64,000 nucleotides of DNA from Tubulanus polymorphus (GCF_964204645.1 NC_134035.1:2356001-2420000); one strand, 5' to 3'; counted from the stretch's first letter, positions 1 through 64,000 are shown. Notes: generated by a model not told the origin, from the letters alone. Translations and numbers: made by a program.

Positions 1-16
1 GAGTCCGAATACTTAC

Positions 17-193
17 CCGAACCGACGCGAATCCGACGACTAGCGCCACCACATCGGACAGCATGTGAAACGAATCGGCAACGAGCGCGATCGAGTTGGC
101 GATGTAACCGACGGTGATCTCGACGACGAAGAACGACGCCGTCAAGCCGAGCATCGTCAGCAGACGACACGTTTTACCCGTATAACGACCCAT
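17..193 (-). CDS. SLC30A1: Zinc transporter ZnT1/ZnT10-type (SLC30 cation diffusion facilitator), first coding exon; gene continues left of the window
   Basis: Reverse strand reads MGRYTGKTCRLLTMLGLTASFFVVEITVGYIANSIALVADSFHMLSDVVALVVGFASVR (59 codons), then donor GTAAGT at 16-11. It contains the SLC30 TM2 motif ALxADSFHMLSD. Upstream acceptor TTTCAG at about 260-255 puts the exon start at 254. A single invertebrate gene may be co-orthologous to SLC30A1 and SLC30A10. Confidence 0.9.
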
Positions 194-1505
194 TATGTGA
201 CCACCAGGCGGCGCTGCGATGAACCGACGATCAAAATATGGAAATATGGAGTATCTGAAACGAGTCAAAGTTAAATACAATTAAACAGATTGAGTCATCA
301 ATATTTATGAGTCTAAATTTGTTTTCTAATTCAATTTAATTGAAGAGTAAGTCATTTGATAAGTCGTTACTGAAATCGTGTTCATTTTCCTGAAGTCTAA
401 ATTTGTATTTCTAATGCAATTTACTAAGTGTAAAACATCATCGCGTAATGCGTCACTATTTTTGAATTACAAGGGCCATTGTAAAGTACAATTTGCAAAT
501 TCCCTGCCTCGCTCAGGATAGATTCGGGGAGTTATCATCGCTGTGATGATGGGTAATCTAGCACGCGCGATGATCAAACCAACGATAGGCCTTCTACGCA
601 ACTTGCAACTTATCGCTTCAAAAACATTCAGAACCGATAAAAATTACGTCGAAAATGATGAAATAAAGAATTTTTGCCGTGTCATCGGTCGAGGTCGACG
701 ACACGATCACACAGCTGTTCACAGTTAACACTCCTAATTCACTAAAATCAATAATCCCTAATGATTTATACTAGTAATCATCGCTGCTGCGACACCTGCA
801 CGTCCTTCAACATCAGACAGATGTTCACTATCGGACGCGACACACGCACGTAACCATTTAATTATCTATTAATGAAGATCGAGATTAGTTTCTTTCCATT
901 CCTCTGGTGAGGGAACGGGGCGATACTGGCCGGTTCGAAAAACACCGTTTCTTGATTTCAGCAAAGAGGTCCGAGACGAACCTGCCATTTTAATACATAG
1001 GCCAATTTGGTTTTCACCAAAAATTTACGATCATAAATAGTATGATATTGATTGAACTCGAAATTATTCTGATTTTGATGAGAGTATTTTGATATTCTAA
1101 GGAGTTAATAGAAACCTCTCTCAAATAGTAGTCATAGTCAGGTCTGCCTTGTGAACCCTGGGTTGACACGGCTAATGGCTGAAAATTAATCCGCTAAACC
1201 TCTCGAGTCTGAGAAGTTCTTAACAAAATCTACCAAAAGCTATGCTTTGCGTTATACTTTCAACTACTAGTACAGCTTAAGGCCTAATACTCACTTTCTA
1301 ATCATCAAGGTTCTCAAACAGATTATTTACAATGAATGAATGAATGAAGGTCGATTCAACTGAATGGTCGTATAATTAGTTATTAAGTAAGTTATGCGTA
1401 ATAGTTTTTAGGGCCGTGCAAAACAATTCAATCAATGCCAACATGTCATTATTAGAATGAATCCTGAAGAATGCTGGATTTTTAAGGAGGCATTTGACAA
1501 CACGT

Positions 1506-1577
1506 AAAGCGCTCTGAGCAACCTGGTTGTATTTAGCACTACATAAATCGCATTATTACGATTATCATTATTATTAT
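1506..1577 (+). mobile_element. LINE2/SINE-type 3' tail remnant
   Basis: AAAGCGCTCTGAG..TAGCACTACATAAAT.. followed by (ATT)n, the stem-loop plus microsatellite tail typical of L2-clade elements. Confidence 0.45.
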
Positions 1578-2116
1578 CCTAATAGGACAAAAATGAAATA
1601 CTTAACAAGTCGTGATGGTTGGGGAATCTGTGAGCCTGATTACTCAATCATCATAATTTGTGTCCATACTATGTTAATAGGCTACAAATTCAGATAAAAG
1701 GTCGATGTCCAAAGGCCTCGATAAAATCAGAACATGATCGACATACGGGCTAACCTGAGCCAAGCGATCACACACGCAAACAATTTGGCCCAGGTCAAAC
1801 TAGCCGAAAGGATGTACTGCGTCCTAACGAGTTCAGTTAACCGATGTCACAAATATAGAACTAATTTACTTTCTCATAGACAAGGAGCATAAATACATTA
1901 TATACTGGCTGTGAGTTGGAAACCGGTCGTACGCATTTCCTGAGCTGAATAATTAATTACGAGCCGATATACGAACCAAACTGGTTCCGAGTTTTCAGCA
2001 TCGAAACTGGCCTGATATACGTCTTACCGGGCCTAAACAATATTACTATCTAATCATCGGCGAGGCTGTGTATAACGAGCCGCCCCCTACCTCGCTGAAA
2101 ATGAGACGGCGGCACT

Positions 2117-2172
2117 GAGCTACTAGCGCCTAGCTACTAGCGCCGAGCTACTAGCACCGAGCTACTAGCGCC
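2117..2172. repeat. 14-bp tandem repeat x4
   Basis: (GAGCTACTAGCGCC) x4 with minor substitutions. Confidence 0.9.
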
Positions 2173-2415
2173 AGGCTTAGAATGAACAATAGCAATGAAA
2201 AACATAGTGGAGCGAGTGCAATAATCAAACTGGAACTGAGACTAAACTATAATAAAGCTGTCTACATATGTACTAATACGCCTTTCAAATTTACAGACAT
2301 ACAATTTTAGACTTAATTCATACAAAGGTTTTGTTTGGGGCAATGAATTATACAAACAACATACATTTCAACATTCATTAGAATGCACTTCGTCTTTTTC
2401 ATTGGGCCTTATTAG

Positions 2416-2977
2416 ACCTAGTGGTTTAGTCTAGATAGACCTCGATCTCTGAAAATCCACCAAGGCCTTAACTCAACCAATGCTACATCAACGAAATCCG
2501 GCATTAACGGCGCTGATTCAAAGTTTGGTAATGAGTGGTGAATCCAGGGGGTGTGCGTAGGGGTCTGGACCCCTAATATTTTGAGGCCCCTGAAAAAATT
2601 CCATCCACAAATATTCCTACATCCATATTGTTAGTATATATATATGTATGAGTATAATATGAACATGAAGTGTGCCCACATGTCTGACATACACCTAGTA
2701 GTTAGATCTAGATAGACCTTGATCTCTGAAAATCCACCAAGGCCTAAATTCAACCAAAATGTTACATACACAAGATCTGGCACGAACAGTATTTCGCCGA
2801 TTCAAAGTTTGGTAACTGGTGCCGGATCCAGGGGGCATCCATGGGGGTCCGGGACCCCCTCATATTTTGAGGTCCCTAAAAAATTCCATCCTCAAATATT
2901 CCTACAATCATATTGTTAGTATATATATGTATGTGTATAATATGAACATGAAGTGTGCCCACATGTCTGACATACAC
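2416..2977. repeat. Tandem duplication of an approx. 280-bp unit
   Basis: Both copies run ACCTAGT..CTAGATAGACC..GATCTCTGAAAATCCACCAAGGCCT..CACATGTCTGACATACAC. Confidence 0.85.
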
Positions 2978-3607
2978 GCCGATTATAGATTTTCCATTTT
3001 TTCACCGGCTGAAAAAAGAAAACCAGCAGCACACCATTCTGTTCATTCGTACAAATTATGTCCGGTTCGCAGGTTTGTTCTATGCGTCTCGCGTTGTACT
3101 ACATTGTATTGAGAGATATCGAATGAAGACATTCGCGACAATTGTACTTCGTAATTCGCGTGTATATACAAAAACGAAACGTCGTCGAAATTGAAAAATC
3201 GCGAGCAAATATTTTCTATGTCTGTACGTATCGAGCAGACAATATAAATCATTAGACCTCTAGCGAGCGAGCGGTATTCAAAGTTTACGTTGTACGCCAA
3301 AATTAGTATAAACACTTTATTTTCGACTAAATACACCCCTAGCTCGACACTGTATTTAGTAGATACGACGATTTCATGGAATTAGGTTTCATGTCTCATG
3401 ACTCGAGGCTTCGAACAATTTCTTCGCGAAGCATTCAAATCGATGAATATTCATCCTATCAGGATTTTAATTTTCCTGGATTTTCCCCGCCATAACCATT
3501 GATATATATATATATTTCGTAATGATTAACAATAGGTAGAGTATAGGCACATCGACATCGCATACAAACCACAAATTACAGTCAGTATCACAAATTAATA
3601 TACTTAC

Positions 3608-3968
3608 ATGAGCATTCGGTGTAAGAATTAATCACACGTCTGAATAAATTACTAACTATTTTGTGGATGATTACTACTCCTGAATGCCGGCCACCACCGA
3701 CCAAAAGCTGGCGGATGATAAAGGGCTTTGTTAGATGTTAGACTTGTTTGCACGCGGTCTCTCTTTATGTTATTACGCTCGAAACAGATTAATTGGTATT
3801 AAAAGTCTATTCGGACCGAGAGAGAGAGAAAAGAGGAGAGAAGAGAGGAGAGTGCGTTGTAGACAGCAGCAGCGTACAGCGTTCACTGTTGAACAGGTTG
3901 TTGCTGTGTATTTGCACCCAGTCGAGTCACTCGCTGCCACTGATGCACGAAGACCACGAGTTGCACAC
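3608..3968 (-). promoter_or_regulatory. Putative proximal ZnT1 promoter and non-coding first exon with 3 metal-response elements
   Basis: Minus-strand donor ATG|GTAAGT at 3608/3607. MRE cores TGCRCNC at 3749-3755 (TGCACGC), 3913-3919 (TGCACCC) and 3962-3968 (TGCACAC). Confidence 0.5.
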
Positions 3969-6532
3969 ACTCACTCACTAGTTCTAGTGTATCGATACAC
4001 CCCTCACCAATCTGGCGACGTCGGTCGGTCGGCCGTCTCACTCATCTCTCAATTACCGAAATCAAACATATTATACTCATCATCTCTCAATCTATCGCCG
4101 AATTCAAATACATTTCTCTAGCCTCATGGAATGAACCAACCTCGAAAAAATTTAAATCCACTCATTTTCAATTGAGAAATTAATAAAAAGTTATACTTGT
4201 CCCTTTAGGCCTGTTACGACTGTTACATTGTCAGAAATCACTCAGAGTCCGAGTATCAAATCTTTCAATTTTTGTCCAGGGTGTTCCGAGTTTAAGTCAT
4301 TCACCGGCCCGTTGAGCAGTCAAGTTTTACCATCAATACTAAGCCCATTTCAGTGCTAACCGAACAATACTCTTATCATTCAACAGGTAAGACCAGTATT
4401 TGAATGACATCACCGATGGGCCCAGGTAGGCCTACTTCAGATTTCCTTTCAAATTTAGTAACTTTCATCCGAAGAACTTCGATATTTTTGGACGAGATTT
4501 TGTCGCAGACTTTTGGGATGAAATCTGCGTTTAAATTCTGAACTGACTAGTACGACAACATGAAAATATGATATCATCATTGCTTATGACACGTACTTAG
4601 GAAAATAAACAGATGCCACATACACCCTTAAATGTACAATTCATTCACAGGTCTATTGATTACTACTAGCTCAGAGTCAATAATATACAGGCTAAAAACA
4701 GTGGACTTCAATAACAGGTTCAGTAAAAATGAGGCAAGCACATTTCTGATTGTAGAAGCTTTTTTTTAAAAGCATTTTTGCAAGGAAAAAGTGACACTTT
4801 TCTTTATTATCCAAGACCACAGCCCTCGTCCTAATCCACAGAAGCCCAAGACACTGGTACCTGACAAATCTTGATCTTTAAACTTCTTAATTCTGTATCT
4901 AGTGGGATTTTTGTCATCACTTTATGAAGTTTTTTTTTTCATTCGGTGAAAAGTAAGCACTTCTTACGGCAATTATTTCACTTCTAAGCGCTTCGGATTC
5001 TCGCTATGATTCCCGCGTAGCCGAATACCTGGAAGCTAATTCTACAGGGAATGAATGCTCGTTTCGACATAGTACTCTAAATAACGACTAATGGGGTAAC
5101 ACACACCGAGTTAATGTATAACTACAGTCCAGGAACTAAAACTATGACAAAAGGTTCAAATCGCTAAAAATCGCTGATACCGTCAATAACTAAAAAATAA
5201 GTCCAGATCAAACGTGATATTTGTGTAAGATGAACATGAAGGAAAACCCAAAATAAAACCCAAAATAATTCGACCAAAGTTCTCGATTGAAAGTGTATTT
5301 CGAATCAACGTTTCGACTATAAACTAATATCATTTAGAAAATATCCACGCAAACACTGATTAGATTCATAGAGGGTAATTGAAATAGCCCGATAAGGTAG
5401 GACTATAGGCCGAATGGATAGGCTAACACTGACCTGATTTAACCAACTACAATCCTTATAGGATCGAACATTCCAAGAGAATGTTCTTAACCTACAGCGC
5501 CGTCATTAGGGATCATATTCACTGGCCCCACAATGCCGAACAATGTCAATCTCCTGAAAGCTCATAGGGCCTATTCATTTCATAGAGACAGAATAATGTC
5601 CCAATCAGGGAAATATAAACCAGTTCCAATTTTAGACAAGTCCGTTTTGATAGGGGATAGGGTAAGACCCCTTCTTACCATATCTGACAGACCTTACCCT
5701 GACCCTTACCCTTATCTGCTCCTATCCTCGGAAGAGCATTCGTGAAGTCAAATAGGCCTATGTCAAACAAGAAACTAAGCCCTGTTTAAAAACTGAAAGC
5801 TTCGTGCCAGGCGATGTCTAAACCTACGGAAAAATATTTCTTTTTTACATGAAAGTGTCGTCTTTCTCTCACCACAAAGATGTCACAAAAACTTATCTTC
5901 GCGACAGCTGCACAACTGTGACAAGCACGAGGACGACTCTTATCTCGTTCACGTACCACCGGAACAGAATACCAAGTCCAAAACTGACGACGATAGTATC
6001 GCAAATCGCGGAAATACAATGTGCGATATAAAATGTGAAGGGGCCTGACGCGAAATTCAACCCATTTTCAAACCCCCCTTATATAAATCTACACTTTTTT
6101 AAGCATTATTGACAGAAAGCGAGACGTGGCCAATTCTATGAATCGGTTTAATCAGATCATCTCGGAATTAGACCTTAAGAGAATGGTTATTAGGCCTACA
6201 ATGAGAAAATAGACTTTAGCACAATGTAGTAGACCAGACATTGTGATATCTTTAATTGTAGTAGTTTGCACCAGCAGAATTGAGAGTAATGTGACATTAA
6301 AAACAGTAGTTTGAATAAATTGAAAATGAACTAGACTATTCTGATTCTCAAGGAGCCTATGTCGTAGTTGAGGTCCTTGTTGTTCTCTCTCCCTCTCTCA
6401 AATCATAGTCATACCGAGAACAATTATCAAAAAGATAACATTTGGAACAATTTGAAAACTCGACGGAACATCTGATGTCATAGGCCCACCCGAACCGAAC
6501 CACTGTCAACCACAAACCTCCAAAATACTCAC

Positions 6533-6757
6533 CAGCAGTTATTTTCTCTTCTTTACTATACACAAAGCAATCCGACCCGTTTATTCCTTCATGAGCCGAA
6601 TTTAAATTCTCCTCTAACTCGTAGTCGTGCTCCAGCTCGGGACGTCCAATGACGAATTGTTAAATAGTAGTTTATAAGAGATGAAGAATTTTGCACTCAA
6701 CCCAATAAATCCACAGCTCATTGCTTGCACCCGGCGGGGTAGGGCTGAGAGAGTGCA
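6533..6757 (-). promoter_or_regulatory. Putative distal ZnT1 promoter (MRE x3, TATA, Inr) and non-coding first exon about 6648->6533
   Basis: MRE cores at 6692-6698 (TGCACTC), 6726-6732 (TGCACCC followed by GGC, as in the extended consensus) and 6751-6757 (GAGTGCA, reverse). Minus-strand TATAAA at 6676-6671, TCATT initiator-like site about 25 nt downstream, donor CTG|GTGAGT at 6533/6532. Confidence 0.6.
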
Positions 6758-8245
6758 CGGAGATCACTCGTTCCGGAGCCGATTCGACGTAAATCCTGAT
6801 GCGAATTTTACCGTTAACGCACTCGTGGTATCCAGTAAATGAAGCTGTACCGATCCGAATAGAGATGTTTCGTTTTCCGAGCCGTTATAACGCGATAAGA
6901 CGCGTTTGTTTGCTGTAAAACGGCGCCGAGCGTAAACACACAGTGTACCGACTGATTCTCGCCTCTTAACACCGGAGACCGGCTTACACCGTCCGGTGGC
7001 GCCGCCATCCGGGTAAATTAGAAATGACTCATAGTTGAAGTGTACTTTTATTGTACTGACTCACCACATCCTCAGTAGTACAAAGCAATAAAGAGTGCCA
7101 TATCTTCGATGCAAGGATTCAAACCTCCTCATTCCCGGTGCCAAATTTGATCTATTTCAAAATTACAATGCAGATCCAGTTCATCACCAACGGTATAGTT
7201 CTCGCAATAAAAGATGAAAAAGGAAAAAATACAAATCATGGAATAATATTACTTCAACTCATTTTTATTTACTTAATCAATAAAAGTCTTTCGATAAATT
7301 CATCCAAGTCATGATATAAAACTCAATTTTGGCTTTCGTTATTTACAGTAAACTAAGCACATTCTTCATAAATCACATATAATTTTTTTGCATAACATTT
7401 ATTTACTCATTATTTCAGTTTAGGTTCAATTTTATCTATCCCATCAACAATACATTTCTCTAACTGGACACAGGTTCATATCTAGGACCAACACAGTTAA
7501 ACGTTTAACTCTATCGACCATATTTTCAATTTTGACTACAAATTTCATATAGAACTAGGTCCTGGTCAACAATCATCTATTCATTAATCTAGACAAATCT
7601 ATTTTCAATCATTATTTCATGAAGAGACTGATTTAATATTGATCATAAACATTCAAACTTATTAAACGCCAACATTCTTCTTTCGAGAACAAATATGCCA
7701 AATCTCTCTCAACACTTCAAACAACGCCAAATTCGTTTTAATGTCTCAGCATCTTTCTTGGTCCCAACGATGGCTTTATAAAAGATTTTGTACGTCATAT
7801 ATTTCCGTGGCTTGCCACCATTCTTATCACGATAATCATCGCGTAGTTTCATAGTTAAGACCCATGATTCCAAATAATTTTCGCTACTAAAGAATATCTA
7901 TCTGATTATCATCATTCGCTTGATTTTCTAGGCACATTCACATTTCAGATTTCACCGGTATTTCGTTATCAATTACGCAGTAATTTCCGAGAGTTACGCT
8001 AAAAATCTGAGACAATGGTTGCACTGTCAAGACTCAAGATCAGACGCGGTTAACACGTTCGCTGCCATACCTGTAGTCGTGTACCGCACCGCCTTCGCCA
8101 AAATATACACACCTCACATAGATATTCACATAGATATACACACCTCACATAGATATTAATTTTTCGTTCGGCATTTTTGATGAACTGAAAAGTTCAGTTA
8201 ATTGCCACAACGTCAGCAAAAACAGCAGGTATGGCATTTATCACA

Positions 8246-8414
8246 TAGGGATCATTCATTTATTACGTATGCATAAAATTTGAGTTTTTCAACCCCCCTC
8301 CCTTTGTACGCAAAATCGGCCATTTTTTCATATACATTAAGCATTACAGTACGCAATTGCACTGTCCCCTCCCCCTTCCCCTTGATGCGTTCGTAATAAA
8401 TGAATGACTCCATA
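8246..8414. mobile_element. MITE family with GGG(A/G)TCATTCATTTATTACG TIRs; further copies at about 16957-17126 (inverted) and 24184-24525
   Basis: About 30-bp terminal inverted repeats and a shared core (CGCAAAATCGGCCATTTTT..CAGTACGCAATTGCACT) in three dispersed copies. Confidence 0.8.
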
Positions 8415-8669
8415 ACCAGTGTGCCAAGAGCTTATAACCATTTTCTAATAGTATATGCATACATACGCACATGCTGGCAAAATTCAGCACCCTTCCTTCT
8501 TATATATCTACACGGCTGGCGGCTAACGTGTTAGCCTTATTTTCTTCCTAAAGACCTTTCGAACAAATTTACACACGTCGCAGGATTGAAGACTATTTTT
8601 CGGCCGACGTTCCGACCAGATACTAGAACGACGATAACAATACACACGCGAGTCTCACACTTATATCAG

Positions 8670-11600
8670 TTATACGGTAGTTGCTGGATCGGTAGGCGAT
8701 ACGAACGCGCTGCTGCCATCTATTGGTAACGACGGACGACGGTGCGACGATATCGACGCGAAATCCGACAACGAACTGGAAGACGGACTGCCTCCGCTGT
8801 ATAGTGAACCGCGTCCGGAGCGGTGGCGTTTGCGGTGTTCGGCCTGACGACGTAGCGCGATGTTCAACCGGGTCGCTCCCCACATATATATACAATCGGG
8901 AATCCACTGCAACAACCAATGCTGAAAATACAACGAAGACAAATAAGTCTTTTTTTAGTGAGCGACCAAAACGATATTTGGTCGTCTCAAGAGGCAACTG
9001 AAACCGCTTCTCACATGGTTCCCACAGTTAAATGAATTAGAAATTCCCAGGTTTTTCCCAAGTATTTTCGTGGGTGATTTTTCAATTTTCCCAAATGGAA
9101 ATGAACAGGTATCATCATACTACAGTCAACATTCTATTTTAGTGGTGCCTGGTTGATAAAGGTGATTCTCAAGGGAAACTACTGAAGAAAGTCGCCCTTG
9201 GCAAATGAAATACATGAAATGTAAATGAATTTCCCAAGTATTTCCCTGATGAGGAAATTTTTCAAATTCCCAAATATTTCCAAACTGGGAATTCTTATTT
9301 CAAAATTCCCAAGTTTTTCCCGATTTCCCTGTTCTGTGGGAACCATGTTCTCAAAAACAGATGAGAGTGGTGAGGCCAGAGAAGAACCCTCAACGAAGTC
9401 TATATACCTGTAACGTATGAGGCCAGTAACCGGTGGTTTTTCTCGCCCAGCCGAGAGTTTTCAACGCATGACGAGCGTAAACGCTGGCAGACGGTATGAA
9501 GAAGTTCGTCGTCGACAGCGTTTCGCTGTAGGCGGTCATCCGCGTCGCGACGTAATACGGCGTTAAACACTGCACGATTACTCCGCTGCTTCGATACTCG
9601 TATTCCAAACAATACGACAAATAATCGAGGTATGACTGCAAAAAAATAGTAGAAAACAACAACGAAAATAAGTCCTCGAGACTCAGAAAATCTGAAATTC
9701 TAGACAATTCTGGAAAATTGAAAATACGGTGCCAAATTCAGGTCAGTAATTCAATTTTCCAGATTAAGAATAAATTACTATGTAACTGGGGGATATGGAG
9801 AACTGAAACACACTGACATTCTGGGTTTCAGAAGATTCACAAAATTCTGTTATACTTGGAGCAGAGTTTTTTTTGGAGGAAGCAGGTTAAAGACACTTTT
9901 ACACAAAAAATTAGGAATTAGTAGGCACATTATGACAGGGAAAAGTATGTAGGGCCAATAGACAGTCTAACTGAGATGCATCATTGCAACAGATGAATAT
10001 ACTCGTATAATGTACAAACCTTAGTGGCCGAGTATGCGGTCATTTGAGGGGTCGGTTTTAAACAAGATCCCGATGAAATATTTATCACAGCTCCGCGACC
10101 TCTAAAAAGAAATACCAATGAAACATGATCGTCAAAATCATATTTTAAAGAATTATTTCAACATTAGAACTTAACGTTTGTAAATTGAATCAGAAATAGG
10201 CTACAAATAGGGATTCAAAATAGAGACGAATTCAGCAATGCGGCAACTTATGTCCAATGTCTACTGGGTACTAACACTGAGGATATTGAATTAGAAATAC
10301 ATACATGTACTGATATAATAAGTGGGAATGAAAATAGTTGGACAACTCATCCAAATGAAGACTAAGGTACACTTAGTAAATTGAGTTGGAGATATGCAAT
10401 TCAGGACTAAAAGATAGTGAGAAGTAAACCAAGTTGGACTGTATTTCATTTCCCGTTTCTGTGCTGATTGTATAATAGATCAAATATGTACATAAACGAT
10501 ACCTTTTAACCATCTGTGGCATCACCATGTGAGTCATCTAAAAATCAAGTGCCAAATAGAAAATATATACAAGTTCATCGGAATGAGAATTTTCATTAGT
10601 ATTTTCTAACGAATAATTCACAGCAGTCCCCGATAAGAGAAACACCGAATACTTACGATTGTCGCTGCTATCACATTCACGTAAACTAGCTGCCATAATT
10701 TCTGCAAAAAATATAATTTGAATAATTGTTAAGCGCAATTCAGAGGACTAGGGGCCAGTTACAAAGTCGTGACCTAGGTCCAAAAGTGATCTCAAATCTT
10801 AAGACTGGTCTTAAGTTGTTAGATTGGCTATGGAACTAACTTGGTCTTAGACTGTCTTAAGTCTAAGCCGTGCCTTTGGAAGTGGCCCCTGAAGATGATT
10901 AGTTATGATGAATTTTATTGTCATAATCAACCTGCTGAAAGTGGCCAATCATATTTAGGGGCGGATCCAGAGGCTGATCCTGAAGAGCAAGTCCGATGTC
11001 CAAAAAGGTGAACTCCCACACATAGGGACCAATTATGACGTTCTCCCACTGTTTATCATTGCAGACAAAATGAAAAGGCCACTCAAATTGATGGACTTGT
11101 TCAAGTGTCATAAGTCCCACTGGATCCGCCCCTGCATATAACTAGCTACAGGTCATCGGTACTCACCTCTTCGGGTACATCAAGGAAGTACTGTGGATAT
11201 GAATACATTACTCCTACATTATTAACTAAAAAACAAACACAACTAAGAATCATGTTGTATTACTTAGTAGAGTGATAACAACGACTTTCTTCTCAGTAAT
11301 TATTGTTAGTATATAACATTTCGACAGATGTTAGAAAATTTGACTGGAAATTTACTAATACTAATCCCTAAGGCAGGTTTCAATTGGTCTTTATACCGTT
11401 TCCGGTCTCCACCCATTCTGGAATTCTCTCTCAGTTTTGGCGTGTTTGTTTCACCCAGAATTTTACAGAAGTATTTAACGTAAGTAATCTAGGGTGAACC
11501 AAGCTTCATCGATGCTTACCTAAGATACCTATATTTTTGTCACCTATTGCCTCCCGTATTGTATTGTACACGCTGTGGCCATGAGTAAAATCAACAGGAC

Positions 11601-14600
11601 ACGTAGCGACCTCTATATGAAACTGTTCCTCTGAAATATAAACCGTAAAACTATTAGAGAATTTGTCACTTTTTATCACATATGAAATAAACAGACAGGG
11701 GCGGATCTAGGGGTCTGATTTAGGGAGGGTGACCCTCTCAAATACAGCATATCATTTAATTAGAAAGGCACCCTGAAAGAAAACTCATCAGAGAACATTA
11801 CCTCATTTTTGGAAGTACAGGGTGCAATCTAACCTTTTTAAGCACCAGTTTAATATTTTTAATCTTCCTGTAAAATTTCAAGGCATGTTAACATTTTTTA
11901 CATTTTTAGGGAGGGGGGTGCGCATCCCCCTTGGATCCGCCCCTGACAGACCAAGATATTAGAGAAGCTTAAACTTATAAGCATGTTATACTGAAATGGC
12001 GCTTTTTTAAAGTTTCATAATCTATCAGCCAAAGCTCCGAAGGGAAGCAGAGTAGATTGTAGCATCACTGCGTGTGGCCACGTGGAATAATGGAAGTCTT
12101 ACGTACATGCATCAACTATAGCCCGAACCTCCTTCGACTTTCAAATAGTTCCGGCTCTACCGCAACTTCAGAATTCACTCGAAACATTTTGAAATTGAAA
12201 AGGAACTACAAACACCAGGCATCAGCCATTTGATGAGGAAAATTTCAGAATGTGATGTCCAGGCATCATCTGTATGAAGTGGGTAATTACAAGCAGGGTG
12301 CAGGTTTATAGGAGGTACAGTACATGAAAGGTAGAATCATGCAGAGTCGTATATTCCTTATTATAACCCTACAGATTCAGGTTTGAGAGACAAGAACTTC
12401 ATTATCAACGAAACTTTGATACATTGTAAATCATCGATCTGTACAACTCGCTTAATTTGGATTTTTCTATCGAGATTTCATTTAATTCGGATGAAACATT
12501 TTGGTCCGAATTACCTGGAACTGTGTAAACTATTAGGGCCTACTCATTATTTGGATTTTACTTCATTCAGAGAAGAAATCTAAGTCGTCCGAATTAAGTG
12601 AGCTCTATTGTGTTATTACCGTAGTAACGCAAATTAAGTGATTCGTCGATTCATTCAATCGTGATTCTACATATCGATCGACGTTATTCAGAAAAGCGAA
12701 ACATTTTTTTCCATTTCATCAGATAATTTTTGCCACAGTGCAATAATAATTACCGTATTAGTGAAAATACACGAAAGGAAACATTTCATAAAGCAATCAT
12801 TGATTAGGCGTTTTATAGTGTTTTATGAAAGAGTGTGTGTGCAGCCGAAATATATGGAGCGGTGTCCACGTACAAACTAAACCTACACTGTTCAAGATAC
12901 GATACATATGATTAGGAAGAGATTTTTGGACTAAACATTACAATATTTTTCAATAGACTCCCTGTTAACCTCCCTGATACAATTAACCTGTCTAATCTGG
13001 ATCAATTTACAGTCCGCCTATATAACTTAAATATATAGGTTGCGTATGTTGAAAAATTCAGTGGTCCTCATCGGAGATTTTTTGAAATTCTAGCCTTTTT
13101 CACCGATTCAGTAATTTGCAATTTGAAATTTTCTTTGCAAAAGTATATTGTATACCCATTATTCAACACATCGGGGCGCAATCTTTTTAAACTTTTAAAT
13201 CATCTCCAGTACTTTTGGGTATCAACAAGTGAGCACTGAAAGGGTTAACGTAGATTCTCCCCTAAAACCCGAATATCATATCTTGAACAGTGAGTTTATA
13301 AGATTATTCATATTCGTATCGTCGCTTCGCTTACCAAATTCGTTGGCCAATTTATCAAGTTTGCCTTGGTTGCGACTTAATAGCAGTAAGTTAAGCCCTT
13401 GACTGGCTAATTCGTGGCAGAACGCCCTCCCAATACCCTCGGTACAACCAGTGACAACTTAAACGACACAATGAAATAATCACATATTTAGGGTGACACA
13501 ACATGAGTATCTATATATATATATAAATATATATATGAATCTTTTTAACTGGGCGTTAAACAAACACAGAGCTGAAGACATAAAACATAATATTTTTCTC
13601 AGCAAAAATACTCATTTAATATTAACAAATGAAATAAATTTCTATAACTTTTTTTGCAATTTAGGCCAATATTTACATTTTAAATTATTGGTATTTGGAA
13701 AATTTGCTCTTTCATGCAGCATCACACTTAGGATTCTATGGCTAGTGGATTTGTATGCCACATTTCGATTTCAATCTATAAAGCACAGTTCTTCTATATC
13801 ACTGTTATAAGCTCTATGTCTTTAACTCTGGTTGGATTAACGAGTTAAAAAGGCTAACGACAATTTGACATAGTTTACCGTTATAGCATATAGCGCATGA
13901 ATAGGGTCTGCGGCACTGCTACTGTGGCAAGCAAGGATTTAGCGATAATCCACCAGGTGTCGCAAGTGGCACTCGGTTACCGCACTCCTACATTTCAATT
14001 AAATTCGAATCTAATTTTCTCATCAGTAAATCAATTTTCGGCGTACCATAAACTGAGTGAGAAAGTCAATCTTATATCTACATATTCGATGACTTGTTTG
14101 ATAATATTCGATTTGGAGCTCCAAAAGTTAAGCTCAAATTTTATTGAAAATGAACAAATTTCCACAGCGAATAACTCGGTGCATTGTTGCGCCATCTGGT
14201 GAGTGCCGGTGCCCCATTAAACTATAGGCCTTTTTATGAACCAGCAAAATCGAAATAGATTAGCTATTTAGATTATATAGCCGATTAGTGTCAATTAGCA
14301 TAACCGGGTATGTTGTTTGATAAAAACGCCAGGTAGAAATTATTCAATTATGGCCTACTCAGTAGCGACTTCTACCGAGAACACCATATCGGTTGGATTA
14401 GATAATCGGCATACTTGCTCGCCGAGCGAGTATGCTGAGTATGCTAATCGATTATGATAACCAATGTTCATAAAAATGACGGATTATGACATAATCCATG
14501 CTCATAAAAACGTTTTGCATACTCGAATATACTAATCGAGTGTTCATAAAAAGGCCTTATGTCATTTGCCTTCTTGTTTACGCATAGCCTACCTCTGCAT

Positions 14601-15622
14601 CGCGATGACGTATTTTGAGATATCGTTCACAAATTACTCAACTTGAACTAACATCAAATCATTCTTTCTTTCATTTTGGTTTTGAAAACAATTTGTTTCC
14701 CTTCGACGTTTTCGATTTTTTAAATATGAACATGAACACCATCCGCCGAGATATCTCAAAATATGTCCCCTTTACGCGAGAAGGCAGTTCACACCTCGCG
14801 AGAAAAAAAAACGAAAAAACATTTATTAGGCTATCAAACTTTTACGCATCGACCTTACCGATCTCCTTGGCAACTTTCTCTAGGAAAGGCTGGTCGGGTT
14901 TACTTATCATGACGAGATTAATGCCGTGACTCGCTAGTTCCTGCGCGTACGCCTTTCCGATACCCTCGCTGCATCCGGTAACCACTGACAACAGCAGCAG
15001 CAACGACAACAATCAGATACATAATAAACTTTATCAAGCTTGAATACAGTTAACCTCGTTGATTTCTTCTATCGAGATGGATATGATGACTTAAGCAAGG
15101 TTAACAAACATTTCTAATTAGGCCTTTAGTAATATAATGTACAGTTAGGCCTCTCTTTAGTAGTTATCAGATTTAACTTTTTTATTTGAATTTAGAGCGC
15201 CAACAAATCTTGAGACTTCCGAAAGAAAAAGATTGTTTCTTCTTCAACAAGAACTACAGCTTCAACGAGAACAACAGCTTGCATACTAAACTTAACAAAA
15301 TGCATATCACTGCAAGGTCTTAAAACTAATGGTTAAAATTTAACAGGAGTCTCCTTCATTCAAGGAGAAGAGTCCCACACACAGAGTAGTAGACACACCA
15401 CATGCACGTACCTGCCCATTTTCCAAATTTGTTCTTGAGGTTTATCGGAGCTATTCTGCTGATAAAATGCGCGCCGACAGCGTTCAATATCGCAGCTACA
15501 GCTCCTATAGTCTTCGTGCCGACGTAATATGCCCCGATTGCGGCGAACGTGTCGTTAACCGACGTGAAAACATTGGCTATTTCTTTTGACAGATGCTCGA
15601 AGTTGTCAACGGCGGCGGCCAT
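8670..15622 (-). CDS. HSDL1: Hydroxysteroid dehydrogenase-like protein 1 (HSDL1; 17-beta-HSD3/12 family SDR), about 382 aa, spliced
   Basis: Exons (minus): 15622-15412; 14984-14859 (2a) or 13457-13335 (2b); 11630-11520; 11225-11167; 10701-10657; 10537-10503; 10101-10020; 9635-9408; 8921-8670. All introns GT-AG and phase-consistent. Motifs KFGKWAVVTGCxEGIG, ILVNNVG, GAVINISSG, YSATK, VQCLTPYYVAT, TTGYWPHTLQ and IPDCIYMWGA resemble the HSDL1 subfamily. Confidence 0.9.
9014..9347. mobile_element. MITE in last HSDL1 intron
   Basis: TIR CATGGTTCCCACAG/CTGTGGGAACCATG flanked by the direct repeat TTCTCA on both sides (6-bp TSD). Confidence 0.8.
11696..11945. mobile_element. MITE with CAGGGGCGGATC TIRs; another copy at 10957-11134
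   Basis: TIRs CAGGGGCGGATCTAG/TTGGATCCGCCCCTG, flanking duplication ACAGA(C). Confidence 0.75.
12880..13298. mobile_element. Non-autonomous DNA transposon beside HSDL1 exon 2b
   Basis: TIRs CACTGTTCAAGATACGATA / TATCATATCTTGAACAGTG. Confidence 0.6.
13335..13457 (-). CDS. HSDL1: HSDL1 exon 2b, duplicate Rossmann exon, 123 nt, phase 1-1
   Basis: GTCGTTTAAG| ... |GTAAGC; encodes VVTGCTEGIGRAFCHELASQGLNLLLLSRNQGKLDKLANEF with no stop or frameshift. Confidence 0.85.
14226..14557. mobile_element. MITE between HSDL1 exons 2a and 2b
   Basis: TIRs AGGCCTTTTTATGAAC / GTTCATAAAAAGGCCT. Confidence 0.75.
14859..14984 (-). CDS. HSDL1: HSDL1 exon 2a (Rossmann beta1-alpha1-beta2), 126 nt, phase 1-1
   Basis: GTTGTCAG| ... 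|GTAAGG; encodes VVTGCSEGIGKAYAQELASHGINLVMISKPDQPFLEKVAKEI. Confidence 0.88.
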
Positions 15623-16363
15623 GTTTGAACTGCCCGGCCGACCAACCGGATGGGGATGTGGAAAACTGGCCGGACGGCCGGACCAGGATCAACTGTTTAG
15701 TGACTCCACCGTCACAGTGTTAATCATTGACTAGTATATTGGAACCATTTCGGCATCAATCGCTTTGATTATTCTACGCGAATAAATATCGAAGCCAGGA
15801 TTCGAAAAACTTCTCAATTACCACAGCCAGATCCTGTTTGAAAAAATTAGTTTTTCCAAATGTTTTTATGGTCAAATCACCCACATTTCTACTGAAGAAT
15901 CACACAACTGCTTAACATTTTTCAGTTTTTACCCAATTCTAGTTAGTAACCTAATCGTTGGTGGTAAGGTTTTTATAATCGGATGGGCTTATACCAGCTT
16001 ATTGTGGTTTGTGAAAATATCCGATCGTGAAACTAAACCACAGACAGGTTACTGACTAACCCAATTCATGAGTTTTAGTATCTTTTTGAAAGGTATCCTG
16101 CATGTCCATTAGTTAGTGGTCCATTGGTGTTGTGCTTCAATATTTGGATATCCCATTGTCTCTACTGTAATCATACTGACTAATAACTCTAATCACCAGT
16201 AAAAACAACAAATACAATTTTTTGTAAACCAGTATAATATAACAAAAATGCGTACATTCAAAAAATGATTGACATTAAATACAACTATTTGTATCATTAA
16301 AATTCCACATGAAAGACTTGAGGGTACTGCGCTCAGTGGCGTTTATAAAATATAACAATCTCT

Positions 16364-19861
<3,498 letters not shown>

Positions 19862-20070
19862 GTAAGATCCGCAAGTCGTTAAAAACAAATAATGGGCTTA
19901 AAAAATTCAAGAATGAATGGTCGGGGATTTTCCGATGGAGCGTTCTGGGGATACCGGTACCGACGTCGTCGTCAATCGTCATTCGCCAATCGTCATTCGC
20001 CAACCGTCAATCGTCATTCGCCAACCGTCAATCGCTACGTCGAACGCGCCATAGACTGTGGCAAGTGAGT
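19862..20070. promoter_or_regulatory. Probable compact bidirectional promoter between JMJD7 (-) and the ORP8-like gene (+)
   Basis: CpG-rich stretch directly upstream of the JMJD7 ATG. Plus-strand donor CAA|GTGAGT at 20064/20065. The next strong plus-strand exon is at 22563. Confidence 0.45.
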
Positions 20071-22562
20071 AAAAAGTTAGTTCCCGTTTTTACCGCCATC
20101 GTTACACTTCCATGCGATATTACAACAAATTTTATGTTCTACACGAATTATATAATCTGCATCCTCGATCACTGTAATGTGGTTTGAGTAGTAATGAAAA
20201 TAAAATCTAAAAGTCTTAGAGACAGACCGCTTTGCACTGTGGCATGTGAGTAAAGCCGATGAACTTTGCTCGCTCCTAACAAAAGCTTTACTTTACAAAA
20301 ATACGGCATGCCAAAGGAAAATGCTGGCTTCAACCAATACTCGAAATAAGTTGGCGGGTGCCCTCTAATAAAGTCAACAATTTCCAACTTGGCATCCCGA
20401 CATATTTTGTTCCAATTTCATCTTCAAACAAGAGAATCAGCCCTGAACAAAGAGTTCTTATCCCCTTCTACTAGAAATAATTCGCAATATTTTTCTTTAT
20501 CGGATGATTTCTGTTAGTAGTCGATGCGCGCGGTTCGAAATCCAACACTCCGTAATACGGCGCCATCTTACGGGATGCTGGTAACTACTCAAAGATGGTG
20601 ACAGCATCTTTCCTCGGTCAACCACTATTGCAGCTCTGCCTCTGTCATCAGTTTTGAAGCGTTTTCATGACCTAGCTTTACATGACAAGATGGAATAGTT
20701 CGCCGGGAAGGTCAGTAGATGCATTAGATTTACCGCTGTATCTCGGTACCGCCGGTACACTCTTCTCATCTTTTCAAAATTCATTTTTCATGATCTACAA
20801 AATGCAGTCGATGATGCCACCAGCTAGAGGCAAGCAAGAACGACGACACTTCGTCACACCAGGCCCACTTACTTGTCACTGACAGCTGTCAGTGCAATTA
20901 ATATTAGTTATACTGTACTGTTGACTTTCTATTTCAATTGTTATTGGTCATTGACCTTGTTGTATTGCCTTATGTTATTATATATTATACCATGGCATGG
21001 GTTTGAGCTTTTTTATGCCGTCCTTGCTTGTGTTATGCCATGGGTTTATGAGCTTTATGCGGGGTTCATAAAACTGCTAATATCTGGCTCAGGGGGCCTG
21101 TCCTGGGCTGGGAGACCATACCGGTATTATATCTAAGAATGAATCAAATTTTCTTGTATCATCATTTGATTGAACGAAGCAAGTCTTAGTATTTGAGCCT
21201 TATAGTCTAGTTAAGTGCTATTAACTTAATGCTACTTTTTGGAAAATATGTAAGACCTTGGTTTGTGCATATTTTCACAAATATGTTACAAAGTGCTGAA
21301 ATTTATTATACCAAGCTAAGTTGAATTTTTACATAGGTCTTCAAGGTGCCTGAAACTTTTTTTATCATGGCATTTGTAATAATAATACCAAATGTTGACC
21401 AAATAATCAAAAGCCAAGCACACATCACTTCTGGGCAATAATAACATGTCCTGAATGAAGTGATTTGTCCATTAGGTTATTGTTATTGTTTGACAAGTCA
21501 TAATGAGCAGTTACAATGTGTTAGGCACAATTTACTAAAAAGTGCTACTTTTTCGGCCCTGCAAAATGCTGCTGAAAAGTACTTGCTACAAACTGTTACT
21601 TACTTTCTGTTTCACTAAACTCTGAGACTTAGTTTTTGTAAATGTAATGTTTCGTGTGGTCTTGTGTTGAGTTGGAGGGTTTCGTGTGAACATAATTTCT
21701 GGTTCATTTTTCATTAAACTACTATTTTCAATATCAAATTACTCTCATTTTTGGTCCGAACTGCTACACTTTCAGATATGATAACATACCCAGCTCAGGA
21801 CCAATCTCTGCTTTATTGTTTATGCTCATTAGAAAATGGGTCTTGATCTTAGAATAGGGAATAACGAATGGGTCTTGAATTACCGGTAGGCTTATATGCT
21901 TCTATTGATTATTGGTTACCTGGTATCTTTATCTAAGATTTGAATCTCATTCAGCTTAGGGTGGCCTGGGGGACTGTATTGAATTAATCAAAAACTCATA
22001 CCTGTATTTGAATTTGGGTCAAATGTCAACAGTTGAAATTGTTATAAGTCCAACATAAGAATCGATATATAAGCGACCTCAATGTCCATGTTCTCCGTAG
22101 GGCTATCTTCTTCTACCCTTTTATTGCAGCTTCAATTACAGGCTTCGATGAATTTTCTTTGCACGATAATCTTTTACAGGAATGGATCTTTTTGAATCTA
22201 GTGAACTGGGAAACTATGAGAATTCCGGTGTAAGTAATCGACTAACAATATTGTAGTAATTGTAATTGTGATTTTTATCATCCGTACGTTACAAGTTATG
22301 CGTAAAGCGTAATAGTTATATTGTAGAAAATTATGCATATTTACCAACGTAATGATGTCAATATTGATATTATACTCTATAGAAAGGAATGGTCCAGAGC
22401 CAAGTTGGCTGTAACCCATAGGGTGGACCACACCTAAATGGAGAGGGCTATAAACAAGGGGCTGAGTAAAGAGGTTTAAAAACACTGGTAATGTAGAGAT
22501 ATAAATAGATATATAGAAATATAGGCCTAGAAGATATCATTTTTTTTCTTCTTTACTTGCAG

Positions 22563-22659
22563 AGAAAGTGTGTTTCGTTGCATGAAAATGTGGATAGCCG
22601 TGGTTCGCATGCCATCATCGGCGCCACCGAAAAGGGGCTAGGGTTCAATTCTGAAAGTG
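22563..22659 (+). other. Candidate upstream exon (5'UTR or coding) of the ORP8-like gene
   Basis: Very strong polypyrimidine tract TTTTTTTTCTTCTTTACTTGCAG| and donor G|GTAAGT. One open frame (RKCVSLHENVDSRGSHAIIGATEKGLGFNSES) ends in phase 1, compatible with the 39463 exon. Confidence 0.6.
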
Positions 22660-22965
22660 GTAAGTTAGCAATCGGCCCACAGTCTCCCCAATGGGCTATC
22701 GTACGTATGATTTAGTCGTCTTACCTTCAGTAGATATGTCACTTATACAGGATAAGTTTAGGCAACCTAGGACCTATTTCATAGAATGATTTAACATGTC
22801 AACGATAGTTTCTTTCATCATGATGACAATATGACATAAAGCCTATATCTGTTACAAAAATCTGTGTGAAAATTCAAGAAAGATTTCTATCATTATATTT
22901 TGATCCCTTTTTTATGCCGAATCCTGTGGAACCCAGGAAGTTGATTAAGTTTTGTTTTACTCAGT

Positions 22966-23102
22966 CCTGGGCCCGGTTTCACGAAAAAGTTAAACTCAAA
23001 TTTTAGGTGTAATTGCCATTGGTTACTTCATGTTTTCAATGAGGACAACAATTCAAACTTAACCGTTTTAGGCTTAAACTTTTTCGTGAAACTGGACCCA
23101 GG
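22966..23102. mobile_element. Short palindromic MITE
   Basis: CCTGGGCCCGGTTTCACGAAAAAGTT / AACTTTTTCGTGAAACTGGACCCAGG. Confidence 0.75.
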
Positions 23103-26100
23103 TTGTGAATATTACTACTCTAGTTATTGTTCCATGACGTGAAAACTATCGTTAAACATGTAGAAAAATGATGTGATGAAATGTGTAAAATCTTAGCGCT
23201 TTGTTCTGAAAAAAATATGGATAAAATGTAAAAATTCTGCTGGAATTTCATCTCGATCAGTGATCATGTTTTTCAAAAGACCAGCTTCACCGCAGTTATC
23301 TTGATAGCTATAGGGAAGGGGTCTCAGTAGGGTGCTTTTTTTTCCTAGACAGGTCAGGATATATTAGCCCCTGCTGTAGTGGCTAAAATCCTGACATCAT
23401 ACATAAGTAATTCATCTGCGTACAGACCCGCTGCTAAAAATCGATGACCCGCCCTTTGGGAAACAACCGTTTTGAATATTTGATACTGGGGCTGAGATGG
23501 AATGTCTCAATTTCACATAGACATTGACTGTGGCTGTTTACATTGACTGCTTGTTAATTCAATTTGTGTCCAGAGCTAAAACCACCACCACCACTATACA
23601 GACATATGTATCATTTATTCAAGATTGCGTTGATATTCAGTATCATCGGATAAAGCTATTATACAAATCTATGGATTTCTGGACTGAAGAGTTACGCGGT
23701 CTGACTTACTAACACCAAAAGTGATCTCGATAACACGGGATCCGTTCTCTAACTCAGATGTTGTAGTAATGACATAACGGGTCTTCAGTTGTTTCATCGG
23801 GCTTTAGTGGTCGTCAGTTAGTAATGCTACAACAAGAATATGGTCTTAGTCTCGTCTGAAGACACAATATAATAAGACTTGATTCTGATATCTATGTATA
23901 TATCACTCTTTAGATGTAATGCATTTTGGAATTTCATTTACCTCCCATGTGATCTGCCGATCCGGCTTATCGGTCATTTTCTTAATAGATAGGGCCCTAG
24001 CGATAAATGAAATGGATCTTTAACTTTATAGTATACAGGGAAAGATGGTTGATAGACATCCGGCGGGTGAGCTGGTGAAATTCATGAATTAGAAATAAGG
24101 GAACCTGGCTATACGTGCCTGGAATAGAATGATCTTCCTTTTCTCCTTTTACTTCGCAATGTATGGTCTTACACAGACCTGAAAGGGATCATTCATTTAT
24201 AGCATACGAATGAAATTTGAATTTTCAACCTCCTATACGCAAAATCGGCCATTTTTCATATACATTAGGCATCACAGTACGTAATTGCACTTACCCCCTC
24301 CCCTAATAAATGTTAAAAAAAAGAAGAATTCTGTTAACTCGACCGCCGATCACACAACTATATTTGTACTTCGATTTCCGATTTAAAAATCGAACCCCCT
24401 GTTTCGCTCCCGGCAGGTGTGGTGGGTCTGTATGGGGACACTCAATCAAAAAATCAAACGAAATTTACCAGCCAAATAAATAACAGGGAAATTCCCTATT
24501 TAAGTTAATAAATGAATGACCCCATACTAAAATCACACCTATAAGATAACAGACAAATACACCCCGCCGCTTCCTGGATATGTTACATATGAAATGTCTC
24601 GTTAGCATTCAAGTCGATACATTACTCAATGCAACGCAATCATCCATTGATTATAACATGGATTCGGCACATTTCACTTTGAAGAGAATGTATCGAATTA
24701 AATTCCGTACCGCGGTGGCAGCAGCCGAACAATGATAAATCACTGCATTATCAATCACAATCTGTATTTGTATACGGATCGAACGTATGGAAAAGCTTTT
24801 AAACGGTCCGGGGTGAGATGGGTATGCGATTTAGAACGTGACTTGGTTATTGGACGGATTTGATTTAGAATGGTTATCGTTGCGAAAAGTTTATACTAAC
24901 ACTATCCGGCTAGCTCGTCTGAATGCCTATTACTGAATAAACAAAATAAACAATTTCAAAAAGTTGAAAACTGGATCCATCAACCATGAATTAGAATATT
25001 ATATAATATTTAGATTTTTAGGCACGTCAAATGCTTAAACAAGAAAAAGCAACTTCAAAGTTTATCGATACATTGAAAAAACTATGAAATGTGTTTAGTT
25101 ACCAAAACAACACCAAAAATGCTCAAAATTTACACTCTAATGTACGTAATTGTTATTTTGAAACATCAATATCGATGACATAGTGCACATCGACTCACAC
25201 AGTACCCATTATACTAGGTATCAATATATATATATATAAACATTATTGTAACGCTTTTGACGGCGTCAAAAAAGTCAGTTACTCATATGACGACCGTGCA
25301 AGAATACATTGTCATGAATCGAAAGATAATTTCTTATCTCAGCGGGTTAGGTTTATTACGTGCGAATTCGCGCCACGCGGCGTGTATATCTTATAAGTGA
25401 ACTGATAAATGAACTGTAAGTATATATTCTAAATCATGAAATACCGGGCGCGTATTAATTATTATTATTATTAATGACTCGTTATATATACCTAACAGAG
25501 GAGTAATTGAATAACACGCTTCTAATACCGGAAATTACCTTTGTTATAGAAGAGGCTGGGTATCATTGATATGTCTACCGTGGTTTTGATGGTTTGAATG
25601 TCGTCGGTGCACTTACTGATCCTTTCTTACTCGTTTTTGGCCCGTGTCAACCGTTAACACGGGTGCCAAACGGATCCGACGCTGTTCGACGAGGGCCAAA
25701 TCCGACCCGACCAAAAACGTCGTACCAGGCCCGAGCCAGATTTTAGCGCGGGCCCGTGTGAATTGCGACTGGTTCCGAAAGTGACTCACTTCCATTTGTT
25801 GAAGCATTGTTTAGTATCGGGAGTGGATGGTGTGAACCATCTCCAGGCCTGGGCCAAATTTGATTCGAAATATTGTACATAATAATCTTGCGTATGTATG
25901 AATCAAATGATTGAAGTTATCATTACTATCAATATCCATGACATCTCCATTCTCTTTAACTCTCATCCTCGATGCACCTCCTTTTTCTCCCTTTCATTCC
26001 TTTTCCTCTCATCCTTCTTATATTCCGAAATCCATCCATCGAGTAACTTGCGCCGCCGATATTGATATTCCTCGCCATTTTCTACATGTATCGTACTGTG

Positions 26101-26899
26101 TCATCTCCTCAAGACTAAAAGAAGCATTCGGACGAAAACAAAAACAAAAACAAAAACAAACTCAGTTAAAAAAACAAAGCAAATCATTCTGCCTGGAACA
26201 TCGCTGCTTGTGCAATTTTGATTTTCCGGCGTTTTCTACAATCCCGGATGTTTTATGCTGTTTGTCTGATTATTTACCGCTCTGCACCGTCGTTGTGGTA
26301 CGTATATCACGGCTGATTGATGCATATCGATCTCTCCTCTCTCTTTTCTCTCTCCTCTTTCCTCTCTCTGCTCTCTCTCCACTGCTCTCTGGACGAACTC
26401 TTATCTTATCCAATGGCGAGAAGCGTTTATTTCACTGCCAAATCAATCTCTCAAACTGCAGCTTTTAATCGGTGAAGATAAAATTGAAATGGAATTGAGC
26501 GGAAGCTTGTTAACCACGAAAGCTGCTTTCGTGAATTTCATCGACCTTTTCGAATTGCGTGGTAAACGTACTTGGGAAAGTTGACGAAAGTCATTTTGTT
26601 AGATTAGCCATGAACGAAATTGGAAATGAAAAGTTGCGCAGTACGATCAATAGGCCATTACAAGCCGCGATCACACAGAGATGATTTGTTGGCCGAAGCC
26701 AAATTAGAGAACGCGTTCACATATGTAAACCACTGACTCCATACTAAACAATGTCACTTCTGGCACCAGTTGTAATTCAAAGGCAATAAGTGGACCCATG
26801 CTAAAATTTGGCTCAAGCCTCGTACGACTTTTTTGATCAGGCCAAATGTTTTCCGGGGGATTTTTACCTGTTATCTAGCTCGAAGACTTTCCAGGAATC

Positions 26900-27550
26900 A
26901 TTTTTCCACGTCGTTTCTTAGAAAATCCCTGTAGCTATGGTGCGTTTTGAAAAAAAACAACTACCGCAGTGGCTGCGGAAATCGCGGTGCATGAGGCTTA
27001 GACTTATAGTATTCGGATCATTGGTGAAAGAAACATTCTGAGTCCGTGTTGTAACGATCATATAGAACATCTCATACTCAACGAATGAAGACCAAAATGT
27101 TTCCTTCCGACGTTTCAACTTTATGCATCTACTATTCATCTTCACAAATAACTGAATACCATATTCCTGAAGATGACTGATATAGTCGAAACATCAAATA
27201 AACTACTAGCTCTAAGAAACATTTCTGACTATCACCTTTTCTGTATTAATTCTGATCACCAGAGACAAAAACACTCCATCTAAATTATAACGATAATATA
27301 GAAAATCCCACACTGAAAAATGAAGTCAGAAATGTTCCGTCGACTAAGGTTTTATTTGATGTTTCGTATCTATCTTAATAGTCATCTTCAGGGATACGAC
27401 TGCCATTATCCTGAAGACGACTATCAGGGTCGAAGATTTGAATATTAAGCTCAATGAAACATTTCCGACTTAGTCTTTCATTCTTATAGCAATAGGGATT
27501 TTCTATCATTGTCTTCACAACGTGGACAAAGTGTTTTTGTGGTCTATTCT
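26900..27550. mobile_element. Cluster of direct and inverted Penelope-like terminal-repeat remnants with degenerate hammerhead motifs
   Basis: CTGAAGA-T-GACT..AGTC-GAAA-CATC at 27167-27195 (+). Related motifs at about 27351-27397 (-), 27411-27445 (+) and 27108-27150 (-). Shared GGGATTTTCTA/TAGAAAATCCC tag at about 26919, 27299, 27495 and 28482. Confidence 0.55.
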
Positions 27551-28341
27551 GTATTAATTCACTGATTATCGCTGGTCTGATGATGATGATTGAGGCAGGG
27601 CTGTATTCATCCAGCTATCGAACGGATTAAGCGATCGTGATCCGCCCTTTTAGTCTCGCGTCGTCGAACGAATCGGAAACTAGTTAAACTACTGATAGAT
27701 CAGTGTAGTACACGCGCTCGCTTCCGAGTAGAAACGAACTAACGTTTAACGAGTGAGAGAGAGATGAGAGGATTTTGCGAAAGCATTTCTCCGTTCGAGA
27801 GTATCGGCTGATATCGAGAGAAAAAAATAACGAACGCGCTTTCTCGTTAAAGCACTGGCTTTGGCGTTCTTCGAAATATTGAAGCGGAAAATAATCGCTT
27901 GTTTACGCGAAGGAGGAGTAATTTTGACTGGTGCAATATCGAAATATAATTCTATGTGGTGTATAGTTTAATATACTGGATCCGCTTCTGCTGTTATGAG
28001 TTAGAGTTAAGAAGTTAGAGAAGAACAACGATGCCTTGTTTGGGTAAAGAACAAGTGACTTCAACTGTTTCGAATCGGGATCCACTTCCCCAGTTAGCGG
28101 ATTCAGAGTTTAAATTGAGTTTCACTTTCAATGAGGTAACTCAGACTCTTGAGTCAAATCTACTGGATAAAGATCCGCTTGAGTTAACTCTCGAGTTAAA
28201 GAATCAGTTGAATTACAACTAGTCAAATCTGAACTCTGAAACCGTTTAGTAACTGGAATTGATTTCTTCAACTCCGTAGTTGTCGATGACACTTCACTTG
28301 CTGTCAATGCGTTGGACGGGTACTGGCATATTTATCAATTC

Positions 28342-28391
28342 AGTATTCCTGAAGATGACTATTAGGATATAGTCGAAACGTCGAATAAACT
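28342..28391 (+). ncRNA. Minimal type-I hammerhead ribozyme motif (Penelope-like element type)
   Basis: Stem I TATTC(28344-48)/GAATA(28383-87); core CTGAAGA 28349-55 plus an extra T; stem II GACTAT/ATAGTC; GAAA 28375-78; palindromic ACGT in place of stem III; GUC cleavage triplet ending at 28382. A second degenerate copy starts at 28414. Confidence 0.7.
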
Positions 28392-29034
28392 ATGAGCTCA
28401 AGGAATACAGTTCCTGAAGATGACTATTAGGATATAGTCGAAAAGTTTTGGGACTTAACATAATTTTTTCGTTGTTATAGTGGGATTTTCTAGGTGTAAT
28501 CATCAACAGCACGCATATAGGTTTTTTATCGATGTAAATTCCTCGCTGATCCCACTTACGTAAGTTGCTACTCGCGCCGTGAGAAACTATTCACGCACGC
28601 GTTTGTATACGTCCATTTATAGAATATGACAAACTCATGCTTTCGTTTAAACGCTAATTAGTAATTCCGTTAGCGGCTCGGTCGGGGAGTAATTGTGTCT
28701 TGTCATCTGTCATCGTTGTTGGTCGCACGCATGGCGTGTATTTCAGCTGAGTCGTTGAAATTGATCTCGAGTTACACAAGACATGAACTCTAAGAATAAC
28801 CATATGAAGGTCTCTGGTTCTTCTTCGCAGCCCCTGGTGGTGTATAATAACGCAGGCGGGTGTTGATATTAGATGCCACGAGGCTGTGATGTCACAACAA
28901 TGAATATATCATCAATCTGCTCGTCGAACGTTGTATCGTAAACACATCTCATCTGGTAAGCGCCGGTACGCTGCTGCTGCTGCTGCTCGAGCTCGCGGTT
29001 GGGCTGGCTTAGTCATTTATCACGTGCTCGTTGC

Positions 29035-29308
29035 CAAAGCTTTCGATATCGTTAAATAAGAAACTCGTCAAAGCTTTCGATATCGTTAAATAAGAAACTC
29101 GTCAAAGCTTTCGATATCGTTTAAAGCGAAGCTCGTCAAAGCTTTCGATATCGTTTAAAAAGAATCTCGTCAAAGCTTTCGATATCGTTTAAAACGAATC
29201 TCGTCAAAGCTTTCGATATCGTTTAAAAAGAATCTCGTCAAAGCTTTCGATATCGTTTAAAACGAATCTCGTCAAAGCTTTCGATATCATTTGAAAAGAA
29301 AAACTCGC
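29035..29308. repeat. 34-bp minisatellite, about 8 copies
   Basis: Unit CAAAGCTTTCGATATCGTTTAAAA(A/C)GAATCTCGT, period 34. Confidence 0.95.
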
Positions 29309-31884
29309 GTTAACGCAAGCAGTCGGTGATGGATAATTTGGAGGTGTTAGAAGCGATATTAGGTAAACGCCGCCACACGGTGTCGACACTCGCCGCGAGC
29401 ACAATTCTTCAGTTTAAAGGTAAATTCAGACTTCTCCGTCAGATTTTTAAATGGGCGACATTTACAAATTATTACTCTTATTCGTTCTTTTGGCACTTTT
29501 CTTTTAAAATTTGGGACACACAGTTTGTATAAGACAGTTGCAGTAGTTGAGTGGTAGATATGACATTTACTGTTTGATATACGCCAGTCTCGCCAATCCA
29601 GGTTTCAGGAATTGGCTGCGACTGTCTTGTCTAATTGGTCTTTTTCATTTTCACTTAAACTTTGTTGTATGTGTTGATACTATGGAAAATTTATTTTCTC
29701 AAATTGATAGATTATATTTTCATTGAACAAAATCATATTGAAATGAACTATGAAGGACTCGTCCAGGAGTCTCTTGGAAGAAATTGAATCTCACGGAAAC
29801 TTTTCAATTCCGTAGCCAGGTTTGAAGGAACAGTCGTTGTGTAATGATTAAGAGAAGTGGCACAGTGAAATTATGCACACTCACGGTGTATCAAACCCAG
29901 GTCTCGTACATATAGAACCATAGTCCAAGAGCTAGCCCACCTGGCAAGTGGTTATACAGCTTGCCCTATACGCCTAACAGTTGTAATCTTGTTACTTTTC
30001 ACCTTGTATTTTACTGTCGATTGATCGCTCAATGCAGCTGACATCATTTCAAAGTTGTTCTAATCCGATCAATCCGATAAGATTTTTTTTCCTAAATGAA
30101 ACATGTGGTGCTAAGCATGGTTTTAGAATTATTCGGCAGTAGTTATTGGAGATGGGGATGACGTTTCTGATGTCAAACATCTTGTTTGATTACGTGTTTC
30201 TGCGTTCGTTTACGAGAAACAAGAAACACGTTTCGAGGGATAAGTTCTGAAATGTTGGATTCCGTGCGTTTTCCTGCATCTCGTGCGTCGCGTCTAAACA
30301 TGTCGACGTCGATCTTACCAAATTCATTACGACAAATCATTTGAAGAAAGTCTGTCACAACGAGCTTTAGTCTGTCATAAGATATGTCGGGTGGATCTGT
30401 CACCGGCTAATACTCGGCGGTCGTCGTGCGATGAACGTTTTAAAAGGAGAGAGAATTCGTTGAGAAGAACATCGCCGAGAAGATACACCGTCGTCGTTTC
30501 CTCCTCCATCAATCACGACGACTCGGCCTCAGCTTATTGATCATTCACTTCACATTAATATATCTCTTATTGACTGCATACAGATGGTGCAGACTCTTCA
30601 CTAAGCGTTATTAGTCATATCTGTCATCAGTGCTGTGGCATCTCTTGAATAAGCTTTGACTTTGAACCCGATGAACACGGCGCTGATTAAAAGCCTTATT
30701 TCCTGATCTTAAAATAGGGATTGCCCCTTCTATTTATTTGATCGGTTGATTTGATTTGGTTTTGTTTCCTTTACAAACCCACCCCTGTAGATTACATAGA
30801 ATTTACATAGTTTTGTTTATATCGAACCCCTATTTCGGCTTAGGAAGAGAGTTATTTAAATAGTTAGAGGCCTAAGCCACAATCGCAATTGGGTCTGTGC
30901 TATAGACTCGAGTTAGCCGTTCAAAATGGTACCAATTTGTTCCATGTATATATTTCACCAAGTTTGGCCTGACCAAAAAAGTGGGACTAAACCAGTGTCG
31001 AATTCTAGCACAGGTTAAAAATCACTGACTCGCCTCACTTGCCACAGCATCATATCGATAGCATCTTTATAGTTATAGTATCGAGTGAGTGCTTTACTAG
31101 TGAACGCGCTCTCTTATAAGGTACGAGCTCAATTTGACTGAGGGTCTGTGATGAGGTCCTGATTGAACCGGGCGGTATCGTCTCTCCGTATGATCATGTT
31201 CAATATTCCTGCCTCAAATGTCTATTCACACGACTACATCACGTATACAGGATATCATAAATACGCTATATCGATTTCGAGGTCTACATCACCTTTTTTA
31301 AAAGAGAAGTTATACATTAACGGTAGCTTTGACTTTCAGTATTTACAAAGCGAAATAGTTCAGGTGTTTTCCCTGCTGTGTGTGTCACAGCATAACTGAA
31401 ATGAACCTTGATTTTGCTCTGTTTCACCGATCGGTGTTTGTTGGATCAGCTCCTCCCTTACTGCTCGAGTCTAACCTGACATTCTATTATCCTAATCGTG
31501 CTTTTTAATTATTCACTACGGTTTATCAGGTATTGATCCAGAAAAAGTTAGAAGAAAACACTCGGATTAATTATTATTTCTAAACGTATGATTTCTATGG
31601 TGCGCCAATTGCCATGGACTGGTTACGCAGTTGCGAGTTCAGATTTAACTCAGAGTTAGTATGGAAAATAGGCCTATGTCCCTTAGTGATGTGAGACCTT
31701 TTTTTTTGTTGAAACCTTTTTGAGATTTTTTTTTATAGAAAATATGTACCCTAGTGGTATGAGACCTTTTTTTATGATTAATGAAAAGGCAGTGAGCGGC
31801 GCACGAAATTCATTAAACAAGATCAACGAATCTCGTTTGCCATCCCCCCAGACGCTCCTCGTATAGTATTCAATATATATACAG

Positions 31885-32076
31885 TGTTTTCACGAATCTT
31901 TTATGGTTTTAAATCCATTAACCGTGCGTGCGCTGAATTACGCGTCGAATTGCCGCGAAATTTCGATAATAACGACTTCAGTGACGGATCGCAGCTCACG
32001 TCGTCGTCCGGGGACGTGAAACGGATACGGAACATTTGGAAAATTGGCGACGGCAACAAAAACGGGAGGAAAAAAA
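31885..32076 (+). other. Candidate symmetric (phase 1-1, 192 nt) cassette exon of the ORP8-like gene
   Basis: TACAG|TG ... AAA|GTAAGC, open in the same frame as the flanking exons and CpG-rich like true exons here. The acceptor tract is weak. Confidence 0.35.
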
Positions 32077-33454
32077 GTAAGCACAACGCGTGATACGACG
32101 ACAACGCATTTAAATAGCGAACAAAGGAAGTATAATATTTCGAAATAGAATTTATTTCTGTACGAGATGAAATGACGCACTTTATGTATGTATATTTATC
32201 CGTTAAATGAAAAAATGTCACCTATCTCTATTTGCGATGTTGAATCGTGGCTAAAAAAAAGGAAGCGCTTTTTGTTCAGGGGGACAGCGAAGAGTTTGTA
32301 TATATTCGTTATACTGTCACAGATCTATTTGCAAGTTTCAATCATAGCTAAGAAGGAAACTTTGTGGGTGGGGGGGGGGTGGTGATGGCTTTGGGTTAAG
32401 AGTTTCAGTATATTCCTCGTAATGTCAATGGGGGGTGGTGGCTGGAAAGAAAATATCTGTATATTCCTTGTAATTTCAACAGGGGGAGGGGGTGGCTGGA
32501 AAGAAAATATTTGCAGGGGGTAAGAGCGGGTATGAGTTTGTTTGTTATTTCTGCCTTTGAATCAGGGATGAAGAAAAATCATTTTATTTACAGTTTCTGT
32601 ATATATGGTTTTGTTATAATGTTTATTTGCCGGAGGGGGGTAAGGGGTGAACATTTCTGTATATTCCTTATAGCGTCACCGATCTATTTGCGAGTTGGAA
32701 TATCGAGACAAAAAAAGTGCTTCTGATCGTGCTTCTGACCGCCGCCTAGCTTCAAAGAGGTGTTGCTATCGACAGGTAAGGTAAAGAGAAGAAGAGAGAA
32801 TATTCATCTCAGCTGTAATATCATCCGCCGTTATCGCGCGCGTGCTTTTATATTTATAGTGAAAAATGTCTGATCATCCGATCATCTCTTGCCGTACCAC
32901 AGAGGGGAAACATGTTGACACGCCTTAAATGATATTTTCATCACGACTAGTACGACAACAACGACGACATCATCGACGTTGAAATGACTAAGCACACGCC
33001 GCCGCGATCGTCGTTAAAGGGCAAGGTCGTCTGTCGTGAGCGTTCGATTTACAATTTCAGTATAATTCCGCGTCTCGTCGTTTTTTTCTTGCCATTCTGC
33101 GCGACGACTTGATCATCGTATACATAAAACTAAATGGGAAATAGAAAGTTCACCGATGCGGAAGAACCGATATTTCGTTTATACCGAACAATGCTCGTTG
33201 CATGTTTTGAAGTAAAAAGCCTCGATGTAAAGAAAAATTAGGATTTGATGTTTCTATTTTCAAAATCTGAAATTTTGAAAATGGTCCATAGAATTGAGCC
33301 AAATGGTTTACGTAAAATGCTTGGTCCATTCTACCAATTCAGAACAGATTTTTCCTGTTTGAGAATTAAGACCGTTTTAAATAACGTTATAGTGTGAACG
33401 TGGCTCGATACGAGTTCAATTCATATTCAAGATTTGAATGTCTAACCGGAATCC

Positions 33455-33593
33455 AGCCGATCTGGAGTTCAGGCGATCTGGAGTTCAGCCGATCTGGTGT
33501 TCAGCCATTCTGGAGTTCAGCCGTTCTGGAGTTCAGCCGTTCTGGAGTTCAGGCGATCTGGAGTTCAGCCGATCTGGAGTTCAGCCGATCTGG
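33455..33593. repeat. 16-bp minisatellite, about 9 copies
   Basis: (CTGGAGTTCAGCCGAT)n; explains the repetitive ORFs at 33394 and 33438. Confidence 0.95.
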
Positions 33594-34640
33594 TCGTCTG
33601 CGCGCGATCAACACAGAGAGAGAGATAATTAATCGACGACATTACTATTCACGAAACCGCGCTGCCTGCTGCTGCTGCGGTGGTGGTTGTTGTCCCGATG
33701 GAATAGCCATCGACGTTTATCATCGTCAATGGGAAAAAAACAACTCGAATGTGTATTTCCCGGAAATGATACGTCGTGACCGACATTAACCGCGTACGCA
33801 GTCCTTGTTTACCGGCGGCGGATCCAGCGTAGGGTGAGATTTAAGGAAAGATTTCCACCCCGGCCCAGAGAACTAACGGATTGAATTTGCCACTGGCACT
33901 CCCGATATCTCGAGTCTATCTCAGGTCGACTAAGATCTGATCAGATCATCCGATCTTTACTGGTGCCCGTTTTACGTTGGGCGAGTGCGAGCTTCTGTTG
34001 AGATGTAAAATATGGATGAACAAATGTTTGCACTAAGCCAAGATGATTTTTCAGTGGTGGCTATGGTACAAACAATAGTAAAATCTTGTAGCTAAAACTA
34101 TCCTTTTTATGATTCTAAATGATCTTCAAACTCACTTGGTGTATGTGAGCAACAAAATTGTAGAAAAGGGCCCTAAATATGTCATCTTTGACCGTGGATC
34201 CACCACTGTTTATTCCTGTGACAATGTTTTATTTTGATACACAAATAATAAGAATATCAGATGAATAATAGATCGACGCGAACGTATTTATTTGCCTTTC
34301 GCAGCAGTTTCTCGTGATTAGTTGCCAATAAAAACAACATTACTGAAGTTATGATCTATGCTGTGATCTATGCCCCTTGGGCTAAGTAATGAATTTATTA
34401 ATAAAATAAAACAGATATGAAATTTATAAACAGATATGAAATTTATAAATATGACAGATACTGATTGAAATCCGCTTCTTGTTGTTTGGGTGTTGCCCTT
34501 ATATATATTATTACTGCCTATTAGCGGTTACTAAGAATTGCTGAAGATTGCAGCATTTTGTGATAGAACCTAATTATTGACTATAGTTGGGCATACATTG
34601 GTATCATTGCTACAGTCAGCTTTTGCTGCTGGGGAGGTAG

Positions 34641-34847
34641 GTGACATTGGTATAATTACTATCACCCCTCGCCTATATCTGTAACTGTGTATCAGTCATC
34701 TCTACCTGCTGAGAAGTGACATTGGTGTTGTTACCCCTAGTCAATATCTGTAGCTGTGTATCAGTCATCTCTTCCTGTAGAGAAGTGATATTGGTATTAT
34801 CACCCCTAGCCTATATCTGTAACTGTGTATCAGTCATCTCTCCCTGG
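34641..34847. repeat. Approx. 70-bp tandem repeat x3
   Basis: GTGACATTGGT..ATATCTGTAACTGTGTATCAGTCATCTCT recurs three times. Confidence 0.85.
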
Positions 34848-35620
34848 GCAGATATATCATCCTGGTTTAGTGTTCAGTGTCAATGGTTGTTGGTTCTTGC
34901 CAAAGGACTTAATCAAGCAGTGTTCAGATCCATGACCTGTTCCCTCAACTGTTTTAGGAAGTGAAATTGAGTTACTTCATTTCATGCTTTTCTCGATCTA
35001 GAATAATTCTTCCACGTCATAGTACTGATTCATTGTTTACCTGGGGGGTAATGTGAATGGATGACTGGCGTTTATGATATTTCCGCGGTCGCGCTGTACA
35101 TGTATTACCTCATTACTAGGTATTCTACGCCAGAGAAAGAGAAACCCTCGACGTGTTGACATAGTTGATAACGTGTCATTGCTGCTGCTTCAGCGTCGTC
35201 CCGCAGCTCTGTCGTGCGGCTCATTTCCCCCCGTTTAATTATCGCAAAAAAAGTATACTATTCCGCAGTTGTCTATCAGCGTTAGACGATATCGGTAGAT
35301 GCAATGTTTGGATAGATCTCGAGTTTTAGATGGAAACGAACCTTTTCGTAAAAATCTCGAGTAGAGGAATGCCTGCCGGTGCGATAAGTATTTTGAACGG
35401 AGAATTTTCATTTTAACTGTCCTTGAATTCTAGGAATTTCAAACACTTTTGTCAAGTTTCAGCAAACAAAATTATGATTAGTTTTCATTCACGAGCAGGC
35501 GTTAACGTAGCGATGAACTTAATTACTAGGTTTGATGATAATAAGCTTCATGGAACTGGAGCTCAGTGTTAGAGGCGCTATTTCCTTCAAATGCTGTACC
35601 CTTCCCTATGGTTTTTGCCA

Positions 35621-35815
35621 ATTTTCTATGAGTTGGTGAAAAACCCAACCTGGGAAAAGATTGTATGGGTACTTATCCTTGTTTTACTGGATAAACATTG
35701 ATATAGTGTTAACTTCCCTATGGTTTTTGCCAATTTTCTATGAGTTGGTGAAAAACCCGGCCTGGGAAAAGACTATGGGTACTTATCCTTGTTTTAGTGG
35801 ATAAACATTGATATA
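35621..35815. repeat. Approx. 92-bp tandem duplication
   Basis: TTCCCTATGGTTTTTGCCAATTTTCTATGAG..GGATAAACATTGATATA twice. Confidence 0.9.
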
Positions 35816-38204
35816 TTTTAGGTATAGCGTAAAGTCCAGTACAAACATAGCCGTTAATCAGATCGCGGGAGGGACGTCTGTTCTATTCCCAACTCTCGTA
35901 TCTCATCGCACTTCTTCCTTTTAGATGTGATAAATTTTACCAACGCGGCGGCATCGACACTTTCAGAAACACCTGCAGCGCGGCCTTTCATTATCGTATA
36001 CCTCGTCAATCATGCGGTCGAGAGGGGCATTCGACTTCTCTCCCGCGAGCGGACGTGTGAAGAAATCGTTCGGTGGTGATATTTCATCGCTAGTCGCGGT
36101 GCAGCCTGCGGCGGCAGTAGAATTCTTATCGCGTGTCTGCCGTGGGCTAAACCCCCCCCCCCCCCCGTATCACATTCCTTATTTAGTATAAATCGCCCGT
36201 TAGGAATATTTGACATGCCGGCCTGTCGATTTGGCTTGTAGCGCCAAGTTAGATACTACCAAACAGCTATTCGTATGCCAGGAAGGCGATATTGGGGACT
36301 TCAAATTCCAAACAGGTAGTGATATATATATATATATATATATATATAACTTATGAATGTCGCAGTAAAAACCCTTAAGACGTTGTAAAAATAAAAATAC
36401 AATCTGCTTCTCAGATTGTTAAAGTAGGTAGTGTCTTATTGGAATAGCTGCATTCAGACGTGGAGATTAGACAACGAGTCCAAGACCATCCCGATGATGG
36501 CCTCTTTTTAGAGAGAATCTGAAAAGGTCATGTCTCTTGATTTCCTGATTTTCATTCTTGAAAATCGGATAATCTTTTGATCTTAGTGCGGCTGGTTTAA
36601 ATCTTAGAAGGTAGCGCGTCCGAGCGTAAATCTAGGTGTTTCGGCATTCTCTCGTTAATCATCAATTATTAATATTCACCTCGTATCGGCGTCCGATGTT
36701 TTTCCGTGCGACTACTTCATGAGATAATCAAATTTCCGCGAAGAACGTAATATATTTGTTCCGTCTATGAGAGGCTAGGTACGATTGGATATTATCGGGA
36801 GAGTTGAGTCCGTTCGCGATTTGATTAATTCTCCGCAGGTATATCCTCATTCGGCGACCGAGTCCGCGACATATCATCTACCGGTTTACAATCGCGTAGT
36901 TGCGCAGGCTGCCAACTTTTTCTCATTTTGCGACTCGCAGTAGATTCATGGCGAATCGGATTTCTTGGAATTGTACGTCGTATCGGTTTGCAGAAGAGTA
37001 GCGACGATCGACTATCTTCTTTCATTCTACAGCCGATCTAACAACCGAAGACCGATCTCAAGATTTTAGAGACCACTTAAGTCTTCCGACGATGCAAATG
37101 GCCCTTGAGTTTTTTTAACTGAAGACCAAGCCTGGTTCATCGTAAACACTTTCTTGTCTGGGGCTGTATGAAGGTGTTTTTGTGGCCCCTTGTTTAACCA
37201 TTTTACAGTATATTTGCTAGCCGCCATTTTGTTAGGGTAAGTTAGTGCTACATTGTCAGGTCACTTGTTTTCTCTTTTCTAAAAGTTGTTTTATCATATT
37301 TCACCAACAATTTTTTTCTATTCATTCAACGAATTTTGTGAAATCCAATAGAGAAATTAGTGAATTTATAAATGGGTGGAAAGTGGCGCTACCTTTGTGG
37401 GCTATATTCCTAGACTCCGAGATGTTTTGTATGTTGCGTGTATAACGAAATATTCCCGATCGATTAAGTTATTAGCGGCCCCGCGTATCGCGGCGTAGTA
37501 ACCGACGACGACGATGAGTGTTAAGTAATTGTTGCACTCATTGCTCCTCACTTCGTTGTCACTCTCTCAAAACCACATCGTCGTCGTCGGGAATCAATTT
37601 CGGGGGTTGATAACGCGGTATCGTTTAATCGTTCGTCATCGTCGATCTCTCCAGAGATCGGGGGCATTTTAAAATAATAGATTATACGACTTCGGGATGC
37701 GGGTCTTTACTCGACGCCCGTTTCTATGGCAACGTTTGTTGCAACGTACGCGCACGTACGTCTCGCGTCGTTTACTGAGTCCGATGATGATGATGATGGC
37801 GATGATGATGATGATGATGATGGTGATGATGATTATTCGGTATTAACGATTATACGCGGCGCTTTATTTTTGCGCGGGTCGCGACACCCACCCCTCAGTC
37901 AGTCGTTAGACGTCGTAGTCTGGCAGTGGTAAAACGGCGCAGTAAGCATTGTGTGTATGCATCGACGTTCATGTATCGTAATGTGTGATTAATCGCTGAA
38001 TTTTTGGAATGTATATCGTTTGACCATCAATTGGTTCAGGGTGAATATTTTGTGTAGTATACGTGCAGTTCACAGAGCTGCCGACTGTTCCTGATTTTTT
38101 GCCAACAGTTTCTGATTTTTTGCCAACAGTTTCTGGTTTTCAGTATTTGTTACTTTTCTATAACAGGAAATACTGATTTCATTTGTTTGATGCATACAAA
38201 AAAG

Positions 38205-38648
38205 TATGAAAGATGTTACTGAAGGTCTTACTGTTGATTACTGATAAATTTGAACAGAAATATGAAAGATGTTACTGAGGGTCTTACTGTTGATTACTGA
38301 TTAATTAGAACAGAAATATGAAAGATGTTACTGAGGGTCTTACTGTTGATTACTGATTAATTTGAACAGAAATATGAAAGATGTTACTGAGGGTCATACT
38401 GTTGATTACTGATAAATTTGAACAGAAATATGAAAGATGTTACTGAGGGTCTTACTGTTGATTACTGATTAATTTGAACAGAAATATGAAAGATGTTACT
38501 GAGGGTCTTACTGTTGATTACTGATTAATTTGTACAGAAATATGAAAGATGTTACTGAGGGTTTTACTGTCGATTACTGATTAATTTGAACAGAAATATG
38601 AAAGATGTTACTGAGGGCTTTACAATTGATTACTGATTAATTTGAACA
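38205..38648. repeat. 56-bp minisatellite, about 8 copies; degenerate relative at about 42005-42280
   Basis: Unit TATGAAAGATGTTACTGAGGGTCTTACTGTTGATTACTGATTAATTTGAACAGAAA. Confidence 0.95.
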
Positions 38649-39462
38649 TTTTCTTTTATATCTCAATGAAATGTTACTGAAAAAATTCAATTTGTTACTG
38701 ATAGCACTTTTCAGAGGTTTGCAGTCCCAAGTTGCCCAGTTCTCTATTGATATTGACTACTGGTAAAACATCGGAAATCGACTTGTTTCAACTTCTAAAG
38801 CAGGGGCTGCTTCCATAGATATGGCCGAGATTTGAGACCAACTTCTGAACCAAGTTCTACTACCAATCTTACAACTTGAAATCGATCTCACGATTTAAGA
38901 CCACTTTGGGACTTCAGTCTTGACTATGCTTTAGGCTTAAGACATGAATTGAAATGCCGACGCAACTATAACGATTACAAGAGGTAGACTTCAGATTGCA
39001 TCGCTGGGTTCAAAATGTGAAAATGAAAATGAGAAGGTTGTCAATTAGCCACTAATCGTAATTCAGTTCGGTGAATCTAGCCTCGGAGGTTTACTGAATT
39101 TATAGTCGTTTATGTTAATTCCCCTCGGGTAAAAGTTGATACCGGTCGATGAAACCAACGTCTGAGGTTTAATTCAATCGGTTTATTGCCTAATTAATCC
39201 ATTAAACTAAACATTAGGATCCATTTCCACAGTTGTGAATGAGAATTTAAATCTCAGTTAATTGAAAATGAATTAATCGCAGAGTTAACTGTAACTCACA
39301 ACTACAGAAGTATATCCAGTAGACTCGACTCAAAGTAAACTCATTGAAAATGAACTGATTTTAACTCGGAGAGTAAACTTACACCCACAACTTTGGACGA
39401 GATCCACCTTTTGGAAGAGAAATTAGGTAATTTCTATCTACGTCGTTATTTTCTCGTTTCAG

Positions 39463-42400
39463 ATATAGATGTCGCCGGTGAATTGAATAAACGAAGCTCG
39501 TCCAGCCAATCGGTGACGTCGAAACGAAAATCCTCCGCAAATGCCGTCTCGAAATCGCTATCGGCGCCGAACAACCAATCAGGAACGACGACGATGCCTC
39601 ATCACGCCGGCGCGTCGAAACGTGACAGCCTGAACGCGTCGTCATCGTCGACAGGGGGAGCCACCGGTAGCCGGAATGTCAGTATCGCGGCGTCGGTTAG
39701 CGCAGCGCCCGCCGGCAAAAACACGAGCATTTCATCGTCGTCGTCATCGGCCTCGTCGTCATCGGTGCTTCGTTCGGGATCGACGAGACGAGAGATCGTA
39801 GATGGCGCCGGTGGTGGTGGTGGTGGTGGCGGGAAGAGGGACAGCGTGGCGAAACGTGACAGTAACAGCAGTGCATTTAATAGAAAAGATAGTTTTACTA
39901 CCAAAACAGGTACGCATGAAATGTGAAGCAAAGTGATGTATTTTACCCTTTCAGTGCGACTACACTGCAGTGCGATATATAAATCAGTGATGGATGTTGC
40001 TAGTACACCGCATCGTGGTGTAATGATGTTATAAGTAATTAGTTTTGATCTTTATCGAAAGATGGCAGTAAATAATGATACACCGCACCACAGTGTAGAT
40101 GCACTGCCGTGCGGTGTATAGATTGGCAATGGACTTTGCTGCCACCGTGTATATGCACTAAAGCGGTATTATTCAACGTGCTGGGGTCGATTTTTTTTAA
40201 ATTTTCATATTATCTCCAACATTTTCGGGTATTAATTGGTCAGCGTGGTTCCTTCTTCATCGAAACCCAACGCACATGGGAAACATGGAAACAGGAGACA
40301 AAAACATGCCTCTAAGAGTTTCCCTGAGTTGGTAAAGTATGGTGTTAGATTGAGCAAATTTGTACATTGAAAGAAGTTGAGTTTATATCGGTCTGATCTG
40401 TTCCTAGGGGTGCAGATTTTCTCTGTGAAAAGAATGATATTTCTCGAGAGATAAAACGCGAGCTGTGAGTTTATTGTCTGAGCGTGTTCAATAATTCCAT
40501 GTCATTTTGCATTTTCTTAACAAGTTTCGTATGTAATCAGATATAGTCGGCAAAGAGGAACCATTGATTAATCGGCCGATAAATCAATAAAATGTTATCA
40601 TCGTTATTTAGATAGACGTATAAACGGTACGAGTGCCACTCAAAAGATTCTCATTACGGATTCTGGGGTTGTTTTTTTTTCTCGTTAATTACTGCGCCAG
40701 CACATTGCTGATTCATGATACAGTGTGGCTGAGTCGACTGCGGGACACCAGCCCCTGGGCTCAAACCCTGTATGGTACCCAGGCGAAACAATAATCCTCA
40801 TTGCTTCTCTATTCACAGCTTTGAGATACTAGTACACATGTGTAGGGTGTGGGTGAGTGGTTAGAGCGTTTGACCGCCATGGGTTCTAACTCTGCGTAGT
40901 ATAGGCATGTCCCTGGGTATAAGATACTAATGCACTCTGAGCTGTGTGGGTGAGTGGTTAGAGTGTTTGACCGCCATGGGTTCTAACTCTGCATAGTATA
41001 GGCATATCCCTGGGATAAGATATAAGATACTAGTGCACTCTAGGAGCTGTGTGGGAGAGTGGTTAGAGCGTTTGACTGCCATGGGTTCTAACTCTGCGTA
41101 GTATAGGCATGTCCCTGGGATAAGATATAAGATACTAGTGCACTCTAGGAGCTGTGTGGGAGAGTGGTTAGAGCCTTTGACTCTGGGATACCGCCATGCG
41201 GCGTGTAGCATAGTAGTATCCCTGGGCAAGACACAGGGCAGAAAGCAGAAATACTCGGGTAACCAAAAATTCTGATTACTATTATCGGAGTTATAGTTAG
41301 TTTAAAACGCCTTAAACAGTTTTGGGCGAATTTTTACGAAATGAAATGCATTCAATATTGAAAAAATCCTTCATGATCAAATAATTAGGTAAATAATTAG
41401 GACTACTGCGCGTATTTTTACACCCGCTATTGGAAGACCGATAATCATTCTCTGGCACGACAATGAGTAGGTATTCATTTGTTAGAAAAAAAAGCGATAT
41501 CTTTTTTATCTTAAATCTATTTTATCGTTTAACGACGATGAAGAAGATGCTGTTCCGGTGATTAACGATGATACATCTATCTCGATGTAGCAGATAGTCA
41601 TTCATTTAGTCGGCCATTATTTCAAATAGCCGATAATGGGGAATTTCTGCGTTAAGTCGCGCTCTCTCTCTCTCTCCGCACTACTCTGTACTGTTTTTAC
41701 CGGTGCCCGTTTTTCCGCGTAACGTTTGTTATTGTCTGAATCGTTACCATGGTAACATTATCGACGATATAGTTTTATTCGGAGTTTTAGCAGGAAATGA
41801 CGGCGTGCGTTGGTTATCCTTGAAATAAGAACCGGAGCTGTGTGTCGGATGGCAGTTCCCTGTTATCTGTATTTGTTACAATTTTTTGGCCGTAGAGATA
41901 CTGGTTTAATGTGTATCTAGAAATATGAATGACGTGATAACTGATTAATTCAAGGGAGATTTTCTTGAATGTTTCGATGAAAAGGTTCTTAAACACCTCG
42001 GCTTGTACAGAAATGTGTAAGGTGATAATCTTGATAACTGATTAATTTGTACAGAAAATATGAAAGGTGATACTGAGGGTCTTACCTCCCTTGATAACTG
42101 ATTACAGAAATGTGAAAGGTGTTACTGACTGAGGGTCTTACTGTTGATTACTGATTAATTTGTACCCCCCCCATTAATTAATAATTTATTTGTACAGAAA
42201 ATATGAAAGGTGTTACTGAGGGTCTTACCTCCTTAATAACTGATTAATTTGTACAGAAATATGTGAGGTATTACTGAAACAGTTCAACTTGTTTTTGATA
42301 TCAGTTGCAAGGTTTGCAGTACTGTGTTCAGAAATATATCCATTATAGTCCATAAGTTGAATATGGGCCTGGACCACAATTTGTAAATGTAATCTTTGAC

Positions 42401-45400
42401 CAGAAATTCAAAAATCAAGCTGTATTTACCTCCATAACTCTTAGGGAGTATTGAGTATTTTGTTCGCTTGCCTGGGGCTGTGCGTTTTTCAATGTAAACC
42501 GGTGCAAGAATTACAAATCATAGCATTCCGCACTCAACTGTATTTGTTTGTTATAAAAGTCATGTTTGGATCGTGAGTTTTTGATCGATAGGTTTTCGTA
42601 ACGAACAAAAAAACAATGTTTCGTTTGTTCTTCGAGTTTGTTTTTTCGAAAATGAAAATCGAACATTTCGCTCGCTAGTCACGTTGTCGATAAGAATAGC
42701 CGCGCCGCGACTGACTGCAAGTATTTTTTCGATGATGACAGGCAAGTTGTCAAAGGCTATAAATAAACCCGGCGCTGCTTGCTGGCTTAAAACTCGTTCA
42801 CTTTGTTTAGTTGAAATGCACGTTGTAACACTTGTGAAATGGCAGTAACCGGTAGGTTTATTCATTAGTCTTATTCCATTCGGCGTCAAGGCGCTTAATT
42901 GTTTGATGGAAACTCGGATGCTGAACTCGTTGACGAGTACCATCAGGGCGCAATTTTAGCAGCATCACGAGGGTCCTTGATAATTTTGTTGGGATACGAT
43001 AAAAATCGCGGCGAAACTACTCCGCGACAGGATTCGAGAAAGTTCAGATTTCGCCGTTTAAATAGAAGTCATTTATTTTCATTCTTTCCCATGTTTTCTT
43101 CCTGTTGACTGACTTTCAAGCAACATAACTCACTAGTGACAGTCTCAATGTTTAGTAACTGTATCATGGTTTGAAGAAGGGAATACTGGGTTCGTTTTTT
43201 GCATTGTCATGGAATCCCTACATTTTTCTTAGGAAAAATTGTAATGAAACTTTTCTGATTTCACCTTATGTTAGAATTTGTTTAATCTAATTCTTTCCGG
43301 TGATTTCTTGACGAGAAACTTTAAGGTAAACTGCGATAGCAAACTGAACACTGACAATATAGGGTCTGGTATCTGTAGACTATACTCCCAAGATTTGTAT
43401 AAATGGAGCCTTGACAGTATACATATACGAATATTGATTATTTCCGATAATTGCTATTTTAGGTCGCAATAGAGGCGTGAGACCATCACATTTACTTGTG
43501 TGGACATAAACTCTTAGTTATTTGAAAGCTTATTATTGGTTAACGTGGCACGATATATAAGAATTCTTATTTATTATCATTCTTATTATCAGTTGATTAT
43601 CGGTATTCTTCCTTTCTATTTACTTAAAACACAACGTAATAACTATCAGGCATTGGACCTGCTAAGGCTTGGTCCGCTTCTCAGAGGCGATAGAACAAAA
43701 CACTTCTATCAAATTCATCTAAACCGCTGTTTGAGTGATCCCATCATCGTAAATTGCCTGCTCTATGCGTTGAGTGATAGATATTTGAGGGTAATCGAAT
43801 GATTTCCCGAAGGATGCGATCACATTTCCAGTAATTCCGTCGTTTATTGGATTTATCGTGGTGAGTAGAATGGATTGTTTATTCCAGAACTCGCTGATAG
43901 ATGGCGTATTGGTTCTAGCATCTGGCAAGGCTTGATTATATGTGGTTGATTAGATGTTGTGAGTAATTATCTCAAGTCTCAGGTTGGATTGGGCGCACAG
44001 TTTCATTAAGAAACTCTCTTGAATTCCTGAATTCGCCGATAGATGGCGTATTGGCTTAAGCGTTTGCAGGAATGTAACTTAATCGGAATTTATTCATTTT
44101 CAAATAACTAAAGCTAAGCATGTAGACAAACAGGGCAGCGCCACTTACCTGAAAATAAGGGAAAAGTCAAGAAAATGTTCTTTTCTTTTAAAGAAGGAAT
44201 AGTCGGGGAATTTTATGAAAAAGCCAAAAAATCAGGGAAAAGTTGGAGTAATTTGTTGAGGATAGCTAGATCAGGCCGTAAAATCAAACGGCTTCCATCT
44301 ATATCTATGTCTTGTGTATTTGACTGTTTTAATTGATAAGATAAGTCAAGGAAAGTAACGCGCATGTCAGGGAATAGTCAGGGAAGCAATGAATCGATTA
44401 TATTATATTCTTTTTTGCTTCTTCTTAAATTTCATTATAAGAAATTATGCGAGCTATTTTCTCAGAAATCCATCATCAATATCTTACTGCACAATAGTGC
44501 ATGTACATTGTATACTATGCCTACGTATACTTGTACCATAATACCAAATTCTGCGCTGGGAAAATGTGTGCGCGATGCCAATTTATAAACAAAAACCATT
44601 CTAATGGACTACCTATTTTTTTTTTTTTTTTATATATAAAGATGTTTATTCCGAATATACATTATAATATAAGTTCCAGTGCCAAGGTACAAGTACATTA
44701 TAGGCAAAAGGGTTAAGTTAAACATTTACAAAGTTACAAATTCGGCGTAAACCAGACATAAATTTAGAAATGTTACAGGATGGTTTATATGAAATGGCTA
44801 ACAGAGCAGATACTGTACATATGTAGGAGTCTATTGTTGGAATTGTTGGTAGTTACTGAGAACAAATTTTGAAACATGTTTTAGCATTTGAGTGTTAGTA
44901 CGAAGGTCGAAAAGGGAGATGTTGCCGTTAAGTAGGAAGTTTATCTTATTGGTTTCAGTGAGATTTGAGATGTGATCAGTTATTTTATTGTCAAATGAGG
45001 AAAACAGAGCGTCGATTTTTGTTTTGTGACCAAGTGACTACCTATGGACTAGCTATGCCAAGCTTGATCGTGATGTGTAGTAAAATAAAAATTTTTGGAA
45101 AAAATATCTGGGAAGCCTTTTCTCGTTTATGCGCATTTCTCCGGTGAATTGAGAAAAAAAGCGATCACATACTAATGGTTTGTGCCCTCATTACGATCGT
45201 CGTCGCTTCAAACATTGTTAATAGGTTTTAATATTAATGAATATGCGTATAGCGTATTGTAGCGACTAATTTAGCTGGAAATTTAAAAATCGTTTCGAGT
45301 GTTTAAACGTCGATATTTGCCCCGTTCGCGTTTGTTTATAGCTTTTCGATACGTTGAAAACTTTCTCCGCCGGTTTTTGCGAGTTTACACCGGCGCTTCG

Positions 45401-46419
45401 TCGGCGAAAATGGTCGAAATAGCGAGGCAAAATACTGTATGAGCTGCTATTTGGATTATTCTATTGTATTTTGGATGTTTAAACAAAAAAATTTCGTTTG
45501 TTGAAATTTACTAAAATTGTTAACTTTGTCGGGTCAATATGGCGTATAGCCCGGTTATACTGAAACGGTGGCACGGGTTCAGCAGCGCTGATATCAAACT
45601 TGGTAAGATACTTTATTGGAACGGTTCTCTTTTTTCTACTCGCGTATAAATATAACCCCTTTGACAATAGCCGCAATTCCGCGGAGATGATTTAGCACGG
45701 ATCAGCAGGCCCGAGTCAAATTTGGTCCGTGTTGTTATGTAAACCACATACTTGATACTGAACAATACTCAAAGTGAAATGAGTTATTTCTGGAACTAGT
45801 TGTAATTGACACACAATGATTTTACCTGTGTGAAAATTTGTCTCCGGCCTTGTGCAACGTTTTTGGTCGGGCCCATTTGGCACCCGTATGGACAGTGTCG
45901 TTCCAGGTCAAATTTGGCCCGGTCAAAAATGCTTGTGAGATTGTGGCTTTTTGTGTGATTATGTTTCCATTTTCCAAACATAGTTCATGTCACTAAGGTT
46001 ATTAGAATGCCAAAGCTACAAGGCCCTTTGGGGTCTAGTTATAAGCATTGCTATCTGTATATATGATATACAACACATGGAACTGGGTTCGGAGATAACG
46101 GTTGTAATTTTTGTTCGGTTTTTGTTTTATAGCATTTGATGATGAAATCACCGAAAATGGTAATCGATCACCAGTATTCCGTGGACATCGCAGTAAGGTA
46201 ACTAACAACGAATATCATTTCAATTTTCAAATCAACAAATTTCAGTTACTGGTATATGTGTGAATGTATAAACGTATGATTACTTTTCACTTGTGTTTTC
46301 ATATTATTTTGTTTCAGTCTGAAGGGAAACTGTGCAATCAACTGAATGACAGTATTAATAAAACGCCTGAGCCGTTTATACCATCGCAAATTAAATTATC
46401 AAAACGCGAATCACTGAAG
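39463..46419 (+). CDS. OSBPL8: Oxysterol-binding protein-related protein 8/5 (ORP8-like), N-terminal exons of the long isoform; PH and ORD exons lie beyond the window
   Basis: Exons 39463-39909 (phase 1-1, Ser/Gly-rich; first in-frame ATG 39594), 46133-46197 and 46318-46419 give ...GHRSK|SEGKLCNQLNDSINKTPEPFIPSQIKLSKRESLK|. This matches, from memory, human ORP8 SKSKSESKLYN...SKLTKKESLK, which precedes VQKKNYREEKKR and the PH domain. The call rests on two short motifs in the right order. Confidence 0.75.
40845..41185 (+). repeat. Tandem array (97-105 bp, about 3.3 copies) of a tRNA-derived SINE head
   Basis: Each unit has A-box-like GTGGGTGAGTGGTTAGAGCG and B-box-like GGGTTCTAACTC. Confidence 0.65.
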
Positions 46420-46895
46420 GTATGCGTCTTTCTTATTGTAATCTGATCCGTTACAGCGCACGGTCCGCTTCGATGAAACTTCTCCCAGTTAACCCTTTCC
46501 TGACTGATCGTAGTTTTCTGATTGACCCAGGGACATATTTAGATGTTTCACGTTTCCCTGATTCAGTATCAGCTTTCTACTTCGATGAAATTTCTTCGTC
46601 CAAAATGCCATTAGGTTTTAGAGGGCGGCACCTGACTGTCTGCGAAGATCCGGTGAGTTTACCGGAGAATGTGATATTGTTGGAGCAACCCTTACTATAT
46701 GTTGACGGGTAGCGAAGAGTTAAGAATTCAGTATATGGCTTCTTCAGTGTCGCTGTATTTTCCCGAGTAGTGTATCGATGTCACCAGCTCCGATCATCGC
46801 GCTTCGTCGCACACGGATTTGTGATGTTTTCTGTCACGATGAAAAATTAGCGAGGTTTAGACGTTTGCCTCATCACATTAAACGGCCGGACAATC

Positions 46896-47335
46896 TTGTA
46901 AAGCCTCCGTGTGAATGGTCGGAATGGTCAGAGATAGAACTTTGATAATACTAAACCACACACACACACACTACAGTGCAGGGCTGGTATTGTTTATTTT
47001 TATTTTTCCCGATTACATACATTAGAGGGACAACTCATAATTTGTAAAGCCTCCGTGGTCAGATAGAACTTCATTGATTCTAAAGCCGATAATACTAAAC
47101 TACACACACACACTACAGTGCAGGGCTGGTATCATTTATTTTTATTTTTCCCGATTACATACATTAGAGGGACAACTCATAATTTGTAAAGCCTCCGTGG
47201 TCAGATAGAACTTCATTGATTCTAAAGCCGATAATACTAAACTACACACACACTACAGTACGTGGCAGGGCTTATATCAGTTTATTTTTATTTTTCCTGA
47301 TAACAGGTATTGGAGGGTGACAACACACAATTTAC
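46896..47335. repeat. Approx. 141-bp tandem repeat x3
   Basis: TTGTAAAGCCTCCGTG..GATAATACTAAAC..(CA)n CTACAGT at 46896, 47042 and 47183. Confidence 0.85.
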
Positions 47336-48195
47336 AGATTTAATAACACTGTAGAAAGAATGCGATATAATTATTTAGATTAACGAACAGAAATAACGGA
47401 GAGTGACTAATTGGGGCTACGCACATACTGGACTGAAATATCTGACTCTAATGGCAAAGATTTGTTGAACTGACTTCGTAAGTCGACCTTACGCTGACGA
47501 TATATACGGTATTCTCCCTTCCGAAAGATGTTAGGGGATCTTGCATCAGAAACAATGTGTGAAAGATACAACATACACCTTAAGTAAAATAATTGATACA
47601 TGGTGGTGCCATCTATCAATTCAATGTGGAACTAAACTGTTCTTGATTTAGATTTTTCAGCGCAGCCTGGGCTTTATTAGAACTGTTACATTCAACGCGT
47701 TTTTACATCGTCACGTGGACATTAGCGATATTTTTAACGTCATGTTCGACTGATAGTCATTCATTCGAGTGTTTATTTTTACTGTCTCAATGAGTATTTA
47801 TCGATCGATTAGATACCCATAAGAGTACTCATTTCGTATTGATTTTGATTCATTTCGAAATCGTTATTGATGTATCAGTTATCGGGATTTCATACTGTCT
47901 GTCCGTAGGTCCGCACTGTCGCGGCTATTGATCTGTGTAAATCTTGTATTTACATTCTAAAAAATAGTTTGTTTGAAGGATGAGTTATCGTCGCGATTGA
48001 TTCCGCCGTGGTTTTAAACGCCACGAGGATGTGCTAAAGGGTTAATTCTATCAGGAAGGAAAGTATCCGATATCGTATGAATATACGTGTAAACGTTGCT
48101 CTTTGCGGAGAGTTGATTATCAGCGTTTGACAGGTTGATCAGCGAGCGTATATCTATCCATTGCAATTAGCCGATTATTGATTATCGCAATGAGG

Positions 48196-48211
48196 TCTCT
48201 CTCTCTCCCTT

Positions 48212-48296
<85 letters not shown>

Positions 48297-48322
48297 CTCT
48301 CTTCCTTCTCTATCTCTCTGTC
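48196..48322. repeat. (CT)n microsatellite
   Basis: Long near-perfect TC dinucleotide run. Confidence 0.98.
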
Positions 48323-49334
48323 TACCCTCGGATGTGGTCGGTGGTTCTCCCGATAAATCGAATACGACGTCACGTGACGAAGCTGATTACACGATTATCG
48401 GCCGTTTAATAATATAATAATAATGACTATTGATACAGAGAGAGAGAGACTGAGAGAGAGCTCGGCGACGATTCCATGAAACGGTTTTAAACGCACTGAT
48501 CGAGATCGATATTATTGCGAGTTCGGTCGTCGAGGATATTACATGTATTCGTATTTATGAACAGCTGGGTCTCGTATGACGCGCGGAAGACGACGAGGAC
48601 GGACGATGACGGATGGAAGATAAATAGATTTTTTAATTTCCTTGTACATACAATAACCGTGTACATTACGACTGTATTACTACAATAGATATAGGCGTAC
48701 CTAGCGTAGCACATGTGCGCTTCGTTTGAGAACGGTGGAGGCTGCTGGTCTATAGTCGTGTGTGCGTCGCCTGGTACGTTAAATGGTTGTTAATGTCACA
48801 CACGGTTGTCGAGAGTATCTGAGAGCATCGAGAGTATCCGTCTGCTGTGGTGAGAAAGGTTGAAATTCTGTTAGAGATAACAGTTCGAACTATACATAGT
48901 GATATATTAGTATCTCGCCGGTGGATCGCTCACTCGTCGCTGTCGCGAAGGTGACTCTTGAAAATCTTAGATCGAAGAAATTTTTCTATTTCGCGACTGA
49001 AATAAATCGTTTGCCGGTCGATTTCGACGCCGCGGATACTAACTACGGAAACACTACGGAACGTTACGGTAGAAAGCTTATCGAGAACATCGAGATCGGA
49101 GAGAATCCAATCTTACATTAGATTGCGGAATAAGAAGTAAGATTTCGGCGAATCACCCGAGATTTTCGAAAGACACCTGGAAATTCTCGATTTAAACTCG
49201 CACAGTTTTTCGATATAGCGATCGTTTGAGAAATTTAAAAATCGAATCGAGAAAATAACGGCGAAAATTTGAATTTATCCCAAAGATCTGTTTCGGGTAA
49301 ATTGAAGAATTAGTGTGTTATATGTAACCGTGTC

Positions 49335-49718
49335 ATGGCGTCTGAACCGGTGAAGTTCGTGTTAAACGATCGCGAGATGGACGACTACAACATCACGTCG
49401 GTCGATACGTCACCCGAATACAAACAGCGCCCTCTATCGCGTCAGAAACGACTCAGTACGTACAGCGATTACAGCGACACCGACCTCGACCCCTCGGCGA
49501 CGGCGGACATCGTCGGCTTCAACCCGCGGCGGTCGAAGTCGCAAGAGGTTTTACAAATACCGGACAGAGGGCGCCGTAGTACCGGCGGCAATCGCAACGC
49601 GGCGAGGTTGATGCTCGATTTAAGCTCGAAGATGCAGCGTTCCGACGCGGTGATGGATTTGAGTCCGCGCGGCAACCGGCGAATGGACACGACTTGGGAT
49701 AAGAGACAGCCCAGATCG
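49335..49718 (+). CDS. Candidate alternative first coding exon A of ORP8-like gene (128 aa, phase-0 donor)
   Basis: GTCATGG Kozak context, CpG-rich coding-like composition, MASEPVKFVLND...WDKRQPRS|GTATGT, 384 nt. Confidence 0.65.
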
Positions 49719-52700
49719 GTATGTATATATGTTTATACGCTACGATTGCAGTAAAAGAGGTTCAGAAAAGATTTCAAAGAATGCGTTGAAACCACAACAC
49801 GGTGATGCGGTGTACACTAGCATTTATCATCAGGTTCAAGCCCTACAGTGATTGCTTAGTTTTTAAACATGGTGATGCTTGTGTTACACATACACTACAT
49901 CTAACTGTATAACTTCTGGCCGAGTGGACTAGTTCCATTCTGTATAAGACTGTCTTCAATCCCTGGTATAAGCGCTGAATTTGTCTCCCACTTCTTAATC
50001 GTTACACGTACACTACTAGCAGCTACGATCAGCTTCAAACCCTAATGATTGCTCGGTTTTAAAACCCGGAGGCTATTTTCAATCAGAAGCCGTAAACAGT
50101 GATCTGCAGGTGCAAATTCATACACGTAGCTTTCATGATTTCAGCTATACTCGTTTGTTAGTATTATGTTGATATCGTCCCTTGTAGTCAGCAGTTGATG
50201 ATGTCTGCGAGAAACCAGTGAATCTGTTCGTTATAAGTGATAATTAAGTGATAATTTTGTCATGAAATCGTTGGTTTGCCATACTCGATTTTGTTATAAC
50301 GAGGCTGCACTATCACAAAGTAGATGTTATAACACTTTCGTAGATACAGTTGTTATTTTAGGTCAGGTGCGATATTTGCTTTAGGTGGAAATTGCTTTTC
50401 GAAATTGCATTTTAATCGAGATCCAGGCAGCACTTATATTTGCATACATTATACTAGTGTCAAATGAACTTTATTACCGTGAAAATAACATGATTTACAG
50501 CCCTGATTTACATATTAATGTGTTGGCATCATTAGTATCGAAATATTTTGACACAAATCGAAATATTTTGCTGAAAAAATGATTAAACGATATCTGAATA
50601 GGTATGGAATCCGTCCAAAATGTCTATAACCTGATTGAGTGTGGGTTTTTAGGGGTTATTTGAATTTATGGCACCTGGCATTTCTCAGCGTGTCCTACCG
50701 CATTACCAATAGACAGTCATCGCCTGCTTTTCTGTACCGTTTTTCCATATCAGATAAGTAATATCATATCAAGCGATGTACTCTGCTCGATTAATCCGTG
50801 CACCACGCTGATCTGATTAGTACATTGACCATCAGTGACGATATTTTCCAATATTTCATATCTATCTGTCACATATTAACGCCCAAAGTAGTGTAACATA
50901 CAGCCATACGGCGCCTTTGCATAAGATAAGATTATAGAGAATCCATTGACATAGAGACCGGGTTTTAAAGGGTTAAAGCTCCAGATTGTGCCCATTACTA
51001 ACAAAACAGGAGTAAGGCATCATTTTGGAAGAGATAATCGGCGATTAGTTTTTTCAAATACTCACTTCCGTAAAGGTACTGGATGCTAAAGGGTTAAAGC
51101 CCTAGATGGAGCTAGCTTTATAACAAAACGGGATCAGTTTGGAACAGATTGCGGGCAATTTCGCCATGAGGTTTTTCCCGGGGGATGGGGGGCAGGGGGA
51201 GGTTTCAAGTAATCATTTCTTTGTCCGTCTATATAGGGGCCGGATGGTGGAGGGTTAATCTATCGATCGAGCTGGTAAACCGATTCCTGATGAAGTCTAC
51301 CGTCGCGCGTCGAACTCGATATTCAATTTTTCTCCGACTGTTTTAAACACGTCGGCATTCATCGAGTGGTCGCCGATTCAATTGAAAAATATTATTGGTT
51401 TTTTACGTAGCGCGTGCCTCTGTACGTGTATGTATATGTATGAATGCTGTAGGAGCGTACACGGGTCGGACATATGGCGTAGTGCGTGTTTTTTTCTCTC
51501 GTTTTCCATATTTATGATTGTAATACATCCCTCCAGCTGTCCCCTGTTACTAGTATGCTGCGTATATATATATATATATATATACGCGTATAAATGACAG
51601 TTGAAATCATCGATTTGATTGGCAGAAGGTTTTAATTGTCAATTCGTCGTCATCGGCGCCAGTTTCGGTAGCCCGCACGTCGTAAGTCCCGATTACGGAA
51701 AACCGGATTTTAGGTTTCGTCTCGCGTAACTCGAGATAAAGGAGACGTTCATAGAAAAGGTTTGGATACGGATTTAGATTTTACCGATCGCGCGATCTGA
51801 CTTCGGATTATTTCCATATAGCGTAATTTTCTCATTTAGAATTTTCTCGTTCATTTCTTTGTATGTAATTCGTCTATATGTATGAATGGTAAGAGTTTGG
51901 TTTTTAGGGATCCTAGGTGTTCATTATTTGCTGCTTTGTAGTGTTTTTCTTAAAACATATTCTAGGTGTTTTTGCGCTGTATTATGTTTTTGTTAACTTA
52001 ATTTAGGTTTATTTCTTTATATGCTGCATATTTGAAACATATTTTAGGTGTTTTACCACTGTATTGCGTATTTCTTAACTAAATTTAGGTTTATTTTTAT
52101 TCGATGCATGTTAACGTAAGCCATCAGTATTTCACCTGCAGGATGCTGATAAAGCGCGGACTGGTAGCGCGAGGAATATGTTCGTTTTTAATTCCGTGGC
52201 AATAGAATAGGGCGATGTGAGATCCTCCACCGCGATGACTTCGAAAGTTTGATGCTCAGATATGGCTTTGGAGCGAGTTCTGTTATAATGAAGGATTGCA
52301 TAAATGAAAAAAACTTAGAATATAAGTATGTAAGTGTATCATGTTTTGACATCTTTCGAAATCAGAAACAGTGGAAATGAATATTCTGATATTTCTAATA
52401 TCTTTTCATTTGATCATGTGAACCTTAGAATCACTCACAAATTGTACAATTTTTAAGGAGTAATCCTAACAAATAGGTAGTGAGCATTGAAACAGAAAAG
52501 CATTGAAACAGAAATCACCGGATCAGCAGAATGTAGAAGTAGAAAAATTTTCATAGTACAATTTCATAGGGTTAATTGAACTAAATAGGAAGCCAGCGTT
52601 TACATTAAAATCACCAGATTGGCTCGTAATGAATCGGTGAAACATTGAATTGGCAATTACAGCGAATATCGGTTTTATCAATTAATTTCAATATCGAATT

Positions 52701-55228
52701 ATGCCGGCGTTTGCCACAGGTGTAAAACGGCCATTTTAATGTGAAATTACATAAAACTGTCGACTCAACGCAGGCACTCTATGATCAATTATCAAGGATT
52801 TTAGCTTTGAAAAAAGGTAGAATGATTTATTCGGCCGACCGTGATTATGGTAAACATGGAACTAGGGGAAGCAAGGGGAAGAATTAATTTCTCTTAGGCG
52901 AAAACTCAGAAAATTTGATGAACTTATTCTGGAAAAAAAACAGGGAAATAGTGTGGTCAAAATCATCAGACCTGGGGCAAATTTTAGCACAAATTATTGC
53001 ATGTGAATTGCAACTAGTTCCGGAAGTGAATCACTTCGCTTTGTCTGTCGACATTGTTTAGTATTGAGTGAGTGGTTTCTGACTTGGTATTAGCTCTAAT
53101 TGAACCGGGCCGGTTTGGTCCAGGCAAAATCATCTCCGCGTAATCCCGGCTATGGTTCGTCTCTCGAGAAGGGGTCCTATACGCTAACCGGAAAATATAG
53201 AGGTTACATTAAACGAAACCGTTCATTCAGTTTTATGGATATTCCAATAAATAGATAGTGATCCACTTAAACTCCGCCTCAGTGCGCGCATACCTCACAT
53301 ACCATCATCCTATGGTTCTCGACCTGATTTTCAGATATAATACAACAATGTTTTTCGAGCGGTCCTAAAACTCAAGTGGCCATTTCTATAAAATAATCGA
53401 TATCCCTTTCACCACGCGCGCTGCCTATATTTCTATTGTTTGCATATAGACCGGTAATGTGTACACGTAACATTACGAACACTTCTGATATAAACAGATC
53501 TCTGTCGGGGTAGAAGCTTGAAGAGTATCAAACTTGTTTATGTCTCTCGTATAAGGTATGATAAACTCGCACATACAGCGAGCGCCAAATGGGAACTATA
53601 TAACCCAGTTTACGGGCAGATCAGCTGAGATACGTTACTATATTCGGAATCAAACATTACGTTGTCGTTACTTCGACTCATCGGATAAGTCGTCACATCA
53701 CCGAAGTCTTCTCGACTTTTGAGTTCAAATTTTTGTGTTTTTAATTCAATTCATTTAGTGTAAAGTAATCATTTCGATAAGTCGTCAACATAAAGTCGTC
53801 CCAACAACGAGGACTTTTGAGCGAGTTCGACTGTGATTGGTAATTATTCTCGAAGTCAGATCAAACTGAAAGATTTTCAATAATTGTACTCTAATGTAAG
53901 TAATTGGCTGGTTATAAAAGGCTATTTCATTTCTGAAAACTAAAAACAGGTTTGTGACAGCATTATTTCCGTATGTTTTGCTCGAAGCTTCCGAATTAGG
54001 ATCTTATTAGGAATTAGTTCATTGCTCTTTCTTCCTGTAACAATTATCATTGATTTGTCGCCTTGACTGAAAAATTGAAAAATTTGATTTGAAAGTTTTG
54101 TCGCTGTTCATATTTACGGGTGTTTAAAGCTGTGAAAACCTGTAAATTTTATTTTTTTTAAATAGTTTTTCTATGCAAATAGATTTTTTACAGTTTTGAA
54201 TTTATAGGGTTATTAAATCCCAGGGCCTGTTTTTATAGATCAGTATTAACTCAGAGCTGTCATCTGTTCCAGATTTTCAGTATTTTGTTTCAATTTTATC
54301 TCGTGAAATCCTGATTTTATTAGTTTGATAGGTACAGAAATGTTAGAGGTAACAGCAGTTATAGGCTTAAAGGATTACGATATATCTAGTTAACGGGTAT
54401 TTGCGTAATGGGGAACCTCCGCTGCTACTGTGGCAATCAGGGGTGCGCCAGGTGTCGGTAGTAGTCGGGTCGGTCTTAGGCTTTCAATTTCTGCAAGATT
54501 CCGAGTAAAATCGAATGAACTTTTCTCTTAAGTAAATCAATTATCGATGAACGTTCTACCAATCACTGAATAGAAAAATGAATTTGATGTTTATTTGGAA
54601 GGTCCTGCGATAATGTATGGATTCGGAAGCTAAAACAATTCAATTCAAAGTTCACAGTTGTAATGAAGTAACTAATTTTGACGCCATCTGGCAGGATAAC
54701 TGGTGTCGCGATGCTCCATTGTATTACGTATCTATTTATTACAGTGACACGTTTATTATACAGTTACTAGAACACTACTGTTTGGACCAATGATAGAATG
54801 GCAGTGACATAAATAATTTTATTTTCTTTGAATGGGAGTTCGATTATTAGGCGAATTTGTTACGTGAAAAATGTTGGCGTTGAAAGTGACGCTATAACGG
54901 ACTTCAAGTGTGTAGGAATTATAGATAGAAGTTTTAGAGTACCCAGTCCTAATTTAGACATATGCGAAATGATGATAAAGAGTACTTGTATTAGTATGCA
55001 GCTGAAATAGTCTTTTATAACTGGTTCAAATTTTGCCGTAGTCGAAGAGATTTCTACTGAGATAATTAAGATTAGTGAATGGCGCGTACCGAAACTGTCG
55101 TCGTGATCATCATATTCATACGCAGCGCTGTCGCGAATTAGAAATTGTCAGAAAATTAGTACGCGATAGATATTGATTGTTGTTCCGGTAAAAAAAATCT
55201 GTGCGATTTGTGAAAAAAGCGCTTTGCG

Positions 55229-55336
55229 ATGTCGTGGATGTTGGTGCTGGAGTCGTCGTCGGGGAATCTGTCCGATTCGGCGTTACAGGGCAGTCGCAGT
55301 CCCGGTGAGATAGTACGACGCTATCATCAAAGACGG
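55229..55336 (+). CDS. Candidate alternative first coding exon C (36 aa, phase-0 donor)
   Basis: MSWMLVLESSSGNLSDSALQGSRSPGEIVRRYHQRR|GTAAGT, 108 nt, consensus donor, CpG-rich island. Confidence 0.55.
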
Positions 55337-55406
55337 GTAAGTCATCAGTCCCTTCTGTGAAATAGTGATGCCTTTTTTCTAAAATAGACTCGTTTTGGTA
55401 TCCGAT

Positions 55407-55581
55407 ACTAAGGCAGGTACCTATTCCGGTATTGTCTTAGGTTCGCTTGAAACAAAGGCAGGTACCTATTCCGGTGTTGTCTTAGGTTCGCTGAAACTAA
55501 GGCAAATACCTATTCCGGTATTGTCTTAGGTTCGCTTGAAACTAAGGCAGGTACCTATTCCGGTATTGTCTTAGGTTCGCT
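55407..55581. repeat. 44-45-bp tandem repeat x4
   Basis: ACTAAGGCAGGTACCTATTCCGGTATTGTCTTAGGTTCGCTTGAA. Confidence 0.92.
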
Positions 55582-56844
55582 CGAATTATTTTGGAATAGC
55601 TTGATCTGTAAACCTTATAAAAGTGGAGAGTTTATAATCCAGAATCGCTATTCCTTAATCGGACCTGCATTCAATCAAAACCTGCCCTAGGTCAAAACGC
55701 TTACCTGCAAATCAGGAAATAATCAGAGACTTTTGTAAAGAAGTTAAAAATCAAGGAAAGGTTTGGGAAATTTGTTGAAATTGCTATATCACACTTATAA
55801 TGATATGTAAAATGTTGGTTATTATTAGGGGTAGTAATACCAAGAGCCTAAGATGTTGCCGCCAGACTTACACTTGGTACTGGTATTACAAGGTTCCGCA
55901 ACAATTTTTAAAACCGGTTTTTGCTAGATTGTGTTCATCAGTTGTAAAAATAGTTTCTATAATTTGTTTACAGTAATATAAGTAATCAGCGGCTTCCAGG
56001 GCGATTTTGGATAAGAGTTTTTGCTTCTATTCTTTCAATTTTGATTAACATTTTATTCGCGATGACGACGAGTTCAAAAGTAGAATACAATATGATAGTT
56101 ATGATTCATATTTGTTTATATTCGGTGCTTGATTTAATTAACCCGTTTACATAACAATGCATCAATCTGTTGTTTCTGATAATGACACCAGTGGTAAAAC
56201 CACCACAGACTGCTGTTTCGCTGCTGCGTCCAGTCACTAACTCCGGACACTTGTTTGTGTGTTTTAGTGTGAATAGTTCATGCAGTCGGAATCTATTGAT
56301 TTTCAAATTATTCGAGTTGAATCTGGTCGAAAAATTCGCGAGTCCAAACTTAACCATCTGCTGAGATAGGTTGATATTTTTGTTGACAGTTTTAGCGAAT
56401 AGTTTTATGAAGTGAGTTCTTAACTGTGAATTGTGTTCCGACTTCATATCGACGGATTATATCTTTGGGGGGGGGATTATTTTACGGGTCTCGACCGGGC
56501 TGGCTTATAACGAGGCATTTGTTCGACTTCCCGGCCGTTGCGCCGTATGGTCCTGTCTGAACCCTGGTAATCATTTCATACCGTACATATACATATCGAA
56601 TAAACATACTTTTAAAACCGGTTTGAAAATTTATTACGACGCACTGTAATGTATACGTGAATCGCTGAATCATGTTTATTTCATAGACAGTTAATGTGAA
56701 TTTTGAATGGAGTCGATTCGACTCGCGCTATAATGAACTTATTACAAGGAATTTGTCAGCGCTGCTCATCACGTGACAGAGTTTAGGAATTCAGTAAGGA
56801 TTTAACACTGAAGCAGGATTATCTAGGTGCATTGGGAGTCTGTG

Positions 56845-57410
56845 AGTATGTTGGAATATGCTGAAGTATGTTGGAGTATACTGAAGTATGTTGGAATATG
56901 CTGAAGTATGTTGGAGTATGCTGAAGTATGTTGGAGTATGCTGAAGTATGTTGGAGTATACTGAAGTATGTTGGAATATACTGAAGTATGTTGGAGTATG
57001 CTGAAGTATGTTGGAGTATGCTGAAGTATGTTGGAGTATACTGAAGTATGTTGGAATATACTGAAGTATGTTGGAGTATGCTGAAGTATGTTGGAGTATA
57101 CTGAAGTATGTTGGATTATACTGAAGTATGTTGGAGTATGCTGAAGTATGTTGGAGTATACTGAAGTATGTTGGAGTATACTGAAGTATGTTGGAGTATG
57201 CTGAAGTATGTTGGAGTATACTGAAGTATGTTGGATTATACTGAAGTATGTTGGAGTATACTGAAGTATGTTGGATTATACTGAAGTATGTTGGAGTATA
57301 CTGAAGTATGTTGGAGTATGCTGAAGTATGTTGGAGTATACTGAAGTATGTTGGAGTATACTGAAGTATGTTGGAGTATACTGAAGTATGTTGGAGTATA
57401 CTGCAGTATG
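56845..57410. repeat. 20-bp minisatellite, about 28 copies (dimer of related 10-mers)
   Basis: (CTGAAGTATG TTGGAGTATR)n. Confidence 0.98.
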
Positions 57411-57718
57411 AGCGCCTTTTGAGCTGATAAGACAGAGATGCCTGATTTAAGTTTGGGACCGGTTTAAGGTATCATTTCTAACTCTAATCGACTCCTAGGA
57501 TGGATCTACGGGTGTCGGAGGGGTACTTTGTTGCCTACACTTATCACTGGCTCGTGGGCCTTTCTTTTAACCTCTGAATACCACTTCATCTTTTCTAAGA
57601 TCTGCTCTTATTGTGGTTAACTCAGTCGCCCGATATTGTGACTTCATATCAGTAGAAGTCTTAAGTCCGGTTTTAAGCTATGAAACCAAAATTGACTCGA
57701 ACGGGTTTGAAATGTTCT

Positions 57719-57791
57719 GTCTTCATGGCTCGGTGGATACGGTTTCTGACTCGTAACCCAGCGGAGGTGGGTCCAAATCCCAGTGAGACCA
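57719..57791 (+). pseudogene. tRNA-derived pseudogene or SINE head (Thr-CGT-like)
   Basis: GTCTTCA..TGAGAC acceptor-like stem, A-box TGGCTCGGTGG, anticodon-like loop CT-CGT-AA, T-arm GTGGG-TCCAAAT-CCCAG. Stems are imperfect, so probably not functional. Confidence 0.5.
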
Positions 57792-60771
57792 CGTTATTCA
57801 GGCAGGACATATATCAGTGTTTTCACAGTCGCTGCACTCACAACAAATCATAAACCAGTGAAAGTAGCGATAGTGTAGAAGTAGTTGTAAATCTTCGCGT
57901 TAATGTGCAATTGGGCCCTGGAGTCTTAAGTTTAACCATCCCGCCCCATGAGTAAACTTCTCACTTCTCTTTCAGCTTTTTTTTCCCACATATTTGAATC
58001 CTGTTCCAGCTCTACGTAATGTTCTGAGGAGCATTTTCAATATTCTATGTGTCTAATGTGCCTTCTCAGTATTTCATGTGTCTGATGAGCTTTCTCGATA
58101 TTTTATGTGAATGGGCTTGTTTCGAAAAGTGGTTTTATCCACTTCAGCCAACTGTGTCGAGAGAACTTGAAAACTTGAAATTCTCTTACGATCTCTGTCT
58201 GTCAGTGGATCAGTGTTTTTATTAGATAAATTCACATTCATTGTCTCCTCGTCCGTCGTCGCTGTGTGGTAGTTTTTTCCGACGTTGTTGTTGCTATGGT
58301 AGAGCTAATGACGGAAAGAAACAATTCGTCGATCGTCGCATGTTTCTTACTGTTATGCGGTATTCTCACGCTACAACACGGCGAGGTTTCTAATTATTCG
58401 TACGAAAGGGAATTCAAAGTTGGTGAGAACGAGGGTTTCTGTCTTATCTCAACGTTCAAGGCTATGCCTTCTATGAATTGCAGTAGAAGAGACTTTGCGC
58501 TTTTGAATTGATGCTTTGCATTATTCAAGCAATGGAAATGTTGTCGTGTTGAATTGTGTCGTGTACGAGGCATTTGAATTTTCGCAGCGTAGAGAAAGGA
58601 GAGCTACAGCATGTGTCACCGATGTATCGTATGTATGCAACAACAAGCGGTAGTCTCAATATTTAGCTTCGTTTGTGACTAATTGGGATAATTACGGATG
58701 AATCTCGTTAATGAGTAACTCGTGGAATCTGCTGCACTGTGCTCGTTCTAATTTCAGCTGTGATTGCGTTGTTTAGTTCCGATGTATTTGTCCTTTTTCA
58801 ATGTTCACCGAAACAACAGTTGCTATTCGCTATTGTTTTTGGTACAGTACAACTTGAATTTGACACTGCAAAAAATGTCCATACGATCACAGATACATCT
58901 CAAAGAGGAATACTGCTATTCATCAATCTAGTTTCTTCTGTTGGATTAAGGCTTGGTTATTTTTCGCGAGGATCATGGATGATGAATCGTTCTCCGATAC
59001 CTGGATATGTTGAAATGTTAAAAGAGTAAGGCTGTTAGCTGAGTGATGTATGTTTGCCGATGAATTTTGTGATATGGGATGTATGTGTGCATTTTGACTC
59101 GGCCCTGTGCATGCCTCGCACGAATCTGGTGCATTGGATTCGGGTCGAGAGTTCTATCTTTCTTTCCCTAGGTCTCCGAAGCGTTGCTCACATGGCTCTG
59201 CTCGTCCTGGGACAAAATCGTAGTTTGAAAATTTTAGAAAAATTCCACCCCAGTGCGGTGTACAACAGGGATGCTGCTAAAGTACATCTACACTGAAGTG
59301 CAGTGTATTGTTAGATACTAATACTTAAATGTGTTTGACAAGTGCTGCCATCTTTCATTAGATAACTGAACACTGCGTTGTGGTGTGTCTGGTAAATCTT
59401 TCAACAATATATACACCGCACTGCGATGTAGACGCACTGAAAGGGTGAAGTTAGCGATGAATGCATCGCTTTTGGATATGAAACGCCGGCGTCTATGAAT
59501 AATCCAAATACTCACTTACCGCAGTTTGATTCGATGGAAATTCAACGCAATTAAGTATATTCCAGTGAGCCAGCAAAGTGCCGCAGTAGGAAGGAGTCCC
59601 TGGACGTTAAGCGCCGTCTGGAAGGGCTTTTATCATCGTGTGATCACTATCACTGATATATATATATATATATATAATTACACATGACACTGATAAACTG
59701 TCATGTGTAATTATGGTAAAGTGCATTTAGCGTGGCCGCGTTTGAAGTTACAACGTCGATCAACGTTGTCTATTTCTGTGCGCTTTTATACTGACGATAA
59801 GTGACAAACTGTCACTGTGAACGTGCGTGTCAGATAAAACGATACCGATTCAGTCTATCGTCGGTCGCGAATTTGTTTCTTTAAAAGGTAAAGAGTGAGG
59901 GCGAACGCATGTGTCTATACGAGACGCGACTGATGAAAAACTGAAACCGTCGGTTTTGAAGTCGTGGTGTTATTTCTCGTGCGAAATGTGTCTTCACGTG
60001 AAATACGCCGAACTGTAAAAGCAACATCTCATTTTCAATCAGTTATAGTATAGCTTCTTCTATAGGTACATTTTGCTTGACGTACAACATAACAGATTAG
60101 ATCACCGTCTTTGCTGCTGTTACAGTTCTGACATCGGTACTTGTTTCGTCGTGCTAATTTAGGCGTTGTTGGTTCTATATTCCGACTATTTATAGATTTG
60201 GATAGAAGTTGATTGGCTGCTGGAGCGAGGTGACAATTCGACGATTCATTCACAACTTCACCGTCAAACCTGGGATTCCGCGAATGATTTGACATTGTAG
60301 GAGCGTTTGAGAGGATTCGGAGATTATTTACCATAGCTTCATCCATAGAGGACATATAGATACCAGTGAAGAGAAGTCAAACTCGTTTAAATAGTAATCG
60401 AGTCGGATTACTGTCGGATCATCTCTGTTTTTTAGTCCCAATTTGTGCATTTCCAATTTTAAACTTGCTGAACGTAAGTCTTCATTTGGATAAGTCATCA
60501 ACTTGGACCTCTTGGAATCTTATCGGCGCAGTTTCGCAGAAGAAAGAATTGAGTGCTTGAGTTTTGCATTTTCAATTGACATAATCGTGATACAGAACGA
60601 TATTCATCATTTGTGACTGGAAAGGAAAGAACACTATATTAGAATCGGGACATAAATATCAATAGGAAAAAACCAGAACAATTCGCGCGTAGACTAAATC
60701 TCGACGTAAAAGGAAAATTCTCTGATCGCAGCGGGAACTCGATCGGTATCTACGTCATTTTTCGCGTAAGA

Positions 60772-60954
60772 ATGCCCGCTATAGCCGGTACAATGGCCGA
60801 CGCGTTAGACCGACGTCGCCTCAGTTTGGTCGTCGCGCCGACCGTTCAGCGCGCGACGGAAACGCCGCAACAATCGAGTAATCAACGTCGTAACAGCGTC
60901 GCCGTGTTCCCGAGTTTCCGGCGTCGTACGAGTCGAACGAGTTCCTATTCAGAG
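60772..60954 (+). CDS. Candidate alternative first coding exon D (61 aa, phase-0 donor)
   Basis: MPAIAGTMADALDRRRLSLVV...RRRTSRTSSYSE|GTGAGT, 183 nt, consensus donor, CpG-rich. Confidence 0.65.
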
Positions 60955-60980
60955 GTGAGTTTTATAACGTGGGCAGCAGA

Positions 60981-61048
60981 CGCGAGCCGCGATCACGCGA
61001 GCAGCGATCACATGAGCTGCGATCACGCGAGCCACGATCACATGAGCC
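60981..61048. repeat. 15-bp tandem repeat x4-5 just after exon D donor
   Basis: (CGCGAGCNRCGATCA / CATGAGCTGCGATCA)n. Confidence 0.85.
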
Positions 61049-63825
61049 AATTGTGTCCCGAGCCACTTTCGGCCCGGGCCAACATTTCACTCCGGTGTAA
61101 AATTTTGTGCCTCGTCAACACAAAAATTGGCCAGATCTGACTGGAACCAGATTCAGCCCGGACCAACCAATCGTTCGCATCGGTGCCTTATGGATATATG
61201 CATATTTGACTATTGGCCTGACCAAAAATGTTGGACCAGGCCTGTGCAAAATTTCGATACAGGTCATATTCTATTTGAATGCGTACTAGTTCTGGAAGTG
61301 ACTCGCCTCACTTTCCACAGCATTATTTTGATATTAAGCGCCGGCCAAATTTGACTCTGGTCTGGTCAAAACCAATTTGACCCAAGGCAAATTGTCTCCA
61401 TGTGATCGCGGCTTTTAATAACTGTGACCAAGTCCATTGTCGCCTCCAGTAGATTTTAAAGCAAAAATGTACTACGCTAAATGTATTCTTTCCTGAAAAT
61501 GTTATCATATAAAGCCTGGAGCTCAGTTTCCCAGATTTAGACCAGTTTACTGGTTTTTGCAACAACACCAGTCTGATCTAAAAGCAAAATCAGGTTTGAA
61601 ATTGTTCCTTTTTTTACAAAATGGCATTTTATTACGTATTTGAATTGAAAATTGGAATTTGTAGGAAGTTGAATGCTACGACGGATTAGGGCATGACTCG
61701 AGTATGGAGGTCGGACTCGATGCGAGGTCCACGGGAAAAACGACCTCGAGGAAATATGTATGAATCTCATTTTTTATGTACGAGCTATGTCTCTGAGACA
61801 GCGTCCGAGTTAAGCATACTTATTTGTGGACGTAATTTCCTTTTAGAAAAAACTTGAGAGAAAAACTCGTAAAAAATAGTTATAGTAATGATGACATTTA
61901 TTGGAAAATGTGGAAAATCTTTTATCGAAATGACAAAATACGGTCAAACTCGCGTAAGTTATCATTATTTGGAGTCCCAATTTGTCAATCGTCCCGCTAT
62001 AATTTGTATGCTTAAATCTAGTGTCGAGATATAGCTCTTGAACTAACAATAGAAGATTAGATAGCTGTCTTCCTTATACGGAAATAGTTTTCGAACTTAG
62101 ATGTAATCGACACAGCAAACTAATCCAGTCCAGGAGGAATAGTAGTTCTGCCTTATTAGTATAGATGGCGTCTGCAGCTATCCTGAATTACTAGTTACTC
62201 TATATTGACTTCGCTATTCTTCTGATGCTGTAAGTGTAGAATGTACAATTGGTAGCACTATGAATATATATATATATATATATAGTCCAATGAGTACTAT
62301 ATCTTATACCTAGTCTAGTAGTTTCGCAAATTTAGAAACTTGTGTGTTTACCGCGATATATCGAAATTTTTTACGAGAATGTGAAAATGCAGTTGAAGTT
62401 GCTCAAGTTGTCACAGTGCGTCGCATTGCTTTAGTCAATGACCTGAATCTGAAACATCTAGAAAAACAACAAAATAGCTACATAAAATCTTCCTCCCAAT
62501 TTTTTTTCAAACTGCATCAAATTGAATTCAAATTGTATTTTACACTACATAATAAATCTATTGGACTACTATTTCCGTAGTGAATTTAACCGACTGCGAT
62601 TGTCATTAATTAATCATCATCACATGTGAAACATGAACAATGTTTTAAACAGAATTAATCCCTATCCGTGTATTGAGTGAATTTTTTTGTCTTAATTATA
62701 AACATCCGTTGTGTGGTTTTGTTTGTGGTTGCGGTGGTGTTATGTGCCGGGTGAAAATGGGATTGGTGTCTAACTTTGTCGTGCAGTTCGACGGCTAACC
62801 TAATAAACAACTACTGGGCTCAAAAGTTGATCAAACCATAACACGTTGCTGTTGAAAAGGCTCTAATGGACGGCTGCGTGGAACAGCCAGCCCCTGGGTT
62901 TTTATACCCCATACGCAAGCCCATTAAGCGTTCGCAATTCTTTGGGGGGGGAAAATTTTCCGATGATCGGTCGTAACGTCGGGTGATAAAATGCATGTTA
63001 TGGTGAATTAATTTATTTATGACTGCCGGTCTGTATGTGTGTAATCAAATCAGTTAAAATTATCGCTTACAGTTGGAAGCTCCTACCGCAGATGATAGCT
63101 GGCTGAGTGTAGAGTGGTGCCACTCCCACCATCATAGCTGAATGAGTGTAGTGTGGTGCCACTTTCACCATCGGCACATCGGAAAAAAATCAAATTCAGA
63201 ATTCAAGAATAACTTGTATCTGATCGATTTGTAGAATGAATATAACATGAATTCATTCATCCACTTGTTGAAGCTACAATACACTAGTAACGAATGCTCG
63301 TACTCCCAACGAACTTTAGTTAACCTATAAAGATTAAGATTGAAGATTAAGACAGGTTTCTATTGGTCTTCAGGAATCATCTTCATTTCGCTTTGACCAG
63401 AACATGTTCTTTCCGGAATAACGCAAAAGAGGAACGGCTCGTAGAGAATTTTTAATCCGGAACTCCCAAACTGGAATACGTAAAATCGAAATCTGCTGTA
63501 GGTTATTACACCATTACAAGAAGTGCTTGTAAACTCATATCTTTCCATCATCTCATCTCAGAAGAGAATATTCTCAACTTGAGACTGCGATGTTTAAAGG
63601 GTTAATTTCACGATGTGTCTGAATTGAGCAATCAGCGAACCATGCTTTGTGAAGTTGAAAATAGAGTTTTTATTCGACGTCTCGAACGGAATCTATTTCT
63701 CGCGTTCGACTGCAGCGAATGTCTCGTCGACTCGTGGCTGTAATATCCAATAAACAATGATCGTAGGTAGTTATTTAACGGTATGTACACCTGCGTCCTT
63801 ACAGTTCATACATCGTATATTCCTT

Positions 63826-64000
63826 ACTACTGTTTACCTCGACTACCGAAGTCACTCCCGGGCATTTTCTTAGAATGTCGTAGACGTAAGGTGGAGCTCC
63901 TCAGACAGGGGTGGATTTAGGGGGAGCTCGGGGCACGCACTCGTCACTACTGTTTACCTCGACTACAGAAGTCACTCACGGGCATTTTCTTAGAATGTCG
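63826..64000. repeat. 120-bp-period direct repeat running off the window end
   Basis: ACTACTGTTTACCTCGACTAC..GGCATTTTCTTAGAATGTCG at 63826 and 63946. Confidence 0.85.

Follow-up and report, generated by a model that had tools for sequence, protein, structure and literature searches.

A tandem-duplicated cofactor-binding exon in HSDL1 of the nemertean Tubulanus polymorphus and its counterparts in other spiralians

The window analyzed here, a stretch of 64,000 nt from the genome of the nemertean Tubulanus polymorphus (GCF_964204645.1 NC_134035.1:2356001-2420000), carries the HSDL1 orthologue of this species on its minus strand. The initial annotation had named the gene from the sequence, and the name held, since the window exons are identical to the RefSeq proteins P0152 and P0153, catalogued for T. 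polymorphus as isoforms X1 and X2 of "inactive hydroxysteroid dehydrogenase-like protein 1." The best full-length matches bear the names of vertebrate HSDL1 and HSD17B12 (SDR12C family). The nearest cross-phylum relatives share the HSDL1 name, and HSD17B12-type proteins score lower. The Tubulanus protein has in common with vertebrate HSDL1 and HSD17B12 an N-terminal helix, the motifs TGxxxGIG, NNVG, and YxxxK, and an ISR loop after beta2. The label "inactive" stems from the proteins of human and zebrafish (Meier et al. 2009, as cited in PMC9859523). Despite this label, the catalytic Tyr and Lys are conserved in the Tubulanus protein: exon 7 carries SSGS...YSATK, exon 4 carries LVNNVG, and Tyr260 and Lys264 (X1 numbering) were invariant in a 44-row alignment. 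T. polymorphus HSDL1 is a membrane-anchored SDR of the classical type, and its Ser/Tyr-x3-Lys center is intact.

All coding exons lie on the minus strand. Coding exon 1 (15412 to 15622) has its start codon at 15622-15620, encodes the N-terminal helix, and ends with ...KFGKWA plus 1 nt, in phase 1. It is identical to residues 1 to 70 of both P0152 and P0153, and contigs of run X3 contain the RNA joint 14984>15412 between it and exon 2a. Exon 2a (14859 to 14984; 126 nt, phase 1-1) is present in both RefSeq isoforms and is the default exon; its product runs from beta1 through the TGxxxGxG loop, alphaB, beta2, and the SKPDQPF loop into the first part of alphaC. A spacer intron of 1,401 nt (13458 to 14858) separates it from exon 2b (13335 to 13457; 123 nt, phase 1-1), which has a canonical SRNQGKL loop and supplies residues 113 to 153 of X1. 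The acceptors of 2a and 2b read ...tgtcag| and ...tttaag|, and their donors read G|gtaagg and G|gtaagc. Exon 3 (11520 to 11630; phase 1-1; joints 11630>14859 and 11225>11520) is the common acceptor for either copy. Exons 4 (11167 to 11225, with the LVNNVG motif), 5 (10657 to 10701), and 6 (10503 to 10537) were placed by contig joints and tblastn. Exon 7 (10020 to 10101; joint 10101>10503), with the catalytic Ser region and Y-S-A-T-K, was placed by sequence and alignment, and exon 8 (9408 to 9635; 76 codons) by sequence and tblastn. The last coding exon (8670 to 8921) includes the stop codon and is identical to the C terminus of P0153. The outer limits of the exon pair proposed initially, 13335 and 14984, were matched exactly, as were the open frames, the phase 1-1 boundaries, and the GTAAG donors of both copies, and every other coding exon proved to be single copy between window positions 5000 and 17000.

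Exons 2a and 2b have the anatomy of tandem duplicates, being adjacent and homologous, with each having its own AG acceptor and GTAAG donor. As first read, their peptides are identical at 23 of 42 residues with one single-residue gap, and the glycine motif TGxxxGxG is kept in both. Synonymous codons differ widely, with 15 of the 23 identical residues using different codons and a nucleotide identity of 62.6%. The peptide alignment scored 117, compared with -20 ± 9 for shuffled peptides (15 standard deviations above), and both exons matched positions 5 to 44 of PF00106 above the gathering score. When searched genome-wide (268 Mb), the two were reciprocal best matches at 56% identity, while the next SDRs reached at most 48%. 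The possibility that the duplication is an assembly artefact or a chance resemblance can practically be dismissed: nothing in its favor was found, and it was rejected on the basis of this alignment score, the Pfam matches of both exons, and coverage by genomic contigs of an independent run, which extend over both exons and the spacer and therefore exclude a misassembly. The same architecture was also found in four other genomes (see below).

We then considered how the two copies have diverged. Their 46 nucleotide differences are distributed 13/7/26 over the three codon positions. When 46 changes were placed at random in simulations, 14 ± 2 identical residues were left, against the 23 observed, a value reached in at most 1 of 20,000 simulations; about 25% of the simulated copies stayed stop-free. 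The dN value was 0.33, and dS was saturated. The distance of 2b from the hemichordate, brachiopod, echinoderm, mammal, arachnid, and coral sequences was not above that of 2a, an equality that holds for non-mollusc outgroups. Exon 2b keeps all family-invariant positions. A single variant was seen in each exon (13432 in 2b and 14935 in 2a), both at third codon positions and synonymous by reading. The combination of dN of 0.33 with saturated dS, the third-position bias, and the equal outgroup distance bears out the earlier proposal of an old duplication with both copies under constraint at the protein level. Exon 2 comprises the whole dinucleotide-binding beta-alpha-beta unit, and its tandem duplication is old.

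Basic residues after beta2 and after the Gly motif are NADP(H)-binding determinants in SDRs (PMC2792337). In Tubulanus, beta2 is directly followed by SK in 2a (...ISK) and by SR in 2b (...LSR), and the residue after the Gly motif is likewise basic in both (GIGK in 2a and GIGR in 2b). The acidic residue at the NAD-determining position is absent in both. By this sequence rule, both modules are predicted to prefer NADP(H). The idea of a cofactor switch was weakened by this result, and a change between NAD and NADP is unlikely because beta2 is followed by a basic residue in each exon. In the two exons of the nemertean Lineus longissimus, the corresponding residues are SR and NK. Most differences between 2a and 2b map to the surface of alphaB and to the loop between beta2 and alphaC, which lies against the adenosine 2'-phosphate.

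An AlphaFold model of residues 113 to 423 of P0152, that is, 2b and the remainder of the protein, had the fold of a classical SDR in which 2b formed beta1-alphaB-beta2 with a pLDDT of 94 to 98, and the top Foldseek matches of this model were NADPH-bound classical SDRs (E ~1e-16). Exon 2b is thus predicted by modeling to be a fold-competent cofactor module. Searches used the exons singly, and RefSeq proteins or contiguous segments of them served for the rest of the work. In a model of full-length X1, 2a occupied the corresponding position in the core (pLDDT ~90), and residues 103 to 142 had a pLDDT below 50. Because the MAFFT alignment used for the X1 model was chimeric, with orthologues aligned to the 2a head and the 2b tail, this model is no independent test of which copy wins. 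We know of no precedent for a protein with two tandem beta-alpha-beta units.

The two exons had initially been taken as mutually exclusive. In T. polymorphus, contigs from one RNA-like run (X3) formed a chain from exon 1 through 2a and exon 3 to exon 7 that skips 2b, and the joints 14984>15412 and 11630>14859 had CT..AC ends. Contig depth over positions 13320 to 13519, which cover 2b, was 0 in run X3 and at intron level (4) in run X2. Run X5, labeled as the same species, gave a single 63-nt piece with 90 to 95% identity that was uninformative for exon 2. Among the contigs and joints listed, 2b was not spliced to anything. This is weak evidence, because the data are assembled contigs, which drop rare variants, the runs are not on record as RNA, and 15 of the 39 joints were listed. 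RefSeq isoform X1 (423 amino acids [aa]), a computed model, contains 2a and 2b in tandem, and X2 (382 aa) contains 2a only. No 2b-only product was found in RefSeq or in 5.8 billion protein clusters. A protein search with a 71-residue piece of X1 across 2b returned one unrelated 91-aa protein, and a search restricted to X1 residues 113 to 153 returned X1 itself alone. These blank searches are also weak evidence because shared exact 5-residue words were needed for a match. For T. polymorphus, the expectation of exactly one exon per mRNA was followed by the 2a-only chain of contigs and departed from by the X1 model, in which the sole 2b product also holds 2a. This co-inclusion, an outcome that the initial annotation had listed as counting against its reading, is catalogued in RefSeq model X1 alone; X2 and the X3 contigs have 2a without 2b. 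Mutual exclusivity found its support elsewhere, in the one-or-other RefSeq isoform pairs of Lineus and three heterodont bivalves described below.

Exons 2 and 3 of alpha-tropomyosin are a pair whose mutual exclusion is sterically enforced. In another such pair, OGDH exons 4a/4b, neighboring homologous exons exchange a single structural module of an enzyme, as in HSDL1, although the gene and the module differ (PMC7969005). Steric exclusion operates when the 5' splice site and the branch point are less than ~50 nt apart, and transposon insertions can break exclusivity (PMC7969005). Judged by spacer length, the Tubulanus pair differs from OGDH-type pairs in this respect. The spacer is 37 nt in Lineus, 40 nt in the annelid Capitella, 63 nt in Dreissena, and 68 nt in Mercenaria. 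Because the Tubulanus spacer is 1,401 nt, far above the limit, a steric block to including both exons is absent. Policing by a frameshift with NMD is also absent because the lengths of 2a and 2b are multiples of 3, and incompatible U2/U12 sites are absent, both donors being of the U2-type GTAAG.

Within the spacer lies a MITE of 332 nt (14226 to 14557) with perfect 16-nt terminal inverted repeats (AGGCCTTTTTATGAAC). It has at least 698 candidate copies genome-wide, the scored copies are 97 to 99% identical, and contig depth is high over this stretch. The MITE is a recent insertion. Another element, a 19-nt inverted repeat, is located 43 nt downstream of the 2b donor. A scan of positions 11400 to 15700 for inverted repeats found short arms with 71 to 73% complementarity, which is about the chance level in 4.3 kb of AT-rich sequence. 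One pair matched the exon 1 donor region (15403 to 15428) with 13693 to 13718. Competing RNA structures would be a conceivable means of control, but a perfect core of 11 nt is roughly expected by chance in such an AT-rich stretch.

The same exon is tandemly duplicated in HSDL1 of Lineus longissimus (isoforms X1 and X2, XP_064635582.1 and XP_064635584.1), with two copies of 126 nt each in phase 1-1. Both isoforms are 366 aa long and differ solely at residues 77 to 111. Between the two copies, 25 of 42 residues are identical, and dS is saturated. Each Lineus isoform has one copy and the spacer is 37 nt, whereas the Tubulanus isoforms have 2a alone or 2a plus 2b and the spacer is 1,401 nt. Lineus exon II is identical to Tubulanus 2a at 31 of 42 residues. 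The order is reversed, however: the 2a-like exon comes after its partner in Lineus but before it in Tubulanus.

In the heterodont bivalves Dreissena polymorpha, Ruditapes philippinarum, and Mercenaria mercenaria, equal-length HSDL1 isoform pairs differ in exon 2 alone, which is of two types, distinguished by an ISKP... or an ISR... loop. The spacers were 63 and 68 nt in the two species checked (Dreissena and Mercenaria, respectively), and a Logan transcript-derived protein (P0162) contains only the B-type exon of bivalves. The second copies of the bivalves group in a separate clade (99 to 100% support) nested among mollusc sequences; the bivalve duplication therefore arose independently of that in nemerteans. 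In Capitella, a second copy that is missing from the annotation but has good splice sites lies 40 nt downstream of the first; exon A reads ...VSL, with no basic residue, versus ...VSR in exon B. Tubulanus 2b and Capitella exon B are mutual best matches, occupy the same position in gene order, are both 123 nt long, and share a ...SRN..KL..LAN signature. In the exon tree they were sisters with a support of 57/0, and in an AU test the grouping of all nemertean exons was not rejected (P = 0.43), nor was that of all annelid exons (P = 0.36). With 41 columns, the tree does not discriminate between Capitella B and Lineus exon I as the orthologue of 2b. No second copy was found in Lingula, Pecten, Mytilus, Ridgeia, or a siboglinid-like annelid contig (P0004, one copy), where it was lost or never gained, nor was a duplicated exon found among the vertebrate and other deuterostome sequences compared, the Saccoglossus locus having one copy. 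HSDL1 exon 2 has undergone at least two independent doublings, one in heterodont bivalves and one or more in nemerteans and annelids.

A possible mechanism is as follows. In the other spiralians, where the pair lies 37 to 68 nt apart, the donor of the first copy and the branch point ahead of the second would be too close for joint use, and therefore exactly one copy would enter the mRNA. In Tubulanus, the spacer would have grown to 1.4 kb, partly by the recent MITE insertion, so that the steric lock is absent. Exon 2b could then be spliced behind 2a and would behave as an in-frame optional exon, as RefSeq X1 models. Where used, 2b would provide a second fold-competent cofactor module that may tune NADP(H) handling or partner contacts rather than switch the enzyme to NAD. 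Because the exon order differs between species and the tree does not settle the orthology of 2b, we infer, rather than observe, this history of a lost lock. The reading that we prefer, with 2a as the default and 2b intact, maintained, and used rarely or conditionally as an in-frame optional exon after loss of the steric lock, to tune the cofactor module, has in our judgment about an even chance of being correct.

Mutual exclusion could instead be strict in Tubulanus too, with a 2b-only mRNA made in unsampled tissues or stages, RNA structures or splicing factors as the enforcing agents, and X1 as a model artefact. The one-or-other annotation of the homologous pairs in Lineus and the three bivalves fits this explanation, as does the constraint on both copies, and in the models 2b alone gives a confident Rossmann core while in the tandem form 40 residues are modeled with low confidence. 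On the other hand, searches of RefSeq and of the 5.8 billion protein clusters returned no 2b-only protein or fragment, the long spacer, the exon lengths, and the U2-type donors offer no known means of enforcement, and the inverted repeats are short and near chance. We consider strict exclusion rather doubtful. It is also conceivable that 2b is a relic whose use ceased, for instance, following the expansion of the spacer, that it is intact for lack of time, and that its inclusion is noise. The lack of X3 contigs on 2b, the intron-level depth in run X2, the lack of a close 2b-type protein in the databases searched, the repeats on both flanks of 2b (the spacer MITE and the 19-nt element past the donor), and the lineages with a single copy would all agree with this. 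However, 2b has an open frame, good splice sites, and the family-invariant residues, at the protein level it is as far from outgroups as the expressed 2a, its sole variant is synonymous, and a RefSeq model includes it. If 2b has lost its function, this must have happened very recently, and we regard a relic as unlikely.

A more far-reaching scenario, which we regard as improbable, would place the origin of the pair before the annelid/nemertean split. The pair would then be what is left of an ancient spiralian system in which a single HSDL1 catalytic domain receives either of two dinucleotide-binding modules with truly different cofactor behavior, 2b and Capitella B would be orthologues, in keeping with their mutual best match, gene order, length, and signature, and Tubulanus would be a lineage that lost the steric lock and gained a tandem-module isoform. 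The Capitella modules differ precisely at the NADP(H)-preference residue (SL versus SR).

Tandem-duplicated alternative exons are an already known phenomenon, and the HSDL1 pair is a new case: the initial annotation knew of no description of it, and our literature search on HSDL1 alternative exons found none. To our knowledge, it is unusual for alternative exons to exchange the entire beta-alpha-beta unit with which a Rossmann enzyme binds its cofactor. In practical terms the gain is modest, as HSDL1 has no established substrate. Two annotations are due for correction, the second exon missing in Capitella and the Tubulanus X1 model, which needs read support. Because exon 2 was doubled repeatedly and kept with a spacer too short to splice in four genomes, a recurrent advantage of having two versions of the module is pointed to, and the pair is a natural experiment on how far this module tunes an SDR. 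Tubulanus, with its 1.4-kb spacer and catalogued tandem isoform, is the informative exception: it provides a test case for the steric model of mutual exclusion, and its tandem isoform may also inform us of what a doubled nucleotide-binding unit does to a protein.

The window carries a multi-exon gene of the short-chain dehydrogenase (SDR) family on the minus strand, recognized by reading 9300-15750. A search of a representative library with exon 8 led to the protein P0019, and a full-length search with P0019 led to two Tubulanus polymorphus RefSeq proteins, P0152 and P0153, both identical to the window's exons and both named "inactive hydroxysteroid dehydrogenase-like protein 1" (HSDL1). The coding exons, all on the minus strand, are exon 1 (15412-15622), exon 2a (14859-14984, 126 nt), exon 2b (13335-13457, 123 nt), exon 3 (11520-11630), exon 4 (11167-11225), exon 5 (10657-10701), exon 6 (10503-10537), exon 7 (10020-10101), exon 8 (9408-9635) and the last, exon 9 (8670-8921). 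P0152 (isoform X1, 423 aa) joins exons 1, 2a, 2b and 3 onward, holding 2a and 2b as an in-frame tandem; P0153 (isoform X2, 382 aa) passes from 2a to exon 3 and skips 2b. The Tubulanus protein retains Ser...Tyr-x3-Lys and NNVG. The label "inactive" comes from vertebrate HSDL1 (Meier et al. 2009, as cited in a passage of PMC9859523), and for the Tubulanus protein it is an inherited name. The neighbouring gene upstream of HSDL1, with open frames at 16500-19300 on the minus strand, would encode a JmjC/cupin-like protein.

Exons 2a and 2b are homologous. Each is a phase 1-1 exon flanked by an AG acceptor and a GTAAG donor, and 23 of 42 aligned residues are identical, with a nucleotide identity of 62.6%. 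Their peptides align with a score of 117, compared with -20 ± 9 for shuffled peptides. Both pass the Pfam adh_short threshold over profile positions 5-44, which comprise beta1, the Gly-rich loop, alphaB, beta2 and the start of alphaC. In the 268-Mb genome, they are reciprocal closest matches (56% identity), the next SDR genes reaching at most 48%. Contigs from independent runs extend over 2a, 2b and the spacer between them. The coordinates, peptides, phases and donors in the initial annotation were thus borne out, as was its statement that exon 2 alone is duplicated, all other HSDL1 exons being single-copy.

The two copies differ at 46 nucleotides, distributed 13/7/26 by codon position, with a dN of 0.33 and a saturated dS (Nei-Gojobori); different codons are used at 15 of the 23 identical residues. 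When 46 random changes were placed on either exon, 14 ± 2 identical residues were left, compared with the 23 observed, a value reached in none of the 20,000 trials that began with 2a and in 1 of the 20,000 that began with 2b; only about one-quarter of the trials stayed free of stops. Compared with hemichordate, brachiopod, echinoderm, mammal, arachnid and coral sequences, 2b had 4 to 8 private changes and 2a had 4 to 6, a difference that was not significant, and 2a was the closer copy only in the comparison with molluscs. Other runs held one variant per exon (13432 and 14935), each a third-position change that we read as synonymous. By the codon-position bias, the dN with saturated dS, the random-change trials, the outgroup distances and the synonymous variant, 2b has served as coding sequence through most of its history, which agrees with the earlier proposal of an old duplication under protein constraint. 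That 2b is a recently abandoned relic we consider improbable; a loss of its use is conceivable and would have to be very recent.

Splicing was read from assembled contigs, which lose rare forms, and no run listed is recorded as RNA. Among the 15 of 39 joints listed, those of sequencing run X3 (run numbers are unrelated to isoform numbers) include joints with CT..AC ends precisely at exon borders. One (14984>15412) connects exon 1 to 2a, another (11630>14859) carries 2a straight to exon 3 with 2b skipped, and others correspond to introns 3 to 6. Among these assembled contigs, from which rare forms are lost, none from run X3 covered 13320-13519, the region of 2b, and the depth of run X2 there was 4, equal to that of the surrounding intron. 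When 5.8 billion protein clusters were searched for 2b, in fragments or in complete proteins, isoform X1 itself was the sole match, and no 2b-only product was found in those clusters or in RefSeq proteins. The catalogued use of 2b is solely together with 2a, in isoform X1, a computed model. Thus, 2a is the default exon in Tubulanus. In run X5 (2015, same species label), the exon 4 match at 11167-11229 was only 90 to 95%, and the spliced flanks differed from the window; this run may represent a diverged lineage under the same name.

The exon is also paired in other animals. The Lineus longissimus RefSeq isoforms X1 and X2 (366 aa each) differ only at residues 77-111; the spacer measures 37 nt and holds a CTAAC roughly 16 nt from the donor. 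Equal-length isoform pairs whose difference is confined to exon 2 were found in Dreissena polymorpha (spacer, 63 nt), Mercenaria mercenaria (68 nt) and Ruditapes philippinarum, and a transcript-derived Logan protein (P0162) contains the bivalve second-type exon alone. Capitella teleta has an intact second copy that is missing from the annotation (locus L026, 2060-2182; phase 1-1, ag|...|gtaaaa), 40 nt beyond the annotated exon; the best match of this second copy is Tubulanus 2b (24 of 41 residues). Splicing cannot use both a 5' splice site and a branch point that are less than about 50 nt apart (PMC7969005), so these short spacers explain the one-or-the-other splicing. All exon pairs have a dN of 0.3 to 0.5 with saturated dS, and Mercenaria and Dreissena share a conserved bivalve second exon (dN, 0.22). 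A single exon 2 was all that was seen in Lingula, Pecten, Mytilus, Ridgeia, a siboglinid-like contig and Saccoglossus. In Mytilus species, RefSeq isoforms of equal length differ in another exon, that with the catalytic Ser and Tyr-x3-Lys; the versions read YAATK and YAATT, the latter without the catalytic Lys, and in Mytilus trossulus the copies (locus L028, 6758-6841 and 7087-7170) are about 245 nt apart. In an ENA metagenome contig from a siboglinid-like annelid (L031, 6804-7964), about 12 tandem copies of a segment encoding the exon-5 peptide KLWQLVHVNIAAATIV lie inside the HSDL1 gene at 73/146-nt spacing.

In contrast to the 37 to 68 nt in Lineus, Dreissena, Mercenaria and Capitella, the Tubulanus spacer is 1401 nt long. 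It contains a 332-nt MITE (14226-14557) with perfect 16-nt terminal inverted repeats, from a family of at least 698 candidate copies genome-wide; the 40 copies scored were 97 to 99% identical, so the insertion is young, and the family looks to have been very recently active. As 2a and 2b each have a length divisible by three, an mRNA with both would not be caught by a frame shift. Their donors are both of the U2 type, and inverted repeats that could form competing structures were weak, at chance level. With such a spacer, lengths, donors and repeats, exclusivity is not expected in Tubulanus. The mutual exclusion proposed initially is supported in the relatives, with their one-or-the-other RefSeq isoforms, but not in Tubulanus, where 2b is skipped or added behind 2a in the contigs and RefSeq models. 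True exclusivity in Tubulanus, like that catalogued in the relatives but enforced by another mechanism, is doubtful, given the long spacer, the joint use of 2b with 2a and the lack of a 2b-only product in the catalogues. We give about even chances to the reading that Tubulanus 2b is a facultative homologous exon lacking the steric lock: 2a would be included by default, and 2b would be either skipped or added behind it.

Other repeats were seen in the gene. A 19-nt inverted repeat (12886-12904 and 13274-13292; 95% complementary, arms 369 nt apart) has its near arm 43 nt downstream of the 2b donor, and contig depth at 13120-13319 is far over the single-copy level; a second small transposon therefore probably abuts 2b. 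At 10720-10919, in intron 4-5, the summed contig depth was about 184,000 in a genomic run, compared with about 35 to 40 elsewhere, with many joints going back 34 to 35, which suggests a short tandem or dispersed repeat of extreme abundance. Inverted repeats starting CAGGGGCGGATC (11696-11713 and 11928-11945, with a similar motif at about 11120-11135) occur in two HSDL1 introns and may be another MITE family.

The exon tree supports at least two independent duplications of this exon. Bivalve second exons form one clade (99 to 100% support) nested among mollusc sequences, so that duplication is the bivalves' own. The 41 columns of the tree are too few to decide the nemertean and Capitella history: over these columns, 2b and Capitella B are sisters with a support of 57/0, and the AU test (p = 0.43) allows all nemertean exons to group together. 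The 2a-like exon comes first in Tubulanus and second in Lineus. An ancient shared exon pair is possible. We found no literature description of exon duplication or alternative exons in HSDL1, in agreement with the initial annotation; the exons are already present in automated RefSeq models.

Structure models suggest that both exons can build the dinucleotide-binding module. The isoform X1 model places 2a within the Rossmann core (pLDDT of about 90), but since the underlying alignment is chimeric, this model cannot tell which copy would be used. From 2b onward (P0152:113-423), X1 was modelled as a classical SDR with a pLDDT of 94 to 98 over 2b, its nearest solved structures being NADPH-bound SDRs and hydroxysteroid dehydrogenases. 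The copies differ in alphaB, at conservative beta2 core positions and chiefly in the loop after beta2 (SKPDQPF versus SRNQGK). SDRs with an acidic residue immediately following beta2 prefer NAD(H), and those with a basic residue within either the Gly-rich segment or the loop that follows beta2 prefer NADP(H) (PMC2792337). Both Tubulanus and both Lineus exons keep basic residues and have no acidic one, so a switch between NAD and NADP preference is unlikely in Tubulanus, 2a and 2b both being of the NADP(H) type by this sequence rule. Exchanging the module would more plausibly alter affinity, kinetics or surface contacts. In Capitella, the residue after beta2 is Leu (VSL) in the annotated exon, without a basic residue, and Arg (VSR) in the second copy, so the idea of a cofactor switch would have more to stand on there than in Tubulanus.
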